A stretch of DNA of 64,000 nucleotides from Spirochaetaceae bacterium. GTDB taxonomy: Bacteria > Spirochaetota > Spirochaetia > DSM-2461. The stretch is taken from positions 352,001 through 416,000 of the forward strand of contig OZ245056.1 of the NCBI GenBank assembly GCA_965224705.1. Direction: 5' to 3'. The notes beneath the pieces were generated by a model that saw only the letters and a list, made by a program, of their open reading frames with translations, had not been told where the DNA came from and searched no databases. Shown piece by piece: positions 1-64,000 of the stretch. The stretch's first letter is position 1. Every line of letters starts with the position of its first letter. Position numbers and translations under genes: made by a program.

Positions 1-22
1 TTCTATCCGGCGTTCTGCAGGC

Positions 23-862
23 TTAACTTTTCTCAGCAGGAGTCAAATCTTTTTTCCATGTAACAGTTTTCTGCTGGAATCCATTCCTTTCCAGCCAGGG
101 ATGGAGAAGACGTCCCGTATCGGGGATGCTGATGATTAGTTCTACGGCACCCAGTGCAACAGCATCAGAAACGCATCGGTCAACAAGAAGCCTCCCAATT
201 CCAAGACCCCGATAATCAGGCAGTACATAGGGACAGCGGATATTGACCACCGGAAGATTGTTCCGGGTTTCGAGATAGATGGATGAAAACCCAACCAATT
301 CTCCGGCAGGTATCATAGCTACAATGGAATTCTCCCGGCTGATCTCGGCAGCAGATGATACCTGCCAGTTTGTGATGATATCGATATCATCTTCGGAAGC
401 CTTTCTTATAGTAAAATCCATGGCGGTGACATCTTCCCAATCCTCCGGTGCTGCTGGATGAAGGTTTTCCAGAACCAATGCATCTGACCATCGGTTCAGC
501 CAGACTATAGCAATTCGCCTCATCTCCCTCTGTTTAAAACGCCGCCAGTGGTTATTCATTTCTGGCCTTTCAGCCAGAATGTTCTTGAAACGCCGAAAAA
601 CTCCTGATCTGGAGCCAAGGACATTCCTCAGCATACGGGAAAAACTCGAGGGGGGGAGGCTTCCCACAAACATATCCATCAGGCGGAATCCATCGACTGG
701 TCCCCATGCAGGCATGGGGATCAAAGTTGTATCATCATCAATCTCCTCTGATACAAGCATACCGTTGTGAGGATTGAGAAAAAGTTTTTCAACCTGGTTT
801 TCCATCCCATACACAATGCGATCAAGAATCTCATCGGTAATGGTCAAACGAAGTGAATTCAT
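23..862 (-). CDS. UPF0158-like N-terminal domain fused to a GNAT N-acetyltransferase
   Basis: N-terminal GFRLMDMFV...GVFRRFKNIL...WRRFK resembles UPF0158; C-terminal YVLPDYRGLGIGRLL is GNAT acetyl-CoA motif A. Confidence 0.75.
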   Translation of the reverse strand: MNSLRLTITDEILDRIVYGMENQVEKLFLNPHNGMLVSEEIDDDTTLIPMPAWGPVDGFRLMDMFVGSLPPSSFSRMLRNVLGSRSGVFRRFKNILAERPEMNNHWRRFKQREMRRIAIVWLNRWSDALVLENLHPAAPEDWEDVTAMDFTIRKASEDDIDIITNWQVSSAAEISRENSIVAMIPAGELVGFSSIYLETRNNLPVVNIRCPYVLPDYRGLGIGRLLVDRCVSDAVALGAVELIISIPDTGRLLHPWLERNGFQQKTVTWKKDLTPAEKS

Positions 863-957
863 AGCAGTATTCTATCGTGGAAAAAATGATGAGAAAAGAT
901 GAACAGGCGTCCCTGGAAATGTCTTGACTCAAACCCCGCCAGGAAGGATGATGATAG

Positions 958-2684
<1,727 letters not shown>

Positions 2685-2702
<18 letters not shown>

Positions 2703-3203
2703 CGGGTAAGGATTAAACAAACACTTGTTCGGGTCCGAACAGGTCATTTTTTTGAAATGGTTTTGTCTATGGACTTCATAGGCTGCAATTCCAACACTAA
2801 CAGCCAGGTTTAAAGACCGTGCTTGAGATAACATGGGTATGCGCAGACATCGTTCAGGCTGTGAAAGCAGCAGTTCATGGGGCAATCCAGCCGTTTCTTT
2901 ACCGAAAACCAGAAATGCTTCTATTTCATATTGAGCTTTATCCACTCGCTTTCCTGCCTTTGTTGTAAAAAACCACAATGGGGCATTCGGGTAAGCCTTG
3001 CGAAAATCAAGCCAGCTGGAATGGCATTCCACTGCAAGTTTCTTCCAGTAATCCAATCCCGATCTTCTCAGATATTTATCCTCAAGTGAGAACCCCAGGG
3101 GCTCAATAAGGTGTAGTTTGGCGTTCAATGCCAGACAGGTTCTCCCTATGCTTCCGGTATTCTGGGGGATTTCCGGCTCGTACAGTACTATATGAAGTTC
3201 CAT
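2685..3203 (-). CDS. trmL: tRNA (cytidine/uridine-34 2'-O)-methyltransferase TrmL (SPOUT)
   Basis: IVLYEPEIPQNTGSIGRTC, RRSGLDYW, FGKETAGLP, RSLNLAVSV. The stop codon lies in the element right end. Confidence 0.95.
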
Positions 3204-3296
3204 TCCACACCCATTATGGCATATTTACTAAAAATCATTGTAAGTACAATGATATCCTGAATGAAAGAGTCTGTATTGCCATCAGATCAACTGGTA

Positions 3297-5369
3297 TCAG
3301 TCCATCAAAACCCTATTCTGTATATTTTGTACCCTGGTTATCATCAGTACTTCCGGGATTGCCCTGATACTTCTTGAGATCTTTTTGAAGTCATCAGAAC
3401 TGAGCATCTCAATTGTAAAGAAACCATCTAATTCTCCGCGTTCATTTTCGTCAAGACTGCCGGAGATGAGATGTCCCTGGTGCTTCCTTATTGAACCTTC
3501 AATTTTACTGAAAAGATTGTGTGTATAACTTGCATGGATTCTAAACTTCTGTATGGATTTATGACTGAAAGTCTCCCACTCAACATGGATACGCCGTTCT
3601 TCAAAATCTTCAATTCCTTTGAGATTGGGACAGTTTTTCTTATGGACAATGATACCCCGCCCTCGGGATATGTAACCAATGATCTGCTCCCCAGATGCAG
3701 GAGAGCAGCAGCGGCTGATCTTAATCAGGGTATTGCGCTCATTATTTATTGCCACTCCAGCTTTGTCGGGATCTATTACCTGAGTTTCCAGTTTGTTTTC
3801 TCCGGCATTATCCTTAATTGAGGTGGTTGGTGATTTTTTCGCAACAATATCGCGGTCGATGACAACACTGGAATCATTTTTATTCAGCCATGCACGTATT
3901 TTATTTCGGGCCCGGGAACTCCTGACATGTTTGAGCCAGTTCACATGAGGGTGGGCTGATTTGGAGGTGAGTATATGTACTGTCTGTGTATTTTTGAGAG
4001 GCCGGTTAAGAGGAGTTATACTTCCATCCGCCCTGGCTCCCGAGCAGTGAGTCCCAATTTCTGAATGAATGTGGTAGGCAAAATCAATCGCTGTTGAGCC
4101 TTCCGGAAGCTCAATGGGCTCTCCCTGGGGAGTGTAAACTATGATGGAGTCCCGTAATACATCCTGCTTGATGGCATTTAAGAATTCTCCTGCATCATCA
4201 TGTCCCTCAGCCTTCAAAACCTGAAGTTGTCTTACAACAGCAATTTCGGATGGTAGAAACTGATCAGGATTCTTACCCACCTTGTAGGCCCAGTGAGCAG
4301 CTATACCATATTCGGCGGTTTCATGCATCTTTTGACTGCGGATTTGAATTTCCAGCCGACGACCTCCCTCTGTGAGGACAGATGTATGAATACTCTGATA
4401 TCCATTACTCTTGGGGTGTGCAATGTAATCCTTCATACGGCCTTCAAGGGGAAGCAGGATTCTGTGGACAATTCCCAGCATCAAATAGCATGCATCGGCC
4501 GAAACACAGATAATTCTCATCCCCAATAAATCATAGATTTCAGGAAGATCCTTATTTCTATCTTTCATCTTCCTGTAAATGGAGTAAAAATGCTTTGCAC
4601 GAGCCTCAATCTTCACCTTGATTTTAGCCTTTAATGCCGCCTGTATGAGTTTTTGTTTCACCTCATTGAGGTGTTGACTTCTCTCTTCTTTTTTTAAATC
4701 GACATGATCCCGGATTTGGGCGAAAAAATCAGGTTTCAGGTATTTGAAACTCAGGTCTTCCAGTTCAGACTTCAGGGAACTCATTCCAAGTTTCCCCGTC
4801 ATAGGGGCATATATTTCAAGGCATTCTCCAGCTATACGACGCCGTCTGCTGTCATCCTGAATGAATTGAAGAGTACTCATATTGTGTCTCTTGTCGGCGA
4901 GTTTTATGAGAATTACCCGAAGGTCATCCACCATGGCCCAAACCATTTTTCGGAGGCTGGCCGCCTTTCGAGAACCTTTACCAATGTTGATATCATCGAT
5001 TTTTGTGACCCCATCAACCAGTGTACAGACCTCTTCACCGAAATGAGCCACCAGTTCATCATGACTGACATCAGTGTCTTCCAGTACATCGTGAAGCAGG
5101 GCACTGATAATGGTGGATGGATCCATCTTCAGTTCAATCAGTATTTCTGCAACTCTCAAGGGATGAATAATATATGGTTCACCGGATTCCCGTTTCTGTC
5201 CCTCATGATTCTTTCTTGACCAATGCAGAGCGTTGAGAATTTTGCGGCGGTTCGTCCGTGAATAGATGCTCAGACGCCCGGTAAACTGACGAATACTCGA
5301 TTCCAGATCCTTTTCAGTGAGTATCAGATCTTTGTCAATCCAGTTCATCATTTCCCCTGAAGTAACCAT
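3297..5369 (-). CDS. rel: Bifunctional (p)ppGpp synthetase/hydrolase (long RSH)
   Basis: HD domain (GEPYIIHP, LLHDVLEDT), synthetase (RMKDYI, YQSIHT, EIQIRS), TGS (STAIDFAYHIH), CC-zinc and ACT-like C-terminus. Start may be the ATG at 5351. Confidence 0.95.
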   Translation of the reverse strand: MVTSGEMMNWIDKDLILTEKDLESSIRQFTGRLSIYSRTNRRKILNALHWSRKNHEGQKRESGEPYIIHPLRVAEILIELKMDPSTIISALLHDVLEDTDVSHDELVAHFGEEVCTLVDGVTKIDDINIGKGSRKAASLRKMVWAMVDDLRVILIKLADKRHNMSTLQFIQDDSRRRRIAGECLEIYAPMTGKLGMSSLKSELEDLSFKYLKPDFFAQIRDHVDLKKEERSQHLNEVKQKLIQAALKAKIKVKIEARAKHFYSIYRKMKDRNKDLPEIYDLLGMRIICVSADACYLMLGIVHRILLPLEGRMKDYIAHPKSNGYQSIHTSVLTEGGRRLEIQIRSQKMHETAEYGIAAHWAYKVGKNPDQFLPSEIAVVRQLQVLKAEGHDDAGEFLNAIKQDVLRDSIIVYTPQGEPIELPEGSTAIDFAYHIHSEIGTHCSGARADGSITPLNRPLKNTQTVHILTSKSAHPHVNWLKHVRSSRARNKIRAWLNKNDSSVVIDRDIVAKKSPTTSIKDNAGENKLETQVIDPDKAGVAINNERNTLIKISRCCSPASGEQIIGYISRGRGIIVHKKNCPNLKGIEDFEERRIHVEWETFSHKSIQKFRIHASYTHNLFSKIEGSIRKHQGHLISGSLDENERGELDGFFTIEMLSSDDFKKISRSIRAIPEVLMITRVQNIQNRVLMD

Positions 5370-6204
5370 AAATCACCCTATCACGATTACCAAGATCCTT
5401 CCTGATACCGATGGATTCAAACCTGTTTCCCAGGAGTATCTTTCTCACAGTGTTCATTTGTAATGGACTCACTTCCAATAGTAGAATTCCTCCGGGCTTT
5501 AGATGGTACGCAGCTTGATGTACAAGTTGGCTCACCAGGCTCAGTCCATCTCCTTCACCTCCATCCAGTGCTTCTGCCGGTTCTTTCCAGCCCCGGGTCC
5601 TCTTCTCCAATACTTCACCACTGGTGAGGTAGGGTGGATTGGAAACAATTATATCCAATGAATTAAAGATGCCAACAAGTAGACAGGTCTGAATGTATTT
5701 TATTCGGCCATTTACGAGTTTTCTGTTATTTATATGGAAGTATTTTCCTGCAGCATCGGATATATCTGATGCAGAGATCTCCCAACAGGGATGTTCAACA
5801 GCAAGGGAAACAGCCAGGGGGCCTGGACCACAGCAACAGTCATGGAGATGACCAGGGGTCATTTTCTCCATGAATTCAAGAGTTGTTTCAACAAGTATCT
5901 CCGTATCCGGTCTGGGGCAGAGAACACCTGGTCCCACTTTGAAATCCATACCCCAGAATTCTCTGCTCCCGGTAATCCAGGAAACTGGTTCACCATTCAC
6001 TCGTCGATGGAGTAGATCATCAAAGATGGTCATTTCAACTGACCCAACATCTTCCCTGAGATTCATGTAGAGCTTCTCTCGATTCAAACCAAGGGCATGA
6101 GCAAGAAGCAGGGAGGCATCCAGATGCGGGGTATCCGAATCGCAATGTTCCAGAGTTTTCCGAGCATCATTGAGAATGTCCCTGATGGTCATGAAATCAT
6201 TCAC
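5335..6204 (-). CDS. prmC: Release factor glutamine methyltransferase
   Basis: [23 protein letters not shown]; directly downstream of prfA. Confidence 0.95.
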
Positions 6205-7300
6205 TCAGAGCTGTTTTGATGGCATGTACTTTCAGAGATTCAATAAACTCGTTTATCTCTCCCTGCATCACATGGTCGAGTTTATAGAGTGTGAGGTTGA
6301 TGCGGTGATCAGTTACCCTGTTCTGTGGAAAATTATACGTGCGAATCCGTTCTGATCGATCACCACTCCCCACCTGGCTTTTACGGCTGGCGGCCCGCTC
6401 GGCTTGTTTTTTGGATTCCACAGCTTCGTATAAACGGCTGCGCAAAACCCTCATGGCCCTGGCTCTGTTCTTAATTTGACTTTTTTCATCCTGGCAGATT
6501 ACGACAAGTCCTGAGGGCAGATGGGTAATCCGTACTGCAGAATCCGTTGTATTAACACTCTGCCCCCCAGGACCACTTGAGCGGTATACATCAATTTTTA
6601 GGTCAGCATCATCAAGTTCAATATCCGTCTCTTCTGCTTCGGGAAGCACGGCTACCGTTACGGCTGAGGTATGAATTCGGCCCTGAGATTCAGTGATCGG
6701 GACTCGTTGAACACGGTGGACACCTGATTCGTAGCGTAAATCGCCGTAAACACTTTTACCTGTAACGGAGAAAATGATTTCTTTGAATCCTCCAGCTTCG
6801 GATTCACTGGATTCCATTATTTCAATCTTCCATCGTCGTGTTTCGGCATAGCGGCTGTAAACTCTGTAGAGGTCAGCAGCAAAGATACTCGCCTCGTCAC
6901 CACCTGTTCCAGCTCGTATTTCAATTATTATGTTCTTTCCATCAAGGGGATCCCGTGGAATGATGAGGAGTTTTAATTGATCAATACATCTTTCCAAAGA
7001 TTTTTCAAGGGGAGGAATTTCCTGGATGGCCATTTCTCTCAGTTCAGGATCAAATTCAGATTCAGCCATTTGCTGTGCATCATCCAGCTCAGATTTTTTC
7101 GATAGAAAGTCCGCATAGGTAGACATGGTTTCTTCCATATGCCCATATTCCTGCATGGTTTCCTTGTATAGTTTTGGATTTTTGGGAAGATTGGGATCGG
7201 CAATGCTCTCCTGCAGCTCTTTGTATCGAATCTTCAGAGCATTCAGCCGTTGTTCCAACAAAGTTGTATCAGTCATGGTGTCTACCTTAACCGAATTCAT
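6197..7300 (-). CDS. prfA: Peptide chain release factor 1
   Basis: [22 protein letters not shown] (PxT motif of RF1), [17 protein letters not shown]. Confidence 0.97.
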
Positions 7301-7315
7301 GTTTCCAGGAAAGAG

Positions 7316-7945
7316 CTAAAATCCTACTGTTTCCTTACCACCGGGTAAAGGGGGGCTCGTCGATGCAGGAACTGGAGGTACTTTTCTCATTCCTGCGGTT
7401 CGGCTGAATCCGAAAAATGCCCCGCAGGCAGCTCCAATGATGTGAGAAATCTGAGAAATATCATCATACCGGAAAATTGCGAGGAATTCCTTGAATAAAT
7501 AAAGACCGATAACCAGGATTGCCGTAATTGGGAATTCCCCGGCTTTGATGTTGGCAAAACTAACCATGAGAATCAACATGAATGCTACACCGCTGGATCC
7601 CATGAGGGCTGAGTCAAAGAAAAAAGCATTGATCAATCCATTTACCAGAGCCGTGATAACAATCATCCAGGATAAGGACTTTGAACCAAATTTTTCTTCG
7701 AGTATGGGACCCAATAGGAGAATCAGAGTTAGATTGGACAGTAGATGATCCCAGTCCGCATGACCGAACACATGGGTCAGCATCCGCATATATGCTGGAA
7801 TATTATCTAATTGGAAGGTCACTGTACCTTCTGCTGTAAAAATTGCTTCAATGATTCCAGGGAGTACATATTGGTCAATTAGAAGAACTATTGTTGCAAT
7901 AACTGTAAAGGTAAGGGTGGTTGGGGCATTGTACTTCAATCTCAT
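7316..7945 (-). CDS. Rhomboid family intramembrane serine protease
   Basis: HADWDHLLSN, catalytic GSSG and SHIIG, several TM helices. Start placed at MRLKYNAP; the ORF track extends to 8014. Confidence 0.88.
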   Translation of the reverse strand: MRLKYNAPTTLTFTVIATIVLLIDQYVLPGIIEAIFTAEGTVTFQLDNIPAYMRMLTHVFGHADWDHLLSNLTLILLLGPILEEKFGSKSLSWMIVITALVNGLINAFFFDSALMGSSGVAFMLILMVSFANIKAGEFPITAILVIGLYLFKEFLAIFRYDDISQISHIIGAACGAFFGFSRTAGMRKVPPVPASTSPPLPGGKETVGF

Positions 7946-8058
7946 ATAGAGTTTATCGGCTGTTTTATTGAGTTCGAAAATAGAAATATGCTCCGCTTCA
8001 GTGGTGGACCGCACGGCGTGGTACTTTGATCCTGTCCCGAAAAAATGGAGTGCTGGTT

Positions 8059-8120
8059 AAGCCAGGCTATAACAGGTTTCCTGACACTCATAGAGTATTA
8101 GTGACCGGAAGCCTGTAAAA
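8059..8120. repeat. Two back-to-back family A terminal fragments
   Basis: AAGCCAGGCTATAACAGGTTTCCTGACAC (reverse complement of the 220-bp subtype end), then after a short spacer GTGACCGGAAGCCTGTAAAA (degenerate TIR). Confidence 0.65.
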
Positions 8121-8233
8121 CGAAATAAGAGAGAATTCTTGATCTCTCGGGCAGGTGATTCTGATTACGGTCAAGGAAGAATTGTCTGGAAAGACTCTAT
8201 ATACCAATGTCAGAATTATAGTACTCTCTTACC

Positions 8234-9664
8234 ATGAGTGATACATCTGTCGGAAATAACTATCCAAGCCTCGAAGGAACCAAAACGCCTCTTCCCCAAC
8301 TGGAGAAGGAAGACTATTCCAGACTTCCCCGTTTAAGGAATGTTATTGCCATTGCCTTTCCCATGGTGATCAGTCAGGCCTCGGAAACAGTGAATCTATT
8401 TGTTGACAGATTATTCCTTTCCCGACTTGGAAAACTATACATAGCAGGAGCCATGACCGGGGGCATCACTGCATTTTGCGTGATGTCGTTTTTTATCGGC
8501 ATAGCAGGGTTTGTTAATGCTATTGTTGCTCAGCACCATGGTGCTGGAGAAAAACAAAAATGCTCCCAGGCAACTGTTCAGGCCATTTACTTGAATTTTG
8601 TGGGCTGGCCACTCATTCTATTTACCATTCCTCTGGTTGAAATGCTGCTCACGGGGCTGGGTCATCTTCCTGAACAAGTCGCCATAGAAATGTCTTACTT
8701 TCGTATACTCATCTATGGTTCCATTTTAGGATTGACCAGACAGGCCATCACCGGTTTTTTCATCGGACTGGGCCGAACCCGGATTGTCATGTTTGCCAAC
8801 TGTGTGAGTATGCTGGTCAACATACCGGCGAATTGGATTTTAATCTTTGGGAAATTCGGCATGCCGGCATTGGGTATTCAGGGAGCCGCTGCAGGAACTC
8901 TGCTGGGCAATGCCGTGGCCCTCGGAGTCCTTTTCGCAGTCTATTTTTCCAAACATTACAGGGAAGTATTTAATACAATCGGAGATTGGAGATTCAACAG
9001 GAAAATGATGAGAATTCTGTTAGAATTTGGTGCTCCTGCTGGAGGAGAGTTTTTTCTCAATGTGTTTGCATTCAATCTATTCATTCAGCTCATGCACTCA
9101 TACAATGCGGACACTGCCGTCGCAGTTACAATTGCCCTGAACTACGACATGCTGGCCTTTGTGCCTATGCTGGGTATTGGTTTTGCTGCGACCACTCTTT
9201 CCGGTCGTTATGTTGGAGCCCGTAACATTCCCGGAGCAGAACGAGCCACTCGCTTAAATCTGCTTACAGCCTGGACCGTTGGCTCGATATTTGTTATTAT
9301 TTTTGTGGCAGCAGCCCAGCCCCTGGTAAACTTGTTTTCTTCAGGACTTGAGGATAGAGGAGTGAACGTGGCCCCAATGGCCCGTACAATGCTTCGTCTG
9401 GCCGCCATCTACATCCTGGCTGATGCCACACAACTGGTTTTATCCGGTTCCCTCCGAGGAGCAGGCGACACAAAATTCATCATGTGGATATCGGTTATCA
9501 TGCATTGGGTTTTTGTCGGAATTCTCTGGTATGCGGTTAAAATTGCCATGATTTCTCCCATTTCCTCCTGGATTATCTTTATTGGCTTCGTTGTGCTGCT
9601 TGGTTGTGCCATGTTCCTCCGGTACAGATTTGGGAAGTGGCGTCAACTGAGTCTTGTCAGCTGA
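8234..9664 (+). CDS. MATE family efflux transporter
   Basis: About 12 hydrophobic segments; NIPANWILIFGKFGMPALGIQGAAAGT and GSLRGAGDTK are MATE signatures. Confidence 0.93.
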   Translation: MSDTSVGNNYPSLEGTKTPLPQLEKEDYSRLPRLRNVIAIAFPMVISQASETVNLFVDRLFLSRLGKLYIAGAMTGGITAFCVMSFFIGIAGFVNAIVAQHHGAGEKQKCSQATVQAIYLNFVGWPLILFTIPLVEMLLTGLGHLPEQVAIEMSYFRILIYGSILGLTRQAITGFFIGLGRTRIVMFANCVSMLVNIPANWILIFGKFGMPALGIQGAAAGTLLGNAVALGVLFAVYFSKHYREVFNTIGDWRFNRKMMRILLEFGAPAGGEFFLNVFAFNLFIQLMHSYNADTAVAVTIALNYDMLAFVPMLGIGFAATTLSGRYVGARNIPGAERATRLNLLTAWTVGSIFVIIFVAAAQPLVNLFSSGLEDRGVNVAPMARTMLRLAAIYILADATQLVLSGSLRGAGDTKFIMWISVIMHWVFVGILWYAVKIAMISPISSWIIFIGFVVLLGCAMFLRYRFGKWRQLSLVS

Positions 9665-9676
9665 AGACATTCCTTC

Positions 9677-11506
9677 ATGACCGGAAGATCATACATTTTG
9701 ATTCACACAGCACTCCTTGCGGAGGCCCGACCCATCATACGATATTTCGGACTCCACCAATCCGAAACAAAACCATTCAGGCTGTTTTGCAACGAACAGA
9801 TACTGCTTATCGTTTCCGGTGTTGGCAAAGAATCCACCCGGAAGGCATTGAAATGGATTACTGATCGATTTCAATTATCTTCAGCGATTAACATCGGTAT
9901 GGCGGGATGCAATGATACAGACATGAAAATCGGCACTTTCTTCGCAGTACAGGGTGGTCCGGATACAGCACTCCGTCTCCCACTGCATACAAGCAGCATC
10001 CCCCTGAAAATCAATGAATGCGAGTTCCCCGAATCCACTCTGGTCGATATGGAAGCTTCTCACTTCATCTCTTCACTTACCCATGTTCTCGATACCAGCA
10101 GTATTCACATCCTCAAGGTTCTTTCTGACTATTTGAGTGATACCATTCCCAATAGAGCTTTTATTGACAGTCTCATTGAGAATACGCTTCCTCAATGGAC
10201 GTCTCTTGTTGACCCTTATCCGGAGAAAATCAGCCAGGTATTCAGTGAGCCTCCTTCACAGAATCTTCTCCCTGACGATAAAGAGGCCATACGAAATGCG
10301 GCCCTGGCCTTCCGATTCAGTTACCAGGAAATAAAAACTCTTGTAACCATGGCTCTCGACTTCGTCTCCTGGGATGAGGAGCCTATTTCCCAGCGGTTCA
10401 GGAGAAAATTCCAGTCCCGTAAAAACGCCTGGAATGCTATTCGAAGTGAATGGGAAAATTCTGTGAATCAAACAAAGACATATGAAGGGTTTATAGGTGA
10501 AAGTCCTCGAAAAAACACGGGAGCGAAGGAAATCATTGAGATTGACCGCCCAGGTCCAGGATTCGGTCTCTGTCCGGTGGCATCACAAAGAACCCGATGC
10601 TGCAATCTTCGTACTCTGGATGCCATTGAAGGCTGCGGATTTGACTGCAGCTACTGCTCCATCCGCCATTTCTACAACAGCGAGCAAGTTGGTTTCAACC
10701 GGGATTTCCTGGACAAGCTCAAAGCCATTGAACTCAATCCAGAAAAAGTCTACCACATCGGAACAGGGCAATCCTCAGATTCCCTTATGTGGGGAAATCG
10801 TGCCGGTATACTGGACGGGTTGTTGGATTTTGCCGGAGAGAATCCCAACGTTATTCTAGAGTTCAAAACCAAATCGGACAATGTTTCCCACCTTCTTCAC
10901 CGTAAGGTTCCAGCCAATGTTATCACGACATGGTCACTGAATCCCCAGATTATCATCGACAATGAAGAGCACTTCACGGCATCTCTGGAGCGGCGAATTC
11001 AATCGGCCAGGCAATTGACCGCCCAGGGAAATCTTGTTGGTTTTCACTTCCACCCTTTGGTCCATTATGATGGATGGGAGACAGATTACGAAGAAGTAAT
11101 CAGATCTCTGTTGAGCCAGTTTGATCCAGCCGATGTCGTGATGATTTCTCTTGGAACTCTCACCTTCACCAGGCCAGTATTAAAGAAGATGAGGAAGCAT
11201 CCCATGAGGAGCCGTATTCTTCAAATGCCGCTTGAAGAGACTGGAGGAAAATTCTCCTATCCGCTTGCAATCAAACAGAAGATGTTTCGCCATACCTATG
11301 AATGCTTTATTCCCTGGCATGAAAAGGTGTTTTTTTATCTCTGCATGGAACACCCTTCCCTATGGCCCGATGTGTTCGGGTATGACTATGACGACAATGA
11401 GGGATTTGAAACAGCGATGATCGACTCCTACATGAAAAAAATTCTCAGTGTCAGAAAGCCTGTAAAACCCTCTTCAACCCATTCCAGAAATCCAACTCCC
11501 TCCTGA
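9677..11506 (+). CDS. Fusion of an MTA/SAH-nucleosidase-like (PNP_UDP_1 fold) domain and a spore photoproduct lyase-like radical SAM domain
   Basis: N-terminal SGVGK, INIGMAG, VDMEA, KVLSD; C-terminal CGFDCSYC (CxxxCxxC), GTGQSSDSL, LEFKTKS, WSLNP, FHFHP, YLCME. Confidence 0.82.
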   Translation: MTGRSYILIHTALLAEARPIIRYFGLHQSETKPFRLFCNEQILLIVSGVGKESTRKALKWITDRFQLSSAINIGMAGCNDTDMKIGTFFAVQGGPDTALRLPLHTSSIPLKINECEFPESTLVDMEASHFISSLTHVLDTSSIHILKVLSDYLSDTIPNRAFIDSLIENTLPQWTSLVDPYPEKISQVFSEPPSQNLLPDDKEAIRNAALAFRFSYQEIKTLVTMALDFVSWDEEPISQRFRRKFQSRKNAWNAIRSEWENSVNQTKTYEGFIGESPRKNTGAKEIIEIDRPGPGFGLCPVASQRTRCCNLRTLDAIEGCGFDCSYCSIRHFYNSEQVGFNRDFLDKLKAIELNPEKVYHIGTGQSSDSLMWGNRAGILDGLLDFAGENPNVILEFKTKSDNVSHLLHRKVPANVITTWSLNPQIIIDNEEHFTASLERRIQSARQLTAQGNLVGFHFHPLVHYDGWETDYEEVIRSLLSQFDPADVVMISLGTLTFTRPVLKKMRKHPMRSRILQMPLEETGGKFSYPLAIKQKMFRHTYECFIPWHEKVFFYLCMEHPSLWPDVFGYDYDDNEGFETAMIDSYMKKILSVRKPVKPSSTHSRNPTPS

Positions 11507-11630
11507 ACCCTCACATACAACGGAACATTACGACTGGATTTCTCCGAATTACACCATTCGCACATCCAGGTTTTCAGCTCTTCTTCACTCAGATTGACCT
11601 TGCTAAAACAACCCGTTTCAGCCAACACCT
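11448..11630 (-). mobile_element. Diverged 3' fragment of a family A IS (right end plus transposase C-terminus)
   Basis: Minus strand reads FSKVNLSEEELKTWMCEW...PLYVRV versus LSKVNLGAAEKKTWLCEW...PLYVKV in the intact transposase; TIR at 11448. Confidence 0.9.
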
Positions 11631-11833
11631 GTATTGTAAAAAGAAACGTCTGCAGTGATCTGTGTGAGACAACTATTGAGAAACAGTCAGTGTGAAACCT
11701 CTGACGAACTTCTTATCAGTTCATCAGCAGTTTTTTACAAATTGTTCGCCGGGTGGTTTGTAAGCCCTTCTTTGATCCATTAACCTGGAAGGGTATATCT
11801 TTCCCGTACAATTTCCGTGGGAACAACATTTGC

Positions 11834-11862
11834 TTGACAAATGCCGCGATTAACCATACCTT
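11834..11862 (+). promoter_or_regulatory. Putative sigma70 promoter for tpx
   Basis: TTGACA-17 bp-TACCTT, about 40 nt upstream of the ATG. Confidence 0.55.
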
Positions 11863-11900
11863 ACAAGTTAAGGAGTATTCTTTATGGTTGGGAGAATAAT

Positions 11901-12401
11901 ATGATTACGTTTAAGGGTAGTCCAGTGACGTTGACAGGCCCTGAAATCAAGGCAGGCGATACAGCCCCTGACTTCACGGTCACAAACAATGATTTGTCAC
12001 CATCAACCCTTGCAGATTATGAAGGCAAGGTCATTATATTAATTGCTGTTCCTTCCCTGGATACAGGTGTTTGCGATACCGAAGTTCGTCGCTTCAATAA
12101 GGAGGTTGTTAATCTCAGTAAGGATGTGGTTGTCCTGACCATTTCAATGGATCTGCCTTTTGCTCAATCACGCTGGTGTGCTGCTGCTGGTATTGAATCG
12201 GTGAAATGTTTGTCAGATTACAAGAATGCATCCTTTGGAACGGCATTTGGAACTCTTATCAAGGAACTGCACCTTCTTACGCGAGCCTGCTTTGTCATTG
12301 ATAAAACGGGACAAGTCGTTCATGCACAGTATGTTCCTGAGGTTACGGATGAGCCTGATTATACCTCTGTTATCGAAGCTGCAAAATCGGTAAGCCGTTG
12401 A
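11901..12401 (+). CDS. tpx: Thiol peroxidase (atypical 2-Cys peroxiredoxin)
   Basis: ITFKGSPVTL, VPSLDTGVCD, SMDLPFAQSRWC; ATG at 11901 after GGAGA. Confidence 0.95.
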   Translation: MITFKGSPVTLTGPEIKAGDTAPDFTVTNNDLSPSTLADYEGKVIILIAVPSLDTGVCDTEVRRFNKEVVNLSKDVVVLTISMDLPFAQSRWCAAAGIESVKCLSDYKNASFGTAFGTLIKELHLLTRACFVIDKTGQVVHAQYVPEVTDEPDYTSVIEAAKSVSR

Positions 12402-12470
12402 GTCATTGAGGAATCCCAGGAGAAACTTGATCTCTGGAATTTCCTTTTCGAGCGGCTGATGGGAGACCAT

Positions 12471-13082
12471 TCATAATACATTGTGCAGCGGTATATTCCA
12501 ATGAACCAGCGACAATTTGTCATCCCTGCTATAGCATCTGAAATGGGAGAGACTTGCATAATCCACACTGACCGTCCGCAAAACTGAGAACTCAATATCC
12601 AGTGCGCAGCCAAGAATAGCACGAACAGGACCGGCATGGGTGGAGATTAACACTTTTTGGGAGTCGTGTTGCTGTAGAATTTCTTTCACACATTTCATGA
12701 TACGGTGGTTGAACACTCCCAGTGTTTCACCTCCGGGGGGAGCAGTGCCCCCGGGGTTATCCAGCCATCGGCGCCATATTTCCGGGTTTCGTTTTTGTAT
12801 ATCACTCCAGGTGCGGTCTTCCCATTCACCAAAGTCTATCTCTGCCAGTTCATTACTGATGATGGGAGTTATGTTTAAGCGGTTGGCCAGAGGTTTAACA
12901 GTCTGGATTGCTCGACTGAGGGAGCTGCTGTATATAACTGATGGAGCTTCCCTTTGAAGGTAATCAGCAACATGGTCCGCTTGAATCAACCCCCTGCCGC
13001 TCAGGGGAGTATCAGCTCTCCGGCCAATGCAGGTACCGGCTATTTCCGGTTCACCGTGACGAATGAGAAGAAGTTCCGTCAT
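12471..13082 (-). CDS. cobC: Histidine phosphatase, probable alpha-ribazole/adenosylcobalamin phosphatase
   Basis: LIRHGE, EIDFGEWE, PGGET, STHAG; overlaps the cobS stop. Confidence 0.75.
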   Translation of the reverse strand: MTELLLIRHGEPEIAGTCIGRRADTPLSGRGLIQADHVADYLQREAPSVIYSSSLSRAIQTVKPLANRLNITPIISNELAEIDFGEWEDRTWSDIQKRNPEIWRRWLDNPGGTAPPGGETLGVFNHRIMKCVKEILQQHDSQKVLISTHAGPVRAILGCALDIEFSVLRTVSVDYASLSHFRCYSRDDKLSLVHWNIPLHNVL

Positions 13083-13861
13083 AGTATCGCTGAATGGAAT
13101 TTATGCAGGATCAAAATGCCCATGAATCCCAGGGTATCCCCGATTTCGATCAGTGCTCCATAGCAATCCCCGGTTAACCCCCCAAGAGGTTTTGATATTG
13201 AGTGACCAGCTATAAGCATCAGCACTGATGTGAATCCCCAGAGTATCAGTCCATTTATGGAGAAGCATACGGTTGCAATCAGACCTGAAAGGAGTAGGGC
13301 CGCAATGGCCGTTTTCACTGTTGCATGGCATTGCATCTTACTTCCCAGACCATCGGGACGGGCATTAGGAAAAAGCGTCATTAACAGGGGGATGTTTCCT
13401 CTGGAAATGGCCGGTACTATGGCCAATGGTATGATGGAAGTAAGGACAAGGTGTTTTGAATGATCATCCCCCCCCAGCCATTCAGCAATGAACACTGTCT
13501 GTAACCCGCAAATTACAAGCAGGGCGAGAACACCGAAACTGCCAATATTACTGTCCTGCATGATAGTCAGGCGGTTTTGTGCATTCCTTCCTCCACCCAA
13601 TCCATCCGCAAAATCAGCTAATCCATCCAGATGTAAGCCTCCGGTAATTACAATTCGGGTTGCAGTAACCATTACAGCAACACTTCGGTCTGACAGCAGC
13701 CAGGATGAAATCCAGGCAATTCCAGCAACGACAGTGCCAATTATCAGACCGGCCAGGGGATAGGCCGCCAGAACTCTGGCATTCCATTTTGATGGATTCT
13801 CAGGGCCGGGAACAGGCAGTATGGATAGGAAACGCAGGGCTTCAATCAAAGCTCGCCGCAT
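13079..13861 (-). CDS. cobS: Adenosylcobinamide-GDP ribazoletransferase (cobalamin synthase)
   Basis: FLSILPVP, TGGLHLDGLADFADG, IMQDSNIGSFG, GGLTGDCYGA. Confidence 0.95.
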   Translation of the reverse strand: MRRALIEALRFLSILPVPGPENPSKWNARVLAAYPLAGLIIGTVVAGIAWISSWLLSDRSVAVMVTATRIVITGGLHLDGLADFADGLGGGRNAQNRLTIMQDSNIGSFGVLALLVICGLQTVFIAEWLGGDDHSKHLVLTSIIPLAIVPAISRGNIPLLMTLFPNARPDGLGSKMQCHATVKTAIAALLLSGLIATVCFSINGLILWGFTSVLMLIAGHSISKPLGGLTGDCYGALIEIGDTLGFMGILILHKFHSAIL

Positions 13862-14121
13862 TGAGCTGCCTTACAGGACTGTGCTGATTATTTTGAATCT
13901 GGAAATTTTTCATGGATACAGTATATGTTACCGTGAAAGAATTGTGTATTACTGCCGGGTTTTGGCAGCAAAACTACTGAGTCAGAAAGCTTGTACAATG
14001 CCTGAGTGAGAGGCAGTGTCGGCAACCATTTTAAAGGGTGTGTTTTGTAATTCCCCAACACACATTTCAATTTGAGACTGAACCGATAACGGCCGAAAAA
14101 ATCTTTTATTTCTTCTTCCAG

Positions 14122-15351
14122 TCAGTCCAGAGAAGATCGATCCAGAGGCATACTCATACATCGGGGACCACCTCGACCCCGTACAAGTTCAGAGCCTTCT
14201 ATCTCAACCACATCAATACCGTTTCGCCTCAGGGTATTATTGGAGTGAACATTTCTCTTGTAAGTAACAACAACACCTGGAGCCAGAGCAAGAGTGTTGG
14301 TGCTGTCATTCCACTGCTCTCTGGCAGCGGTAAAACGGTCATCTCCACCGCTGTGCAGAATTTGAACTGCCGGCAGTTTCAGGGCTGATCTCAGTGCTGT
14401 CTTCAAACACTTCTCTGATTTAATACTCAAGCTTCTATTCTTTCCCGGTGTGAGTTCAAATACATTGATGTGATTCTCAACTCCTGGAAAGATGGCAAAC
14501 TTATCCACGTCCAGCATAGTGAAAACAGTGTCCAGATGCATGTATGCCCGGGCCGCAGGAATTTGAAGTACGAGAACTCTTTTGATACCGCTGTTTCCCT
14601 GAAAAAGGCGGCCTGTCAGCTTCTCAATACCTTCACTGCTGGTTCTTACACTGCAGCCCACTATAACTGTTTCTGGTCCTGGAACCAGGATGTCACCTCC
14701 TTCAATACTGTCGTTGTCTTCAAGGCTGTACCAGATTGATTGAGTGGCGGCGAAAAGCGGATGGTGCTTCCTGATGTGGTCCAAAATGAGGGTTTCCCTG
14801 CTTCGGACAACAGTTTTCATGGTGCTGACCACTATCCCTTCGGCGATGATGGCGCCAGGATCTCGTGTAAAATACAAATTGGGGAGGGGATTGATGTAAA
14901 AAGGGAAGTCATCCTTTATGTAGTAGGACAGGTGCTTCTCATTCTCTGAATGTGGGACTTCTTCCTTGCGGAGTCCGCTGATCAGGATTTCTGCCAGTTC
15001 CCTGGTAGTTTTGCTGCTTAACATGCTGCGAATGTCATCTTCCAGCCGCTCAACAGGTATGCTGCTGCTTTTAAGAACCTCGTTCAGGATATCTGTCCGA
15101 ACTGAATTGTTGTTCAGTATATCGGCAAGGAGATCACAGTAGTAGTATACTTCACATCCCCTTTCCCGAAGGGCCGCTGCGAATGAATCGTGTTCATCTT
15201 GAATTCTATCCACCCAGGGGATGTCGTCAAACAGGAGTTCCTCAAGATATTGGGGTGTGAGGGTTTCCAATTCCCGTCCGGGGCGATGGAGTAGAACTTT
15301 CCGGAGCGTTCCAATTTCAGAACGGACAGATAGTGACTGCGTTGCGGACAT
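14122..15351 (-). CDS. arcA: Arginine deiminase
   Basis: SEIGTLRKVLLHRPG, LLFDDIP, PNLYFTRD, IEGGD, MHLDTV, GRGGPRCMS. Confidence 0.96.
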   Translation of the reverse strand: MSATQSLSVRSEIGTLRKVLLHRPGRELETLTPQYLEELLFDDIPWVDRIQDEHDSFAAALRERGCEVYYYCDLLADILNNNSVRTDILNEVLKSSSIPVERLEDDIRSMLSSKTTRELAEILISGLRKEEVPHSENEKHLSYYIKDDFPFYINPLPNLYFTRDPGAIIAEGIVVSTMKTVVRSRETLILDHIRKHHPLFAATQSIWYSLEDNDSIEGGDILVPGPETVIVGCSVRTSSEGIEKLTGRLFQGNSGIKRVLVLQIPAARAYMHLDTVFTMLDVDKFAIFPGVENHINVFELTPGKNRSLSIKSEKCLKTALRSALKLPAVQILHSGGDDRFTAAREQWNDSTNTLALAPGVVVTYKRNVHSNNTLRRNGIDVVEIEGSELVRGRGGPRCMSMPLDRSSLD

Positions 15352-15549
15352 GAGAACAATATAGAGGAATGAGTGACAGGTTTCAATCGATACAGGGAAA
15401 ATGTTCTATTCTGTCTCCGATCTGGCCGGAGAATCCGATAGAAACCGGACATCCTGCTGGAACTTAACAATGTCACGCAGCTATTTCATTGTCCAACAAC
15501 GCCACCAGGAAGTATAGTATACTGAGAGCAAATCGAAAGGAGCCGCCCT

Positions 15550-16518
15550 ATGACACTTATGGAAACAGCTGATAACTGGATACATACGGGCCATAAATTG
15601 GCATTGGCGATTGTGATAGAGACCTGGGGATCTGCTCCCAGGCAGGCCGGTGCCGTCATGCTGGTGAGGGATGATTTCCATATTGAGGGCTCCGTTTCGG
15701 GAGGGTGTGTTGAGGCTGATGTCATCGAAACAGCCAAAAAATCTATTGAGACGAATCAGTTTTTCATCAGAGAATTCGGAGTTGCAGATGAAACCGCATT
15801 TGCCGTTGGACTCTCCTGCGGCGGCAAGATCGCAGTCCTCATCGTTCCTGTCAATGATGCCGCTTTTCCTCCTATCTTTCTGGAAAAAATTGTAGCCGCA
15901 GTTGTTGGTAGAACGCCCCTGGATCTCATCATTTCACTTGAAAATGACAGCAGGTTGCATGTGGAAGCAATGGTTCCTGATTCCCTGTCATTATCTGAAC
16001 GGGAGACCCAATACAATGATTCAGAGCGCCAGTTGATATGGCGTTTCCGGCCAGCATATCAGCTCATTCTTATCGGTGCCGGTCATATCAGCCAGGCATT
16101 GAGCAGGCTTGCGTCTCAAGTCGATTTTTCAGTTGATGTTATTGATCCCAGATCCATGCTGGCGACTGGGGAAAGGTTTCCCGATGTCAATATTCATATT
16201 GGCTGGCCCCAGGATTTACTGCCTGCTATGACCATGGATGCACAAACGGCAATGGTAACCCTGACTCATAATCCCGAAATCGACGATCCGGCATTGTTGT
16301 ATGCTCTGGGTACTGAGGCCTTCTATCTGGGTTGCCTTGGAAGTCGGCGTACTCATGGCATTCGATGCAGAAGACTTGAATCAAAGGGAATGAGTCAACA
16401 GCAATTGGCACGTCTCCACGGACCGGCCGGAATACCCCTTGGCGGACGGGGTGTTCCAGAAATCGCTCTTGCCATTCTTGCTGAAATTGTACAGGCAAGA
16501 TACACCCTTCCCGATTAA
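15550..16518 (+). CDS. xdhC: XdhC/CoxI family molybdoenzyme maturation factor
   Basis: TWGSAPRQAG, GSVSGGCVE, GLSCGG, YLGCLGSRR, PEIALAILAEI. Confidence 0.9.
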   Translation: MTLMETADNWIHTGHKLALAIVIETWGSAPRQAGAVMLVRDDFHIEGSVSGGCVEADVIETAKKSIETNQFFIREFGVADETAFAVGLSCGGKIAVLIVPVNDAAFPPIFLEKIVAAVVGRTPLDLIISLENDSRLHVEAMVPDSLSLSERETQYNDSERQLIWRFRPAYQLILIGAGHISQALSRLASQVDFSVDVIDPRSMLATGERFPDVNIHIGWPQDLLPAMTMDAQTAMVTLTHNPEIDDPALLYALGTEAFYLGCLGSRRTHGIRCRRLESKGMSQQQLARLHGPAGIPLGGRGVPEIALAILAEIVQARYTLPD

Positions 16519-16577
16519 TCAATGATATCGGCAAAACCCAAAAAATGCTCTCCAATCACCTGCGGGAAGACTGGAAG

Positions 16578-17145
16578 ATCAAAAGGAACGTGAAGCCGTA
16601 AGTTCTATCCTGTTGCCGTCGGGATCAAGTACTACGCTTTCATAATACCCATCTCCTGTGGAGTCTGTCGGACTTTGAGACTTCGAGGCGATTTTTGATG
16701 ATTTTTTTCCGATACAAGGCGGCAAAAGCGGAGCGTAGCTGGGCTACGTGAGCATTTTGGTAACGCCGTAGCGGGAAAAAAGGGCAAAAATCGAGCCGTG
16801 AGGCGTAAGTCCGACAGACTCTGTGCATCGCGGCCCATCCACAACGGGAACACCTTTCGACTGAAGCTGACTGGTAACGGTATCAACGTCCGATTCGGAT
16901 CCAACAGACAGGGCCAGATGCGCATACCCTGAACAGGGAGATGATGAATTGAGCAGCTTCCAATCATGACAGGTCATGATTTCCAACTTCGGCCCATCTG
17001 TGAAAGAAAGGAAGTACGATTCAAATCTTTTCTTCACGTTCACATACTTTTTACTGGAAACAACCCCGAAGTGTTTCATGTAAAACAATCTCAGCCATTC
17101 TATATCATCTGTCCATATCGCAACATGAACTATTTGCGGGCTCAT
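16578..17145 (-). pseudogene. VOC/glyoxalase family protein interrupted by a family B MITE
   Basis: HVAIWT...HLALSVGS...DGPRCT, then the MITE, then in the same frame GDGYYESVVLDPDGNRIELT, the expected conserved C-terminus. A TAG inside the MITE truncates the ORF at 16744. Confidence 0.9.
16661..16821. mobile_element. Family B MITE
   Basis: Perfect TIRs and an exact 4-bp target duplication TGTG. Confidence 0.95.
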
Positions 17146-18569
17146 GAACCTGTCTCGATTTCGGCTGCTGTTTTCTGAATTGTTGCCCAGGCCTCTTCAA
17201 TATGCTGCCATGTTGTAGAGGTTTGACCTATGACAAATCGTATAACGATGCGCCCTTTTGCACGAGTTTTTGTAAGATATAATTCACCACTATCGTTGAG
17301 ACGCTTGTGTAATTCTGTGTTGACCCTGTCCAGAGTCTCATCAGTCTTTGCCCATTCGGGCACATACCGAAAGCTGAGAAGGGACAGGATAGGTCCGGTT
17401 ACCAGTTCAAAATCTTCACTGCTTCGAATATGTTCTGCAAGCCGTTGCGCCCAGTCAAGATTACTCCGTATCTTCTTCCTCAGCCCTTCAACTCCATACG
17501 ATCTCATAACAAACCAGAGTTTGAGAGCTCTGAATCGCCGTGCGAGAGAGATACTCCAATCCCGATACTCAGGCATTTCATCGCTTGATTTCGACTCAAG
17601 ATAGGCCGGTGTGATAGACAGGGCATTCACTAATCGGGAGGGATCGCGCATATAGAACAATGAGCAGTCAAAATTGGTAAACAACCATTTATGAGGATTA
17701 AAAACATAGCTGTCAACAAACTCAAGTCCGTTCAGCATTGAACGAACCTCTGGAAGAATCATGGCATTCCCTGCCCAGGCCGCATCCACATGAAGATGAA
17801 TACCCTCTGTCTGAGCAATCCGGCCAATCCTGTCAACAGGATCAATTGACCCCAAACCTGTTGCTCCGAAACTGGCAACAATGCATGCAGGAATACACCC
17901 CTCTGCACGATCTTGAGTAATTTGGGACATCAGGGCTTGTGTATCCATATCATAATTCTCACAGACAGGAATCTTCCGGACATTTTTTACACCGATTCCA
18001 GCAATCCTTGCCCCCTTTTCCACCGAGGAATGAGCCTCGCTGGAGGCATAAACAGTCAATGGCGGTCCCCCAGCCAAACCTTCCGTTGAGAACCGGCCTG
18101 ATGTAATCTTTTCGCAGGCCGCAATGATACCGCAGAGATTTGATACGGACCCGGATTCCTGGATTGAACCTGTAAACTCTTCTGGCAGTCCCGTGAGGTC
18201 TCGCATCCATTCAGTCATGCGAGCTTCAAGTTCCGTCGCTGCAGGAGACGTTTCCCAGAGCATACACTGAGCTGCAAGAGTTGCTGTCAGCATCTCAGCC
18301 AGTACGGAGGGAGGACTTGTATTGGCATTGAAAAAGGCGAAAAACCGGGGGTGCTGCCAGTGTGTAATTCCCGGTATGATTACATCCTTGAAACTGGAGA
18401 ATATAGTCTCCATGGATTCGCCATGCTCCGGACACGATGGTGAAATTTTAGCAGCAATATCGCCTGCCTTAACCTGAGATCGAACTGGATACTCTTCAAC
18501 GGTTTTGAAGTAGTCAGCCATCCAGTCCGATATTACATGGGCATATTTCCGAAATTCATTGAGATCCAG
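17142..18569 (-). CDS. PLP-dependent group II decarboxylase (aromatic-L-amino-acid decarboxylase-like)
   Basis: PGITHWQHPRF, SPAATELE, HSSVEK, HVDAAWAG, FNPHKW (PLP lysine), RRFRALKLW. Start inferred at CTG 18569 after GGAGG; the ORF track starts at 18650. Confidence 0.9.
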   Translation of the reverse strand: MDLNEFRKYAHVISDWMADYFKTVEEYPVRSQVKAGDIAAKISPSCPEHGESMETIFSSFKDVIIPGITHWQHPRFFAFFNANTSPPSVLAEMLTATLAAQCMLWETSPAATELEARMTEWMRDLTGLPEEFTGSIQESGSVSNLCGIIAACEKITSGRFSTEGLAGGPPLTVYASSEAHSSVEKGARIAGIGVKNVRKIPVCENYDMDTQALMSQITQDRAEGCIPACIVASFGATGLGSIDPVDRIGRIAQTEGIHLHVDAAWAGNAMILPEVRSMLNGLEFVDSYVFNPHKWLFTNFDCSLFYMRDPSRLVNALSITPAYLESKSSDEMPEYRDWSISLARRFRALKLWFVMRSYGVEGLRKKIRSNLDWAQRLAEHIRSSEDFELVTGPILSLLSFRYVPEWAKTDETLDRVNTELHKRLNDSGELYLTKTRAKGRIVIRFVIGQTSTTWQHIEEAWATIQKTAAEIETGS

Positions 18570-18906
18570 GAGGCACCTCCGTTTTTTACGATCAATAGTA
18601 TAATACAAAAGACGGTACAATAGAAGCAGTATCAGAAATCTACCAGACATTGTATTCGGCCTTCACTCCTGTACCTGCAGCACTGTTTTTCTGTCCCTGG
18701 AAAGTCTTCGCCCTGGTGACAGTTAATATGAACATTAACTTCGTTCCAGAAAACGTGTAATTGACAAATCCCCTTCACCTGCATAATATGAATTACTGAT
18801 GCATACAGATTTTTGGAAGAGAGAAGCGGGTCAACTGATTGATCGTCGAAGACGAAATCACCCAGTGACTGAAATAATCCTTTACAATACAGGAGATCGC
18901 AAGACT

Positions 18907-18978
18907 GCGTCTGTCGTATAATGGTTATTACCCGAGCTTCCCAAGCTCGTGACGTGGGTTCGATTCCCATCAGACGCT
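18907..18978 (+). tRNA. tRNA-Gly (anticodon CCC)
   Basis: Acceptor GCGTCTG/CAGACGC, anticodon arm CGAGC-TTCCCAA-GCTCG, T-arm GTGGG-TTCGATT-CCCAT; no encoded CCA. Confidence 0.95.
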
Positions 18979-19168
18979 ATATTTAAATCGTTTCAGTGTA
19001 TATATATCATGCATAACAGGATTATACCTGCTGGCGTTCTGCGGAGGCAATGCGCAAAACGCACATTGTTGGCAGGAGGTATTGACACAACTTTTCAGAG
19101 TATACAATGAATAGATTTTTCATTGAGTTGGAGGACGATCTGATCTGTAAAGATTTGAACTTTATGCA

Positions 19169-19214
19169 GTGTCAGGAAGCTTAACCTGGTTTCATTTAAC
19201 AGGCTTCCTGACAC
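19169..19214. mobile_element. Minimal (46 bp) family A element
   Basis: GTGTCAGGAAGCTT-AACCTGGTTTCATT-TAACAGGCTTCCTGACAC; the core matches the sub-terminal sequence of the 220-bp subtype. Confidence 0.85.
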
Positions 19215-19344
19215 TACATGAGCTTTACACAGAAAACTTCACAGGCTCATTCCGCATACTTTGAAACACGACTTGAAACATTACCCCTGATTCTTCCACC
19301 AGATCAGTGATCTTTGATGAATTACACGCTGGATGAATTTAAAC

Positions 19345-20112
19345 TCATACAGGTAAAAAGGATAAAAACGAAGCTATTTGCCGATCCCAGAACTCCCAGG
19401 AGTGCATACCATCGGATTCTCTATAGGTTATGGGAATTTTTCGATGTTCGCAGGCTTTCCGGAATACTTGATTGTTTTGATATAAAAAATCCTGTTTTCC
19501 GCAGCTCTGATATAGTTTGGGCCAGCTTGATACTTCATAATCCTTCAGAAGACCGATAAGATCATTCTTCGTATTTATAAGCTTCTCACCCCGGGGATTT
19601 TCTCCAAAACAGTTAGTAAAAATAGTCCGGTGTGCCTCCTCGTCTCTTTTTATACTCTCATCTATCCATGAAGGTAAATCCAACACACCAGAAAAACTTC
19701 CTGCATAAGAAAACATTTCAGGATTATTGAGAGCTGTTTTAAAAGCACCGAAACCTCCCATCGATAAACCGGATATAAATCTATCTTTTTTCGTGTTTGC
19801 AACAGGAAAATAGGCTTCAGTGATTTCCATAAGTTCCTGGCTGATAAAATCGTAATAGTCGGAACCGAATTTCATATTTTGATAAAAACTCAGGTGGACT
19901 TCAGGCATTACAACGGCCAGGTGTTTATCCTGAAGGTAGCGTTCTATGGAGGTATAACGAATCCATGAACTGTGATCATCAGATCTTCCATGAAGTAAAT
20001 AAAGAACAGGAATTTTTTCTCTTCCCTGTCTGTAACCAGAGGGCATAAGTACTGTCATGCCGACAGAAAGCTGCAGAACCTCCGAGAAAAAACGTATTTC
20101 ATTGTACACCAT
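19345..20112 (-). CDS. Alpha/beta-hydrolase esterase (tributyrin esterase/S-formylglutathione hydrolase-like)
   Basis: VLYLLHG, GLSMGG nucleophile elbow, CGKQD, HSWEFW. Confidence 0.88.
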   Translation of the reverse strand: MVYNEIRFFSEVLQLSVGMTVLMPSGYRQGREKIPVLYLLHGRSDDHSSWIRYTSIERYLQDKHLAVVMPEVHLSFYQNMKFGSDYYDFISQELMEITEAYFPVANTKKDRFISGLSMGGFGAFKTALNNPEMFSYAGSFSGVLDLPSWIDESIKRDEEAHRTIFTNCFGENPRGEKLINTKNDLIGLLKDYEVSSWPKLYQSCGKQDFLYQNNQVFRKACEHRKIPITYRESDGMHSWEFWDRQIASFLSFLPV

Positions 20113-20124
20113 ATAACATCCTTA

Positions 20125-20847
20125 TTAATTGTTTCGATAATGATTTGGAGTGCAGCCGACAATTTCCTTAAACTTTCGGCTGAAGTATTTATAGTCGTTA
20201 TAGCCGACTCTTTCAGCAATATCAACAATGGTATACTCTGTTTCAAGCAGCAGTTTCTGTGCGCTTTTTATACGAAGCTGATTCAAAAAAGATGTAAAAC
20301 TGCAGCCTGTTTTCTGCTTGAAGAGTGCACTGAAGTAATTCGGGGACAAACCGATTGCACCTGCCGTATGGTTTACAGATACTGGCTCGTGCATATGCTC
20401 ATATAAATACGAAAGCGCCTGCTTTATCTGATGATGACTGCTTTCGGGAATCACAAACTCCTGAGACAGCTCCTGCTGCTGTTTCAGGGCAATTCTACCT
20501 GCAACCTGCATAAGTTCATCGACATTGACCGGTTTCAGCAGATAATCAACGACATTTCTTTTAATTGCATGCTGTGCATAGGTAAAATCATGATACCCAC
20601 TTAAAACAATCATGCGTATAGAAGGCCTGTGTTCAAAGACATAGTCTATCAACTTCAAACCATCCATTATTGGCATTCTGATATCTGTCAGCAATATACT
20701 TATTGGCTTCTTCTCCAGAATCCTGACGGCCTCTCTTCCATTTTCAGCAGTATAGACCGCCTGTATACCGATTTTCTGCCATGCTATTGTTTCGGATAGA
20801 CCCTTAAGAGTCGTTGGTTCATCGTCAACGATGAGCAGGTTCGCCAT
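20125..20847 (-). CDS. Two-component response regulator, receiver plus AraC HTH (YesN-like)
   Basis: LIVDDE, TDIRMPIMDG, YLLKP; YFSALFKQKTG and VGYNDYKYFSRKFK. Confidence 0.92.
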   Translation of the reverse strand: MANLLIVDDEPTTLKGLSETIAWQKIGIQAVYTAENGREAVRILEKKPISILLTDIRMPIMDGLKLIDYVFEHRPSIRMIVLSGYHDFTYAQHAIKRNVVDYLLKPVNVDELMQVAGRIALKQQQELSQEFVIPESSHHQIKQALSYLYEHMHEPVSVNHTAGAIGLSPNYFSALFKQKTGCSFTSFLNQLRIKSAQKLLLETEYTIVDIAERVGYNDYKYFSRKFKEIVGCTPNHYRNN

Positions 20848-22588
20848 GAGTTTCCCCATCATCAGCTTCAGGTATATCATCAATAACCGGCAGTATCAGA
20901 GTGAATTGTGTCCCTCTTCTTTGTCCATCATAATAAAGACCGCAACCATCTTCGAACTTGATGGTAACCCGCTCTTCAATATTTCGCAGTGCACCCTTCG
21001 TTAGTTTTTCGTAGTCTTCTATCCCCTTTCCATTATCCTCAATGACAATGTTCAGCAATCCCTGAACAATCTGCAGGGAAACAGTTATATGCAGATGATC
21101 GGATGTGTCAGTCAGACCATGCTTAATGCTGTTTTCTATTAATGGCTGAATAAGCTGTTTCATGATTAACAACGATCCGAGATCTTCATCATATGAAATA
21201 TCAAGATTAATGCGATTGTGTAGACGCTTTTTGATCAGATTCACATAACTTTCCAGATATTCCTTTTCCTTATCGACAGTAATCCAGATGCTGGAGTTAT
21301 CAACGCAGATGCGGAATATTCTTGAAAGCTGCTCTATCATATCGCCTGTGCTATACGCTCCCTCCAGACGTGCATTCCATCTAATCATATCCAGTGTATT
21401 ATATAAGAAATGCGGATCCATCTGACTTTGCAGAGCTTTTAGTTCAGATTCTCTCTGAGATAGTTTCAATTTCCATTCTATATCAATATGATCTTGAATG
21501 CGCTGCATCATCTGAGAGAAGTCCCTCTGCAGTTGACCAATCTCATCAGTCGATTCTTCTCTCCTACTGATAACAAGATTCTTTTCGGTGACCGATGTCA
21601 TATCATGGCTTAATCTTATAATGCGTTTGATTATGGAAACATATAACAAAATCAGTAAGATAAACCCGAATAGTGCAACGATTCCCGTATCAATGAAAAA
21701 AATCGTTTTCAGTGAATTCATTTCAGAAAACAGAAGTCCCTGGTCTATTTCGGCTAGTAGAAACAAATCATCAAAATCAAGTTTCCGGATCTGGATTATG
21801 GTTGAGTTCTGTTCTATTCCTATATTGGAATTGGTTTCTGTTGACTTTAATGCGGCATTCAATCGAGGCTGCTGTATAAAAGTCCCCATAGCTTCCGGGT
21901 CCCGAGCAAGTAGAATTCTGCCATCTTCCTTAACCAGACGAACGGTTAAAAAATGAGGATAGATGTTTCGATCTATAAAATCAAAGAATGATTCAACTTT
22001 TATCTGTATAATCATGGATCCTATAGTATTATACATATCCTTGCGATTGGGTATCATGCGCTCAATATTGAATACAAAATCCTCTCGTCCAATCCCTCCT
22101 TTTCCCTTATAGCCCTCGCTCCAGTGAATATCTGTGTCATCGCCTGTAATCTGGTAGATAATACCGTTGCTGTTTTTGTAGACTTCACCCTCTGAAATCA
22201 GTATTTTATTGTTTTTTAGAATCATTATCGACTCTATAATATCATTGGTAATTAAATCATAAATCAGATATTCACTAATCTGTCTTGTATTGTAAAGCAT
22301 ATCGTTATTGTTATTCTCCGATTTTATATAATCCTGTACCATATCGCTGAAGATAAAAAAACGTGAAATACGGTCTGCAGTATCGGAGAGTTCAATGATT
22401 CGTTGTTGAATTTCCTGAGTTATGCTGTTGCATATTTTCCTCATTTCATTTGTATAAATCCTGTCCATTTTGTTTATAGTAATAAAGATCATAATGGTAA
22501 AAGGTATAAAGAACACAAAAAGGAACACGACAAGATATTTTGTGGACAATCGATTGATTACCAAGATACCTCCTGAGTTTTGCATCAA
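20825..22588 (-). CDS. Sensor histidine kinase (YesM-like)
   Basis: Two TM segments, HAMP (DEIGQL), ALQSQMDPHFLYNTL, QPLIENSIKHG, EDNGKG. Confidence 0.92.
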   Translation of the reverse strand: MMQNSGGILVINRLSTKYLVVFLFVFFIPFTIMIFITINKMDRIYTNEMRKICNSITQEIQQRIIELSDTADRISRFFIFSDMVQDYIKSENNNNDMLYNTRQISEYLIYDLITNDIIESIMILKNNKILISEGEVYKNSNGIIYQITGDDTDIHWSEGYKGKGGIGREDFVFNIERMIPNRKDMYNTIGSMIIQIKVESFFDFIDRNIYPHFLTVRLVKEDGRILLARDPEAMGTFIQQPRLNAALKSTETNSNIGIEQNSTIIQIRKLDFDDLFLLAEIDQGLLFSEMNSLKTIFFIDTGIVALFGFILLILLYVSIIKRIIRLSHDMTSVTEKNLVISRREESTDEIGQLQRDFSQMMQRIQDHIDIEWKLKLSQRESELKALQSQMDPHFLYNTLDMIRWNARLEGAYSTGDMIEQLSRIFRICVDNSSIWITVDKEKEYLESYVNLIKKRLHNRINLDISYDEDLGSLLIMKQLIQPLIENSIKHGLTDTSDHLHITVSLQIVQGLLNIVIEDNGKGIEDYEKLTKGALRNIEERVTIKFEDGCGLYYDGQRRGTQFTLILPVIDDIPEADDGETHGEPAHR

Positions 22589-22741
22589 TATACTTCAATA
22601 CAATCTACAGATCCATGCAATAATAACGGATTGTGAGAATAGTGGATAAATTCATAGATATGTTTGTATTATTTCAAAATTTCTGTATGTAGTATTGTTT
22701 ATGGTGAAAGACCAAATATGTTCAAGTAAAGGAGACTCGTT

Positions 22742-23986
22742 ATGAAATCAAAGATTATTGCTGTTCTGTCAGTTCTGCTTCTTACTGCTGCTGCACAGAA
22801 TACATTGGCAGGTGGAAGGCAGGAGGCCGAAGAAACAGGAGCACAGAAAGAAGTTACAATTGAGTTCTTTCAGGGTAAACCGGAAGCCGTTGATACTTTC
22901 AATGTACTGATTGATAAATTCGAACAGGAGTATCCCGGCATTCATGTCACACAGGTCCATGTCCCGGATGCTGCGAAGGTTCTGACAACAAGGATTTCAA
23001 TCAATGATATTCCTGATATCTTCAACTGCTATGTAACACAGCCAAGTTTTAAGCTGCTCACAGAAGAAGGATACGTATTGGATATTACCGAGGAGGGTTT
23101 TCTGAGTCGAGTTAATTCCGGGATTCTTGAGACTGCCAAATACTCCGGGAGAGCCTTTGCCTTCCCTCTCGCGCTGAATACCTTTGGAATCTACTACAAT
23201 GTTGACATCTTTAATGAATATGGATTGACAGTACCTGAATCATGGAATGAACTCATTGCTCTCTGTGAAGAACTGAAGAATTCGGGCATGACTCCCATTG
23301 TGTTTACAGACAAGGATTCCTGGACTCTTGGCCACCAGGGACGTGTCCTGGAAGGCATGTTGGTGGATGACTTTGATGCCTATTACGGCTCGCTTGCCAG
23401 CGGAGCGGTAAAACCGTCAGAAGCTCTCTATCCCATTGTCGCAGATAAAATGCTGAAAATGCGTGAATACAGTCAGAAACAGACTCTGGCCACAGACTAT
23501 GGGCAGGGAATCGCCGCATTTGCTCAGGGAGAGGCAGCAATGTTTGTTAATGGGATCTGGTCTATTCCCTCGATCAAAAAAGCAAATCCTGATCTTAACT
23601 TTGAGGTGTTTCCAATTCCCGCCGACGATCCCGCAAAACAGCGTGTTTTAACCGGTATAGACGTAGCTCTTGCGGTTTCTGCATCAAGTGAGCATCAGGA
23701 TGCTGCTTTAAAATTCCTTGATTTTCTTTCCCGGAAAGAAAATGCTCAGATTTATGCGGATCTTGATGGTTCACCGTCTGCGATAAATGGAATTGCTATA
23801 GATGCGGAAAACTATTCTCAACTCATGGAACTTATTGACACAGGAGCCGTTTATGGATGGACCAGCATCTATTATCCCCTATCGGTATACAACGAATATG
23901 GGAGTCTCTATCAAAATCTCATTGCTAGAGATAAAGAAAGTTTTCTCGATGAGATAGATATGCTCTACAAGCAGACTTTAGAATAG
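22742..23986 (+). CDS. Sugar ABC transporter substrate-binding protein (MsmE-like)
   Basis: Signal peptide ending AGGRQE; GIYYNVDIF, PESWNEL, FAQGEAAM. Confidence 0.9.
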   Translation: MKSKIIAVLSVLLLTAAAQNTLAGGRQEAEETGAQKEVTIEFFQGKPEAVDTFNVLIDKFEQEYPGIHVTQVHVPDAAKVLTTRISINDIPDIFNCYVTQPSFKLLTEEGYVLDITEEGFLSRVNSGILETAKYSGRAFAFPLALNTFGIYYNVDIFNEYGLTVPESWNELIALCEELKNSGMTPIVFTDKDSWTLGHQGRVLEGMLVDDFDAYYGSLASGAVKPSEALYPIVADKMLKMREYSQKQTLATDYGQGIAAFAQGEAAMFVNGIWSIPSIKKANPDLNFEVFPIPADDPAKQRVLTGIDVALAVSASSEHQDAALKFLDFLSRKENAQIYADLDGSPSAINGIAIDAENYSQLMELIDTGAVYGWTSIYYPLSVYNEYGSLYQNLIARDKESFLDEIDMLYKQTLE

Positions 23987-24014
23987 GGGCTTCCCAGTAG
24001 TTCTGTTTGATAAA

Positions 24015-24037
24015 CTCGGCAGTACATTTCTGCCGAG
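24015..24037 (+). promoter_or_regulatory. Intercistronic stem-loop after the binding-protein gene
   Basis: CTCGGCAG-7 nt-CTGCCGAG, in the position typical of mRNA-stabilising hairpins in ABC operons. Confidence 0.55.
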
Positions 24038-24077
24038 CTTGAAATCACTTCTATTTTTGCAGAAAGGGCCACTACCG

Positions 24078-24947
24078 ATGAGAAGAAAAACGCCCAGGAT
24101 ATATGCATTCTTTGTAATGCCTGCGGTGATCGGCTACACTGTTTTCTGGATTCTGCCGGTCTTCAACGGATTTCTATACAGCCTGACCGATTGGAACGGT
24201 ATAGGACGTTCATACCAGATAATCGGAATTGATAATTATATCGAATTATTCTCGGATTCCAGACTTGTCAGTTCTCTTGGTTTTACCATTCACTACACTC
24301 TGTGTCTTGTCCTCTTTGTCAACATAATAGCATTGTGTATTGCCATGATGCTGACCAGAAATATAAGAGGAATGAAGTTTTTCCGAGCCCTGTATTTTTT
24401 TCCGGCAGTACTTTCGATGGTAACCGTCGGACTGATTTTCAACCAGATTTTTTATCATGTAATACCCTGGATCGGCAATGCATTTCATATTACAGCCTTG
24501 CAAAATAATCTGCTTGCAGATGGAAACACCGCGGAATACGGGATTCTTCTTGTCAATATCTGGCAGGGTATTGCCATTCCCATTGTTCTCTACACTGCAG
24601 GAATTCAGAATGTCCCACTTGAGCTCTATGAGGTTTCTTTTATTGAAGGTGCTAATGCATTCCAGAGATTTAAAACCATAACCTTTCCGTTCATCATACC
24701 GGTAATCAGTATGAATCTGGTAATAACCTTGAAAAGCGGATTGATGGTTTTCGACTATATTGCAGCATTAACAGGCGGTGGACCAGGCAGGGCAACCGAG
24801 TCTATAGCCTATCTAATCTATTCGGGAGCCTTCAAAGAAATGAAATTCAGTTATGCCGTAACGGAATCGTTTGTCATCTTTTTATTGATTACCGCAATAT
24901 CCCTGATTCAAATAAAAGTTCTTGGAAAAAAGGAAGCTCATGTATGA
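24078..24947 (+). CDS. Sugar ABC transporter permease (MsmF-like)
   Basis: YSLTDWNG, ELYEVSFIEGA (EAA loop variant), LTGGGPG. Confidence 0.9.
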   Translation: MRRKTPRIYAFFVMPAVIGYTVFWILPVFNGFLYSLTDWNGIGRSYQIIGIDNYIELFSDSRLVSSLGFTIHYTLCLVLFVNIIALCIAMMLTRNIRGMKFFRALYFFPAVLSMVTVGLIFNQIFYHVIPWIGNAFHITALQNNLLADGNTAEYGILLVNIWQGIAIPIVLYTAGIQNVPLELYEVSFIEGANAFQRFKTITFPFIIPVISMNLVITLKSGLMVFDYIAALTGGGPGRATESIAYLIYSGAFKEMKFSYAVTESFVIFLLITAISLIQIKVLGKKEAHV

Positions 24948-25780
24948 TCACTTCTAACAAAATATATACAGCAAGCACATATGTCATACTGGGAATCGGA
25001 TCGCTTATTATCCTGCTGCCTATGTATGTTCTTATTGTAACCTCCATGAAAACTCAGGCAGAATCGGCAAAGAGTTTCTTTACTCTGCCCGGTTCAATAA
25101 ATCTTGAGAATTTCATCTATGTTATAAAAACAGATTATTTCTTTAGAAACTTCTACAATTCAGTCATTATAACGACAGGGACTGTCATTGGGATTCTTAT
25201 AGTCGATCCGCTTGTCGCATATGCAATCGGAAAGAACATGAACACGCACAGAGGGTATAGATTTCTCTACTTCTATTTTACCATAGGGTTATTTATTCCT
25301 TTTCAGGTCGTTATGATTCCTCTGATTAAACTGATGAGCAAATTCAACATGATGTCTATCGGCGGCATTATTGTGCTCTATATTACATTTTCCCTCATGC
25401 AGGGAGTTTTTTTGATTGTTGGTTATTATAAATCAATTCCCCAAACACTTGAAGAGGCTGCAATTATAGATGGAGCATCCATATTTCAGACATACAGTCA
25501 TATTGTTTTTCCTCTGCTAAAACCTATGGTTATCACTGTAATCATTATCAGAGGATTATTCAGCTGGAATGATTTCTTTCTGCCATTGTTGATGCTGAAT
25601 AATAGTCGGGAGAAATGGACGCTCCCCCTGTTTCAGTATAACTTCAAAGGAGAGTATCTATTTGATTACTCAATTGCTTTTGCATCCTTTCTACTGGCAC
25701 TTCTGCCTATCATGATGCTGTATTTGATCCTTCAGAAACAGTTCATCAGTGGTTTGACAAGTGGTGCGGTTAAAGAATGA
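24944..25780 (+). CDS. Sugar ABC transporter permease (MsmG-like)
   Basis: LEEAAIIDGAS, WNDFFLPL, GLTSGAVK. Confidence 0.92.
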   Translation: MITSNKIYTASTYVILGIGSLIILLPMYVLIVTSMKTQAESAKSFFTLPGSINLENFIYVIKTDYFFRNFYNSVIITTGTVIGILIVDPLVAYAIGKNMNTHRGYRFLYFYFTIGLFIPFQVVMIPLIKLMSKFNMMSIGGIIVLYITFSLMQGVFLIVGYYKSIPQTLEEAAIIDGASIFQTYSHIVFPLLKPMVITVIIIRGLFSWNDFFLPLLMLNNSREKWTLPLFQYNFKGEYLFDYSIAFASFLLALLPIMMLYLILQKQFISGLTSGAVKE

Positions 25781-25795
25781 CAAATCCTGTTAAAT

Positions 25796-26440
25796 AGGGC
25801 TTGCTGAAAAAGTCTTTCAAGCAGCCTTCTCGCTGATTTTGTATCTGTTGTTGATTTCATGGATTTTCTCATCACAGATTTTGTCAGGGTTCAGCACAAT
25901 GACTGAAAGATGTATTTCACACTCCCTTGTTTCTTTCAATTTGGCTTTTATCAATCTCATTCCATACTTTCGTTTTGCCGCCCCGAATTGCCCTCAATGG
26001 CGATCCGGGTGACTTCATCCTGATAGCGAACACTGACTTCTTTCTTGAGTTCCTGTTGATTCTCATCTGCTCATTTTTTCGGATGGCTCAGCGGTTTTCG
26101 TAGTGTCAGAAGGCTTTCCGGTAATCCAGATGTCCACACGATTCTGGCAGCCTTATCAGCATGAACGGAAGCCGGATAACAGTCATAACGGTGTCTGTAT
26201 TTTTTTATCTGAGCATTCAAATCTGCTGACTCATAGTACGCATCCCAGCCGAGGCGATTGATGTAACTGAAGTCGCCTCTCAGGCTCCGTGATACCCTGG
26301 ATTTGTGTTTCCCATGCGATACATGATTCCTCCCTGGTGCAAGGGTTTTTGAGATTGCAATTTTTTCCTTGCACCTGAGGAGATTTAAACACACTTAAGT
26401 CTTTCGGAAGCAGAATCTTAGTTTTTGTTCAGCAAGTCCT
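25796..26440 (-). mobile_element. Degenerate, internally deleted IS5-family element
   Basis: TIRs AGGGCTTGCTGAA/TTCAGCAAGTCCT. Frameshifted transposase remnants INRLGWDAYYESADL...YPASVHADK and DEVTRIAIEG...AKRKYG...KAKLKET. Confidence 0.8.
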
Positions 26441-26495
26441 ACTTAAGGTCTTAAAACGGAGTGTATCCTTTGTTATAAGGATTTGAATCAGGAAG

Positions 26496-27776
26496 CTAAC
26501 TCCACCTGGACAAATCAACTGCCTTTTCGCTTTTAGCGACCAGCAAAGTTCCTGTCAAATCTCCGCTTACATTCACCATGGTCCTTCCCATATCAAGCAG
26601 GGCATCAATACCGAGTATCATCGCATAGGCGGCTGCCACAGGTGTTCCCGCTTCAACCGGAAGGCCCACTGAATTAAGGACCATCAGGAGCATAATAGCC
26701 CCCGCTCCGGGGACACCGGCTGTTCCCACTGAGGCAAGAACGGCTGTTATAATTACCGTAAGCTGTTGACTTATAGACAGCGGCATACCAATGGCCATGC
26801 CGATAAAGATGACACAGACTCCCTGATAGATGGCTGTACCATCCATGTTTATTGTTGCACCAAGGGGAAGGGTAAAGGACGAGAGCCTTCTGTCAACACC
26901 CATGTTATCCGAAGCCTGAATTGTAACAGGTAACGTACCACTGGAACTCCGTGTCACAAAGGCGGTTATCAATGTGGTTCTGGCCTTGCCGAAGAATCGG
27001 ATGGGCGCAATTTTTCCGATTAAAAGTAAGCCTCCATAAACAAGTAGAATATGGAGAATGTACCCCAGATAGGCTGTTGCCGTTACCACACCCAGAGCAC
27101 CGATTACTTTAGATCCCTGGTTTGCAAAGACAACAGCGATAAGAGCAAATACGCCTATGGGTGCATATTCCAGTATCCACCTTACAACCAGGTACATAAC
27201 CTCTGCCGTGCCCTCAAATACCTCAAAGAGCGTTGTCCCTATTTGTTTTAACCGCTGATTCTCACTGATTTTTAAATGAGAAATTCCTATACCGAAAATT
27301 ATAGCAAAAAAGATTATAGGCAATACGGCACCCCGGGCTATAGCACCAAAGGGGTTCGTAGGAATGATATTGATCAGGGTGTCTCCCAATTTCGGTTTAG
27401 TCAGCACCTTGCCGGCGGCTTCAGCGGAACTGCCCAAATCCAAACCTGCGCCAACGTTCAATAAATTACCGAGTATCAATCCGACTGCCACCGCAAAGGC
27501 GGATGTTAACAGGTAAAATATAAGAATCTTAACACCGACTTTGCCAAGTACTGAAGGATTAATACTTGCAGCACCAACGACCAGAGATGAAAATACCACC
27601 GGCATTACAATCATTTTTAACAGATTGACAAAAATTTTACCTACAGGATTTAGCCACGATATTGAAGGGCCAACAATTAGGCCGACAATAGCACCAAGGA
27701 CTAAACCGATGAAAATTCGCAACAATAGACTTGTATTGAAATACCAGCTGAAAATCCCCTTTTTGTTCTCTGACAT
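26496..27776 (-). CDS. Dicarboxylate/amino acid:cation symporter (DAACS, GltP/GltT family)
   Basis: [51 protein letters not shown] at 27776 after AAGGAG. Confidence 0.95.
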
Positions 27777-28146
27777 GATATGTCTCCTTACGTACAGAAT
27801 ATGAGGTACTATACAATATCCTATTCTATGGTTGCAACTATGCTTCACCAGAATTCTGGTAAATTCTCCTGACTCCTTCAAAAACATGGACATAGTTTTT
27901 GCAATGCCCAGAGATGCATATGGTACAGATATCGGGCAGAAGATCATTTATTTCAAAAAGAGATTGGAAAGGAAAATTGTCACCCTGGAGAGTAATCAAT
28001 GAACAAATCTGTTCTGGTGAAAAAAAATGGTTCTAAGTTTCCTGCTTGCTTCTTCCGAGCCGCCTTCGTTCGTTTTTGCCGCCATCCGTGGCGGCTTTTC
28101 CTCGCTATCGCTCGGCACTCTCTTAGAATGCGAGTCCATAGACTTG

Positions 28147-28307
28147 GAGTCTGTCGGACTTACGCCTCACGGCTCGATTTTTGCCCTTTTCCCCTGCTGC
28201 TGCGTTGCCAAAATACTCACGTAGCCCAGCTACGCTCCGTTTTTGTCGCCTTGCATCAGGAAAAAATCATCAAAAATCGCCTCGAAGTCTTAAAGTCCGA
28301 CAGACTC
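28147..28307. mobile_element. Family B MITE (opposite orientation to the 2483 copy)
   Basis: Perfect TIRs with exact CTTG duplication. Confidence 0.95.
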
Positions 28308-28315
28308 CTTGCATA

Positions 28316-28439
28316 CCCGCTGCTGTGTTGCCGAATACTCACGCAGTCCAGCTACGCTCTGATTCTGCCTGCCTGTCGGCAGACAGGTCGCCTTGTATCA
28401 GGAAGAAATCACCTTGAAGTCTTAAAGTCCGACAGGCTC
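28316..28439. mobile_element. Truncated, diverged family B copy carrying a 20-nt palindromic insertion
   Basis: Matches the distal part of the MITE to AAGTCCGACAGGCTC; extra CCTGCCTGTCGGCAGACAGG at 28368-28387. Confidence 0.85.
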
Positions 28440-28649
28440 CCAGGGGCTTAAGACCCTGGGACAACCCTTCGGGATAGAATTGCAGCAGATGTCTGGCATT
28501 CGATCTTGAAATAAGTCAGGCTATCTCGTAATATATGGAACATGAGAAGTGTATGCATAGAGACTTCCACACCGTATACGAGATACGACAGGAGCTGGAA
28601 ATGACCGCCAGACGACATTGGTGGGAATAGCATATCAATAGAGGGAACT

Positions 28650-29330
28650 GTGAACGAACGATACTATATTGATCTGCAGAAATACGATCTACAAAAATTT
28701 AAACAGAGCCTTAAACGAAGAGATTTGATTCCAAGCCGAGTTATTCTTAAGGAAAATCTTGATAAGAGGTTTGAAGTAATGAGTAAACAAGGTATTAAAA
28801 CGCTTAAAGATTTGATTGACGTTCTGAAAAACAAACAAAAGATTGAAATCTTCTCCAAGAAATCAGAATTGCCTGTTGATTATCTAACAATTCTCAAACG
28901 CGAAGCAAGTAGTTACCTCCCGAATCCGGTGAAATTGGATAAGTTTACATGGATTGATAAAAATGCAATCGACATCCTTGATTCGATCGGGATTAAAAAT
29001 ACCAGGAATTTTTTCGAAAAAATAAATAATTCAAGTGTGGAAAAGGTTTCACTGGAAACTGGAATTTCATCAGACAAATTGCAGGAAATCTATTCTTTAT
29101 CAGACCTCGCAAGACTGTATGGTGTGGGACCTGTTTTCGCAAAGATCATTTATGATGTCGGAATAGTATCAGCGGAAAAATTTGTGACTATTTCCGGTAA
29201 GGAGTTTATTGAGATTTATGAGAAAAAATTGAACAAAAAGGCCGATTTCAGTGTTAGTGACATAGATTTTAGTATTGAACTGGCAAGAGAATTAAGACTT
29301 CCTGCCCCCCATGCCGCCATGAATCCATAA
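28650..29330 (+). CDS. DUF4332-like helix-hairpin-helix protein
   Basis: SDLARLYGVGPVFAKIIYDVGI and LDSIGIKNT repeats; AT-rich codon usage; GTG start after GAGGG. Confidence 0.7.
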   Translation: MNERYYIDLQKYDLQKFKQSLKRRDLIPSRVILKENLDKRFEVMSKQGIKTLKDLIDVLKNKQKIEIFSKKSELPVDYLTILKREASSYLPNPVKLDKFTWIDKNAIDILDSIGIKNTRNFFEKINNSSVEKVSLETGISSDKLQEIYSLSDLARLYGVGPVFAKIIYDVGIVSAEKFVTISGKEFIEIYEKKLNKKADFSVSDIDFSIELARELRLPAPHAAMNP

Positions 29331-29429
29331 GCCCGACTAGAAATCACCCTTACTAAAACTTCCCATCCCCCCACTTGCGTTCATCGGCAGAAATCTCTGG
29401 AGTGAACAAAACCGCGGTATGCCTGAAGG

Positions 29430-29645
29430 CCGCTCGCTGCAATCCTATTACAGGACAACGGATGTTTTTGTATGCATGCGAAGAGAAGCTGGAGAAACAT
29501 CTGGAGAGCCGAGAAAATGAACTGTTTGTGTTGAACGACAGTATCGTTTTTACGATCTCATCAATACCGATTTTAGGGAAAAATGTTCGAGAAATCCCGG
29601 TACTGCTATGGCCGCTCAAAGGAAAAACGCCATGACTGTAAAGCG
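29430..29645 (+). pseudogene. Fragment of an IS1634-family transposase
   Basis: Across frameshifts: LEKHLESRENELFVLNDSIV / YDLINT / YGRSKEKRHDC, matching the IS1634 YDLTxTYFEG...GxSKxKRxD region. Confidence 0.7.
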
Positions 29646-29722
29646 GCCAAGGCGAGTGAAAAAGTATCCTTATCATTCAGTGGTGGTTTATCATGCATGC
29701 TATTGAATGTGAACTGAACTGA

Positions 29723-29945
29723 GTGTCGGAAAGCTTGTTGTAACCTGGCTTCATTAGAATCCCGCCAGACGTAGATCCTTGGAGTCTGGTGTAGTCGTTT
29801 GATGCTAATTGATGGTTGTAATTCGGCGAAGCACTCGTTAAAACGACGAGAAGCCTTGTCGGCAAATAACATCGTAATTACTTATTATATAAGATATTAA
29901 TTCTCTAGCGAAAGCAATCGATTTGTTTAACAAGCTTCCTGACAC
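29723..29945. mobile_element. Family A MITE, ~220-bp subtype
   Basis: GTGTCGGAAAGCTTGTT...AACAAGCTTCCTGACAC; interior alignable to the 38822, 44520 and 56218 copies. Confidence 0.9.
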
Positions 29946-29989
29946 TACATAAGATGAAACGGGGACAGCCGTAGTTTGTCGAATCTGGG

Positions 29990-30868
29990 TTAAGAAAAAT
30001 GCTGAATGATGCTTCTGGATTGCATCCAGTAACCTGATCCGAAAAGATTAACATGATTGAGTAAGTGATAGAGGTTATAGATATCTCGTCTTTCAGTAAA
30101 TCCCGGCTGTAGCGGCCATGCTTCCGTGTATGCATCATAGAAACCTGCCGGAAAACCGCCAAAGAGTTGGGTCATGGCAATATCTGCTTCTCTATGGCCG
30201 TAATAAACGGCGGGATCGATTAACCAGGCTCTGCCTTCATTGTCTGCCAGCCAGTTGCCGCCCCAGAGATCACCATGCAGAAGGCTTGGTTTTCCGTCAT
30301 CCACATCCGGCAATAAATCCGGGAGACGTTTGAGCAGGGAATGCATATCTTTCTCTGTCCGGGCATCACCAAAGCCATTTTTTCTCAGAAGTTGCCACTG
30401 ACAACCTAAGCGTTCGTCTCGAAAGAAATTCAGCCAGGCGGACTGACCTTTGTTTTTCTGGGGAGTCGAGCCAATCCAATTATCCGATTCAAAGCCGCAT
30501 TTCTCCTGGCGGGCTTCCCGATGGAGAACGGCCATCGCCCTGCCGAAATCTTTCCCGCATTTGATTTTTCCAGTTGGAATTGCTTGAAGGAGGAGGAAGG
30601 CCTTATCTCCATCCTGACCCCAGGCAAGGACTCTGGGGACTGGCGGCGAAGAATGTCTTGCGGCAATTTCCCCGAGTGTCTGAAGACCTGAAGCTTCGGC
30701 GGTAAACATCCGCTCAAGATCGGCATGATTTTCCTTGATGAAGACTATCTGGCCCCCGGCAAGGGTCAACAAAGCAGTGGTATTGATACCACCGCCACTG
30801 ACAGGCTGACGTTTAATAATAGTTCCTTCACTCCCGTAAAGGCGTTCAAGGGTGTGTTCCAGTACCAT
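29990..30868 (-). CDS. Fructosamine/ketosamine-3-kinase family protein
   Basis: VSGGGIN, MFTAEASGL, LLHGDLWGGN, IDPAVYYGHREAD, YNLYHLLNH. Confidence 0.93.
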   Translation of the reverse strand: MVLEHTLERLYGSEGTIIKRQPVSGGGINTTALLTLAGGQIVFIKENHADLERMFTAEASGLQTLGEIAARHSSPPVPRVLAWGQDGDKAFLLLQAIPTGKIKCGKDFGRAMAVLHREARQEKCGFESDNWIGSTPQKNKGQSAWLNFFRDERLGCQWQLLRKNGFGDARTEKDMHSLLKRLPDLLPDVDDGKPSLLHGDLWGGNWLADNEGRAWLIDPAVYYGHREADIAMTQLFGGFPAGFYDAYTEAWPLQPGFTERRDIYNLYHLLNHVNLFGSGYWMQSRSIIQHFS

Positions 30869-30870
30869 GT

Positions 30871-30954
30871 TGCAGCAGAGAGGACTTGAACCTCCACGGC
30901 ATTGCTGCCACTAGCCCCTCAAGCTAGCGTGTCTACCAATTCCACCACTGCTGC
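30871..30954 (-). tRNA. tRNA-Leu (anticodon GAG)
   Basis: Minus strand GCAGCAG...GGAATTGGTAGACAC-GCTAGC-TTGAGGG-GCTAG, long variable arm, GGAGG-TTCAAGT-CCTCT, CTGCTGC-A. Confidence 0.95.
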
Positions 30955-31070
30955 GTAAAATTACAAGGAGTATTCTATGTATGGTGGGTTTCCTGGTCAA
31001 CAGGTAACTCCTGGAAGTTTTTCAGAAGTCTGTTTTTTTCGAGAATCATAATTCTGAGGTGTCTCGGGTG

Positions 31071-33440
31071 TCATTTATTCTTACTGGAATTGCTCTCTTC
31101 CATGTTTTGCAAACTCAGCGCATTATGGCATTTTGGAAACCCGGTGCAGGCTAGAAATGGTCCCCGACGGCTTAATCGCACTATCATCGGTCTACTGCAC
31201 TTCTCACACTTAACTCCACCAGCTTTAGGCAGGTCAATAACGACACCATCTTTGACCGGCAACTCTCGTCTGCAATCCTCATCAGAGCAAACCATCACCG
31301 GACCGCGCCGTTTAGATTTTATTTCCATGGGAGTGCCGCATTCATCACAGTCCATCGTAATATCCGGCAGGAAAACGGCCTGTCCATCAGCTCCAAGATT
31401 GGCTGTGTTTGAGCAATCCGGATAGCCGCTGCAAGCATAAAATTTCCCGTAGCGACTGGATTTCAGCAGCATGGTTTTCCCACATTTCGGACAAACTACA
31501 GGTTCCCCATCGGTCTCGCCATCGTCTGAACCTTCTCCAGGCAGAGGTATCAACCCCTTGCACTCCGGGAAGTCGGAACAACCAAGAAAGGCTCCTGTTC
31601 GGGAGTATCGGTAGACTAAGAATTTTCCACAAACAGGACAGGTTTCGCTGCCACCCCATTTACGCCCTTTGAGAGGTATGGCATTCTCAACCGCTGCTTC
31701 TACCCGCGGGGCGAAACTCCTGTAGAAATCCGCAAGAAGTTTGTGCCAGTCGACAGTTCCTTCTTCCACTGCATCCAGGTTGTTCTCCATGTCAGCTGTG
31801 AAATGGTAATCCAGAATGTCAGGGAATTCGGTCAGGAGAATACTGTTTACCGTGATACCCAGTTCATTGGCATAGAATATCCGTTTTTCAAGGCGGACAT
31901 AGCCACGATCCCGGATTGTTTGAATGATGGAAGCATAGGTAGAAGGTCTTCCAATACCTTCCTTTTCAAGGGTTTTAACAAGACTGGCTTCTGTAAAGCG
32001 AGGTGGTGGCTTTGTCCACTTCTGTTCTGTGGTCAGTTTGTCCAGAGTGAGGTGAGTCTGGATATCCATGGTTGGAAGATTCTGGTACTCTTCCCTGGAC
32101 TTTTTTGCTTCAGGGACAAGGACTGTAAATCCTTCAAACAGTGTTATGCGGCCTGAAGCTTCCAGAATACCATGATCGGCTGCCACTTTGATTGTTGTAA
32201 CTGCGTACCGGGCATCTTTCATCTGGGAAGCCACTGCCCGGATCCAGATCATGTTATACATTTTATATTGTTCCTGGGTGAGGTAGGGTTTGACTGAGTC
32301 TGGAGTGTACTGGACGGAAGTTGGTCTGATACCTTCGTGAGCATCTTGAATTCTTGCACCTTTTTTTGCCTTATTTCCATACAGGCGAGGTTGATCGGGC
32401 AGTTTATCGGGAAATCTCTCTCCAATCCAATTCCGAATATCACTCACGGCCTCAGGATCAAGGCGGGGTGAGTCCGTTCTCATATATGTAATGAGTCCGA
32501 CAGGTCCCTCAGCCAGTTCTATTCCTTCATAGAGTTGTTGTGCAATCTGCATGGTACGGCGAGTCCCAAAACGTAGTTGACTGGATGCAGCCTGCTGGAG
32601 GGTACTGGTAATAAATGGTAGTGGTGGTTTGCTTGATGAGTTCTTGCTGATCATGTCCACGATACGGAAATCAGCAGCTTTGAGAGCTGTTTCTACTTCA
32701 CGGGCTTTCTCCTCAGACGATGAATACTTTCCATTCAAAGCAAATTTTTCGCCTTTCCATGAAACAAGAACAGCCTTAAATGGAGTTGAATCTTCGCTTC
32801 CGGCATGGAGCTGAGCAGTTATTTTCCAGAACTCCGTCGTTTGAAAGGCAGCAATTTCCTGTTCTTTTTCTACAATCAGGCGAACGGCTACCGATTGAAC
32901 CCGGCCCGCAGAGAGTTTTTTCGCGACTTTTTTCCATAAGAATGGTGAAAGGCTGAAACCTACAATACGGTCTAAAACCCGACGGCCCTTTTGTGCTCCT
33001 ACAAGATTCATATCAATACCCCGAGGATTTTTTATTGCTTCAGTAACGGCTTTTTTCGTGATGGACGGGCAGGTGATTCTTTTTACTTTGCTGTCACTCA
33101 GTTTCAGGGCTTCCTTGAGATGCCAGGCGATGGCCTCTCCTTCCCTATCAGGGTCGGGAGCAAGATACACCTCAGCGGCTTTATCCGTGGCGGACTTCAG
33201 TTCTGCTACTGTCTTCTTTTTCCCCGGGAGTACAATATAATGGGGCTCAAACCCATTGTCAAAATCGATGCCGAACGCATCTTTACCCCGGCCTTTTGAA
33301 TCTATGTCTCTGATATGTCCCACTGAAGCTTTGACCTGATACCCTCGGCCAAGCATCTTTTTAATCGTTTTAGCTTTTGCCGGACTTTCTACTATAATCA
33401 GATTCTGTGCAGTTGTTTTCCTGGTTGTTTTTGATGGCAT
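31071..33440 (-). CDS. topA: DNA topoisomerase I with four C-terminal zinc ribbons
   Basis: IVESPAKAKTI, DPDREGEAI, SAGRVQS, ITYMRTDS, GIGRPSTY; four C4 repeats. Confidence 0.97.
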   Translation of the reverse strand: MPSKTTRKTTAQNLIIVESPAKAKTIKKMLGRGYQVKASVGHIRDIDSKGRGKDAFGIDFDNGFEPHYIVLPGKKKTVAELKSATDKAAEVYLAPDPDREGEAIAWHLKEALKLSDSKVKRITCPSITKKAVTEAIKNPRGIDMNLVGAQKGRRVLDRIVGFSLSPFLWKKVAKKLSAGRVQSVAVRLIVEKEQEIAAFQTTEFWKITAQLHAGSEDSTPFKAVLVSWKGEKFALNGKYSSSEEKAREVETALKAADFRIVDMISKNSSSKPPLPFITSTLQQAASSQLRFGTRRTMQIAQQLYEGIELAEGPVGLITYMRTDSPRLDPEAVSDIRNWIGERFPDKLPDQPRLYGNKAKKGARIQDAHEGIRPTSVQYTPDSVKPYLTQEQYKMYNMIWIRAVASQMKDARYAVTTIKVAADHGILEASGRITLFEGFTVLVPEAKKSREEYQNLPTMDIQTHLTLDKLTTEQKWTKPPPRFTEASLVKTLEKEGIGRPSTYASIIQTIRDRGYVRLEKRIFYANELGITVNSILLTEFPDILDYHFTADMENNLDAVEEGTVDWHKLLADFYRSFAPRVEAAVENAIPLKGRKWGGSETCPVCGKFLVYRYSRTGAFLGCSDFPECKGLIPLPGEGSDDGETDGEPVVCPKCGKTMLLKSSRYGKFYACSGYPDCSNTANLGADGQAVFLPDITMDCDECGTPMEIKSKRRGPVMVCSDEDCRRELPVKDGVVIDLPKAGGVKCEKCSRPMIVRLSRRGPFLACTGFPKCHNALSLQNMEESNSSKNK

Positions 33441-33549
33441 ATCTTCTCCTGTTCAATTTGTGCTTTGTGCCGAATAACATGAATTACTAAAACAATCAAG
33501 ACTACATCCAGGCATTTTCATTTCTTTCCAATTTCAATATACTTGCGCC

Positions 33550-35070
33550 ATGAGGAAAAAGTACCTGAAGGAATTGCTATCGAAAGTTGAAGACATAACA
33601 GTAAGAGGTACAGCCAATCCCTGTGTCAAGTCAATGGCCTATGATTCACGTGACGTGAAAAAGGATGGTTTGTTTTTTGCTCTTAAGGGTCTTCATGTCG
33701 ATGGACATGAACATATCGATGAGGCTGTACAGGCTGGTGCTTCTGTTATAGTTCATTCCAATTATATTGAATCCAGAAAAAGAGATATAACCTATGTCCG
33801 TGTGCCTGATACCCGTGTGGTCATGTCACCTATATCGGCAGCTTTCTGGGATTACCCATCCAGAAAACTAACCGTTATCGGGGTAACAGGGACTGATGGA
33901 AAAAGTACCACTGTCAGTCTGATCCGCCAGCTTCTGGAATTTTCTGGATCTTCAGCGGGAAGTCTGTCTACAGTTGATTTCACTATTGGGGGGAAAACCC
34001 GGGACAATTTTTTCAGACAATCCACTCCTGAGGCCGTACTGATCCACAAGTTTCTAAATGATATGCTTGAGGCTGACCAAAAATTTGCTGTCCTGGAAGC
34101 CACGAGTCATGGCCTTTCCCCCAAAAATAGTCGATTAGAAGATGTTGATTTTGATGTTGCAGTCTTAACCAATATTTCCAGTGAACATCTGGATTTTCAT
34201 GGAGACCTGGAGACCTATAGAAATGACAAATCCAGGCTGTTTAAGATGATTGCTGGCTCTGGAAATCTTGATGCTTTCGGCGTCGTGAATGCCGATGACT
34301 TTTACTCCGAATTGTTTATTACCTCAGCAGGTGAAAAACCAGTTTTTACCTACAGTCTTCGTGACAAAGACGCAGATCTTCATGTTTCTGATGTTCAACC
34401 TGATCCAGCGGGAACATCGTTCATTCTGCATACACCCTTTGGTCACTCAAAAGCACGGATAAATTTACCTGGAATTTTTAACCTGGAGAATTTTCTTGCG
34501 GCTCTCTGTTCTGTGTCTGAACTACAGGAAATTGATCCCCTTGATTTCATTGACTGCTTACCAAAGCTGACTGGAGTAACAGGACGGATGAAAACATTGG
34601 TCGGCAATATGGATTATAATGTTATGGTTGACTATGCTCATTCTCCCGGCAGTTTTTTGAAATTGCTTCCTTTCTTGAAGAATCTCACCTCTGGAAGACT
34701 CATGGTCGTTTTTGGTTCCGCAGGGGAGAGAGACAGAGAAAAACGTCCTGAACTGGGTAGAATTGCCTCTGATTATGGGGACATCCTGTTTCTTACCGAT
34801 GAAGATCCCCGGGGGGAAGATTCCATGAGTATCATCAATGATATTGCAGGAGGGGTGAAAGGTAAAACTCAGGGAGAAGATCTGTTTTTGATTTCTGATC
34901 GGCGGGAAGCCATCAGGAAATCTCTAAGTATGGCCAGTCAGGGAGATCTCATAGTGACTCTTGGAAAAGGTCATGAAAAATCCATCGTATACGCCTCTGG
35001 GCCGCAGCCCTGGGATGAATTTCAGATTTGCAGAGAAATTTTGCAGGAATTGGGTTATGAAGCTGGATAG
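33550..35070 (+). CDS. murE: UDP-N-acetylmuramoyl-dipeptide--diamino acid ligase
   Basis: GVTGTDGKST, STPE, EHLDFHG, VDYAHSP, TDEDPR, GKGHE. Confidence 0.93.
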   Translation: MRKKYLKELLSKVEDITVRGTANPCVKSMAYDSRDVKKDGLFFALKGLHVDGHEHIDEAVQAGASVIVHSNYIESRKRDITYVRVPDTRVVMSPISAAFWDYPSRKLTVIGVTGTDGKSTTVSLIRQLLEFSGSSAGSLSTVDFTIGGKTRDNFFRQSTPEAVLIHKFLNDMLEADQKFAVLEATSHGLSPKNSRLEDVDFDVAVLTNISSEHLDFHGDLETYRNDKSRLFKMIAGSGNLDAFGVVNADDFYSELFITSAGEKPVFTYSLRDKDADLHVSDVQPDPAGTSFILHTPFGHSKARINLPGIFNLENFLAALCSVSELQEIDPLDFIDCLPKLTGVTGRMKTLVGNMDYNVMVDYAHSPGSFLKLLPFLKNLTSGRLMVVFGSAGERDREKRPELGRIASDYGDILFLTDEDPRGEDSMSIINDIAGGVKGKTQGEDLFLISDRREAIRKSLSMASQGDLIVTLGKGHEKSIVYASGPQPWDEFQICREILQELGYEAG

Positions 35071-35075
35071 GTTGG

Positions 35076-35516
35076 TTACATTATTTTTCTTACAACGAAC
35101 GATACGGCCATTCCTATAAACAACCCGGCAAAAACCTGGGGGTAGGTATGCCCCAGAAGGGTTTTCAGGGCTTCAGGCCGTGATCGCTCATCAAAAAGAT
35201 GGGAAAATTCTGATAACAGCTCGTTGAGGATTTCAGCATGACGGCCGGCTGCTCTTCGGATACCTGTTGCATCGTATATGACGATAACACCGTATACAAT
35301 GGAAATAGCAAACAATGGATTGTCTCCTCCATAGTGCAGAAAGCTTGATGTGCAGAGAGCAGCCACTGTCGCTGAGTGAGCGGAGGGCATACCCCCTGTT
35401 TCTGCCATGCGTTTGGGTGCCCATCGGCGTTCAGTCAGAATGATAATGAGAACCTTTGTCAGCTGTGCAATGGCCATTGCTATGAAAGATGACACGATCA
35501 GGGGGTTTGTCAGCAA
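35076..35516 (-). CDS. Divergent PAP2 family membrane protein (DUF212)
   Basis: TGGMPSAHSA, YDATGIRRAAG, LLGHT. Confidence 0.9.
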   Translation of the reverse strand: MLTNPLIVSSFIAMAIAQLTKVLIIILTERRWAPKRMAETGGMPSAHSATVAALCTSSFLHYGGDNPLFAISIVYGVIVIYDATGIRRAAGRHAEILNELLSEFSHLFDERSRPEALKTLLGHTYPQVFAGLFIGMAVSFVVRKIM

Positions 35517-35571
35517 AAATGGACTCCTTACGTTTGCTATCTTAGTATGACTTTACAGCTGATGAAAAGGT

Positions 35572-36534
35572 CTACTCTCTTCTGGGCATACTGACATCAG
35601 ATTCCACCATAGCGGCAAAATGCTCCAGCCATGGAGGCATCTCAGGACCCTTTACTCCTGATATCTCAGTTCGATTATATCGTCTGCCAACAAGGGGAGT
35701 TAAGTCCCATTCATTATCCATGGAAATTCCGGCGATTTGCCCTGATCTTATTTCACACTTCAGTACTTTGCCATGGGAATCTGGGAGTTGATCAAAATAC
35801 TCGGTAAAAGGAGGCGTTTTATTCCATGTCCATTCCTGTGACTCCAGTCTGTCCAGAGCCATCTGGCAGGACCTGTCATGCATGAAATCGTCCGGATTTA
35901 TCGGATACGCAAATTTATTACCGGACCATTCTTCGGCGATAGCTTTAACGACATCCCGTATTTTTAATCCAGGCTGGATATCTGCAAGATTCGCAACGGG
36001 AGATCTTTTCGAAACAACACCCCTTCCTTGAATGCTTCGTGGAGGGACGTCAAGAAGATTCTTCATGGTATGCAGATCGGCACTCACCAGAATAGTTGCA
36101 TGATGGAGGCTGCCATGTGAAACCTGCCGGAAAGCACTTCCGCTTATTTTCTTTCCCATACCTGAATCTTCAATAGTGAGATCGTATCGATCATTCATAT
36201 CGATATTCAGACCAAGAGTTCCCAATGCCTTGATCATTTTCTTGAGAGTGCCTTCCTTTGAAGGGATTGGGACTGGTGTTATTAATGACCAGTTGAGGTT
36301 ACCAGGTCCATGAACGACCGTCCCCCCACCTGAGATCCTCCGGAATATGGGAATTCCCATCTGCCTGGCCAACCCCGTCCGACATTCCCTCCATGGATTC
36401 TGGCAGCGTCCAATCACGATGGCTGGATTGTTTTCGTAAAGTAGAAGTATGGGTCTTTCCAAATTGAACAGCAAGGATTCTTCCAGTGCAAGATTGTTCC
36501 GTGCATCATTGGAAGTAGAGAGATAAACATCCAT
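35572..36534 (-). CDS. lplA: Lipoate-protein ligase A family
   Basis: NLALEE, IGRCQNPW, RRISGGGTV, KKISGSA, HHATIL. Confidence 0.88.
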   Translation of the reverse strand: MDVYLSTSNDARNNLALEESLLFNLERPILLLYENNPAIVIGRCQNPWRECRTGLARQMGIPIFRRISGGGTVVHGPGNLNWSLITPVPIPSKEGTLKKMIKALGTLGLNIDMNDRYDLTIEDSGMGKKISGSAFRQVSHGSLHHATILVSADLHTMKNLLDVPPRSIQGRGVVSKRSPVANLADIQPGLKIRDVVKAIAEEWSGNKFAYPINPDDFMHDRSCQMALDRLESQEWTWNKTPPFTEYFDQLPDSHGKVLKCEIRSGQIAGISMDNEWDLTPLVGRRYNRTEISGVKGPEMPPWLEHFAAMVESDVSMPRRE

Positions 36535-36536
36535 GT

Positions 36537-37343
36537 TTAAAATGGTTTGATTCTTCGGGCAATGACTCGAAAAAGCCAGGGTATGCAGTTATGCAGAAAC
36601 AGCATTACTCTTTCTCTGCCTCCAATAACCACATTATATCGTCTTCCAAGAACAGATCGCCAGTATTTCTTTGCACAGAGATGAGGATCCATTCCTTTTT
36701 CCTGCCCCCTGTCCATTACTGCATGCCGTTGACCCTGACCATCCAGAGAGTTATGGCTGATCATTGTTCGAATACGGCCGGGAAGGACAAGAGTGACATG
36801 AATGTTCTTCGAGTGATATTCCAGAGCAAGCGTTTCGAAAAAACCATGCAGAGCATGCTTGCTGGCAGAATAGGCAGATCGCATTGGGAAACCAAATCGC
36901 CCCACTAGACTACTGGTTACACCGATGTGTCCTCCTCCAGCCTTCACCATTTCTGGTAAAACAATTCGGGTTATGGCTGCAGCCCCCAGAAAATTGACAG
37001 TCATAATTCTTTCAATAACGGAGAAATCCGTTTCGCCAACAAAAGAACGTTGAGAAATGCCCGCATTGAGAATCAAATACTCCGGGGTTCCAAAGTCAGT
37101 AAGAAAACTGCTCACTAAAGAAGCTGTTTCTGCAGTTTGAGAAAGGTTGATTGATGCATACTGCATGGATTCTGCACCTTTTTGAATGCAGATTTGTCCT
37201 GTTTCAGCCAGGGCTTCTTTTCGTGAGGAGAGGAGAAGCAGTGATGACCCAGCTTCAGCAGCAATGAATGCCAGTTCACGTCCAATTCCGGATGATGCAC
37301 CGGTAATCCAGACCAGTTTCCCTTTCAAAGATTTGTAGTTCAT
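36537..37343 (-). CDS. Short-chain dehydrogenase/reductase
   Basis: TGASSGIG, NAGISQR, YSASK. Confidence 0.92.
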   Translation of the reverse strand: MNYKSLKGKLVWITGASSGIGRELAFIAAEAGSSLLLLSSRKEALAETGQICIQKGAESMQYASINLSQTAETASLVSSFLTDFGTPEYLILNAGISQRSFVGETDFSVIERIMTVNFLGAAAITRIVLPEMVKAGGGHIGVTSSLVGRFGFPMRSAYSASKHALHGFFETLALEYHSKNIHVTLVLPGRIRTMISHNSLDGQGQRHAVMDRGQEKGMDPHLCAKKYWRSVLGRRYNVVIGGRERVMLFLHNCIPWLFRVIARRIKPF

Positions 37344-37388
37344 TCCTTACTTGTACTCTATTTTTTCTGAAAATTTAAGAAGTATTCA

Positions 37389-38642
37389 GTGTCAGAAAGC
37401 TTGTTAATGCAGCAAAAAACCCTGTCAGGCTCGTTATAACATAGTAAGAAAACAATTTATAAAGGAGTTTGACCATGCCATTCCCCCACTGCCCCAACCC
37501 GAAATGTATCCATTTCAGTGCCCCGAAGCAAAAAAACTGGTTTTCGATACATAGTTCCTACCACACAGAAGCATTTGGAACAGTCCAGCGCTACATCTGC
37601 AATGACTGCAAAAGAACCTTTTCCGCCCAGACTTTTTCAATCGATTACTATGCGAAAAAAGTCATCGACTACGAGGAACTTCTACAGCAGCTGGTGACCT
37701 CTTCCGGTGTGAATGACATCAGCCGTCACCTGGAGGTTTCTTCCGATACGATACAGAACCGATGCGAAAGATTGGCCCGTTCCGCCATGGCAATCCATGC
37801 CCGGCTGTTGAAAAAACTCCCCATGAGGGAATCCATGGCCGCAGATGGACTGGAGTCCTTTTCCTTCTCTCAATACTATCCCAACCACATCAACATCTTT
37901 GCCGGGAGTGAGTCCGAGTTCATCTATGAGACCGGGTTTGCCAATCTCAGGCGGAAAGGAAGAATGACTTCCCGTCAGAAATTGATCCGAAAAAAGCTGG
38001 AGGCCAGGGGCAGGGCGGATCCCGGGGCCATTGAGAAATCGGTGAGAAGTCTGACAGAAGATTTGATTCAATTTCTTATGAAGAAAAAGGTTGTGCATAA
38101 GCTGCTCTTCACGGATATGCACAGGGCATACACCCGGGCCTTTGCGAAAACCGAGCATTTTCTCCACTTCTTCATCCGGATCATGACATCTTCAAGGTTG
38201 GCCAGAACCATGGATAATCCGATGTTTCCTATTAACTACATTGACCGTCAGATCAGGAAAGATATTTCAGACCATGTCAGGGAGACGGTCAAGTTTGCCA
38301 AATCTCCCGCTGCGATGATGATACGATTTGTTCTTTATCGTCACTACCACAACTGCATGATTCCATGGCGGGTGAAGGAGGCCCGGAAGAAGAAGGACAC
38401 AACTCATGCTGAGAAGGCCGGGATCACCAGGAAGAAACTTCGCAAGGCAGTAGGCAGGTACTGGTTGAAGAGAGCCTTTTTGAGCAAGGTCAATCTGGGT
38501 GCGGCAGAGAAGAAGACCTGGTTGTGTGAGTGGCGTAATCCGGGAGTGGAATCCGGTCGTTATGATCCGCTGTATGTGAAGGTTTAGGATGGGATTGGAC
38601 TCCCGGGATGGGTTGAAGGAGGTTTTACAGGCTTTCTGACAC
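37389..38642 (+). mobile_element. Intact family A insertion sequence (1254 bp)
   Basis: TIRs GTGTCAGAAAGCTTGTTAA / TTTACAGGCTTTCTGACAC enclosing one ORF; partial copies at 2281 and 11448. Confidence 0.92.
37475..38587 (+). CDS. Transposase, IS1/IS1595-like (zinc ribbon, HTH, DDE-like core), single ORF
   Basis: CPNPKC...QRYICNDCKRTFS; HTH VNDISRHLEVSSDTI; AADGLES; FTDMHRAY; INYIDRQIR...RETVKFAKS; AAGGAG RBS. Confidence 0.8.
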   Translation: MPFPHCPNPKCIHFSAPKQKNWFSIHSSYHTEAFGTVQRYICNDCKRTFSAQTFSIDYYAKKVIDYEELLQQLVTSSGVNDISRHLEVSSDTIQNRCERLARSAMAIHARLLKKLPMRESMAADGLESFSFSQYYPNHINIFAGSESEFIYETGFANLRRKGRMTSRQKLIRKKLEARGRADPGAIEKSVRSLTEDLIQFLMKKKVVHKLLFTDMHRAYTRAFAKTEHFLHFFIRIMTSSRLARTMDNPMFPINYIDRQIRKDISDHVRETVKFAKSPAAMMIRFVLYRHYHNCMIPWRVKEARKKKDTTHAEKAGITRKKLRKAVGRYWLKRAFLSKVNLGAAEKKTWLCEWRNPGVESGRYDPLYVKV

Positions 38643-38821
38643 TGGGTATGTGCCTAAAAAGCCCATATAAAGATGGAAGCCGAAGTAGAGATTCACGCCC
38701 TGTATCTGCAATGCTCAAACGAACCGGTTTTCCCGAGCAGTGTTAAACAGGTGTTCAAAACTACGGGATCGTTCAGCCAGGGAAACAGCACAGAGCCCTG
38801 CCTCCAAGAAAGCAATATATA

Positions 38822-39039
38822 GTGTCAGGAAGCCTGTTAAAGGAAAGAATCGTTTCTTCAAAAAAATTAATATCCTATGAAACTGTAATTACAAAATATC
38901 TTGCCGGCGAACTGCTCATCATTCCAGATGAGTAGTTCGCCGATTCATAACTATCATGTGTATTGAACGACTATATCGGGCAAAGATCTTCATCTAATCG
39001 GATTTAAATGAAACCAGGGTATAACAAGCTTTCTGACAC
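38822..39039. mobile_element. Family A MITE, ~220-bp subtype (reverse orientation)
   Basis: Both TIRs present; internal 16-bp hairpin at 38905-38942. Confidence 0.9.
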
Positions 39040-39522
39040 TGTAAAAGCAATACGGCCGTCCCTTTGCCAATGGACGCTCTGTGAGGGAGTTCACCATTAT
39101 CCACCCGGCGGATTTCTCTGGGAATCAGATTGGAGAGAATTAAACCCGGTAAGCCTTGCAAAATGGCGGCTACGAGAGAATACACCAGGATCTGTAAGCT
39201 GACGAAGAACCTCACAAGCTCCTGTACTGAAATCCAGAAGGCTCTGTGGAGTTCTGGCGGGTTGAGTTCAACACAACCAGGCCGCACAAAAGCTGGCTAT
39301 GAAAACTCCGTGTGTACCGGAAGTCCGAAAGAGTGCAGTCTCTGAGCCGGTAAAAGGGATATCCGTTGTTCTCCAGAACACTGAAAATTTCCAGACACAG
39401 CTGTTTGAAACTGGATCGGCAGAAGAGTGACATCCACAGTGCCCTGCCCGGGTATACAGCAGGAATCAAGGATCTTACCGCCATGCAAAAAATCGATAGA
39501 CCGGCGATTAAGGCTGTAAAAA

Positions 39523-40287
39523 TCAGGATAATTTGGATGGATTCGCTTTAGAGATTAAAGCCCGAGCGAGGATTTCTGTCGGGTCAATGAGCGGGATATC
39601 GATATCGCCCTGTCGAAAAGCCAATGATATCTCAGTACACCCCATAATAACGGATTGTATTCTTTCCTTTTCTTGTAAGATATGAATGACTTCATGCAGC
39701 AATTTTACAGCCTTCTCCGATACAGGAGACGAAAATGCTTTTATTCCGAATTCCTTATCGTAAATGGCTCTATGAACTTTTTCCTTGTCCTCATCACACG
39801 GAAGCACAAGTCTGATTTCCGTATTCGATGCAAAAGCAGATTGGTAAATTCCCGATCCATATGTTCCCAATGTTGATAATAATCCAATTGATTTCGGTTT
39901 TCTAGGGTTTTCTTCTATGTTTTTTTTTGTTTCTTCAATCATATTGACAAGTTCTACATTCAGTCCTGCGTCTGCAATAAGGGAAAGAAGTCTATTGAAT
40001 ATCAGTGGACTGTGAGCTGTGTTACAGGGGATACCAACTATTCCGGCACCAATTTGGTTAAGCTTGCAAATAACATTGAAAATGGCCTTCGCCGGATTTT
40101 CAATGCTATCCTGATTATGGAGATACTCCGTCCTGTCCGTTATATACCTGGAGCAGGATAACAGATAGACTTCCAGGTGATCCTGATCGGTGATTGCTTT
40201 TGTGTTTTCAAATATTTTCCTGTTTAGATCAAGTCCTGCGAAGGGGCCGACTCCACCGACGATTCCTATGATACTTTCCGTGTTCAT
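39523..40287 (-). CDS. Aspartate/glutamate racemase family protein
   Basis: IGIVGGVGP, DQDH, IPCNTAH and MGCTEI (two catalytic cysteines). Confidence 0.9.
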   Translation of the reverse strand: MNTESIIGIVGGVGPFAGLDLNRKIFENTKAITDQDHLEVYLLSCSRYITDRTEYLHNQDSIENPAKAIFNVICKLNQIGAGIVGIPCNTAHSPLIFNRLLSLIADAGLNVELVNMIEETKKNIEENPRKPKSIGLLSTLGTYGSGIYQSAFASNTEIRLVLPCDEDKEKVHRAIYDKEFGIKAFSSPVSEKAVKLLHEVIHILQEKERIQSVIMGCTEISLAFRQGDIDIPLIDPTEILARALISKANPSKLS

Positions 40288-40451
40288 ATTTATCAGTTTA
40301 TCATTTAGTATGGAGGACGTAAACCACACGCATTACCATATAATCAGTCTGATTCTAAGAGAGGCAGAGAGTATCTGATGTATGCAATGAAACCATATTC
40401 TGGATTGTCAGGAATGGTTTAGCAGAGACACTGTTATGCTGATCATCCCAG

Positions 40452-40466
40452 GAGTCTGTCGGACTT
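40452..40466. repeat. Solo family B terminal repeat
   Basis: GAGTCTGTCGGACTT preceded by CCAG. Confidence 0.8.
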
Positions 40467-40754
40467 CCTAAACGATAAGAATATGTGTCGCAAGAATGGC
40501 AAAGGAAATGAATACAACTAAGAATCTCATGAGTATCATGACCCTATTGTCGACTCAACTGAAAATTTACCGAATACCTTTTCGAACTTTGCCACAATTT
40601 TGCCCGGATTGACCTCATACTCCCGATAGTATCAGAAGGAATGTGGTCCCCCCACCTGTGACTGCAATTCTCAACCTGAATCAAACAAATTTCATCACCG
40701 ACTTAGTCCAGTTTCAAGGAGTTAAATATGACCTCTTCCATTGCACCAGCCAAG

Positions 40755-40914
40755 GAGTCTGTCGGACTTACGTCTCACGGCTCGATTTTTGCCCTTCTCT
40801 CCTCCTGCTGCGTTGCCAAAATACTCACGCAGCCCAGTTGCGCTCCGTTTTGTCGCCTTGCATCAGGAGAAAATCATCAAAAATCGCCTTGAAGTCTCAA
40901 AGTCCGACAGGCTC
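40755..40914. mobile_element. Family B MITE
   Basis: Both TIRs; flanks CAAG/CCAG. Confidence 0.92.
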
Positions 40915-41216
40915 CCAGAATGCGGAGAGTTCAATGCCTTCAGGGGAAAAATGGTTTTATCCTCATGGAAGTACAAACAAGAGTCCTGTCGATGACGGAC
41001 TGGCATCTGTAGTCAGAACTGATTCTGAAACAATGGAGTCTTCAATGATAAGTTTGTCAGTGTCTCTTGTTCATTTGTTGAAAGCTGAACATGTTTCGGG
41101 CAGAAAACTGACCACGACATGGTTACCCAACATATAAAAGAGTACCATGAAGAGTCATGTGAGTTTTCATGAGGGAATTCCTGCCCGGTCATGCATTCGG
41201 TAGATGACGGGATCAC

Positions 41217-42371
41217 TTACATGAACCCGGGTTCCAGATCTTCCCATGTAATGCCATCCCCGGAGGCCACATCTCTGACCAACCGTTGCCCATATACTCT
41301 GGCTCTATCCCGTGAAGGAATCCCCGGGCGCAGTACCTTCTCCGTTCGCAGCAGTGCCGTATTTTCCAAACTGACCGTTGTTCCAGCTGCCAATGGACCT
41401 GTAGCATGTATGGATCGATTGGTTCTTCCGTAATGTGGTAACTCCGACTCTGCCAGACCCAGAATACCATCGCCTAGAGCGGCTTCAATACGGGGGAGTC
41501 CATACTCTGGTATTAATTCAGTTATCACATAATTCAGATGCTTATTGTTGACCTCCTGCGACAGATTTACCTCCGGTGCATATCGTTTCACTGCGGCTGT
41601 CATCAGGGCAAAGTCATCCGGGAGCAAGGCCACCCGATCATCCAATCCATCTGTTTCATGACTCAAGGTGATGTGTTTTTCCACGATAACAGCCCCAGAG
41701 GCCACAGCCAGAACTGGAAGTAAGATTGGATCAAGGCTGTGGTCCGATAGACCTGCAGGTACATGGAACCTTGTGGTCAAAGTCGCGATACTCCGTAGAT
41801 TGGCTTCATTTTCCGGTGCCGGATAACTTGTAATACAGTGAAGAAGTGTAACTGGAGGTGCTCCGCAGCGTCCAATAACTTTCAATGCCTGTTCAATATC
41901 TTCAGGCAGGCTTACTCCGGTTGAAAGAATCAGCGGCTGCCCAAGGCTGGCTAATTGTTCCAACAATGGTTCGTGGTTGAGTTCAGGTGAAGCGACTTTC
42001 CAGATTTGAACTCCGATATCCTTCAATAGTTCGACACTTTTCTTCCCGAAGGGAGTTCCCAGGAATTCCAGATTTCGGCTCTTCGCCTGTTCAGCCAGAG
42101 CAACGTAAAAACTCAATGGTTGTTCCAGGGAGCGAAAAACCTCGTATAATGGCACAGGTCCACCGGGCAGAGGAACAAGTCCAGCTTCCGGTGGGAGAAT
42201 TTCATCGGCAAATACAACCTGCACTTTTACCGCGTCTGCACCTGCATCGGCTGCTGCGTTGACCAGTTCCAGGGCCTTTTGCAGATCTCCATTATGGGCT
42301 GTACCAATTTCTGCAATAATGACAGGTTGTTTCATTTGTGCATGGGTCAATCCCGGAAAATGGAAATCCAT
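41217..42371 (-). CDS. NeuB/SpsE-family nonulosonic acid synthase-like protein with C-terminal SAF domain
   Basis: IIAEIGTAHNGD, AGADAVKVQ, KVASPE, LHCITSYP, GLSDHS, VEKHITL. Confidence 0.88.
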   Translation of the reverse strand: MDFHFPGLTHAQMKQPVIIAEIGTAHNGDLQKALELVNAAADAGADAVKVQVVFADEILPPEAGLVPLPGGPVPLYEVFRSLEQPLSFYVALAEQAKSRNLEFLGTPFGKKSVELLKDIGVQIWKVASPELNHEPLLEQLASLGQPLILSTGVSLPEDIEQALKVIGRCGAPPVTLLHCITSYPAPENEANLRSIATLTTRFHVPAGLSDHSLDPILLPVLAVASGAVIVEKHITLSHETDGLDDRVALLPDDFALMTAAVKRYAPEVNLSQEVNNKHLNYVITELIPEYGLPRIEAALGDGILGLAESELPHYGRTNRSIHATGPLAAGTTVSLENTALLRTEKVLRPGIPSRDRARVYGQRLVRDVASGDGITWEDLEPGFM

Positions 42372-42392
42372 AAGAGCCCCCTGGAGAATGAT

Positions 42393-43670
42393 TTACTGAC
42401 CGGCCGATATTCTATCGAAACCACAGTAGGGAACAAGGGCTGAAGGGATGATCACTGAACCGTCTTCCAACTGACCATTTTCAAGGATGGCAATGAGAGC
42501 CCGGGAACACGCTATGGCTGTACCATTAAGAGTGTGAGCATAACGGATACGTCCGTTTTCTTTGTAGCGTATACCCAGTCGGCGCGCTTGATAATCGGTG
42601 CAGTTGGATGTGCTGGTTACTTCTCCCCACCCGCCATGATCCCCACGCCCAGGCATCCAGGCTTCCAGATCGAACTTTCGGTATGCAGGAGCTCCCAGGT
42701 CACCTGTACAGGTATCAACCACCCGGTAGGGTATCCCCAAACCATTGAAAATCTCCTCTTCTATTCCAAGAAGTTTGTAAAGGACGGAATCGGATTCTTC
42801 TGCTTTAGCATAAACAAACATTTCCACTTTGGTGAACTGATGTACTCGATACAAACCTCTGGAATACTGACCCGAAGCCCCGGCTTCCCGACGAAAGCAA
42901 TGGGATAAACCAGCGAGGTAAATGGGACTGGTGGAAAGGTCCACAATTTCTCCAGCATGGTAACCGCCCAGAGTGATTTCTGCGGTTCCAACCAGGCAGG
43001 TGTCTGTCCCCTCAAGGGCATATATATTGGATTCGTCTCCCCGTGGTACAAATCCGATTCCTGCGACAATTTCTTCCTTTGCAATGTCCGGAGTTGTGGT
43101 GAGAGTGAATCCGTGCTTCTGGAGTATATTCAATGCATAACGAATGAGGGCCAGATCCAGCAAGACAGCTTCATTCTTGAGGAAGTAAAACTTACTGCCC
43201 GATACTCTGGCTCCAGCTTCAAAGTCAATGAGGTCAAGATCCTCTGCAATCAGGGTATGATCTTTGGGCTGGAAGTCAAATTGAGTGGGTTCACCAACAC
43301 GGGTAATCTCAAGGTTATTCTTGTCCTCTTTGCCTACAGGAGCATCTGGATGGGCCATGTTTGGTATGCAGATCAAGGCCTCTTCCATCATTCTTTCAGT
43401 TTCAGTCAGCTGGATTTCCTTACCTGGGATACGCTCTTTGAGTTTCCTGCCTTCTGCTATTAAAGCTTCCCTTATCTTCGGCTCAAGATTCCTCTTCATC
43501 TTCTGGGCGTTCTCATTGCGCAGATGGCGCAGGTGGTCAATCTCAGTGATCAAAGAGTTACGATTCTCGTATAGCTGGAGGAAATTATTCACATCAGCTG
43601 TCATGAATCGAGCCTCAATGTTGGCTTTTACCAGGTCTTTGTTCTCTTTTATGTATTTAGGATCCAGCAT
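42393..43670 (-). CDS. serS: Serine--tRNA ligase
   Basis: GTAEITL, CFRREAG, YRVHQFTKVE, STSNCTDYQARR, HTLNGT. Confidence 0.97.
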   Translation of the reverse strand: MLDPKYIKENKDLVKANIEARFMTADVNNFLQLYENRNSLITEIDHLRHLRNENAQKMKRNLEPKIREALIAEGRKLKERIPGKEIQLTETERMMEEALICIPNMAHPDAPVGKEDKNNLEITRVGEPTQFDFQPKDHTLIAEDLDLIDFEAGARVSGSKFYFLKNEAVLLDLALIRYALNILQKHGFTLTTTPDIAKEEIVAGIGFVPRGDESNIYALEGTDTCLVGTAEITLGGYHAGEIVDLSTSPIYLAGLSHCFRREAGASGQYSRGLYRVHQFTKVEMFVYAKAEESDSVLYKLLGIEEEIFNGLGIPYRVVDTCTGDLGAPAYRKFDLEAWMPGRGDHGGWGEVTSTSNCTDYQARRLGIRYKENGRIRYAHTLNGTAIACSRALIAILENGQLEDGSVIIPSALVPYCGFDRISAGQ

Positions 43671-43840
43671 AGGGTATTAATCATTCCTTATAGCAGTTAT
43701 TCTAGAGAATGGAAGAGCAGAGTACTATCATTCCATGTTTCTGGAACAGTTCTGCTCTGATTTTATACTATGTATAAACAGCATTGCCAAGAAGGCAGGA
43801 GGATATTTTGGATAGCAACAATGGTAGAAAATATTTGAAG

Positions 43841-44500
43841 ATGCAAGGAAACCTTTGTTTGTTTCTTTTGCTCATGGGACTCAGCCTCATGGGAACGATT
43901 TTGGCATCCTGTAAGCCCAGAGAAAAGTCAGAAGTCGCTGTCATCGGTGAGGTCATTTTTCTGGATGGAGATGTCAGCCTCAATGGTGCATCGGCCAGCA
44001 TTGGGGACAGTGCCAAAAGTGGAGATATTCTGGTAACAGGGCCTGAAGCCTATGCTGAGATACAATTCGGCGAAGCTCAAATTCTCCGTGCATCAGAAAA
44101 CACATCCCTTACTTTGAATGGCAGTGACAGTATTCTGGAACTTGATTCCGGAGCATTGTCCGTAATACAGTCAAAAGTTAAAAAACTGACCTCAAATGAT
44201 GCCTGGGATGTGAGCACACCTCACGCTGTAGCAGCAGTCCGTGGAACCACTTTTTATATGGAAGTGGAAAATCCTGACTCAACCTATTTCTGCATCTGTA
44301 ATGGCAGGATTGACCTTAAGGACACAAATGGGAACAACAACCTCATTCTGGAAGCAAGTCATCACAGAGCTGTAAGGTATATCAATAAATCCGGCAGCAT
44401 CGTCACTGAGGATGCTCCCATGATTTATCATACTGACGAGGATATGGAATCCTTAGCGGACAGGATAGGTATCAGCATAGATTGGGAGAGTATTCCATAA
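43841..44500 (+). CDS. FecR-domain lipoprotein
   Basis: Hydrophobic leader with LASC lipobox; VSTPHAVAAVRGTTF FecR motif. Confidence 0.75.
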   Translation: MQGNLCLFLLLMGLSLMGTILASCKPREKSEVAVIGEVIFLDGDVSLNGASASIGDSAKSGDILVTGPEAYAEIQFGEAQILRASENTSLTLNGSDSILELDSGALSVIQSKVKKLTSNDAWDVSTPHAVAAVRGTTFYMEVENPDSTYFCICNGRIDLKDTNGNNNLILEASHHRAVRYINKSGSIVTEDAPMIYHTDEDMESLADRIGISIDWESIP

Positions 44501-44519
44501 CGCACATAAGCATTATGCA

Positions 44520-44739
44520 GTGTCAGGAAGCTTGTTATAGCCTGGTTTCATTAAAATCCGGTTAGATGAGGATCCCTGCCAATATAGTAATTCAATACTC
44601 ATTGATAGTTGTGATTCAGCGAATTACTTATTTTGAATGATAGGAAGTCTCACCGGCAAGATGTTTCGTAAGTATTGTTCCACGATATATTAATTCTTTT
44701 GATGAAAGCAATTGTTTCATCCAACAGGCTTCCTGACAC
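44520..44739. mobile_element. Family A MITE, ~220-bp subtype
   Basis: Both TIRs; flanks TGCA/TGCA; between convergent genes. Confidence 0.9.
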
Positions 44740-44749
44740 TGCAAATGAG

Positions 44750-45694
44750 TTACGGAATCATACGTGTTCCCGCTTTTCCTTCCAGTGCGGCAACGAGGTG
44801 AGCCGGATCGGTAATGATCCCGTTCTTCCCACTCTTCTCAACAAAATCAATCATAGCGAGAACCTTGGGCAGCATACTGCCCCTGGCAAAGTGTTCCTCA
44901 GCGATGTATTTTTTTGCTTCCGAAACGGTCATCTCAGAGAGTTCCTTCTGATCTGGTTTCCCGAAATCAAGGCACACTTTTTCAACCGCTGTTGAAATAA
45001 TAAATTGATCAGCTCCAAGTTCTATTCCAAGAACTGCGGCAGCAAGATCCTTGTCTATAACAGCCTCCACTCCTTTGTAAGTCCCATCCTGGTTACGGAT
45101 AACTGGAATTCCACCGCCTCCGGCAGCAATAGTAATGGTACCATTTTCCACCAACTGTCGGATAATGGGCATTTCAACAAGTTTTTTCGGGCTTGGAGAT
45201 GGCACAACGCGCCGCCAGCCTCTCCCGGAATCCTCTTTCACACTCCAGCCAGCCTCCTTCTGCTGCATTTTCGCATCTTCTTCCGTCATGAATGACCCAA
45301 TGGGTTTTGTGGGATCTGTAAAGGCTGGATCATCAGCATCAACCAGCACTTCTGTTACAATGGTGGCCACATTGCGTTCTTTCTGACCCATGCTGATGAG
45401 AGTGTTCCTGATAGCTGTTTGAATGCAGTAACCTAATGCCCCTTCTGTATCCGCAACACAGGCATCCAGGGGAACTGAATGGAGCTGAGAACGGGAAATT
45501 TCCGCACGGCGCAGTATGAAACCGACTTGAGGACCATTGCCATGAACAATGGCAACCCTGCTGTCTGATGCGAGTAATGGACTGAGATTTTCCGCTGTAA
45601 GAATGGCCGCATTATACTGATCTTCCACCGTCGTGTGTTTTGAATCGGTAATAAGAGAGTTTCCTCCAATGGCAATTACAACTGTTTCTGACAT
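44750..45694 (-). CDS. arcC: Carbamate kinase
   Basis: VIAIGGNSL, HGNGPQVG, PTKPIG, GWRRVVPSP, GVEAVIDKD, GSMLPK. Confidence 0.95.
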   Translation of the reverse strand: MSETVVIAIGGNSLITDSKHTTVEDQYNAAILTAENLSPLLASDSRVAIVHGNGPQVGFILRRAEISRSQLHSVPLDACVADTEGALGYCIQTAIRNTLISMGQKERNVATIVTEVLVDADDPAFTDPTKPIGSFMTEEDAKMQQKEAGWSVKEDSGRGWRRVVPSPSPKKLVEMPIIRQLVENGTITIAAGGGGIPVIRNQDGTYKGVEAVIDKDLAAAVLGIELGADQFIISTAVEKVCLDFGKPDQKELSEMTVSEAKKYIAEEHFARGSMLPKVLAMIDFVEKSGKNGIITDPAHLVAALEGKAGTRMIP

Positions 45695-45704
45695 TATCTA
45701 CTCC

Positions 45705-47432
45705 TTAATTTCTGACATTTACATTGATTAATTCGAAAGCCGTTACATCAAATAGACCCCTGTCGGTAATCTTCAATTCAGGAATCACCGGCAGAGTGAG
45801 AAACGACAGCATAATAATCGGATCCAGACTGGTATTGATTGAAAGCTCATCATATGCCAGACGATTGAGTCGGGTCAATTGCTCATTCACCATATCAGCG
45901 GTTTCGTTCGACATAAGTCCAGCGATGGGCAGAGGAAGGGAATCCAGTAACTGACTCTCTTTCACCAAAACAATGCCTCCTCCGATCCGGGCAAGTTCCT
46001 CAGCGGCCAGTTTCATGTCGCCATCGCTATCTCCAGTGACAACCAGATTGTGAGAGTCATGAGCTATGGAAAGTCCTATGGCACCATTCTTTATTCCATA
46101 GCCCTCAATGAGTCCCAGACCAATGTTTCCGGTTCTTTTATGGCGCTCAATAACAGCAATCTTCCGAATATCCAGGTCAGGACTGGATATAAACAATCCA
46201 GCATCATTGACACCGACCCTGCGTACAACCTTCTTTGTGATAAGGGTGTCAGCATGAATTTGAATGACGTGAGCCAGGCTGCTTTGCAATCCAAGTTCAA
46301 ATGAGAATGAATCCAATGGTGCAATTTTAACAGTATCACTAACCTTTGAGTTATCTGGATGATTCACCTGGAACAGGGGCTTGTGACTTTCAGCAACCCT
46401 GATACCATTTTTATACACAGATTTGATATTGAAGTCAGTCAAATTGTCCACAATTGCAAAATCGGCATCATAACCAGGAGCGACAGCTCCCTTACCTTTC
46501 AGCCCATAACCCTCAGCAGCATTGATGGTGGCCATTTGAATTGCTGTTAAAGGATTCAGGCCAGAGCGGATGGCCAGCCGTACATTGTGATCAATATGGC
46601 CATCTTCAAGAATTTCTGCGGGTTGTTTGTCATCAGTACAGAAAGAACAGCGTTTGGAATTATCCGGTTTGACTCCTTTGATCAAATTGACCAGATTTCT
46701 GGCTCCAGACCCCTCTCTGATCAATACTCTCATACCCAGACGCAATCTATCCCGCATCTCTTCAAGGGTGGAGCATTCATGGTCTGTCTGAATTCCCGCG
46801 GCCGCGTAAGCAGTGAGATTTTTACCCTCCACCATAGGACCATGCCCATCTACTGGCTTATCTCTTGACAGTGCTGTTTCCAGTTTCGCGAGAACATCGT
46901 TTTCCGCATTGATAACGGCCGGGTAGTCCATCATCTCGCCAAGACCAAGCACTACCGGATTGTCGATAATGGACTCTATGGCTGCGGCATCAAGAACAGC
47001 TCCCGCATTCTCAAATTGGGTAGAAGGAACACAGGATGGTACCATGAAGAAAACATCCAGAGGTGCTTCCCGGGCAGCATCAATCATGTAAAGAATACCA
47101 TCCAGACCACAGACGTTGGCAATTTCATGAGGATCGGCAATCACAGTCGTGGTTCCTCTGGGAACAGCAATGCAGGCAAACTGCTCCGGAGACATAAGGG
47201 ACGATTCAATATGAACATGACTGTCAATTAATCCGGGAATCACGAAAAGATTATTGAGATCAATTTCATTCCTGCCCTTATAATCTCCAATGCCAGCAAT
47301 TCTTCCCTGATCAACTGCGATACTCCCATCAATAATCTCATGGGTAAATACATTGACAACCCTGGCATTTCTCAAAACCAGATCAGCCTCTTTCCGACCG
47401 GAAGCTACGGCTATAAAACGTTTTCTATCCAT
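45705..47432 (-). CDS. ade: Adenine deaminase
   Basis: DSHVHIESS, DPHEIANV, LGEMM, TDHEC, IREGS, CTDD, AHDSHN, LPVIPELKIT. Confidence 0.95.
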   Translation of the reverse strand: MDRKRFIAVASGRKEADLVLRNARVVNVFTHEIIDGSIAVDQGRIAGIGDYKGRNEIDLNNLFVIPGLIDSHVHIESSLMSPEQFACIAVPRGTTTVIADPHEIANVCGLDGILYMIDAAREAPLDVFFMVPSCVPSTQFENAGAVLDAAAIESIIDNPVVLGLGEMMDYPAVINAENDVLAKLETALSRDKPVDGHGPMVEGKNLTAYAAAGIQTDHECSTLEEMRDRLRLGMRVLIREGSGARNLVNLIKGVKPDNSKRCSFCTDDKQPAEILEDGHIDHNVRLAIRSGLNPLTAIQMATINAAEGYGLKGKGAVAPGYDADFAIVDNLTDFNIKSVYKNGIRVAESHKPLFQVNHPDNSKVSDTVKIAPLDSFSFELGLQSSLAHVIQIHADTLITKKVVRRVGVNDAGLFISSPDLDIRKIAVIERHKRTGNIGLGLIEGYGIKNGAIGLSIAHDSHNLVVTGDSDGDMKLAAEELARIGGGIVLVKESQLLDSLPLPIAGLMSNETADMVNEQLTRLNRLAYDELSINTSLDPIIMLSFLTLPVIPELKITDRGLFDVTAFELINVNVRN

Positions 47433-47445
47433 GACTTTTCCTTCG

Positions 47446-47607
47446 GAACCTATCGGACTTTAAGGCTTCAAGGCGATTTTTGATGATTTTTTCCTGATGC
47501 AAGGCGACAAAAACTCAAGCGTAGCTGGGCTCCGTAGTATTTTGACAACTCAGCAGCGGGGGAAAAAGGGCAAAAATCGAGCCGTAAGGCGTAAGTCCGG
47601 CAGGCTC
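47446..47607. mobile_element. Family B MITE (diverged TIRs) just upstream of ade
   Basis: GAACCTATCGGACTT...AAGTCCGGCAGGCTC; interior matches the other copies. Confidence 0.9.
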
Positions 47608-47775
47608 CTTGTGAATCTCCATGCTGATACTACCACACACAATGTTTCTGTCATACAAAGGAACCTCTGTAAGACAAATTCAGAAAACTACGAAGAGATT
47701 TTCACCTGTCCACGTACAGCACACGGGCAGCAAAGCAGAACGGAGTTAAGTTGAGTAAATATTTTATGAATTCAA

Positions 47776-47886
47776 GTGTCAGTAAGCTTGTTAAATCAGA
47801 AAAATACTTCTTTAATACGGCTGTTTTGATGGCTTAGAACCTTGCAGCTACTAGAAAAAGTGAGAATTCAACAAGCTTGCTGACAC
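47776..47886. mobile_element. Family A MITE, 111-bp subtype
   Basis: Both TIRs; interior similar to the 51397 copy. Confidence 0.88.
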
Positions 47887-47964
47887 TTGGTAAGGAATTA
47901 CAGCAATGACTTCACACTCTTCTTTCAGTATCAAACAACGTCCGGGCATTGATACTCCTGTTTA

Positions 47965-48861
47965 TCAGTCCCATAGGGGGGATGGATATGCACCCTCCTG
48001 GACAAGACCTGACAAACAAGTCTTCACTGCCGGTTTATCCTCCGGGTAGGTTACCCCAAACCATGTGGCACTGGATTGTAACACCCTGACTTTCAATTTT
48101 CCTGATTCAATACTCTCGCCGACTGTCTCAGGGATAAGATATTCGCTCGTCAATTTGGAACCTGATTCGGCTAGAAAATCAGAAAATCCCATTTCCAACA
48201 CCTCGAAAATCTTTGGAGTGAAGCCCCAGAAATTCATTGAGACCAACTCCCCGCCCGTCAGCGGGAATGTTTTGTCCCCTTCCTGGTACTCTACCAATCC
48301 GCTGGAATTCAGTCCAATCTTCAATCGCTCCGTAACCTTTGTCAGGTAAGTACCATCGGACTCGCACACACCTCTTGTTACCGAGCCGTGAGGACTCAAT
48401 GTGTTTTCAAGTCGATACCCAACGATGAATCCTTCCAGTGAAGCAGAATCAAGCTGTCTGAGGCCTTTGATACTCTCTTCAAAGGCTTCAGCACCATAGA
48501 AATCATCCGCATTGATAACAATAAACGGCTCCTGAACAAGATTTCTGCAGGTTAGAATCGCATGGCCTGTACCCCATGGTTTAACCCGATCTTCAGGCAC
48601 TTTGAAACCATCAAGGTGACTGTTGAGTTCCTGAAATGCATAATCAACGGCAATTTTTCCCTTGAATTTTCCACTGATCGATTCCTTAAAAGCATCGTTG
48701 ATATCCTGCCGAATGATGAAAACTACCCGGTCGAAACCAGCTCTGATCGCATCATAAACCGAATAGTCAAGAATGATTTCACCATTTGGTCCCATTGGAT
48801 CAATTTGCTTGATTCCACCATATCGGCTGCCCATACCAGCGGCCATAATCACTAAAGTCAT
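47965..48861 (-). CDS. Sugar-phosphate nucleotidyltransferase family protein
   Basis: IMAAGMGSRYGG, KPWGTGHA, INADDFYG, VSMNFWGF, WFGVTY. Confidence 0.88.
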   Translation of the reverse strand: MTLVIMAAGMGSRYGGIKQIDPMGPNGEIILDYSVYDAIRAGFDRVVFIIRQDINDAFKESISGKFKGKIAVDYAFQELNSHLDGFKVPEDRVKPWGTGHAILTCRNLVQEPFIVINADDFYGAEAFEESIKGLRQLDSASLEGFIVGYRLENTLSPHGSVTRGVCESDGTYLTKVTERLKIGLNSSGLVEYQEGDKTFPLTGGELVSMNFWGFTPKIFEVLEMGFSDFLAESGSKLTSEYLIPETVGESIESGKLKVRVLQSSATWFGVTYPEDKPAVKTCLSGLVQEGAYPSPLWD

Positions 48862-48873
48862 ATCATCTTTCCT

Positions 48874-49797
48874 TTACATCTGACGGATAATATTCCTGAT
48901 TGCTTCACCAAAACATTCTGCTACAGAAACCACTTTTATCCAATCAGTCAATGGTTCCGGTGCACGTTCAACGCTATCTGAAATATACAGGGTTTCGATT
49001 CCAGATTTCTCAAATCTATTCATGGCACCATCAGAAAAAACACCATGAGTAACAGCAGAAATAACCCTTCTGGCTCCTTTCCTGTATAATCTTTCTGCAC
49101 ATTCTATCAGGGTACCACCGGATATAACAAAGTCATCCACAATCAGTGCTGTTTTTCCAGAGACATCACCAAAGATATCCACCATCTCAACCGTTTCGTT
49201 CTTCTTCAGATGCTGCTTCACTCCTATCGCAACAGGCACATTGAGATACTGGGCGTATTTCCTGGCTTCATCTGCAAAACCCGTATCCGCTGAGACGACA
49301 ACGAGATCTGTAGAACTATTATCTTTGATAACCTGATCACCAAATGTTCTCAAACTGGTTAGGTTGTCCACTGGAATGCGAAAAAAGCCTTGAATCTGAG
49401 GAGAATGAAGATCCATAGTAATCACTCGATTACAGCCGATGTTTTCTAATGAATCAGCACAAACACGGGCCCGTATTGAACCGCCAGGTTCGTCCTGCTT
49501 ATCTCCTTTCCCGTAACTGAAGTAGGGAATAACAGCTGTGACTGATGCCGCACCGGCCCGTTTGAATGCATCAAGCCAGAACAGTAATTCCATAAACGTG
49601 TCATTGCTGGAATGGACTGTAGACTGAATGATGAAAACATCCTGCCCCTGGACATTCTCACCAACCTGAACACACGTGTTCCCATCTGAATACTTGTGGG
49701 AATAAGATTTCCTCAAGGGGACATTCAGATATCGGCAGATGGACTTTGAGAATGATATACTTGCAGATCCAGCAAAGATCATTATATTCTTTTTCAA
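48874..49797 (-). CDS. prs: Ribose-phosphate pyrophosphokinase
   Basis: VIPYFSY, MDLHSPQIQGFF, IVDDFVISGGTL, VTHG. Confidence 0.92.
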   Translation of the reverse strand: MKKNIMIFAGSASISFSKSICRYLNVPLRKSYSHKYSDGNTCVQVGENVQGQDVFIIQSTVHSSNDTFMELLFWLDAFKRAGAASVTAVIPYFSYGKGDKQDEPGGSIRARVCADSLENIGCNRVITMDLHSPQIQGFFRIPVDNLTSLRTFGDQVIKDNSSTDLVVVSADTGFADEARKYAQYLNVPVAIGVKQHLKKNETVEMVDIFGDVSGKTALIVDDFVISGGTLIECAERLYRKGARRVISAVTHGVFSDGAMNRFEKSGIETLYISDSVERAPEPLTDWIKVVSVAECFGEAIRNIIRQM

Positions 49798-49806
49798 AAC
49801 AAGCTC

Positions 49807-51198
49807 TTAAAGCACCATGTTCCTGGGTGATCGGGGGAAGGGAATAACATCTCTGATATTCTGCATACCAGTCACATACTGAACAACTCTTTCAAGGCCT
49901 AAACCAAAGCCGCTGTGAGGTACCGAGCCGTATCGTCGGAGGTCAATATACCACTGATACTCATCCGCATTCATACCTGATTCCTTTATTCTCTCCACCA
50001 ATTTGTCCAGCCTGTCTTCCCGCTGGCTGCCTCCAATTATCTCGCCCAGTCTGGGAACCAGGACATCCATGGCCCGCACTGTTTTCCCATCATCATTCTG
50101 CTTCATGTAAAAAGCCTTCATGTCCTTCGGATAATCAGTAACGATGACTGGTCCGGCAATGACTTTTTCCGTAAGATAACGTTCATGTTCTGTCTGGAGA
50201 TCGGTTCCCCAGGCCGGTTTCAAGGCAAATTCAACCTTTGCGTTTACCAGTTCCTTCATCGCGTCTGTGTATGGAAGGTGGACAAATGGACTGGAGACAA
50301 CTTTCTGAAGGTTCTTTATTACTCCTTTTTCTACCCACCGGTCAAAAAAATCCATATCACCTTCACAATTCTCCAGAACGGTTGAGAGCAGAAATTTTAT
50401 AAAAGATTCCGCCAGAGCACGATTATCGTCGAGATCACAGAAAGCCATTTCAGGCTCCACCATCCAGAATTCCGACAGATGCCGGGTTGTATTCGAGTTT
50501 TCTGCCCTGAAAGTGGGACCGAAGGTGTATACATTGCTCATGGAACAGGCATAGTTTTCAACCTGGAGTTGACCGCTCACCGTAAGAAATGACTTCTTTC
50601 CGAAGAAGTCCTGGTTGTAATCAACTTCTTCCTGATCATTATATGGTAGAGACTGCATGTTCAAGGTGGTTACCTGAAACATATGACCGGCACCTTCAGC
50701 ATCACTTCCGGTTATGATCGGTGTATGTATCCACTGAAATCCCCTGTCCTGGAAGAACTTGTGAATCCCCATGGATAAGGTATTCCGAACCCGAGTTACA
50801 GCTCCAAATGTGTTTGTTCGTGATCTAAGATGGGCAATTTCCCGGAGAAATTCAAATGAGTGCCGCTTTTTCTGTAATGGATAATCGGCCGATACATCTC
50901 CGATTATTTCCACCGATTCAGCCTGAAGTTCCATATTCTGCCGGCCGCCCTGACAGGGTTGAACAAGACCGGTGATTTTGACACTGGCCCCTGTCAGCAA
51001 ACGGCGGCTCAGGTTTTCGTCAAGTATACTGGAACTCTTATCAACAACGATTTGAAGATTCTTCAAACAGGATCCATCGTTGATCTCGATGAAAATAAGA
51101 TTTTTGCCCTCCCGTTTAGTTCTGATCCAGCCGTAGATAATTTCCCTGCGCTCATCTTCAGGCCCCGAGAGAATTGACTTGATAGTGGTTCGATCCAT
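49807..51198 (-). CDS. asnS: Asparagine--tRNA ligase
   Basis: [40 protein letters not shown]. Confidence 0.97.
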
Positions 51199-51396
51199 GT
51201 GAACACACCTTACTAGCAGTCAGCTTCATCGTCAAGTTTCCAGAAAGTCTGTATGAGATTCATCGTGACAGAGAGACAGAGGGTCTGCCCGAAGGCGTTC
51301 TCCAGGATCTCCGCTTCCCTGTACTCCGTCAGTAGTATTGATCGGAAAATCAGGGAAGATAACTTTGATCATGTACGAAAATGTGAAGTTTTCGAA

Positions 51397-51507
51397 GTGT
51401 CAGGAAGCTTGTTAAACCGAAAAAATACCTCTTCAGTATAACTCTGTCGATGGCTTAAAACCTTGTAATAATTGGGGATAATGAAAATTTAACAAGCTTA
51501 CTGACAC
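51397..51507. mobile_element. Family A MITE, 111-bp subtype
   Basis: Both TIRs; same length and similar interior as the 47776 copy. Confidence 0.88.
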
Positions 51508-51666
51508 TACGTGAATTCCCAAGCTTAATGATGATTCACACAGCTCTTTACCGTTATCGACCAGTTATTTGAATACCCGGCGGGTTGAGAAGAGACGAAA
51601 AAGTAACAAGAATACGCAAAGAAAGGTTTTGTCAGGACACAGAGGGCTACTTTGATTTTTCAGTGC

Positions 51667-52038
51667 TCAGGGGACACGACTACGGAATATTTCTACAGCG
51701 ACACCTCTGGCTTGAGCCGGGACATCAGGTTTTTCCACCGTCACCTGACAGGCTGTTATTAACGGCTCGGCAAGAAGCAAATCTGCAACAGACTCGGCCA
51801 ATGATTCAATCAATTCAAAACTCGTTTCTCCGACATGAGCATGAAGCTTTTTAGAGAGAACATCGTAATCTATGGCATTGGCAATATCGTCGGTTCGGGC
51901 CGCTTTGGGATTGTCATAGAAAATGGTAAGGCTGATGATCACCTGACGAGTTTTGAGCCGCTCCTCAGCAAAAACACCCAGAATACAGTTACAGTTAAGA
52001 TCCCGGATATGTATCCTATCCAGAGTATTAATGTCCAT
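51667..52038 (-). CDS. folB: Dihydroneopterin aldolase
   Basis: DRIHIRDL, LGVFAEER, IDYD, LIESLAE, VEKP. Start uncertain (52038 or 52074). Confidence 0.88.
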   Translation of the reverse strand: MDINTLDRIHIRDLNCNCILGVFAEERLKTRQVIISLTIFYDNPKAARTDDIANAIDYDVLSKKLHAHVGETSFELIESLAESVADLLLAEPLITACQVTVEKPDVPAQARGVAVEIFRSRVP

Positions 52039-52771
52039 AGATATTTCCTTTAAGGTGACGTCCGCCATCAACAAAAATTACCTGACCGGTGACAAAAGTT
52101 GCCTGTACAAGGTATAGAACGGCCTCAGCCACATCATAAGGATTTCCGCAGGTGTTCAATGGGTTGGATGCAGCCATTTTTTCCATCCAGAATTCATCCT
52201 TCTCTCCAGGTTGTAGAATAATTCCGGGAGCAACGGCATTGACGGTGATGTCCGGTGCATATTCTACAGCTAGATCGCAGGTGACAGCGTGCAGCGCACG
52301 TTTAGCCAGATGATATGAGGCATGCGAAGGGTTCCTATCGGCGTAACGTGTATCAAGAATATTGACAACAGTCCCGGGTCTGCCACTTTGTTTCATAGCC
52401 CTCATCATCGCAAGAGGGGAGAGAACCTGCACAGCCATGGCCCTGGTAAGAGATGTGAAGTTAACTTCATCATAAGTATCTTGAGGATAGTCGCATGCAG
52501 AATTGACCAGAATATCGATACCAGAATGCTGTTGACTGAGGCCAGTAAACCAATGGGTTGTACCATCGCAGATTTCAAGATCATGGCAGGTTAGAACGGC
52601 ATGCCGCCCCATCTTTTTTATTCTATTGACCACATCCATTCCGTCGTCATCAGGTTGGTTTCGGCTGTGAACAATGATGTCAGAACCGTTTTCTGCCAGT
52701 TTTAATGCTATAATCTCTCCCAACCGATTCTTTGAACCAGTTACCAGAGCCGTTTTGCCTTCCAATCCCAT
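52028..52771 (-). CDS. SDR, pteridine reductase (FolM/PTR1-like)
   Basis: ALVTGSKNRLG, YHLAK, VNAVAPG, VTGQVIFVDGG; coupled to folB. Confidence 0.8.
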   Translation of the reverse strand: MGLEGKTALVTGSKNRLGEIIALKLAENGSDIIVHSRNQPDDDGMDVVNRIKKMGRHAVLTCHDLEICDGTTHWFTGLSQQHSGIDILVNSACDYPQDTYDEVNFTSLTRAMAVQVLSPLAMMRAMKQSGRPGTVVNILDTRYADRNPSHASYHLAKRALHAVTCDLAVEYAPDITVNAVAPGIILQPGEKDEFWMEKMAASNPLNTCGNPYDVAEAVLYLVQATFVTGQVIFVDGGRHLKGNIYGH

Positions 52772-52815
52772 TCAATAAGAATAACTCTGACAGAGTTGTT
52801 TAGCAAGATTTTTGA

Positions 52816-52844
52816 TTGACATCAGCCGAATCATGTCTTATACT
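52816..52844 (+). promoter_or_regulatory. Sigma70 promoter of rpoZ-miaA
   Basis: TTGACA-17 bp-TATACT. Confidence 0.7.
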
Positions 52845-52884
52845 TGATTCAGAAAACATCAAATAGATACCTTAGAGGCAGTAT

Positions 52885-53094
52885 ATGGCGAAACTGATTT
52901 CTAATATTCCCATGGAAAGATTAGTATCCAGTGCAAAAAATATGTATGAATTAACGAATGCCGCTATCCATAGAGCCAAGCAAATTACTATAGCCGGTTC
53001 AGAACATCTGGAAGAGGCGGGTGGAAAAATAGTACCTCTTGCAATAAAAGAGATTATTACCGAAGAGGTTCAGTATAATTCGAAAGGAGACTGA
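52885..53094 (+). CDS. rpoZ: RNA polymerase omega subunit
   Basis: NMYELTNAAIHRAKQI...KIVPLAIKEI, omega-like; upstream of miaA. Confidence 0.8.
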   Translation: MAKLISNIPMERLVSSAKNMYELTNAAIHRAKQITIAGSEHLEEAGGKIVPLAIKEIITEEVQYNSKGD

Positions 53095-53110
53095 TCGTCC
53101 AAGAACTGTA

Positions 53111-54031
53111 TTGCTCTTCGGCCCTACAGGTGTGGGTAAAACAGCTATAATAGAAAAAGTTTTTGCAGATACTGCCGAAATAATCAGTGCCGATTCCTTA
53201 CAGGTTTACCGTGGATTGAATATTGGCAGTGCAAAGCCAGGAACTGCAATTCTTAATCATCTACCTCATCATCTAATAGATATTCTGAATATTGATCAGA
53301 GTTTCGATGTCGGTGATTTTTGTCATCTCTGTGAAATCTGTATGCACGATATACTTGCAAGAGGCAAGCTTCCTGTTATTTCGGGAGGGACAGCTTTCTA
53401 CATGAAAACCTGGTTAATGGGTTTACCACGAACTCCAGCCATTGACTTGAAGATACGTGAAAAAGTAAAAAAACAGTGGTTAAAAGCTGGCAATGATGAG
53501 ATTCATCAAGCACTTAGCATAATTGATCCAGAAAGTGCAGAACGAATACCTTCGGGTGATCGTTACCGAATGCTGAGAGCATTGGAAGTGTATGAACAAT
53601 GCCGAAAACCTTTATCCATTTTCAAGATTCCAGATAAACCCAGAGATGATATTGATTACTTATTGATAGGACTCAGGCGTACTCGTGAAGATTTACACCG
53701 TAGAATTGAGGAAAGAGTTGAGTCAATGATAAGTGCTGGTTTAGAGATGGAAGCAAAGTACCTGTACAGTCTGGGAGCAACAGATCTGGATCCGGGAATG
53801 AAGGGAATTGGATATAAGGAATGGCTGGGAACAAAGGAAAACCCTTCTCCCTCATTGGAAGAAGTAAAGAAACTCATAATCCAGAACACCAGGCGTTATG
53901 CGAAACGTCAGATGACTTTTTTTACGAAACTGCCTGATGTCGTCTGGATAGATGCAGGTGATGAAGGAAAAACTGCCGATGAAATCTCGAAGATCATAAC
54001 GGAATTTGAGATATCCTGTTTTATCCCTTGA
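53111..54031 (+). CDS. miaA: tRNA dimethylallyltransferase
   Basis: GPTGVGKT, SADSLQVY, GGTAFY, RALEV, IGYKE, TRRYAKRQMT. Start uncertain. Confidence 0.95.
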   Translation: MLFGPTGVGKTAIIEKVFADTAEIISADSLQVYRGLNIGSAKPGTAILNHLPHHLIDILNIDQSFDVGDFCHLCEICMHDILARGKLPVISGGTAFYMKTWLMGLPRTPAIDLKIREKVKKQWLKAGNDEIHQALSIIDPESAERIPSGDRYRMLRALEVYEQCRKPLSIFKIPDKPRDDIDYLLIGLRRTREDLHRRIEERVESMISAGLEMEAKYLYSLGATDLDPGMKGIGYKEWLGTKENPSPSLEEVKKLIIQNTRRYAKRQMTFFTKLPDVVWIDAGDEGKTADEISKIITEFEISCFIP

Positions 54032-54056
54032 CCAAGCTGGCTTCGACCATCATAAT
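54028..54056 (+). promoter_or_regulatory. Sigma70 promoter of the bS22-like gene
   Basis: TTGACC-17 bp-CATAAT. Confidence 0.6.
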
Positions 54057-54117
54057 TCACCTGATTCGGGGATCATTGCTTTTGCTCCCCCTGTTCTAGT
54101 AAAGAGGAGAGCTGACT

Positions 54118-54207
54118 GTGCCCTGTGGACGCAAACGGAAAAGGAAAAAAATTACCACACACAAACGTAAGAAAAAACTCAGAAAAAATAGACATAAGAA
54201 TAAGTAA
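54118..54207 (+). CDS. Small basic ribosomal protein bS22-like (AURKAIP1/COX24/mS38 domain), 29 aa
   Basis: GTG start after AGAGGAG; MPCGRKRKRKKITTHKRKKKLRKNRHKNK; below the ORF-track cutoff. Confidence 0.88.
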   Translation: MPCGRKRKRKKITTHKRKKKLRKNRHKNK

Positions 54208-54569
54208 AACCGGTACTCGAAGAAGTATATGAGTGGAATCAGGAAAACAAGATGCCTGTACCTGCCATTAATGCAGTCTGGATTCTGCCGATGATCAATG
54301 AGTGGAAATCCTGATTTGCTGCTTCTCATACCCTGTGAGAGCCGCTGGTGATTGGCAGAGGAGATTTTACCGAAAAGGCACAACACGACTGTGTGATTCT
54401 TGATGTGGTTACCCAAAGTTCATATTCCAAAGTACTCAACCTGATGGGTGCTGCTTGATAGCGAATCCACGTCTATCCGACATGTGAGGTCTGTTCGCAC
54501 ATCCAGGTTCAAGTTCAATGACATCTGCCCTGGAATGTATGGATGAGTTCTTCGAGGCTGGCTGGATTA

Positions 54570-55097
54570 CTACAGAGGTACAACCTTACCGATATAGGGC
54601 AAATTCCGGTGCTTCTGGGCATAATCAATGCCGAATCCTATCACGAAAACATCGGGAATCTTAAACCCGACATAGTCCACATCGACCCTGGTTTCCCGGC
54701 GGTCAGGTTTGTCGAGCAGTGTGCAGATACGCAGAGAAGCTGGTTCTCTCAAGAGGAGGAGTTCTCGAACTTTGGCCAGAGTAGATCCAGTGTCAATGAT
54801 ATCCTCAACTATAATAACATTCAGTCCCCGTATATCTTCCGCCAGGTCTTTTTCAATACATACATCATGAGAGGGAATGGTTTCGTTCCCATAGCTGCTG
54901 ACAACCATGAAGTCCATTTTAACTTCCAAATCTATTAACCGGGCAAGATCAGCCAGAAAAACAACGGAACCACGCAGCAAGCCCACAAGAACAATATCCT
55001 CCTGGCCACGATATTCCTCTTCGATTTCCATGGCCAGTTCAGCAACCCTTTTTTGAATTTTTTCAGCCGACAGTAACTCATCAATACGATATTCCAT
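54570..55097 (-). CDS. hpt: Hypoxanthine phosphoribosyltransferase
   Basis: [41 protein letters not shown]; start at MEYRID. Confidence 0.95.
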
Positions 55098-55268
55098 TCT
55101 GCATCCCTCTTTGTGATTTATTCTAACATATGTTATCAATAAGATAAATCTGTTCTCTGTCAACTGCATCAATCCGCAGACTGGAGGCTGGATAACGAAT
55201 CTTCTGAGCAAGTTCAGGCTGAGTCAGGAGGAAAAAACTGCTGTATCAAGGAGAGAGGTATCCAAAGG

Positions 55269-55324
55269 TGCATCGGAAAAAAATCATCAGAAATCGCCTT
55301 GAAGCCTTAAAGTCCGACAGACTC
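55269..55324. repeat. Partial family B MITE (one end)
   Basis: ...AAATCGCCTTGAAGCCTTAAAGTCCGACAGACTC followed by CTGG. Confidence 0.85.
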
Positions 55325-55398
55325 CTGGAGCGCAGGGGAACACATTGATTTTTTCAGTACCTGTCGTATAATGAAAGCATTGGAATGAAGAAATATCA

Positions 55399-56028
55399 AT
55401 GATAGACAAACTCAACAATATTTCCTCCGAATCCGTCCTGAAAGCTACCGGGCGTGACTGGGACGAGTGGATAGCCTTTATCAGGGAATCTGGCGGCGAT
55501 AATATGGATCATCGGGAGTTGGTGCATCTGGCAGGAACGGCAGGTCAGGTAGAGAGTCTGTGGTGGCAGCAGAGTGTGGCGGTGGGTTATGAATTTGCCA
55601 GAGGCCGCCGGGTAACCGGTCAGACAGAAGATGCTGGTTTCCAACTTGGGGTTCAGCGGACTGTTCCCATGAATCAGAAAACCCTCTGGCAACTGCTCTT
55701 CAGCGAGGCGGGACTGACAATATGGCTCGGTAAAACGAAAGGTATTTCCCTGGAGCCTGGTTCGATTTTTAAAACAAGCGATGGTACCAGTGGTGAGATT
55801 CGCCGGACAAAACCAGGCGAACGCATTCGTCTGCGATTGAACGGGCGACCCATTAATCATCCAATAACCATGCAGATAACGCTGACCTGCTCCCGTAATA
55901 CGGCATCAAGAACAACTCTGCGCTTCCATGCAGAGAAACTCCACTCTGAGGAAGAAAGAAACACGCTTCGAAAACACTGGAATAATCTCTTCGACGCCTT
56001 GATTCATCTTGCAAAGAATCAGATATGA
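55399..56028 (+). CDS. SRPBCC (AHSA1-like) domain protein
   Basis: KATGRDWDEW, WWQQSVAVGYE, C-terminal TTLRFHAEKL...KHW. Confidence 0.7.
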   Translation: MIDKLNNISSESVLKATGRDWDEWIAFIRESGGDNMDHRELVHLAGTAGQVESLWWQQSVAVGYEFARGRRVTGQTEDAGFQLGVQRTVPMNQKTLWQLLFSEAGLTIWLGKTKGISLEPGSIFKTSDGTSGEIRRTKPGERIRLRLNGRPINHPITMQITLTCSRNTASRTTLRFHAEKLHSEEERNTLRKHWNNLFDALIHLAKNQI

Positions 56029-56217
56029 ACAAATCGCTGGAATAGAAATCAATCCCGCCTGAAACAAGTCAAAGGACCCGCCTCCTTGAATGGCCCGGAA
56101 ACTCAGGGCGGCCTCATAATACTTTCCGGAGTTCAATCCATAAGTATCCACAAACCATTGGGAAAAGTATGTTTTCACTGCATGCCGTCGATGGTTTATT
56201 GAGAACTCCATATTGCA

Positions 56218-56440
56218 GTGTCAGAAAGCTTGGCTTGTTAGATGCAGCAATCGATTCCATCAGAAACTAATATATTATAGGGAAACAATGTACAATACAT
56301 ATTACCGAGAAAGTTCCTCATCGCCCAGGAGAGCATCCGCCGAATTACAACTGTCAATCAGTAATAAACAACTATATCAGGCAAAAGTTTCCACCCGGCT
56401 CAATTAAAATGAGCCCAGGGTATAACAAGCTTCCTGACAC
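56218..56440. mobile_element. Family A MITE, ~220-bp subtype (reverse orientation, diverged)
   Basis: GTGTCAGAAAGCTT...CCAGGGTATAACAAGCTTCCTGACAC. Confidence 0.87.
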
Positions 56441-56491
56441 AACTCTGGTCAGGGTACAACAGGTTTTTGACACAGACTGCTGACAGGACCT

Positions 56492-56941
56492 TCAGTCCCC
56501 CTGGATGTTTTCCAAACTCTTATCCAGGGCATGCCAGGCCAATGCGGCACATTTCACGCGCAAAGGAAATTTCACCACTCCCCCAAGCACGGCAAGATCA
56601 CCCCATTCATCCAATCGCTCTGGAGACTCATCCCCTCGCAGAACGCTGAGAAAAACACGAATGAATTCCCTCGCTTCACGAGGATTTTTTCCCGGAAGCC
56701 GTTCGGTCATAAGGGAGGCCGATGCGGTACTGATGGCACAGCCGTGACCATCATGTTTAACCTCCCGAATCAGACCGTTATCATCCAGAATAACCTCAAT
56801 TTTCACCGTATCGCCACAGGATGGGTTCTCATGGACAGCATCCTCATTCAGATGGGAAAGATCAGCCCGATTGCGGGGAGACTTATAGTGATCCAGGATG
56901 ATTTCCATATAGAGGTCATCCAGATTATCAATCTGCTGCAT
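56492..56941 (-). CDS. sufU: SUF system sulfur-transfer protein SufU
   Basis: LYMEIILDHY, NPSCGD, GCAISTAS, RVKCA. Confidence 0.94.
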   Translation of the reverse strand: MQQIDNLDDLYMEIILDHYKSPRNRADLSHLNEDAVHENPSCGDTVKIEVILDDNGLIREVKHDGHGCAISTASASLMTERLPGKNPREAREFIRVFLSVLRGDESPERLDEWGDLAVLGGVVKFPLRVKCAALAWHALDKSLENIQGD

Positions 56942-58215
56942 TATTTGAAATACTCCTGAACTTCCTTGACTGCATCAACCAGTTGATCAATGTCGTCAGT
57001 TGTATTGTAGGGGGCAAGAGAAGCTCTGGCGGTTGATGGGATGCCCATCAACCGCATTGCAGGCTGGGCACAGTGATGACCAGAGCGAACAGCTATTCCC
57101 CGGGTGTTTAAAAACTGGGCTGCGTCATGACTGTGTACACCCTCAATATTGAAGGAAAACACCCCCCTTCGACGGTCAGAACTGCCGGGGCCATAGAGAG
57201 TCAATCCCTCCAGATCAGTTAATCTTGCAAGGGCATACTCCTCCAGTTTTGCCGCCCGGTTTTCCAGACGGTCAATGCCGGTAGCCGACATCCAGTCCAG
57301 CGCCGCCGCCAGACCAACAGCAGCCGCAACATCCGGGGTACCGGCCTCAAATTTATAAGGAAGTTCGTTCCATGTTGACTTCTCCGGCTTAACAATGGAA
57401 ATCATCTCTCCCCCAGTCTGCCAGGGAGGCATCCTTTCCAGCCAGGATTCCCGTCCCCATACAACTCCGGAACCCATGGGACCGTACACCTTATGCCCAC
57501 TGAAGACAAGAAAATCCGCCCCGGTCGCCAATGCATCCACCGGTAGATGGGGCATGGATTGAGCGGCATCCAGAACCAGAGGAATATTCCTCTCCCGGCT
57601 CCAACTGGATATGGCCCGCACTGGATTGATGGTTCCAAAGGCATTGGAAATATGTGCCACGGCCGTAATTTTCACCCTCTCACTCCGGCCATCTTTATCC
57701 AGATCGTTCAGGAAATCCAGGTCAAGGGTGCCGTCAAGGAAGGCGGGGATGAGAAGAAGTTCGGCCCCCTTGCGTTTGGCCGCCTGCTGCCAGGGAACAA
57801 AATTGGCGTGGTGCTCAAGTGTACTGACCAGGATAATATCGCCGCTTCCAACCAGTAATTCCGACAGAGACCATGCCAGAAGATTCAGTCCCCCCGTAGT
57901 ACTTCGAGTAAAAATCACCTCCCGGGGCGACGAGGCATTCAAGTAGCGCTCAATGGTTCGCCGGGCATTTTCAAATGCCATTGTTGACCTTTCGGCCAGA
58001 TCATACAGGGAACGGTGAACATTGGCATTGTCATTCCGGTAATACCTGTCCATGGCCGTTAAAACCATTTCCGGTTTCTGACTGCTGGCAGCATTATCCA
58101 GGTACACCAGATCAGGATTGTTCATCAGGAGGGGAAACTGCTTCTTAATGCCATCATCAATGGGTTCACGGGAATCCTGGAAAGGCCGGAAACAATGAGC
58201 AGAATGGGGGTTCAT
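56941..58215 (-). CDS. sufS: Cysteine desulfurase SufS
   Basis: YLDNAASSQKP, EHHAN, FSGHK, FEAGTP, RSGHHCAQP. Confidence 0.96.
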   Translation of the reverse strand: MNPHSAHCFRPFQDSREPIDDGIKKQFPLLMNNPDLVYLDNAASSQKPEMVLTAMDRYYRNDNANVHRSLYDLAERSTMAFENARRTIERYLNASSPREVIFTRSTTGGLNLLAWSLSELLVGSGDIILVSTLEHHANFVPWQQAAKRKGAELLLIPAFLDGTLDLDFLNDLDKDGRSERVKITAVAHISNAFGTINPVRAISSWSRERNIPLVLDAAQSMPHLPVDALATGADFLVFSGHKVYGPMGSGVVWGRESWLERMPPWQTGGEMISIVKPEKSTWNELPYKFEAGTPDVAAAVGLAAALDWMSATGIDRLENRAAKLEEYALARLTDLEGLTLYGPGSSDRRRGVFSFNIEGVHSHDAAQFLNTRGIAVRSGHHCAQPAMRLMGIPSTARASLAPYNTTDDIDQLVDAVKEVQEYFK

Positions 58216-58224
58216 ACAAACTCT

Positions 58225-58557
58225 CTAGGCATAATCAGGCAGTTCCACCCACAGTTCTTCCCCTCTCTGTTCTATGGCATAGGCCGGTACATCCTCCAGG
58301 GCCGGCAAACCGCGAACCTCCCCGGATCGGCAGTCGAATGAAGAACCATGTTTATTACAGTACACCCTGTCGTTCCATATTTCCCCCTCCGAAAGCTTTG
58401 AAAACTCATGGGAACAGGTATCTTCCAGAGCCCCCCAGCCCTCGGACATTTTGAATAAAACCAAGTCATACCCTTCCACATCAACGGCCATTACCTGCCG
58501 TCCTGCCGGTAATTTCTCAATGTCAGATGCGTTTGCAACATTTATCCAGCGTCCCAT
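58225..58557 (-). CDS. Rieske-type [2Fe-2S] ferredoxin
   Basis: CSH...CNKHGSSFD. Confidence 0.9.
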   Translation of the reverse strand: MGRWINVANASDIEKLPAGRQVMAVDVEGYDLVLFKMSEGWGALEDTCSHEFSKLSEGEIWNDRVYCNKHGSSFDCRSGEVRGLPALEDVPAYAIEQRGEELWVELPDYA

Positions 58558-58563
58558 AGTCCC

Positions 58564-59829
58564 CTACTCCTTCCCCAATGCAGCATCAATATCCTCTGAA
58601 AGTATGTCAATCATCACTTCGTGACTGCCGTCGATCACCTCGGTCAGGAATCCCCTGGTAATCTCCCGGACCGCCTCATCTGGTGAATACCCCCGGCTTT
58701 GAAGGTAGAACAACTGTCCTTCGTCTATTTTTCCCGTTGTGGATCCATGACTGCATTTCACATCATCGGTAAGAATGTTCAACTGAGGGATGGAATCCGC
58801 ACGGGCATCTTCTGAAAGGATGAGGTTTTTATTGGTAAGATAGGCATCGGTTTTCACTGCTTTCGGATAAACATTGATGAGGCCCTGGAAGATGGTTCGG
58901 CCCCCACCCGATACAGCCCCCTTGTAGAGGGAATTTGAAGTGGCATTGGGACTGGCATGATCCTGAAGTATCCCAATATCCTTGTGTTGACCTTCTTTTG
59001 CAACATAGAGACCATTCAATCCGGCATCGGCCCCTTCTCCGGCCAGAACCACGCGGGAAAGAGTCTTCACCAATGAACCACCAAGATGGGATTCCACGAA
59101 TCCGATGTATCCATCCCTCTCCACCCTGAAGCAGTTTGAAGAGAAGAACACAGCATTGTTATCAAGATTCTGCCTCAGGGCTATGTATGCCCGGGAATTG
59201 TTTCCGGATTGACTTGTTATACCGGCATTCACTACCGGTCTCTGTTCAGATCCTGGAGCAGGATCACTTCTGAAACTCCACAAAACACTGAGTTCGCTGT
59301 TTGTTCCTGTAATGAAATGAAGGTGGGGAGCGGCATATGAATTGACCCCATTTTCCTCAGCCCTGATGGTTTCCTCAATGATTACAGGAAGTCCAATTCG
59401 TCTCCCCTCAGGCAGCTCCAATACCAGCGAACCGGGGCAATCCCGCCAGTGCCAGGCCGAGATCCGGTTGGGATTGCGACTCAACTCTTCCAGCCCCATC
59501 TTCATCTGATCGGCTGGGAAATCGTCGGGGTTCACCCAGGACAGATTTAAACCGGCCTCCTCAGCCTCTTCCGAAACCGCCATGCCCACGAGCCGACCGG
59601 ATTCAGTGATAACACGTGCAGCATATCTCTCAGGAAGCTGCGGTGTCAGGGAATCTTTTACACTGGACCCGTGTTGGTTTATGGAATGAGCGGCCGTTTC
59701 ACTCAGGAATCCTTTTTTTAATAGGCGGCCAAGATCTGTACGCCGCCAGGCTTCCTCATCAGTCCCTGGCCATGAAAGCTTTTCAAAAAGATCGGCGGCT
59801 TTTGTCCTCAATTGGTTAAGCTCCGCCAT
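58564..59829 (-). CDS. sufD: Fe-S cluster assembly protein SufD
   Basis: EAWRRT, FQGLINV, SIPQLNI, DDVKCSHG, FYLQSRG. Confidence 0.92.
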   Translation of the reverse strand: MAELNQLRTKAADLFEKLSWPGTDEEAWRRTDLGRLLKKGFLSETAAHSINQHGSSVKDSLTPQLPERYAARVITESGRLVGMAVSEEAEEAGLNLSWVNPDDFPADQMKMGLEELSRNPNRISAWHWRDCPGSLVLELPEGRRIGLPVIIEETIRAEENGVNSYAAPHLHFITGTNSELSVLWSFRSDPAPGSEQRPVVNAGITSQSGNNSRAYIALRQNLDNNAVFFSSNCFRVERDGYIGFVESHLGGSLVKTLSRVVLAGEGADAGLNGLYVAKEGQHKDIGILQDHASPNATSNSLYKGAVSGGGRTIFQGLINVYPKAVKTDAYLTNKNLILSEDARADSIPQLNILTDDVKCSHGSTTGKIDEGQLFYLQSRGYSPDEAVREITRGFLTEVIDGSHEVMIDILSEDIDAALGKE

Positions 59830-61235
59830 TAACCGACACTCCCTTCCATTTCCAGTTCAATCAGCCGGTTGAGTTCCACCGCGTATTCCATTGGAAGCTG
59901 CTTCACCAGGGGATCCAGAAATCCATTGACAATCATCATGGAAGCCTCCTCTGCCGAGAGACCGCGTGCCATAAGGTAGAAGAGTTGATCTTCACTGATC
60001 TTACTCACACGAGCCTCATGTTCCATCGAAACATCATCGGATTCTATTTCCATATAAGGAAAAGTCTTACTTCTGGAATTCTCATCAAGAATCAAAGCAT
60101 CGCAAACCACATGACTCTTGATGTTGTGCAATCCTTCTGTCACTTTGATCAATCCCCTGTAAGTGGCGGTACCGCCGTCCTTACTGATAGATTTTGATGT
60201 GATAACACTGGATGTGTTGGAGGCATTATGCACTATTTTGCCCCCAGTATCCTGCTCCTGATTCTTTCCGCCAAAGGCAATGGATAATACTTCGCCGTGG
60301 GCACCTTCTCCCATCAGATACACAGACGGATACTTCATGGTTCTCTTGGAACCGATGTTCCCGTCCACCCATTCCACAGTGGCTCCTTCCTTCGCCACCG
60401 CACGTTTGGTTACCAGGTTATACACATCCCCGGACCAGTTTTGAATGGTCGAATAGCGGACCCTGGCTCCTTTTTCAGCAATGATTTCCACAACTGCGCT
60501 GTGCAGGGAGTCGGTTGTGTATACAGGAGCCGTACAACCTTCGATGTAGTGCACAAAGCTGTTTTCATCAACGATGATGAGAGTGCGTTCAAATTGACCG
60601 AAATTCTCAGAGTTAATCCGAAAATACGCCTGGAGAGGAATATCGACATGCACATTCGGCGGAACATAGATGAAACTCCCCCCGGACCACACCGCCGTAT
60701 TGAGAGCCGCAAATTTATTGTCGTTAAAAGAAATGACTGTACCAAAGTGTTTTCTGACGATTTCAGGATGCTCGGCGACAGCCTGTTCCGGGCTGAGAAA
60801 CAATACACCCTGTTGTTCCAGTTCCTGTTTGATGGAGTGGTACACAACTTCCGAGTCATATTGGGCCCCAACTCCGGCAAGAAAATTCTTCTCAGCATCC
60901 GGAAGACCCAGTTTATTGTAGGTTTCCAGAATGTCTTCGGGCAAATCCTCCCAGGATTTTACAACTTCATTTGCAGGTTTGGCATAGTAATAGATATCTT
61001 CGAAATCAATATCACCGATGTCAGCGCCCCAATTTGGCATGGGTTTCCGGCGGAAAGCTCCAAGTGCTCTCAACCGGGATTCAAGCATCCAATCCGGTTC
61101 ATTTTTCTGGGCACTGATGGCACGAACAACATTCTCACTCAAACCCTTCCCCGGCTTGTATACTGACTTATCCTCATAGGAAAAACCATATTGGTAATCA
61201 TCCAGTCCGGCGACTGGAATCTGTGCCTCGCTCAT
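59829..61235 (-). CDS. sufB: Fe-S cluster assembly protein SufB
   Basis: AQYDSEVVY, WSGGSFIYVP, GQFERTLII, YIEGCTAP, TMKYPS, HEARVSK. Confidence 0.97.
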   Translation of the reverse strand: MSEAQIPVAGLDDYQYGFSYEDKSVYKPGKGLSENVVRAISAQKNEPDWMLESRLRALGAFRRKPMPNWGADIGDIDFEDIYYYAKPANEVVKSWEDLPEDILETYNKLGLPDAEKNFLAGVGAQYDSEVVYHSIKQELEQQGVLFLSPEQAVAEHPEIVRKHFGTVISFNDNKFAALNTAVWSGGSFIYVPPNVHVDIPLQAYFRINSENFGQFERTLIIVDENSFVHYIEGCTAPVYTTDSLHSAVVEIIAEKGARVRYSTIQNWSGDVYNLVTKRAVAKEGATVEWVDGNIGSKRTMKYPSVYLMGEGAHGEVLSIAFGGKNQEQDTGGKIVHNASNTSSVITSKSISKDGGTATYRGLIKVTEGLHNIKSHVVCDALILDENSRSKTFPYMEIESDDVSMEHEARVSKISEDQLFYLMARGLSAEEASMMIVNGFLDPLVKQLPMEYAVELNRLIELEMEGSVG

Positions 61236-61978
61236 CAGCTTGCCTCCTTCAGCCAGTCATATCCCTTCTCTTCCAGATCTTCAACAATTTCAGGTCCGCC
61301 GGACAGGACGATACGGCCGTCCATCATAACATGCACCTTATCCGGCTTAATATAATCAAGAATACGCTGATAGTGAGTAATCACCAGGCATCCGAATTTG
61401 GAATTCCGGAGTTTATTGACCCCTTTGGCCACAACCTGTAAGGCATCAATATCCAGACCCGAATCGGTTTCATCCAGAACGGCGAAATCAGGCTTGAGCA
61501 TAAGCATCTGCAGAATCTCCATGCGCTTCTTCTCACCCCCGGAAAATCCCTCATTGAGATAACGGTTGATGAACTGCTGATCCATATCCATGAATTCCAT
61601 GGTACTGCGAAGTTCCCTGATGCAGGCACTGATATCGAATCGGCCTTCCTCTCCCCGACGAAGTTCCACTGCCCGTTTGAGAAACTTCCCAACAGTGATG
61701 CCCGGTACTTCCACCGGATACTGAAAGGCCAGGTAAAACCCGGCCCGTGCCCGTTCGTAAGCCTCCAGATCCAGCAAATTCACATCTCCCATGGAGAAGG
61801 AACCGCCATTGACCTCATAGTGAGGATGACCCGCCAGAACATTGGCCAATGTACTCTTACCTGATCCGTTAGGACCCATAAGGGCATGAACCTCACCGCC
61901 CGGGACTTCAAGATTGATACCATGTAATATTGATTTATCCGGTAAACCGGCCTTAAGATTTTCAATTTTCAGGTTCAT
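61235..61978 (-). CDS. sufC: Fe-S cluster assembly ATPase SufC
   Basis: GPNGSGKST, AFQYPVE, GFSGGEKKR, LDETDSGLD. Confidence 0.97.
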   Translation of the reverse strand: MNLKIENLKAGLPDKSILHGINLEVPGGEVHALMGPNGSGKSTLANVLAGHPHYEVNGGSFSMGDVNLLDLEAYERARAGFYLAFQYPVEVPGITVGKFLKRAVELRRGEEGRFDISACIRELRSTMEFMDMDQQFINRYLNEGFSGGEKKRMEILQMLMLKPDFAVLDETDSGLDIDALQVVAKGVNKLRNSKFGCLVITHYQRILDYIKPDKVHVMMDGRIVLSGGPEIVEDLEEKGYDWLKEAS

Positions 61979-62024
61979 AAAACCTCCTTCTATTTTTTAA
62001 CTGCCCTGTATTGATTCAAAGTCC

Positions 62025-62330
62025 TCATATAGGATATCCAAGGAGAAGCCGGGCACTTTCGCTCATCATGTCCTGGCTCCAGGGAGGGGTCCATACAACA
62101 TTGGTCAGGACATCCTTTACATCTGTCTGCCTCTTAACCTGTGCAATAATATCCGACGTAATCATATCTCCGAGGGGGCATCCGGGATATGTAAGAGTGA
62201 AATCAACCTCTGCAATATTCCCTTCCACCACATGAGTTCTGTAAACCAATCCCAAATCAACAATGTTAATATTCAACTCAGGGTCGATAACATCATATAA
62301 CGCATCTTTTACATCCTGATCCGTAGCCAT
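62025..62330 (-). CDS. sufT: DUF59/SufT metal-sulfur cluster biosynthesis protein
   Basis: VIDPELNINIVDLGLVY, TLTYPGCP, VWTPPW. Confidence 0.9.
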   Translation of the reverse strand: MATDQDVKDALYDVIDPELNINIVDLGLVYRTHVVEGNIAEVDFTLTYPGCPLGDMITSDIIAQVKRQTDVKDVLTNVVWTPPWSQDMMSESARLLLGYPI

Positions 62331-62333
62331 AAC

Positions 62334-62768
62334 CTATTCCTTCTCCGAATACTCTCTCAGTTCCGACCGGGAAAACTCATCCAGTGAGATATTTTCCACG
62401 AAAGCAATCCACTTATCTTGAAAAACCTGTATGATGGGTTTAATCGTGCATCCACAATTCTCCTGGGCACAATTCCCGTCATCAGTCAGGCAGTCTGCTA
62501 TGCGCTCATCTCCCCTCACCGCTTTGATGATACGGCCAAGCCGAATATCCTGAGGGATGCTCTTCAGGCAGTATCCCCCCTGTGGGCCCTGTATGGCACG
62601 GATTAGACCACCTGCTCTGAGCTTCTGGAGTATGCGGGCCAGCAGCTTGAATGGTATCTCAAATTTCACTGATATCTCCCTTGCGGAGATAAGCTGGCCT
62701 GCCGGCAGCCGGGTCATTTCCAGCAGGGCAATAAGCGCGTACTCCATATCTTTGTTAAATCGAAACAT
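62334..62768 (-). CDS. Rrf2 family transcriptional regulator of the suf operon
   Basis: EYALIAL, ILQKL, QGPQGGY, C-terminal cysteine cluster. Confidence 0.92.
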   Translation of the reverse strand: MFRFNKDMEYALIALLEMTRLPAGQLISAREISVKFEIPFKLLARILQKLRAGGLIRAIQGPQGGYCLKSIPQDIRLGRIIKAVRGDERIADCLTDDGNCAQENCGCTIKPIIQVFQDKWIAFVENISLDEFSRSELREYSEKE

Positions 62769-62777
62769 TCACTCCTC

Positions 62778-62830
62778 TAATACTACAGTTTTAATAGTAT
62801 TAAAATAATCACTGGTACTATTTTTGTCAA
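62778..62830 (-). promoter_or_regulatory. suf operon promoter with a putative Rrf2 operator
   Basis: Minus strand TTGACA-17 bp-TATTTT followed by the perfect inverted repeat TAATACTA-N9-TAGTATTA (62778-62802) just before the GAGGAG RBS. Confidence 0.7.
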
Positions 62831-62965
62831 CAGCATAATTCTCAAGTAGATATCTGGAATTAACCGTACATGCATTCCTGCTGTAATCATCGCCCATCAA
62901 TCAGATTTCCATCCGCCGGAGAAAACAGGTGACGAGTCATTCCCTATGCGATATAGTTGCTCCAT

Positions 62966-63898
62966 ATGACAGATACAACAACTATCCCCCGACTTCTGGA
63001 AGGAATGGATCAAGTATTCAAAGGTAAAAAAGAACTTCTGGAATTTATAATAGCGGCTGTTATTGGCGGAGGACATATTCTTATTGAAGACCTACCGGGA
63101 ACTGGAAAAACAACGATTGGAAGAACACTGGCCAAACTCATTGAAGGAGCGGAGTTCAAGCGTATTCAATTCACTCCCGATTTATTGCCCTATGATATCA
63201 CAGGAGTTGATATCTGGGATGAAGAAACCCGGCAGTTTGTATTTCGGCCCGGGCCGGTATTCGCCAATGTTGTACTGGCCGATGAAATCAATCGAACAAC
63301 TCCAAAAGTTCAATCAGCACTTCTGGAAGCCATGGCAGAATCCCAGGTAACGGTTGGCAACCGTACACATCTGCTTCCCCCATTTTTTGCAGTTATAGCC
63401 ACACAAAACCCCATTGAAACGGAGGGAACCTACCCTCTGCCTGAAGCACAGAAAGATCGCTTCATGCTTCTTCTGCGTCCTGGTTATCCGGAGAGGGAAA
63501 CTGAGTACAGCATTGTAACCAAAAATCCCGGGCGAAGTAAACTGCCGACTCTTGCGCCGGTTTGCACAATGGAAGAACTTCTGCATATCAAAAAGGAAGT
63601 TATGGATGTGTATGTTGATGAACGAATTATCCGCTGTGCTGTCAACATTGCCTCGGCACTGCGGGAACACCCGGATATCTCTCTGGGAGTATCAACAAGG
63701 GGAGCCTTGATGCTGGTGGATGCTATGAAAGGTCTGGCATTGGTGAGGGAAAGAAACTATGTGATTGATCAGGATTTATCTGACCTCGTGGTGGCCGTCT
63801 ATGCCCATCGCATACATCTTAGAGGAGGATTCTCCAATGCCGAATCAATGGTAATGGACTTTGCTGCCCGGGAAATCCACCAATTACATCATGGTTAA
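62966..63898 (+). CDS. MoxR-family AAA+ ATPase
   Basis: EDLPGTGKT, RIQFTPDLLP, LADEINR, ATQNPIETEGTYPLPEAQKDRF. Confidence 0.93.
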   Translation: MTDTTTIPRLLEGMDQVFKGKKELLEFIIAAVIGGGHILIEDLPGTGKTTIGRTLAKLIEGAEFKRIQFTPDLLPYDITGVDIWDEETRQFVFRPGPVFANVVLADEINRTTPKVQSALLEAMAESQVTVGNRTHLLPPFFAVIATQNPIETEGTYPLPEAQKDRFMLLLRPGYPERETEYSIVTKNPGRSKLPTLAPVCTMEELLHIKKEVMDVYVDERIIRCAVNIASALREHPDISLGVSTRGALMLVDAMKGLALVRERNYVIDQDLSDLVVAVYAHRIHLRGGFSNAESMVMDFAAREIHQLHHG

Positions 63899-64000
63899 TC
63901 AGCAGCGGGTACTTTTCTACCCAACTCTTCCAGGAGTACTGGCCAGTATCGCCCCCCTGCTGCTTCTGCATCCGGCTGTCGAAGGATCCAGCGTCCCTGG
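63891..64000 (+). CDS. Partial ORF overlapping the moxR stop, possibly the DUF58 partner
   Basis: ATG at 63891, open to the window end, hydrophobic N-terminus. Identity is from context only. Confidence 0.4.
   Translation, partial: MVNQQRVLFYPTLPGVLASIAPLLLLHPAVEGSSVP

Follow-up and report, generated by a model that had tools for sequence, protein, structure and literature searches.

An intact IS1-related insertion sequence from a spirochaete, with variable tips, a 9-bp target duplication and a conserved Asn-x-x-Asp helix in its transposase

The stretch of DNA analysed here (hereafter the window) comprises 64,000 nucleotides from the genome of a Spirochaetaceae bacterium (G000; 3.0 Mb, one contig). 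It contains a full insertion sequence (IS) of 1262 bp on the plus strand (37385..38646), whose limits are set by a 9-bp duplication at offset 4 from the conserved end motif and by two empty sites, both described below. The element is 8 bp longer than first annotated (37389..38642), reaching 4 bp further on each side. Its inverted repeats each combine a variable tip with a conserved core: TTCA (37385-37388) and GTGTCAGAAAGCTTGT at the left end (37385..37404, plus strand), and CCCA (inward reading) and GTGTCAGAAAGCCTGT at the right end (38627..38646, minus strand). This division follows from the sequence and the per-position diversity and, at the left end, from frequencies over 193 ends. A 12-mer within the core, GTGTCAGAAAGC, occurs at 37389 and at 38631-38642 and has 21 matches with at most one mismatch in the window, against 0.26 expected; across G000 there are 211 such matches and 66 end pairs, of which 62 are shorter than 1.3 kb. 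The transposase ORF (37475..38587, plus strand; 370 aa, ATG at 37475 to the stop at 38587) is preceded by a likely ribosome-binding site, AGGAG, 7 nt 5' of the ATG (37463..37467, plus strand; its function is presumed from the sequence), while a promoter scan gave chance-level matches only. G000 holds seven full copies, all with the ORF intact (7/7), which are 95.9–98.0% identical in pairwise comparisons with no two identical.

The features listed for this protein in the preliminary description, namely a single intact ORF with zinc-type cysteines, a helix-turn-helix-like region and the motifs ADGLE (D124), TDMHRAY (D214) and INYIDRQIR...RETVKFAKS, are all present. The predicted zinc-binding region (37490..37609, plus strand; C6, C11, C42 and C45) shows a sub-threshold match to NF050000 (IS1/IS1595 Zn domain), and each Cys is kept in 200–206 of 214 homologues of 300–450 aa, the set over which residue conservation was counted. 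A predicted helix-turn-helix region follows (residues 66-114; 37670..37816, plus strand), with model helices at 66-74, 79-86 and 90-114 and weak HTH matches. PMC12428005 gives an N-terminal zinc finger and HTH for IS1 transposases, and the four conserved Cys and the model helices correspond to these. D124 (37844..37846, plus strand; 210/214) aligns with the first Asp of IS1-like proteins and D214 (38114..38116, plus strand; 211/214) with their TD motif, making them the likely first and second catalytic Asp. Residues 158-182 (37946-38020) form a highly conserved basic segment after the third strand (R159, R160, K161, G162, M164, Q168, R172), for which IS1-like proteins have no counterpart; as a candidate DNA-binding element, it could set the cut spacing or the target choice.

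Homologues are numerous, with 969 clusters (50% identity) at E ≤ 0.001 and 572 at E ≤ 1e-10, and named relatives belong mostly to Spirochaetota; in a profile search, 5 of the 301 Spirochaetota genomes carried the family. The phage collection gave no match and the plasmid collection one weak N-terminal match. An HMM library search, a check suggested in the preliminary description, reached none of the Pfam and NCBIfam cut-offs, the weak matches being N-terminal. The IS1 model NF033558 scored 32.9 bits against a cut-off of 100, over the N-terminal part only; 71 of 85 homologues match it at E ≤ 0.01, the query itself only over residues 37-105. PF03400 had no match in G000, IS630 models were matched by 0/85 homologues, NF033547 (IS1595) weakly by 1/85 and PF13610 by 2/85 at E 0.006. 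No IS6 member exceeded the cut-off in 151 genomes, so that no set was available for profile comparison.

In the Atlas, 30 unnamed clusters ranked first and the nearest named cluster was PF03400 (IS1; 79% of members, score 0.93). The family profile is matched at 97.7–98.7% by a long single-ORF IS1-like protein (L223) and 18 relatives. When the catalytic domain alone (residues 112-322) was compared, the IS1-like set matched at 92%, IS1595 at 7% (13 sequences), IS256 at 1.2% (22 sequences) and IS630 at 0.2% (12 sequences). The IS1-like set in turn matches E. coli InsB at 94.6%, whereas the family profile against InsB alone reaches a non-significant 0.3%; as judged from these profiles, the link to InsB is transitive, via the IS1-like set. 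A longer-length InsB search returned only five fusions. A PDB sequence search gave nothing below E 0.28. The structure prediction that had also been suggested shows an RNase H/integrase-type fold (pLDDT 92.7), with DDE transposases and integrases as top matches. The first of these, ISCth4 of the IS256 family (PDB 6xg8), has Z 12.2 and an rmsd of 7.6 over 251 residues at 8% identity. Because HIV-1 and MMTV integrases score within 2 Z units of it (Z ~10.5), the match to this predicted model would indicate a common fold only. On sequence grounds, we regard 37385-38646 as an intact IS of an uncurated, IS1-related lineage.

N254-x-x-D257 (38234..38245, plus strand) lies in the third-residue helix, and D257 is the likely third metal ligand, as judged from homologue counts and the IS1-like register. 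Among the 214 homologues, N254 is kept in 208, D257 in 200 and R261 in 211; the 254/257 pair is N/D in 198, N/E in 6, N/H in 3 and otherwise in 7, so that alignment of homologues bears out the N-x-x-D arrangement family-wide. Other acids are less constant (E127 168, D263 176, E270 182), and helix 251-263 has no conserved acid besides D257. The preliminary description had held that homologues carrying the canonical Glu would count against its reading; six of 214 have a Glu at 257, none at 254.

Two registers with the IS1-like counterpart helix, S-Y-V-E-R-x-N-L-T-M-R, can be drawn. An ungapped register anchored on the shared R261, R269, T271, F274 (F-x-K) and N293 (YN) sets N254 against the IS1-like Glu and D257 against its Asn, whereas hhalign aligns Y-I-D-R-Q with Y-V-E-R-Q, pairing D257 with Glu at the cost of a three-residue gap. 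From the start of the helix to the Phe there are 23 residues here, against 24 in the comparison model, whose pLDDT is only 60–69 there; in these models the spacing leans to the ungapped register. We consider it somewhat likelier that N254 occupies the slot of the IS1 Glu and D257 that of the IS1 Asn. Since under both registers the helix offers no conserved acid other than D257, a DDD triad of D124, D214 and D257 is favoured, and these residues probably hold the metals. The third catalytic residue would then likely be an Asp that either replaces the usual Glu or lies one turn of the helix away from it.

An alternative would leave the element and its targeting as they are but make N254 the third ligand (a DDN site), with D257 auxiliary. 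N254 is indeed the more conserved of the two (208 against 200 of 214), and in the ungapped alignment it falls on the Glu. His replaces D257 in three homologues, and a simple pattern finds N-x-x-E in 3 of 13 IS1595-family proteins. Siguier is said to have reported DDN sites in IS1595 subgroups in 2009; subgroups of that family also have degenerate ends. The interchange of D and E at 257, however, points to a needed acid, and two-metal catalysis is poorly served by a neutral amide as its third ligand. We therefore regard a DDN site as unlikely and retain the triad ending in D257. Residue 235 is Arg in all seven G000 copies and in the fragments of the related genome G009 (window 38177-38179) but His in 195 of 214 homologues; judging from this replacement, activity may be reduced.

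The preliminary description placed the ends of the element at the GTG of the core motif, saw no 8–9 bp duplication and proposed insertion into palindromic targets around a 2-bp core, with a 2-bp duplication or none, as in IS630-type elements. IS630 elements duplicate a 2-bp TA. We scanned the 62 paired G000 elements for duplications of 2 to 11 bp at offsets 0 to 6, using non-cognate flank pairs as the control. For 9 bp at offset 4, six of 62 matched at 8/9 or better, against 0.1 expected, and nine at 7/9 or better, against 0.9 expected; 50 of 62 scored 5/9 or less, i.e. most have no cognate duplication. In the window itself, a perfect 9-bp duplication flanks the miniature element (MITE) at 38818-39043 and an 8/9 one the remnant at 19165-19218, contrary to the statement that none is visible. 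Related genomes give the same picture. In one Spirochaetaceae genome, a 9-bp repeat 4 bases outside the GTG motif is perfect in 8 of 17 copies, 8/9 in one and 7/9 in one; perfect 9-bp duplications also flank 1 of 13 copies in a second genome and 2 of 6 in G086. A motif-free search of 159 family loci found 19 with a 9-bp repeat around an inverted repeat, the core beginning at position 5 in 18 of them, and the repeats share the consensus W-A-W-N-N-N-W-T-W.

Empty sites, the comparison by which the preliminary description had hoped to fix the duplication length, agree with 9 bp. G009, a relative ~91% identical to G000 over the IS region, yields 25 flank-pair matches for the 62 G000 elements, including two empty sites, most others being occupied or rearranged. 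At both empty sites (those of G000:35704 and G000:1975902) a single 9-mer is present and the outer 4-bp tips are absent, with the qualification that one requires 1 bp to have been lost from a repeat and the other adjoins a 6-bp indel. The IS family thus duplicates 9 bp of AT-rich target, as IS1 does. What looked like palindromic flanks is the outermost, variable 4 bp of the element's inverted repeats. The palindromic appearance was real in that left and right outer bases match over the 62 paired elements (95 matches against 63.5 expected), but the signal is mostly gone within families. No 2-bp duplication rises above chance at any offset from 0 to 6, and 4-bp matches at offset 0 (4 of 62 against 1.2 expected) are such as palindromic tips produce. 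The duplication scan and the empty sites, which lack the outer bases, rule out a 2-bp or zero duplication with a palindromic target. With the 9-bp duplication at offset 4 seen in at least five genomes and an IS630 profile match of 0.2%, the IS630-type model is refuted and keeps virtually no probability. Of the proposal of an unclassified IS group with a variant catalytic helix and new targeting, the uncurated but IS1-related status and the conserved Asn/Asp helix stand, while the targeting is 9-bp and IS1-like.

With the corrected boundaries, the family ends have TG at positions 6-7, as in IS1, whose ends are given as GGnnnTG with direct repeats of 8–9 in the tabulation of PMC10425158 (E. coli IS1A: GGTAATG and GGTGATG). 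A terminal GG is present at 63 of 88 ends in a sister clade from metagenomes, which also has N-x-x-D, against 3 of 82 in the mainly spirochaete clade (six of 91 loci with shifted registers left out); a quick tree separates the two clades with support of 96 and 91. Since IS1 has GG, the terminal GG is likely ancestral, by this analogy, and lost in the spirochaete clade. There, the tips vary widely. Among full copies, diversity at tip positions 1-3 reaches 0.86, and 3, 4 and 5 of 6 tip sites have π ≥ 0.35 in three genomes (13 of 18 at or near this value), against 7–13% of four-fold sites, the mean diversity at four-fold degenerate sites being 0.05–0.10 in the same genomes. Copies with perfect duplications carry differing tips; as perfect duplications mark young copies, several tip sequences can serve as substrates.

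The simplest reading of these sequences is cleavage at a fixed distance from a bound core. The transposase would likely bind the conserved core of the inverted repeats and, whatever the tip sequence, likely cut 4 bases outside it, inserting with a 9-bp AT-rich duplication. As an overall explanation, we favour with fair confidence an intact, uncurated, IS1-related IS of 1262 bp that binds its core, cuts 4 bases out and duplicates 9 bp of AT-rich target. A different origin of the tip variation would be rewriting of the tips as the element transposes, with one end altered in each event, as a circle junction might allow. This would suit the excess of diversity at tip positions 1-3 over four-fold degenerate sites in three genomes, and in G086 (loci L415-L426) all six copies examined carry the consensus tip TTCA at exactly one end (~0.016 by chance, a pattern noticed post hoc). 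Yet old insertion and interior recombination explain the G000 diversity, tip identity with G009 is 0.65 against ~0.76 at neutral sites, and in G000 consensus tips at both ends co-occur rather than exclude each other. Inspection showed no match between variant tips and the bases adjoining the duplication, which rejects these bases as their source; left-right conversion was likewise rejected, within-element similarity of left and right tips being not above permutation in five of six family-level sets. The IS-derived set did show such similarity (p = 0.004), which shared retention of the consensus explains. Rewriting is, on this balance, quite improbable, and we keep to fixed-distance cleavage of tolerated tips. 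A bolder picture, which we hold only tentatively and which as a whole is probably too strong, is that of a widespread IS1-related family in which acid and amide have traded places within the catalytic helix, turning E-x-x-N into N-x-x-D and shifting the third carboxylate by one turn. In its spirochaete clade, the enzyme would no longer recognise bases at the cut site but measure four bases out from its binding site, perhaps rewriting one tip per jump.

The copy at 37385-38646 shows no duplication of its own. Its left 9-mer flank, TAAGAAGTA (37376..37384, plus strand), matches the present right flank (38647-38655) at only 3/9, so that its partner is not there. In G009 this left flank is followed by a 501-bp remnant whose 9-mers match at 6/9, and the right flank of that remnant lies, in G000, beside the element C1:2253086-2253901. 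These arrangements suggest that 37385-38646 and another copy have swapped flanks, through recombination or intramolecular transposition, which would be why the duplication is missing here. For a symbiont genome, PMC3196728 describes intact IS copies of which most are without direct repeats.

The end core is shared with many shorter elements, as the preliminary description noted, although its count of about ten in the window resolves, from the 21 12-mer matches, into eight shorter paired elements, two solo ends and one likely chance match. A 430-bp internal deletion derivative of the IS lies at 2277..2706 (plus strand) and a 54-bp remnant with both ends, the one with the 8/9 duplication, at 19165..19218. 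The remaining pairs are MITEs of two classes. Those of the 220 class lie at 29719..29949 (flank match 6/9), 44516..44743 (5/9), 56214..56444 (0/9) and, 170 bp downstream of the IS, at 38818..39043 (226 bp; perfect duplication AAAGCAATA at 38809-38817 and 39044-39052); those of the 111 class lie at 47772..47890 (3/9) and 51393..51511 (5/9). A solo right IS end with ~160 bp of decayed interior occupies 11444..11608 (plus strand; G000 363448-363608), and a solo end-like motif at 26099..26114 (plus strand), for which no partner was found, could be a remnant or a chance occurrence. With 2% of the genome, the window contains 21 of the 211 motif matches of G000, whose density lies between 0 and 17 per 100 kb. 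Another repeat family, unrelated to this one (~165–170 bp, many copies, very high contig depth), is present in the window at ~40753-40915, 47453-47610 and 30878-30948 and elsewhere at G000:C1:2371539-2371707; one of its copies interrupts an IS copy. At three other places (G000:C1 1399470, 2467469 and 2721391), elements have tRNA-like sequence (T-arm motif, by eye) only a few bases away.

About 65 MITE-type repeats in G000 have the IS end core, the 111 class with a core-to-core distance of 110–111 bp (15 paired copies, 19 profile matches) and the 220 class with 217–221 bp (19 paired copies, 47 profile matches). Only positions 12 and 17 vary within their end core, whereas ~30% of interior sites differ; end positions 18-20, which played no part in the selection of ends on positions 5-16, are ~95% conserved. 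Neither class shows interior similarity to the IS, which rejects them as deletion derivatives of it, and their parent elements were not found. That the IS drives this MITE family, as had been proposed, is a fair inference for the past from the shared ends, but the MITEs are old, with interiors unlike the IS; nearest neighbours are at most 90% (111 class) and 93% (220 class) identical, and many of the sites are also occupied in G009. Since IS1 moves mini-elements in trans (PMC12903888), the MITEs were likely mobilised in the past by this enzyme or by a relative since lost, and it is by this analogy quite probable that the IS once mobilised in trans both its deletion derivatives and the 111- and 220-class MITEs. 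Transposition itself would, again as in IS1, be replicative or circle-based. Contigs of four of the nine sequencing runs contained no empty site or end-to-end joint among the matches listed and provide no evidence either way; no RNA data set was among the runs listed as containing the sequence.

A different transposase between the same ends was also considered. Four large end pairs (1.9–2.3 kb) were examined and none supports it: one is a 1973-bp element nested in a MITE, two are a MITE beside a solo end, and one spans host-like ORFs. The nested element (G000:C1:1603-3797) lies inside a 220-class MITE, carries a 589-aa ORF that we take to be IS1634-like from its motif, and has three near-full copies and one split copy elsewhere without these ends. 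A 344-aa transposase-like frame at G000:C1:136400-138000, presumably ISL3-like by its motifs, has a weak NF033558 match and is unrelated to this family.

Comparison with G009 also informs the age of the copies. A unique flank that can be mapped to G009 is available for 89 of the 193 G000 ends; a similar motif is present there for 44 of these (~8 by chance or offset) and absent for 45. Six of the seven full copies share at least one end site with G009, which has broken fragments only, and four G009 remnants are no closer to the same-site copy than to other copies. Incompatibility affects 668 of the 1128 informative site pairs among the G000 copies and is commoner at long distance; pN/pS among these copies is 0.12 (0.12–0.21 over three genomes). 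Because of the shared sites, the incompatible pairs and the low pN/pS, we conclude that the copies are mostly old, recombine with each other and were under purifying selection in the past. One could go further and see in them dead or domesticated relics kept alike by recombination, their end cores preserved as protein-binding sites and not for movement. The absence of identical copies (95.9–98.0%), the 44 of 89 ends with the motif at the same G009 place, the broken G009 fragments with none closer to its same-site copy and the replacement of a conserved His by R235 would all fit; the low pN/pS in three genomes, the 45 ends without a motif in G009 and the perfect duplications in this and related genomes do not, which leaves the relic reading very unlikely. 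It concerns present activity only, and the mechanism favoured above is the same under it. At L003 and L022, a full IS lies directly beside an older same-family end and shares its 9-mer, an arrangement which suggests that an earlier target duplication was re-used. At G000:C1 738561, 1848352 and 2229716, the same site in G000 and G009 carries ends of different element classes, tips following the interior class in two cases; this suggests replacement at old sites.

Set beside known systems, the element is closest to the IS1 family (E. coli IS1A InsA/InsAB'; NF033558, PF03400), with which it shares the zinc finger, HTH and RNase H-type catalytic domain, the 9-bp duplication, TG at end positions 6-7, the R..R.T..F.K spacing after the third-residue helix and, in the sister clade, GG tips. 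It differs in its single 370-aa ORF, its 1262 bp (the size range in PMC10425158 is 740–1180 bp), N-x-x-D in place of E-x-x-N, the absence of GG tips, the basic insertion 158-182 and scores below the curated cut-off. Because the Glu, the terminal GG, the size and the curated cut-offs all fail, we leave it outside the IS1 family despite its IS1-like architecture, duplication and end register. The long single-ORF IS1-like proteins (L223 and 18 viral-contig relatives; PF03400 at the cut-off) are its best profile match and have a similar YN..R.H...TPA..AG-like tail, but keep E-R-x-N and have no zinc region. A crude search around L223-L243, many of them on viral contigs, gave no clear inverted repeats; these proteins may have other ends or be domesticated. 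IS1595 (NF033547) resembles it in the N-terminal zinc/HTH region (95% match) and, in some members, in an Asn three residues before the acid, whereas the catalytic profile match is only 7% and the duplication here is 9 bp; for IS1595, PMC8101967 gives 8 bp and treats the DDE_Tnp_IS1595 catalytic domain as diagnostic. IS256 supplies the top structural match (ISCth4) but a catalytic profile match of 1.2%. IS630, with direct repeats of 2 in the tabulation of PMC10425158, differs in duplication and in catalytic profile (0.2%), and IS6, for which PMC7986276 gives GG tips and an 8-bp duplication, in tips and duplication length. As with other bacterial MITEs that have a cognate IS, the short non-coding elements here carry the IS end core and the same 9-bp duplication; unlike those, MITEs of the 111 and 220 classes have interiors dissimilar to this IS. 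Our literature search, which did not extend to ISfinder or the key IS papers, found no description of this transposase family.

DDE insertion sequences are defined and annotated by two features, their terminal bases and the third acid, and this family changes both while keeping IS1-type targeting. An annotator who sets the ends at the conserved motif will overlook the duplication and misfile the family, as happened in the preliminary description. It is a large family (572 clusters) for which the libraries searched hold no family model of its own, and in G000 it accounts for ~190 end motifs and for flank exchanges. Its GG-tipped sister clade offers a ready natural comparison of how the cleavage position is set and of how far an active site can shift.
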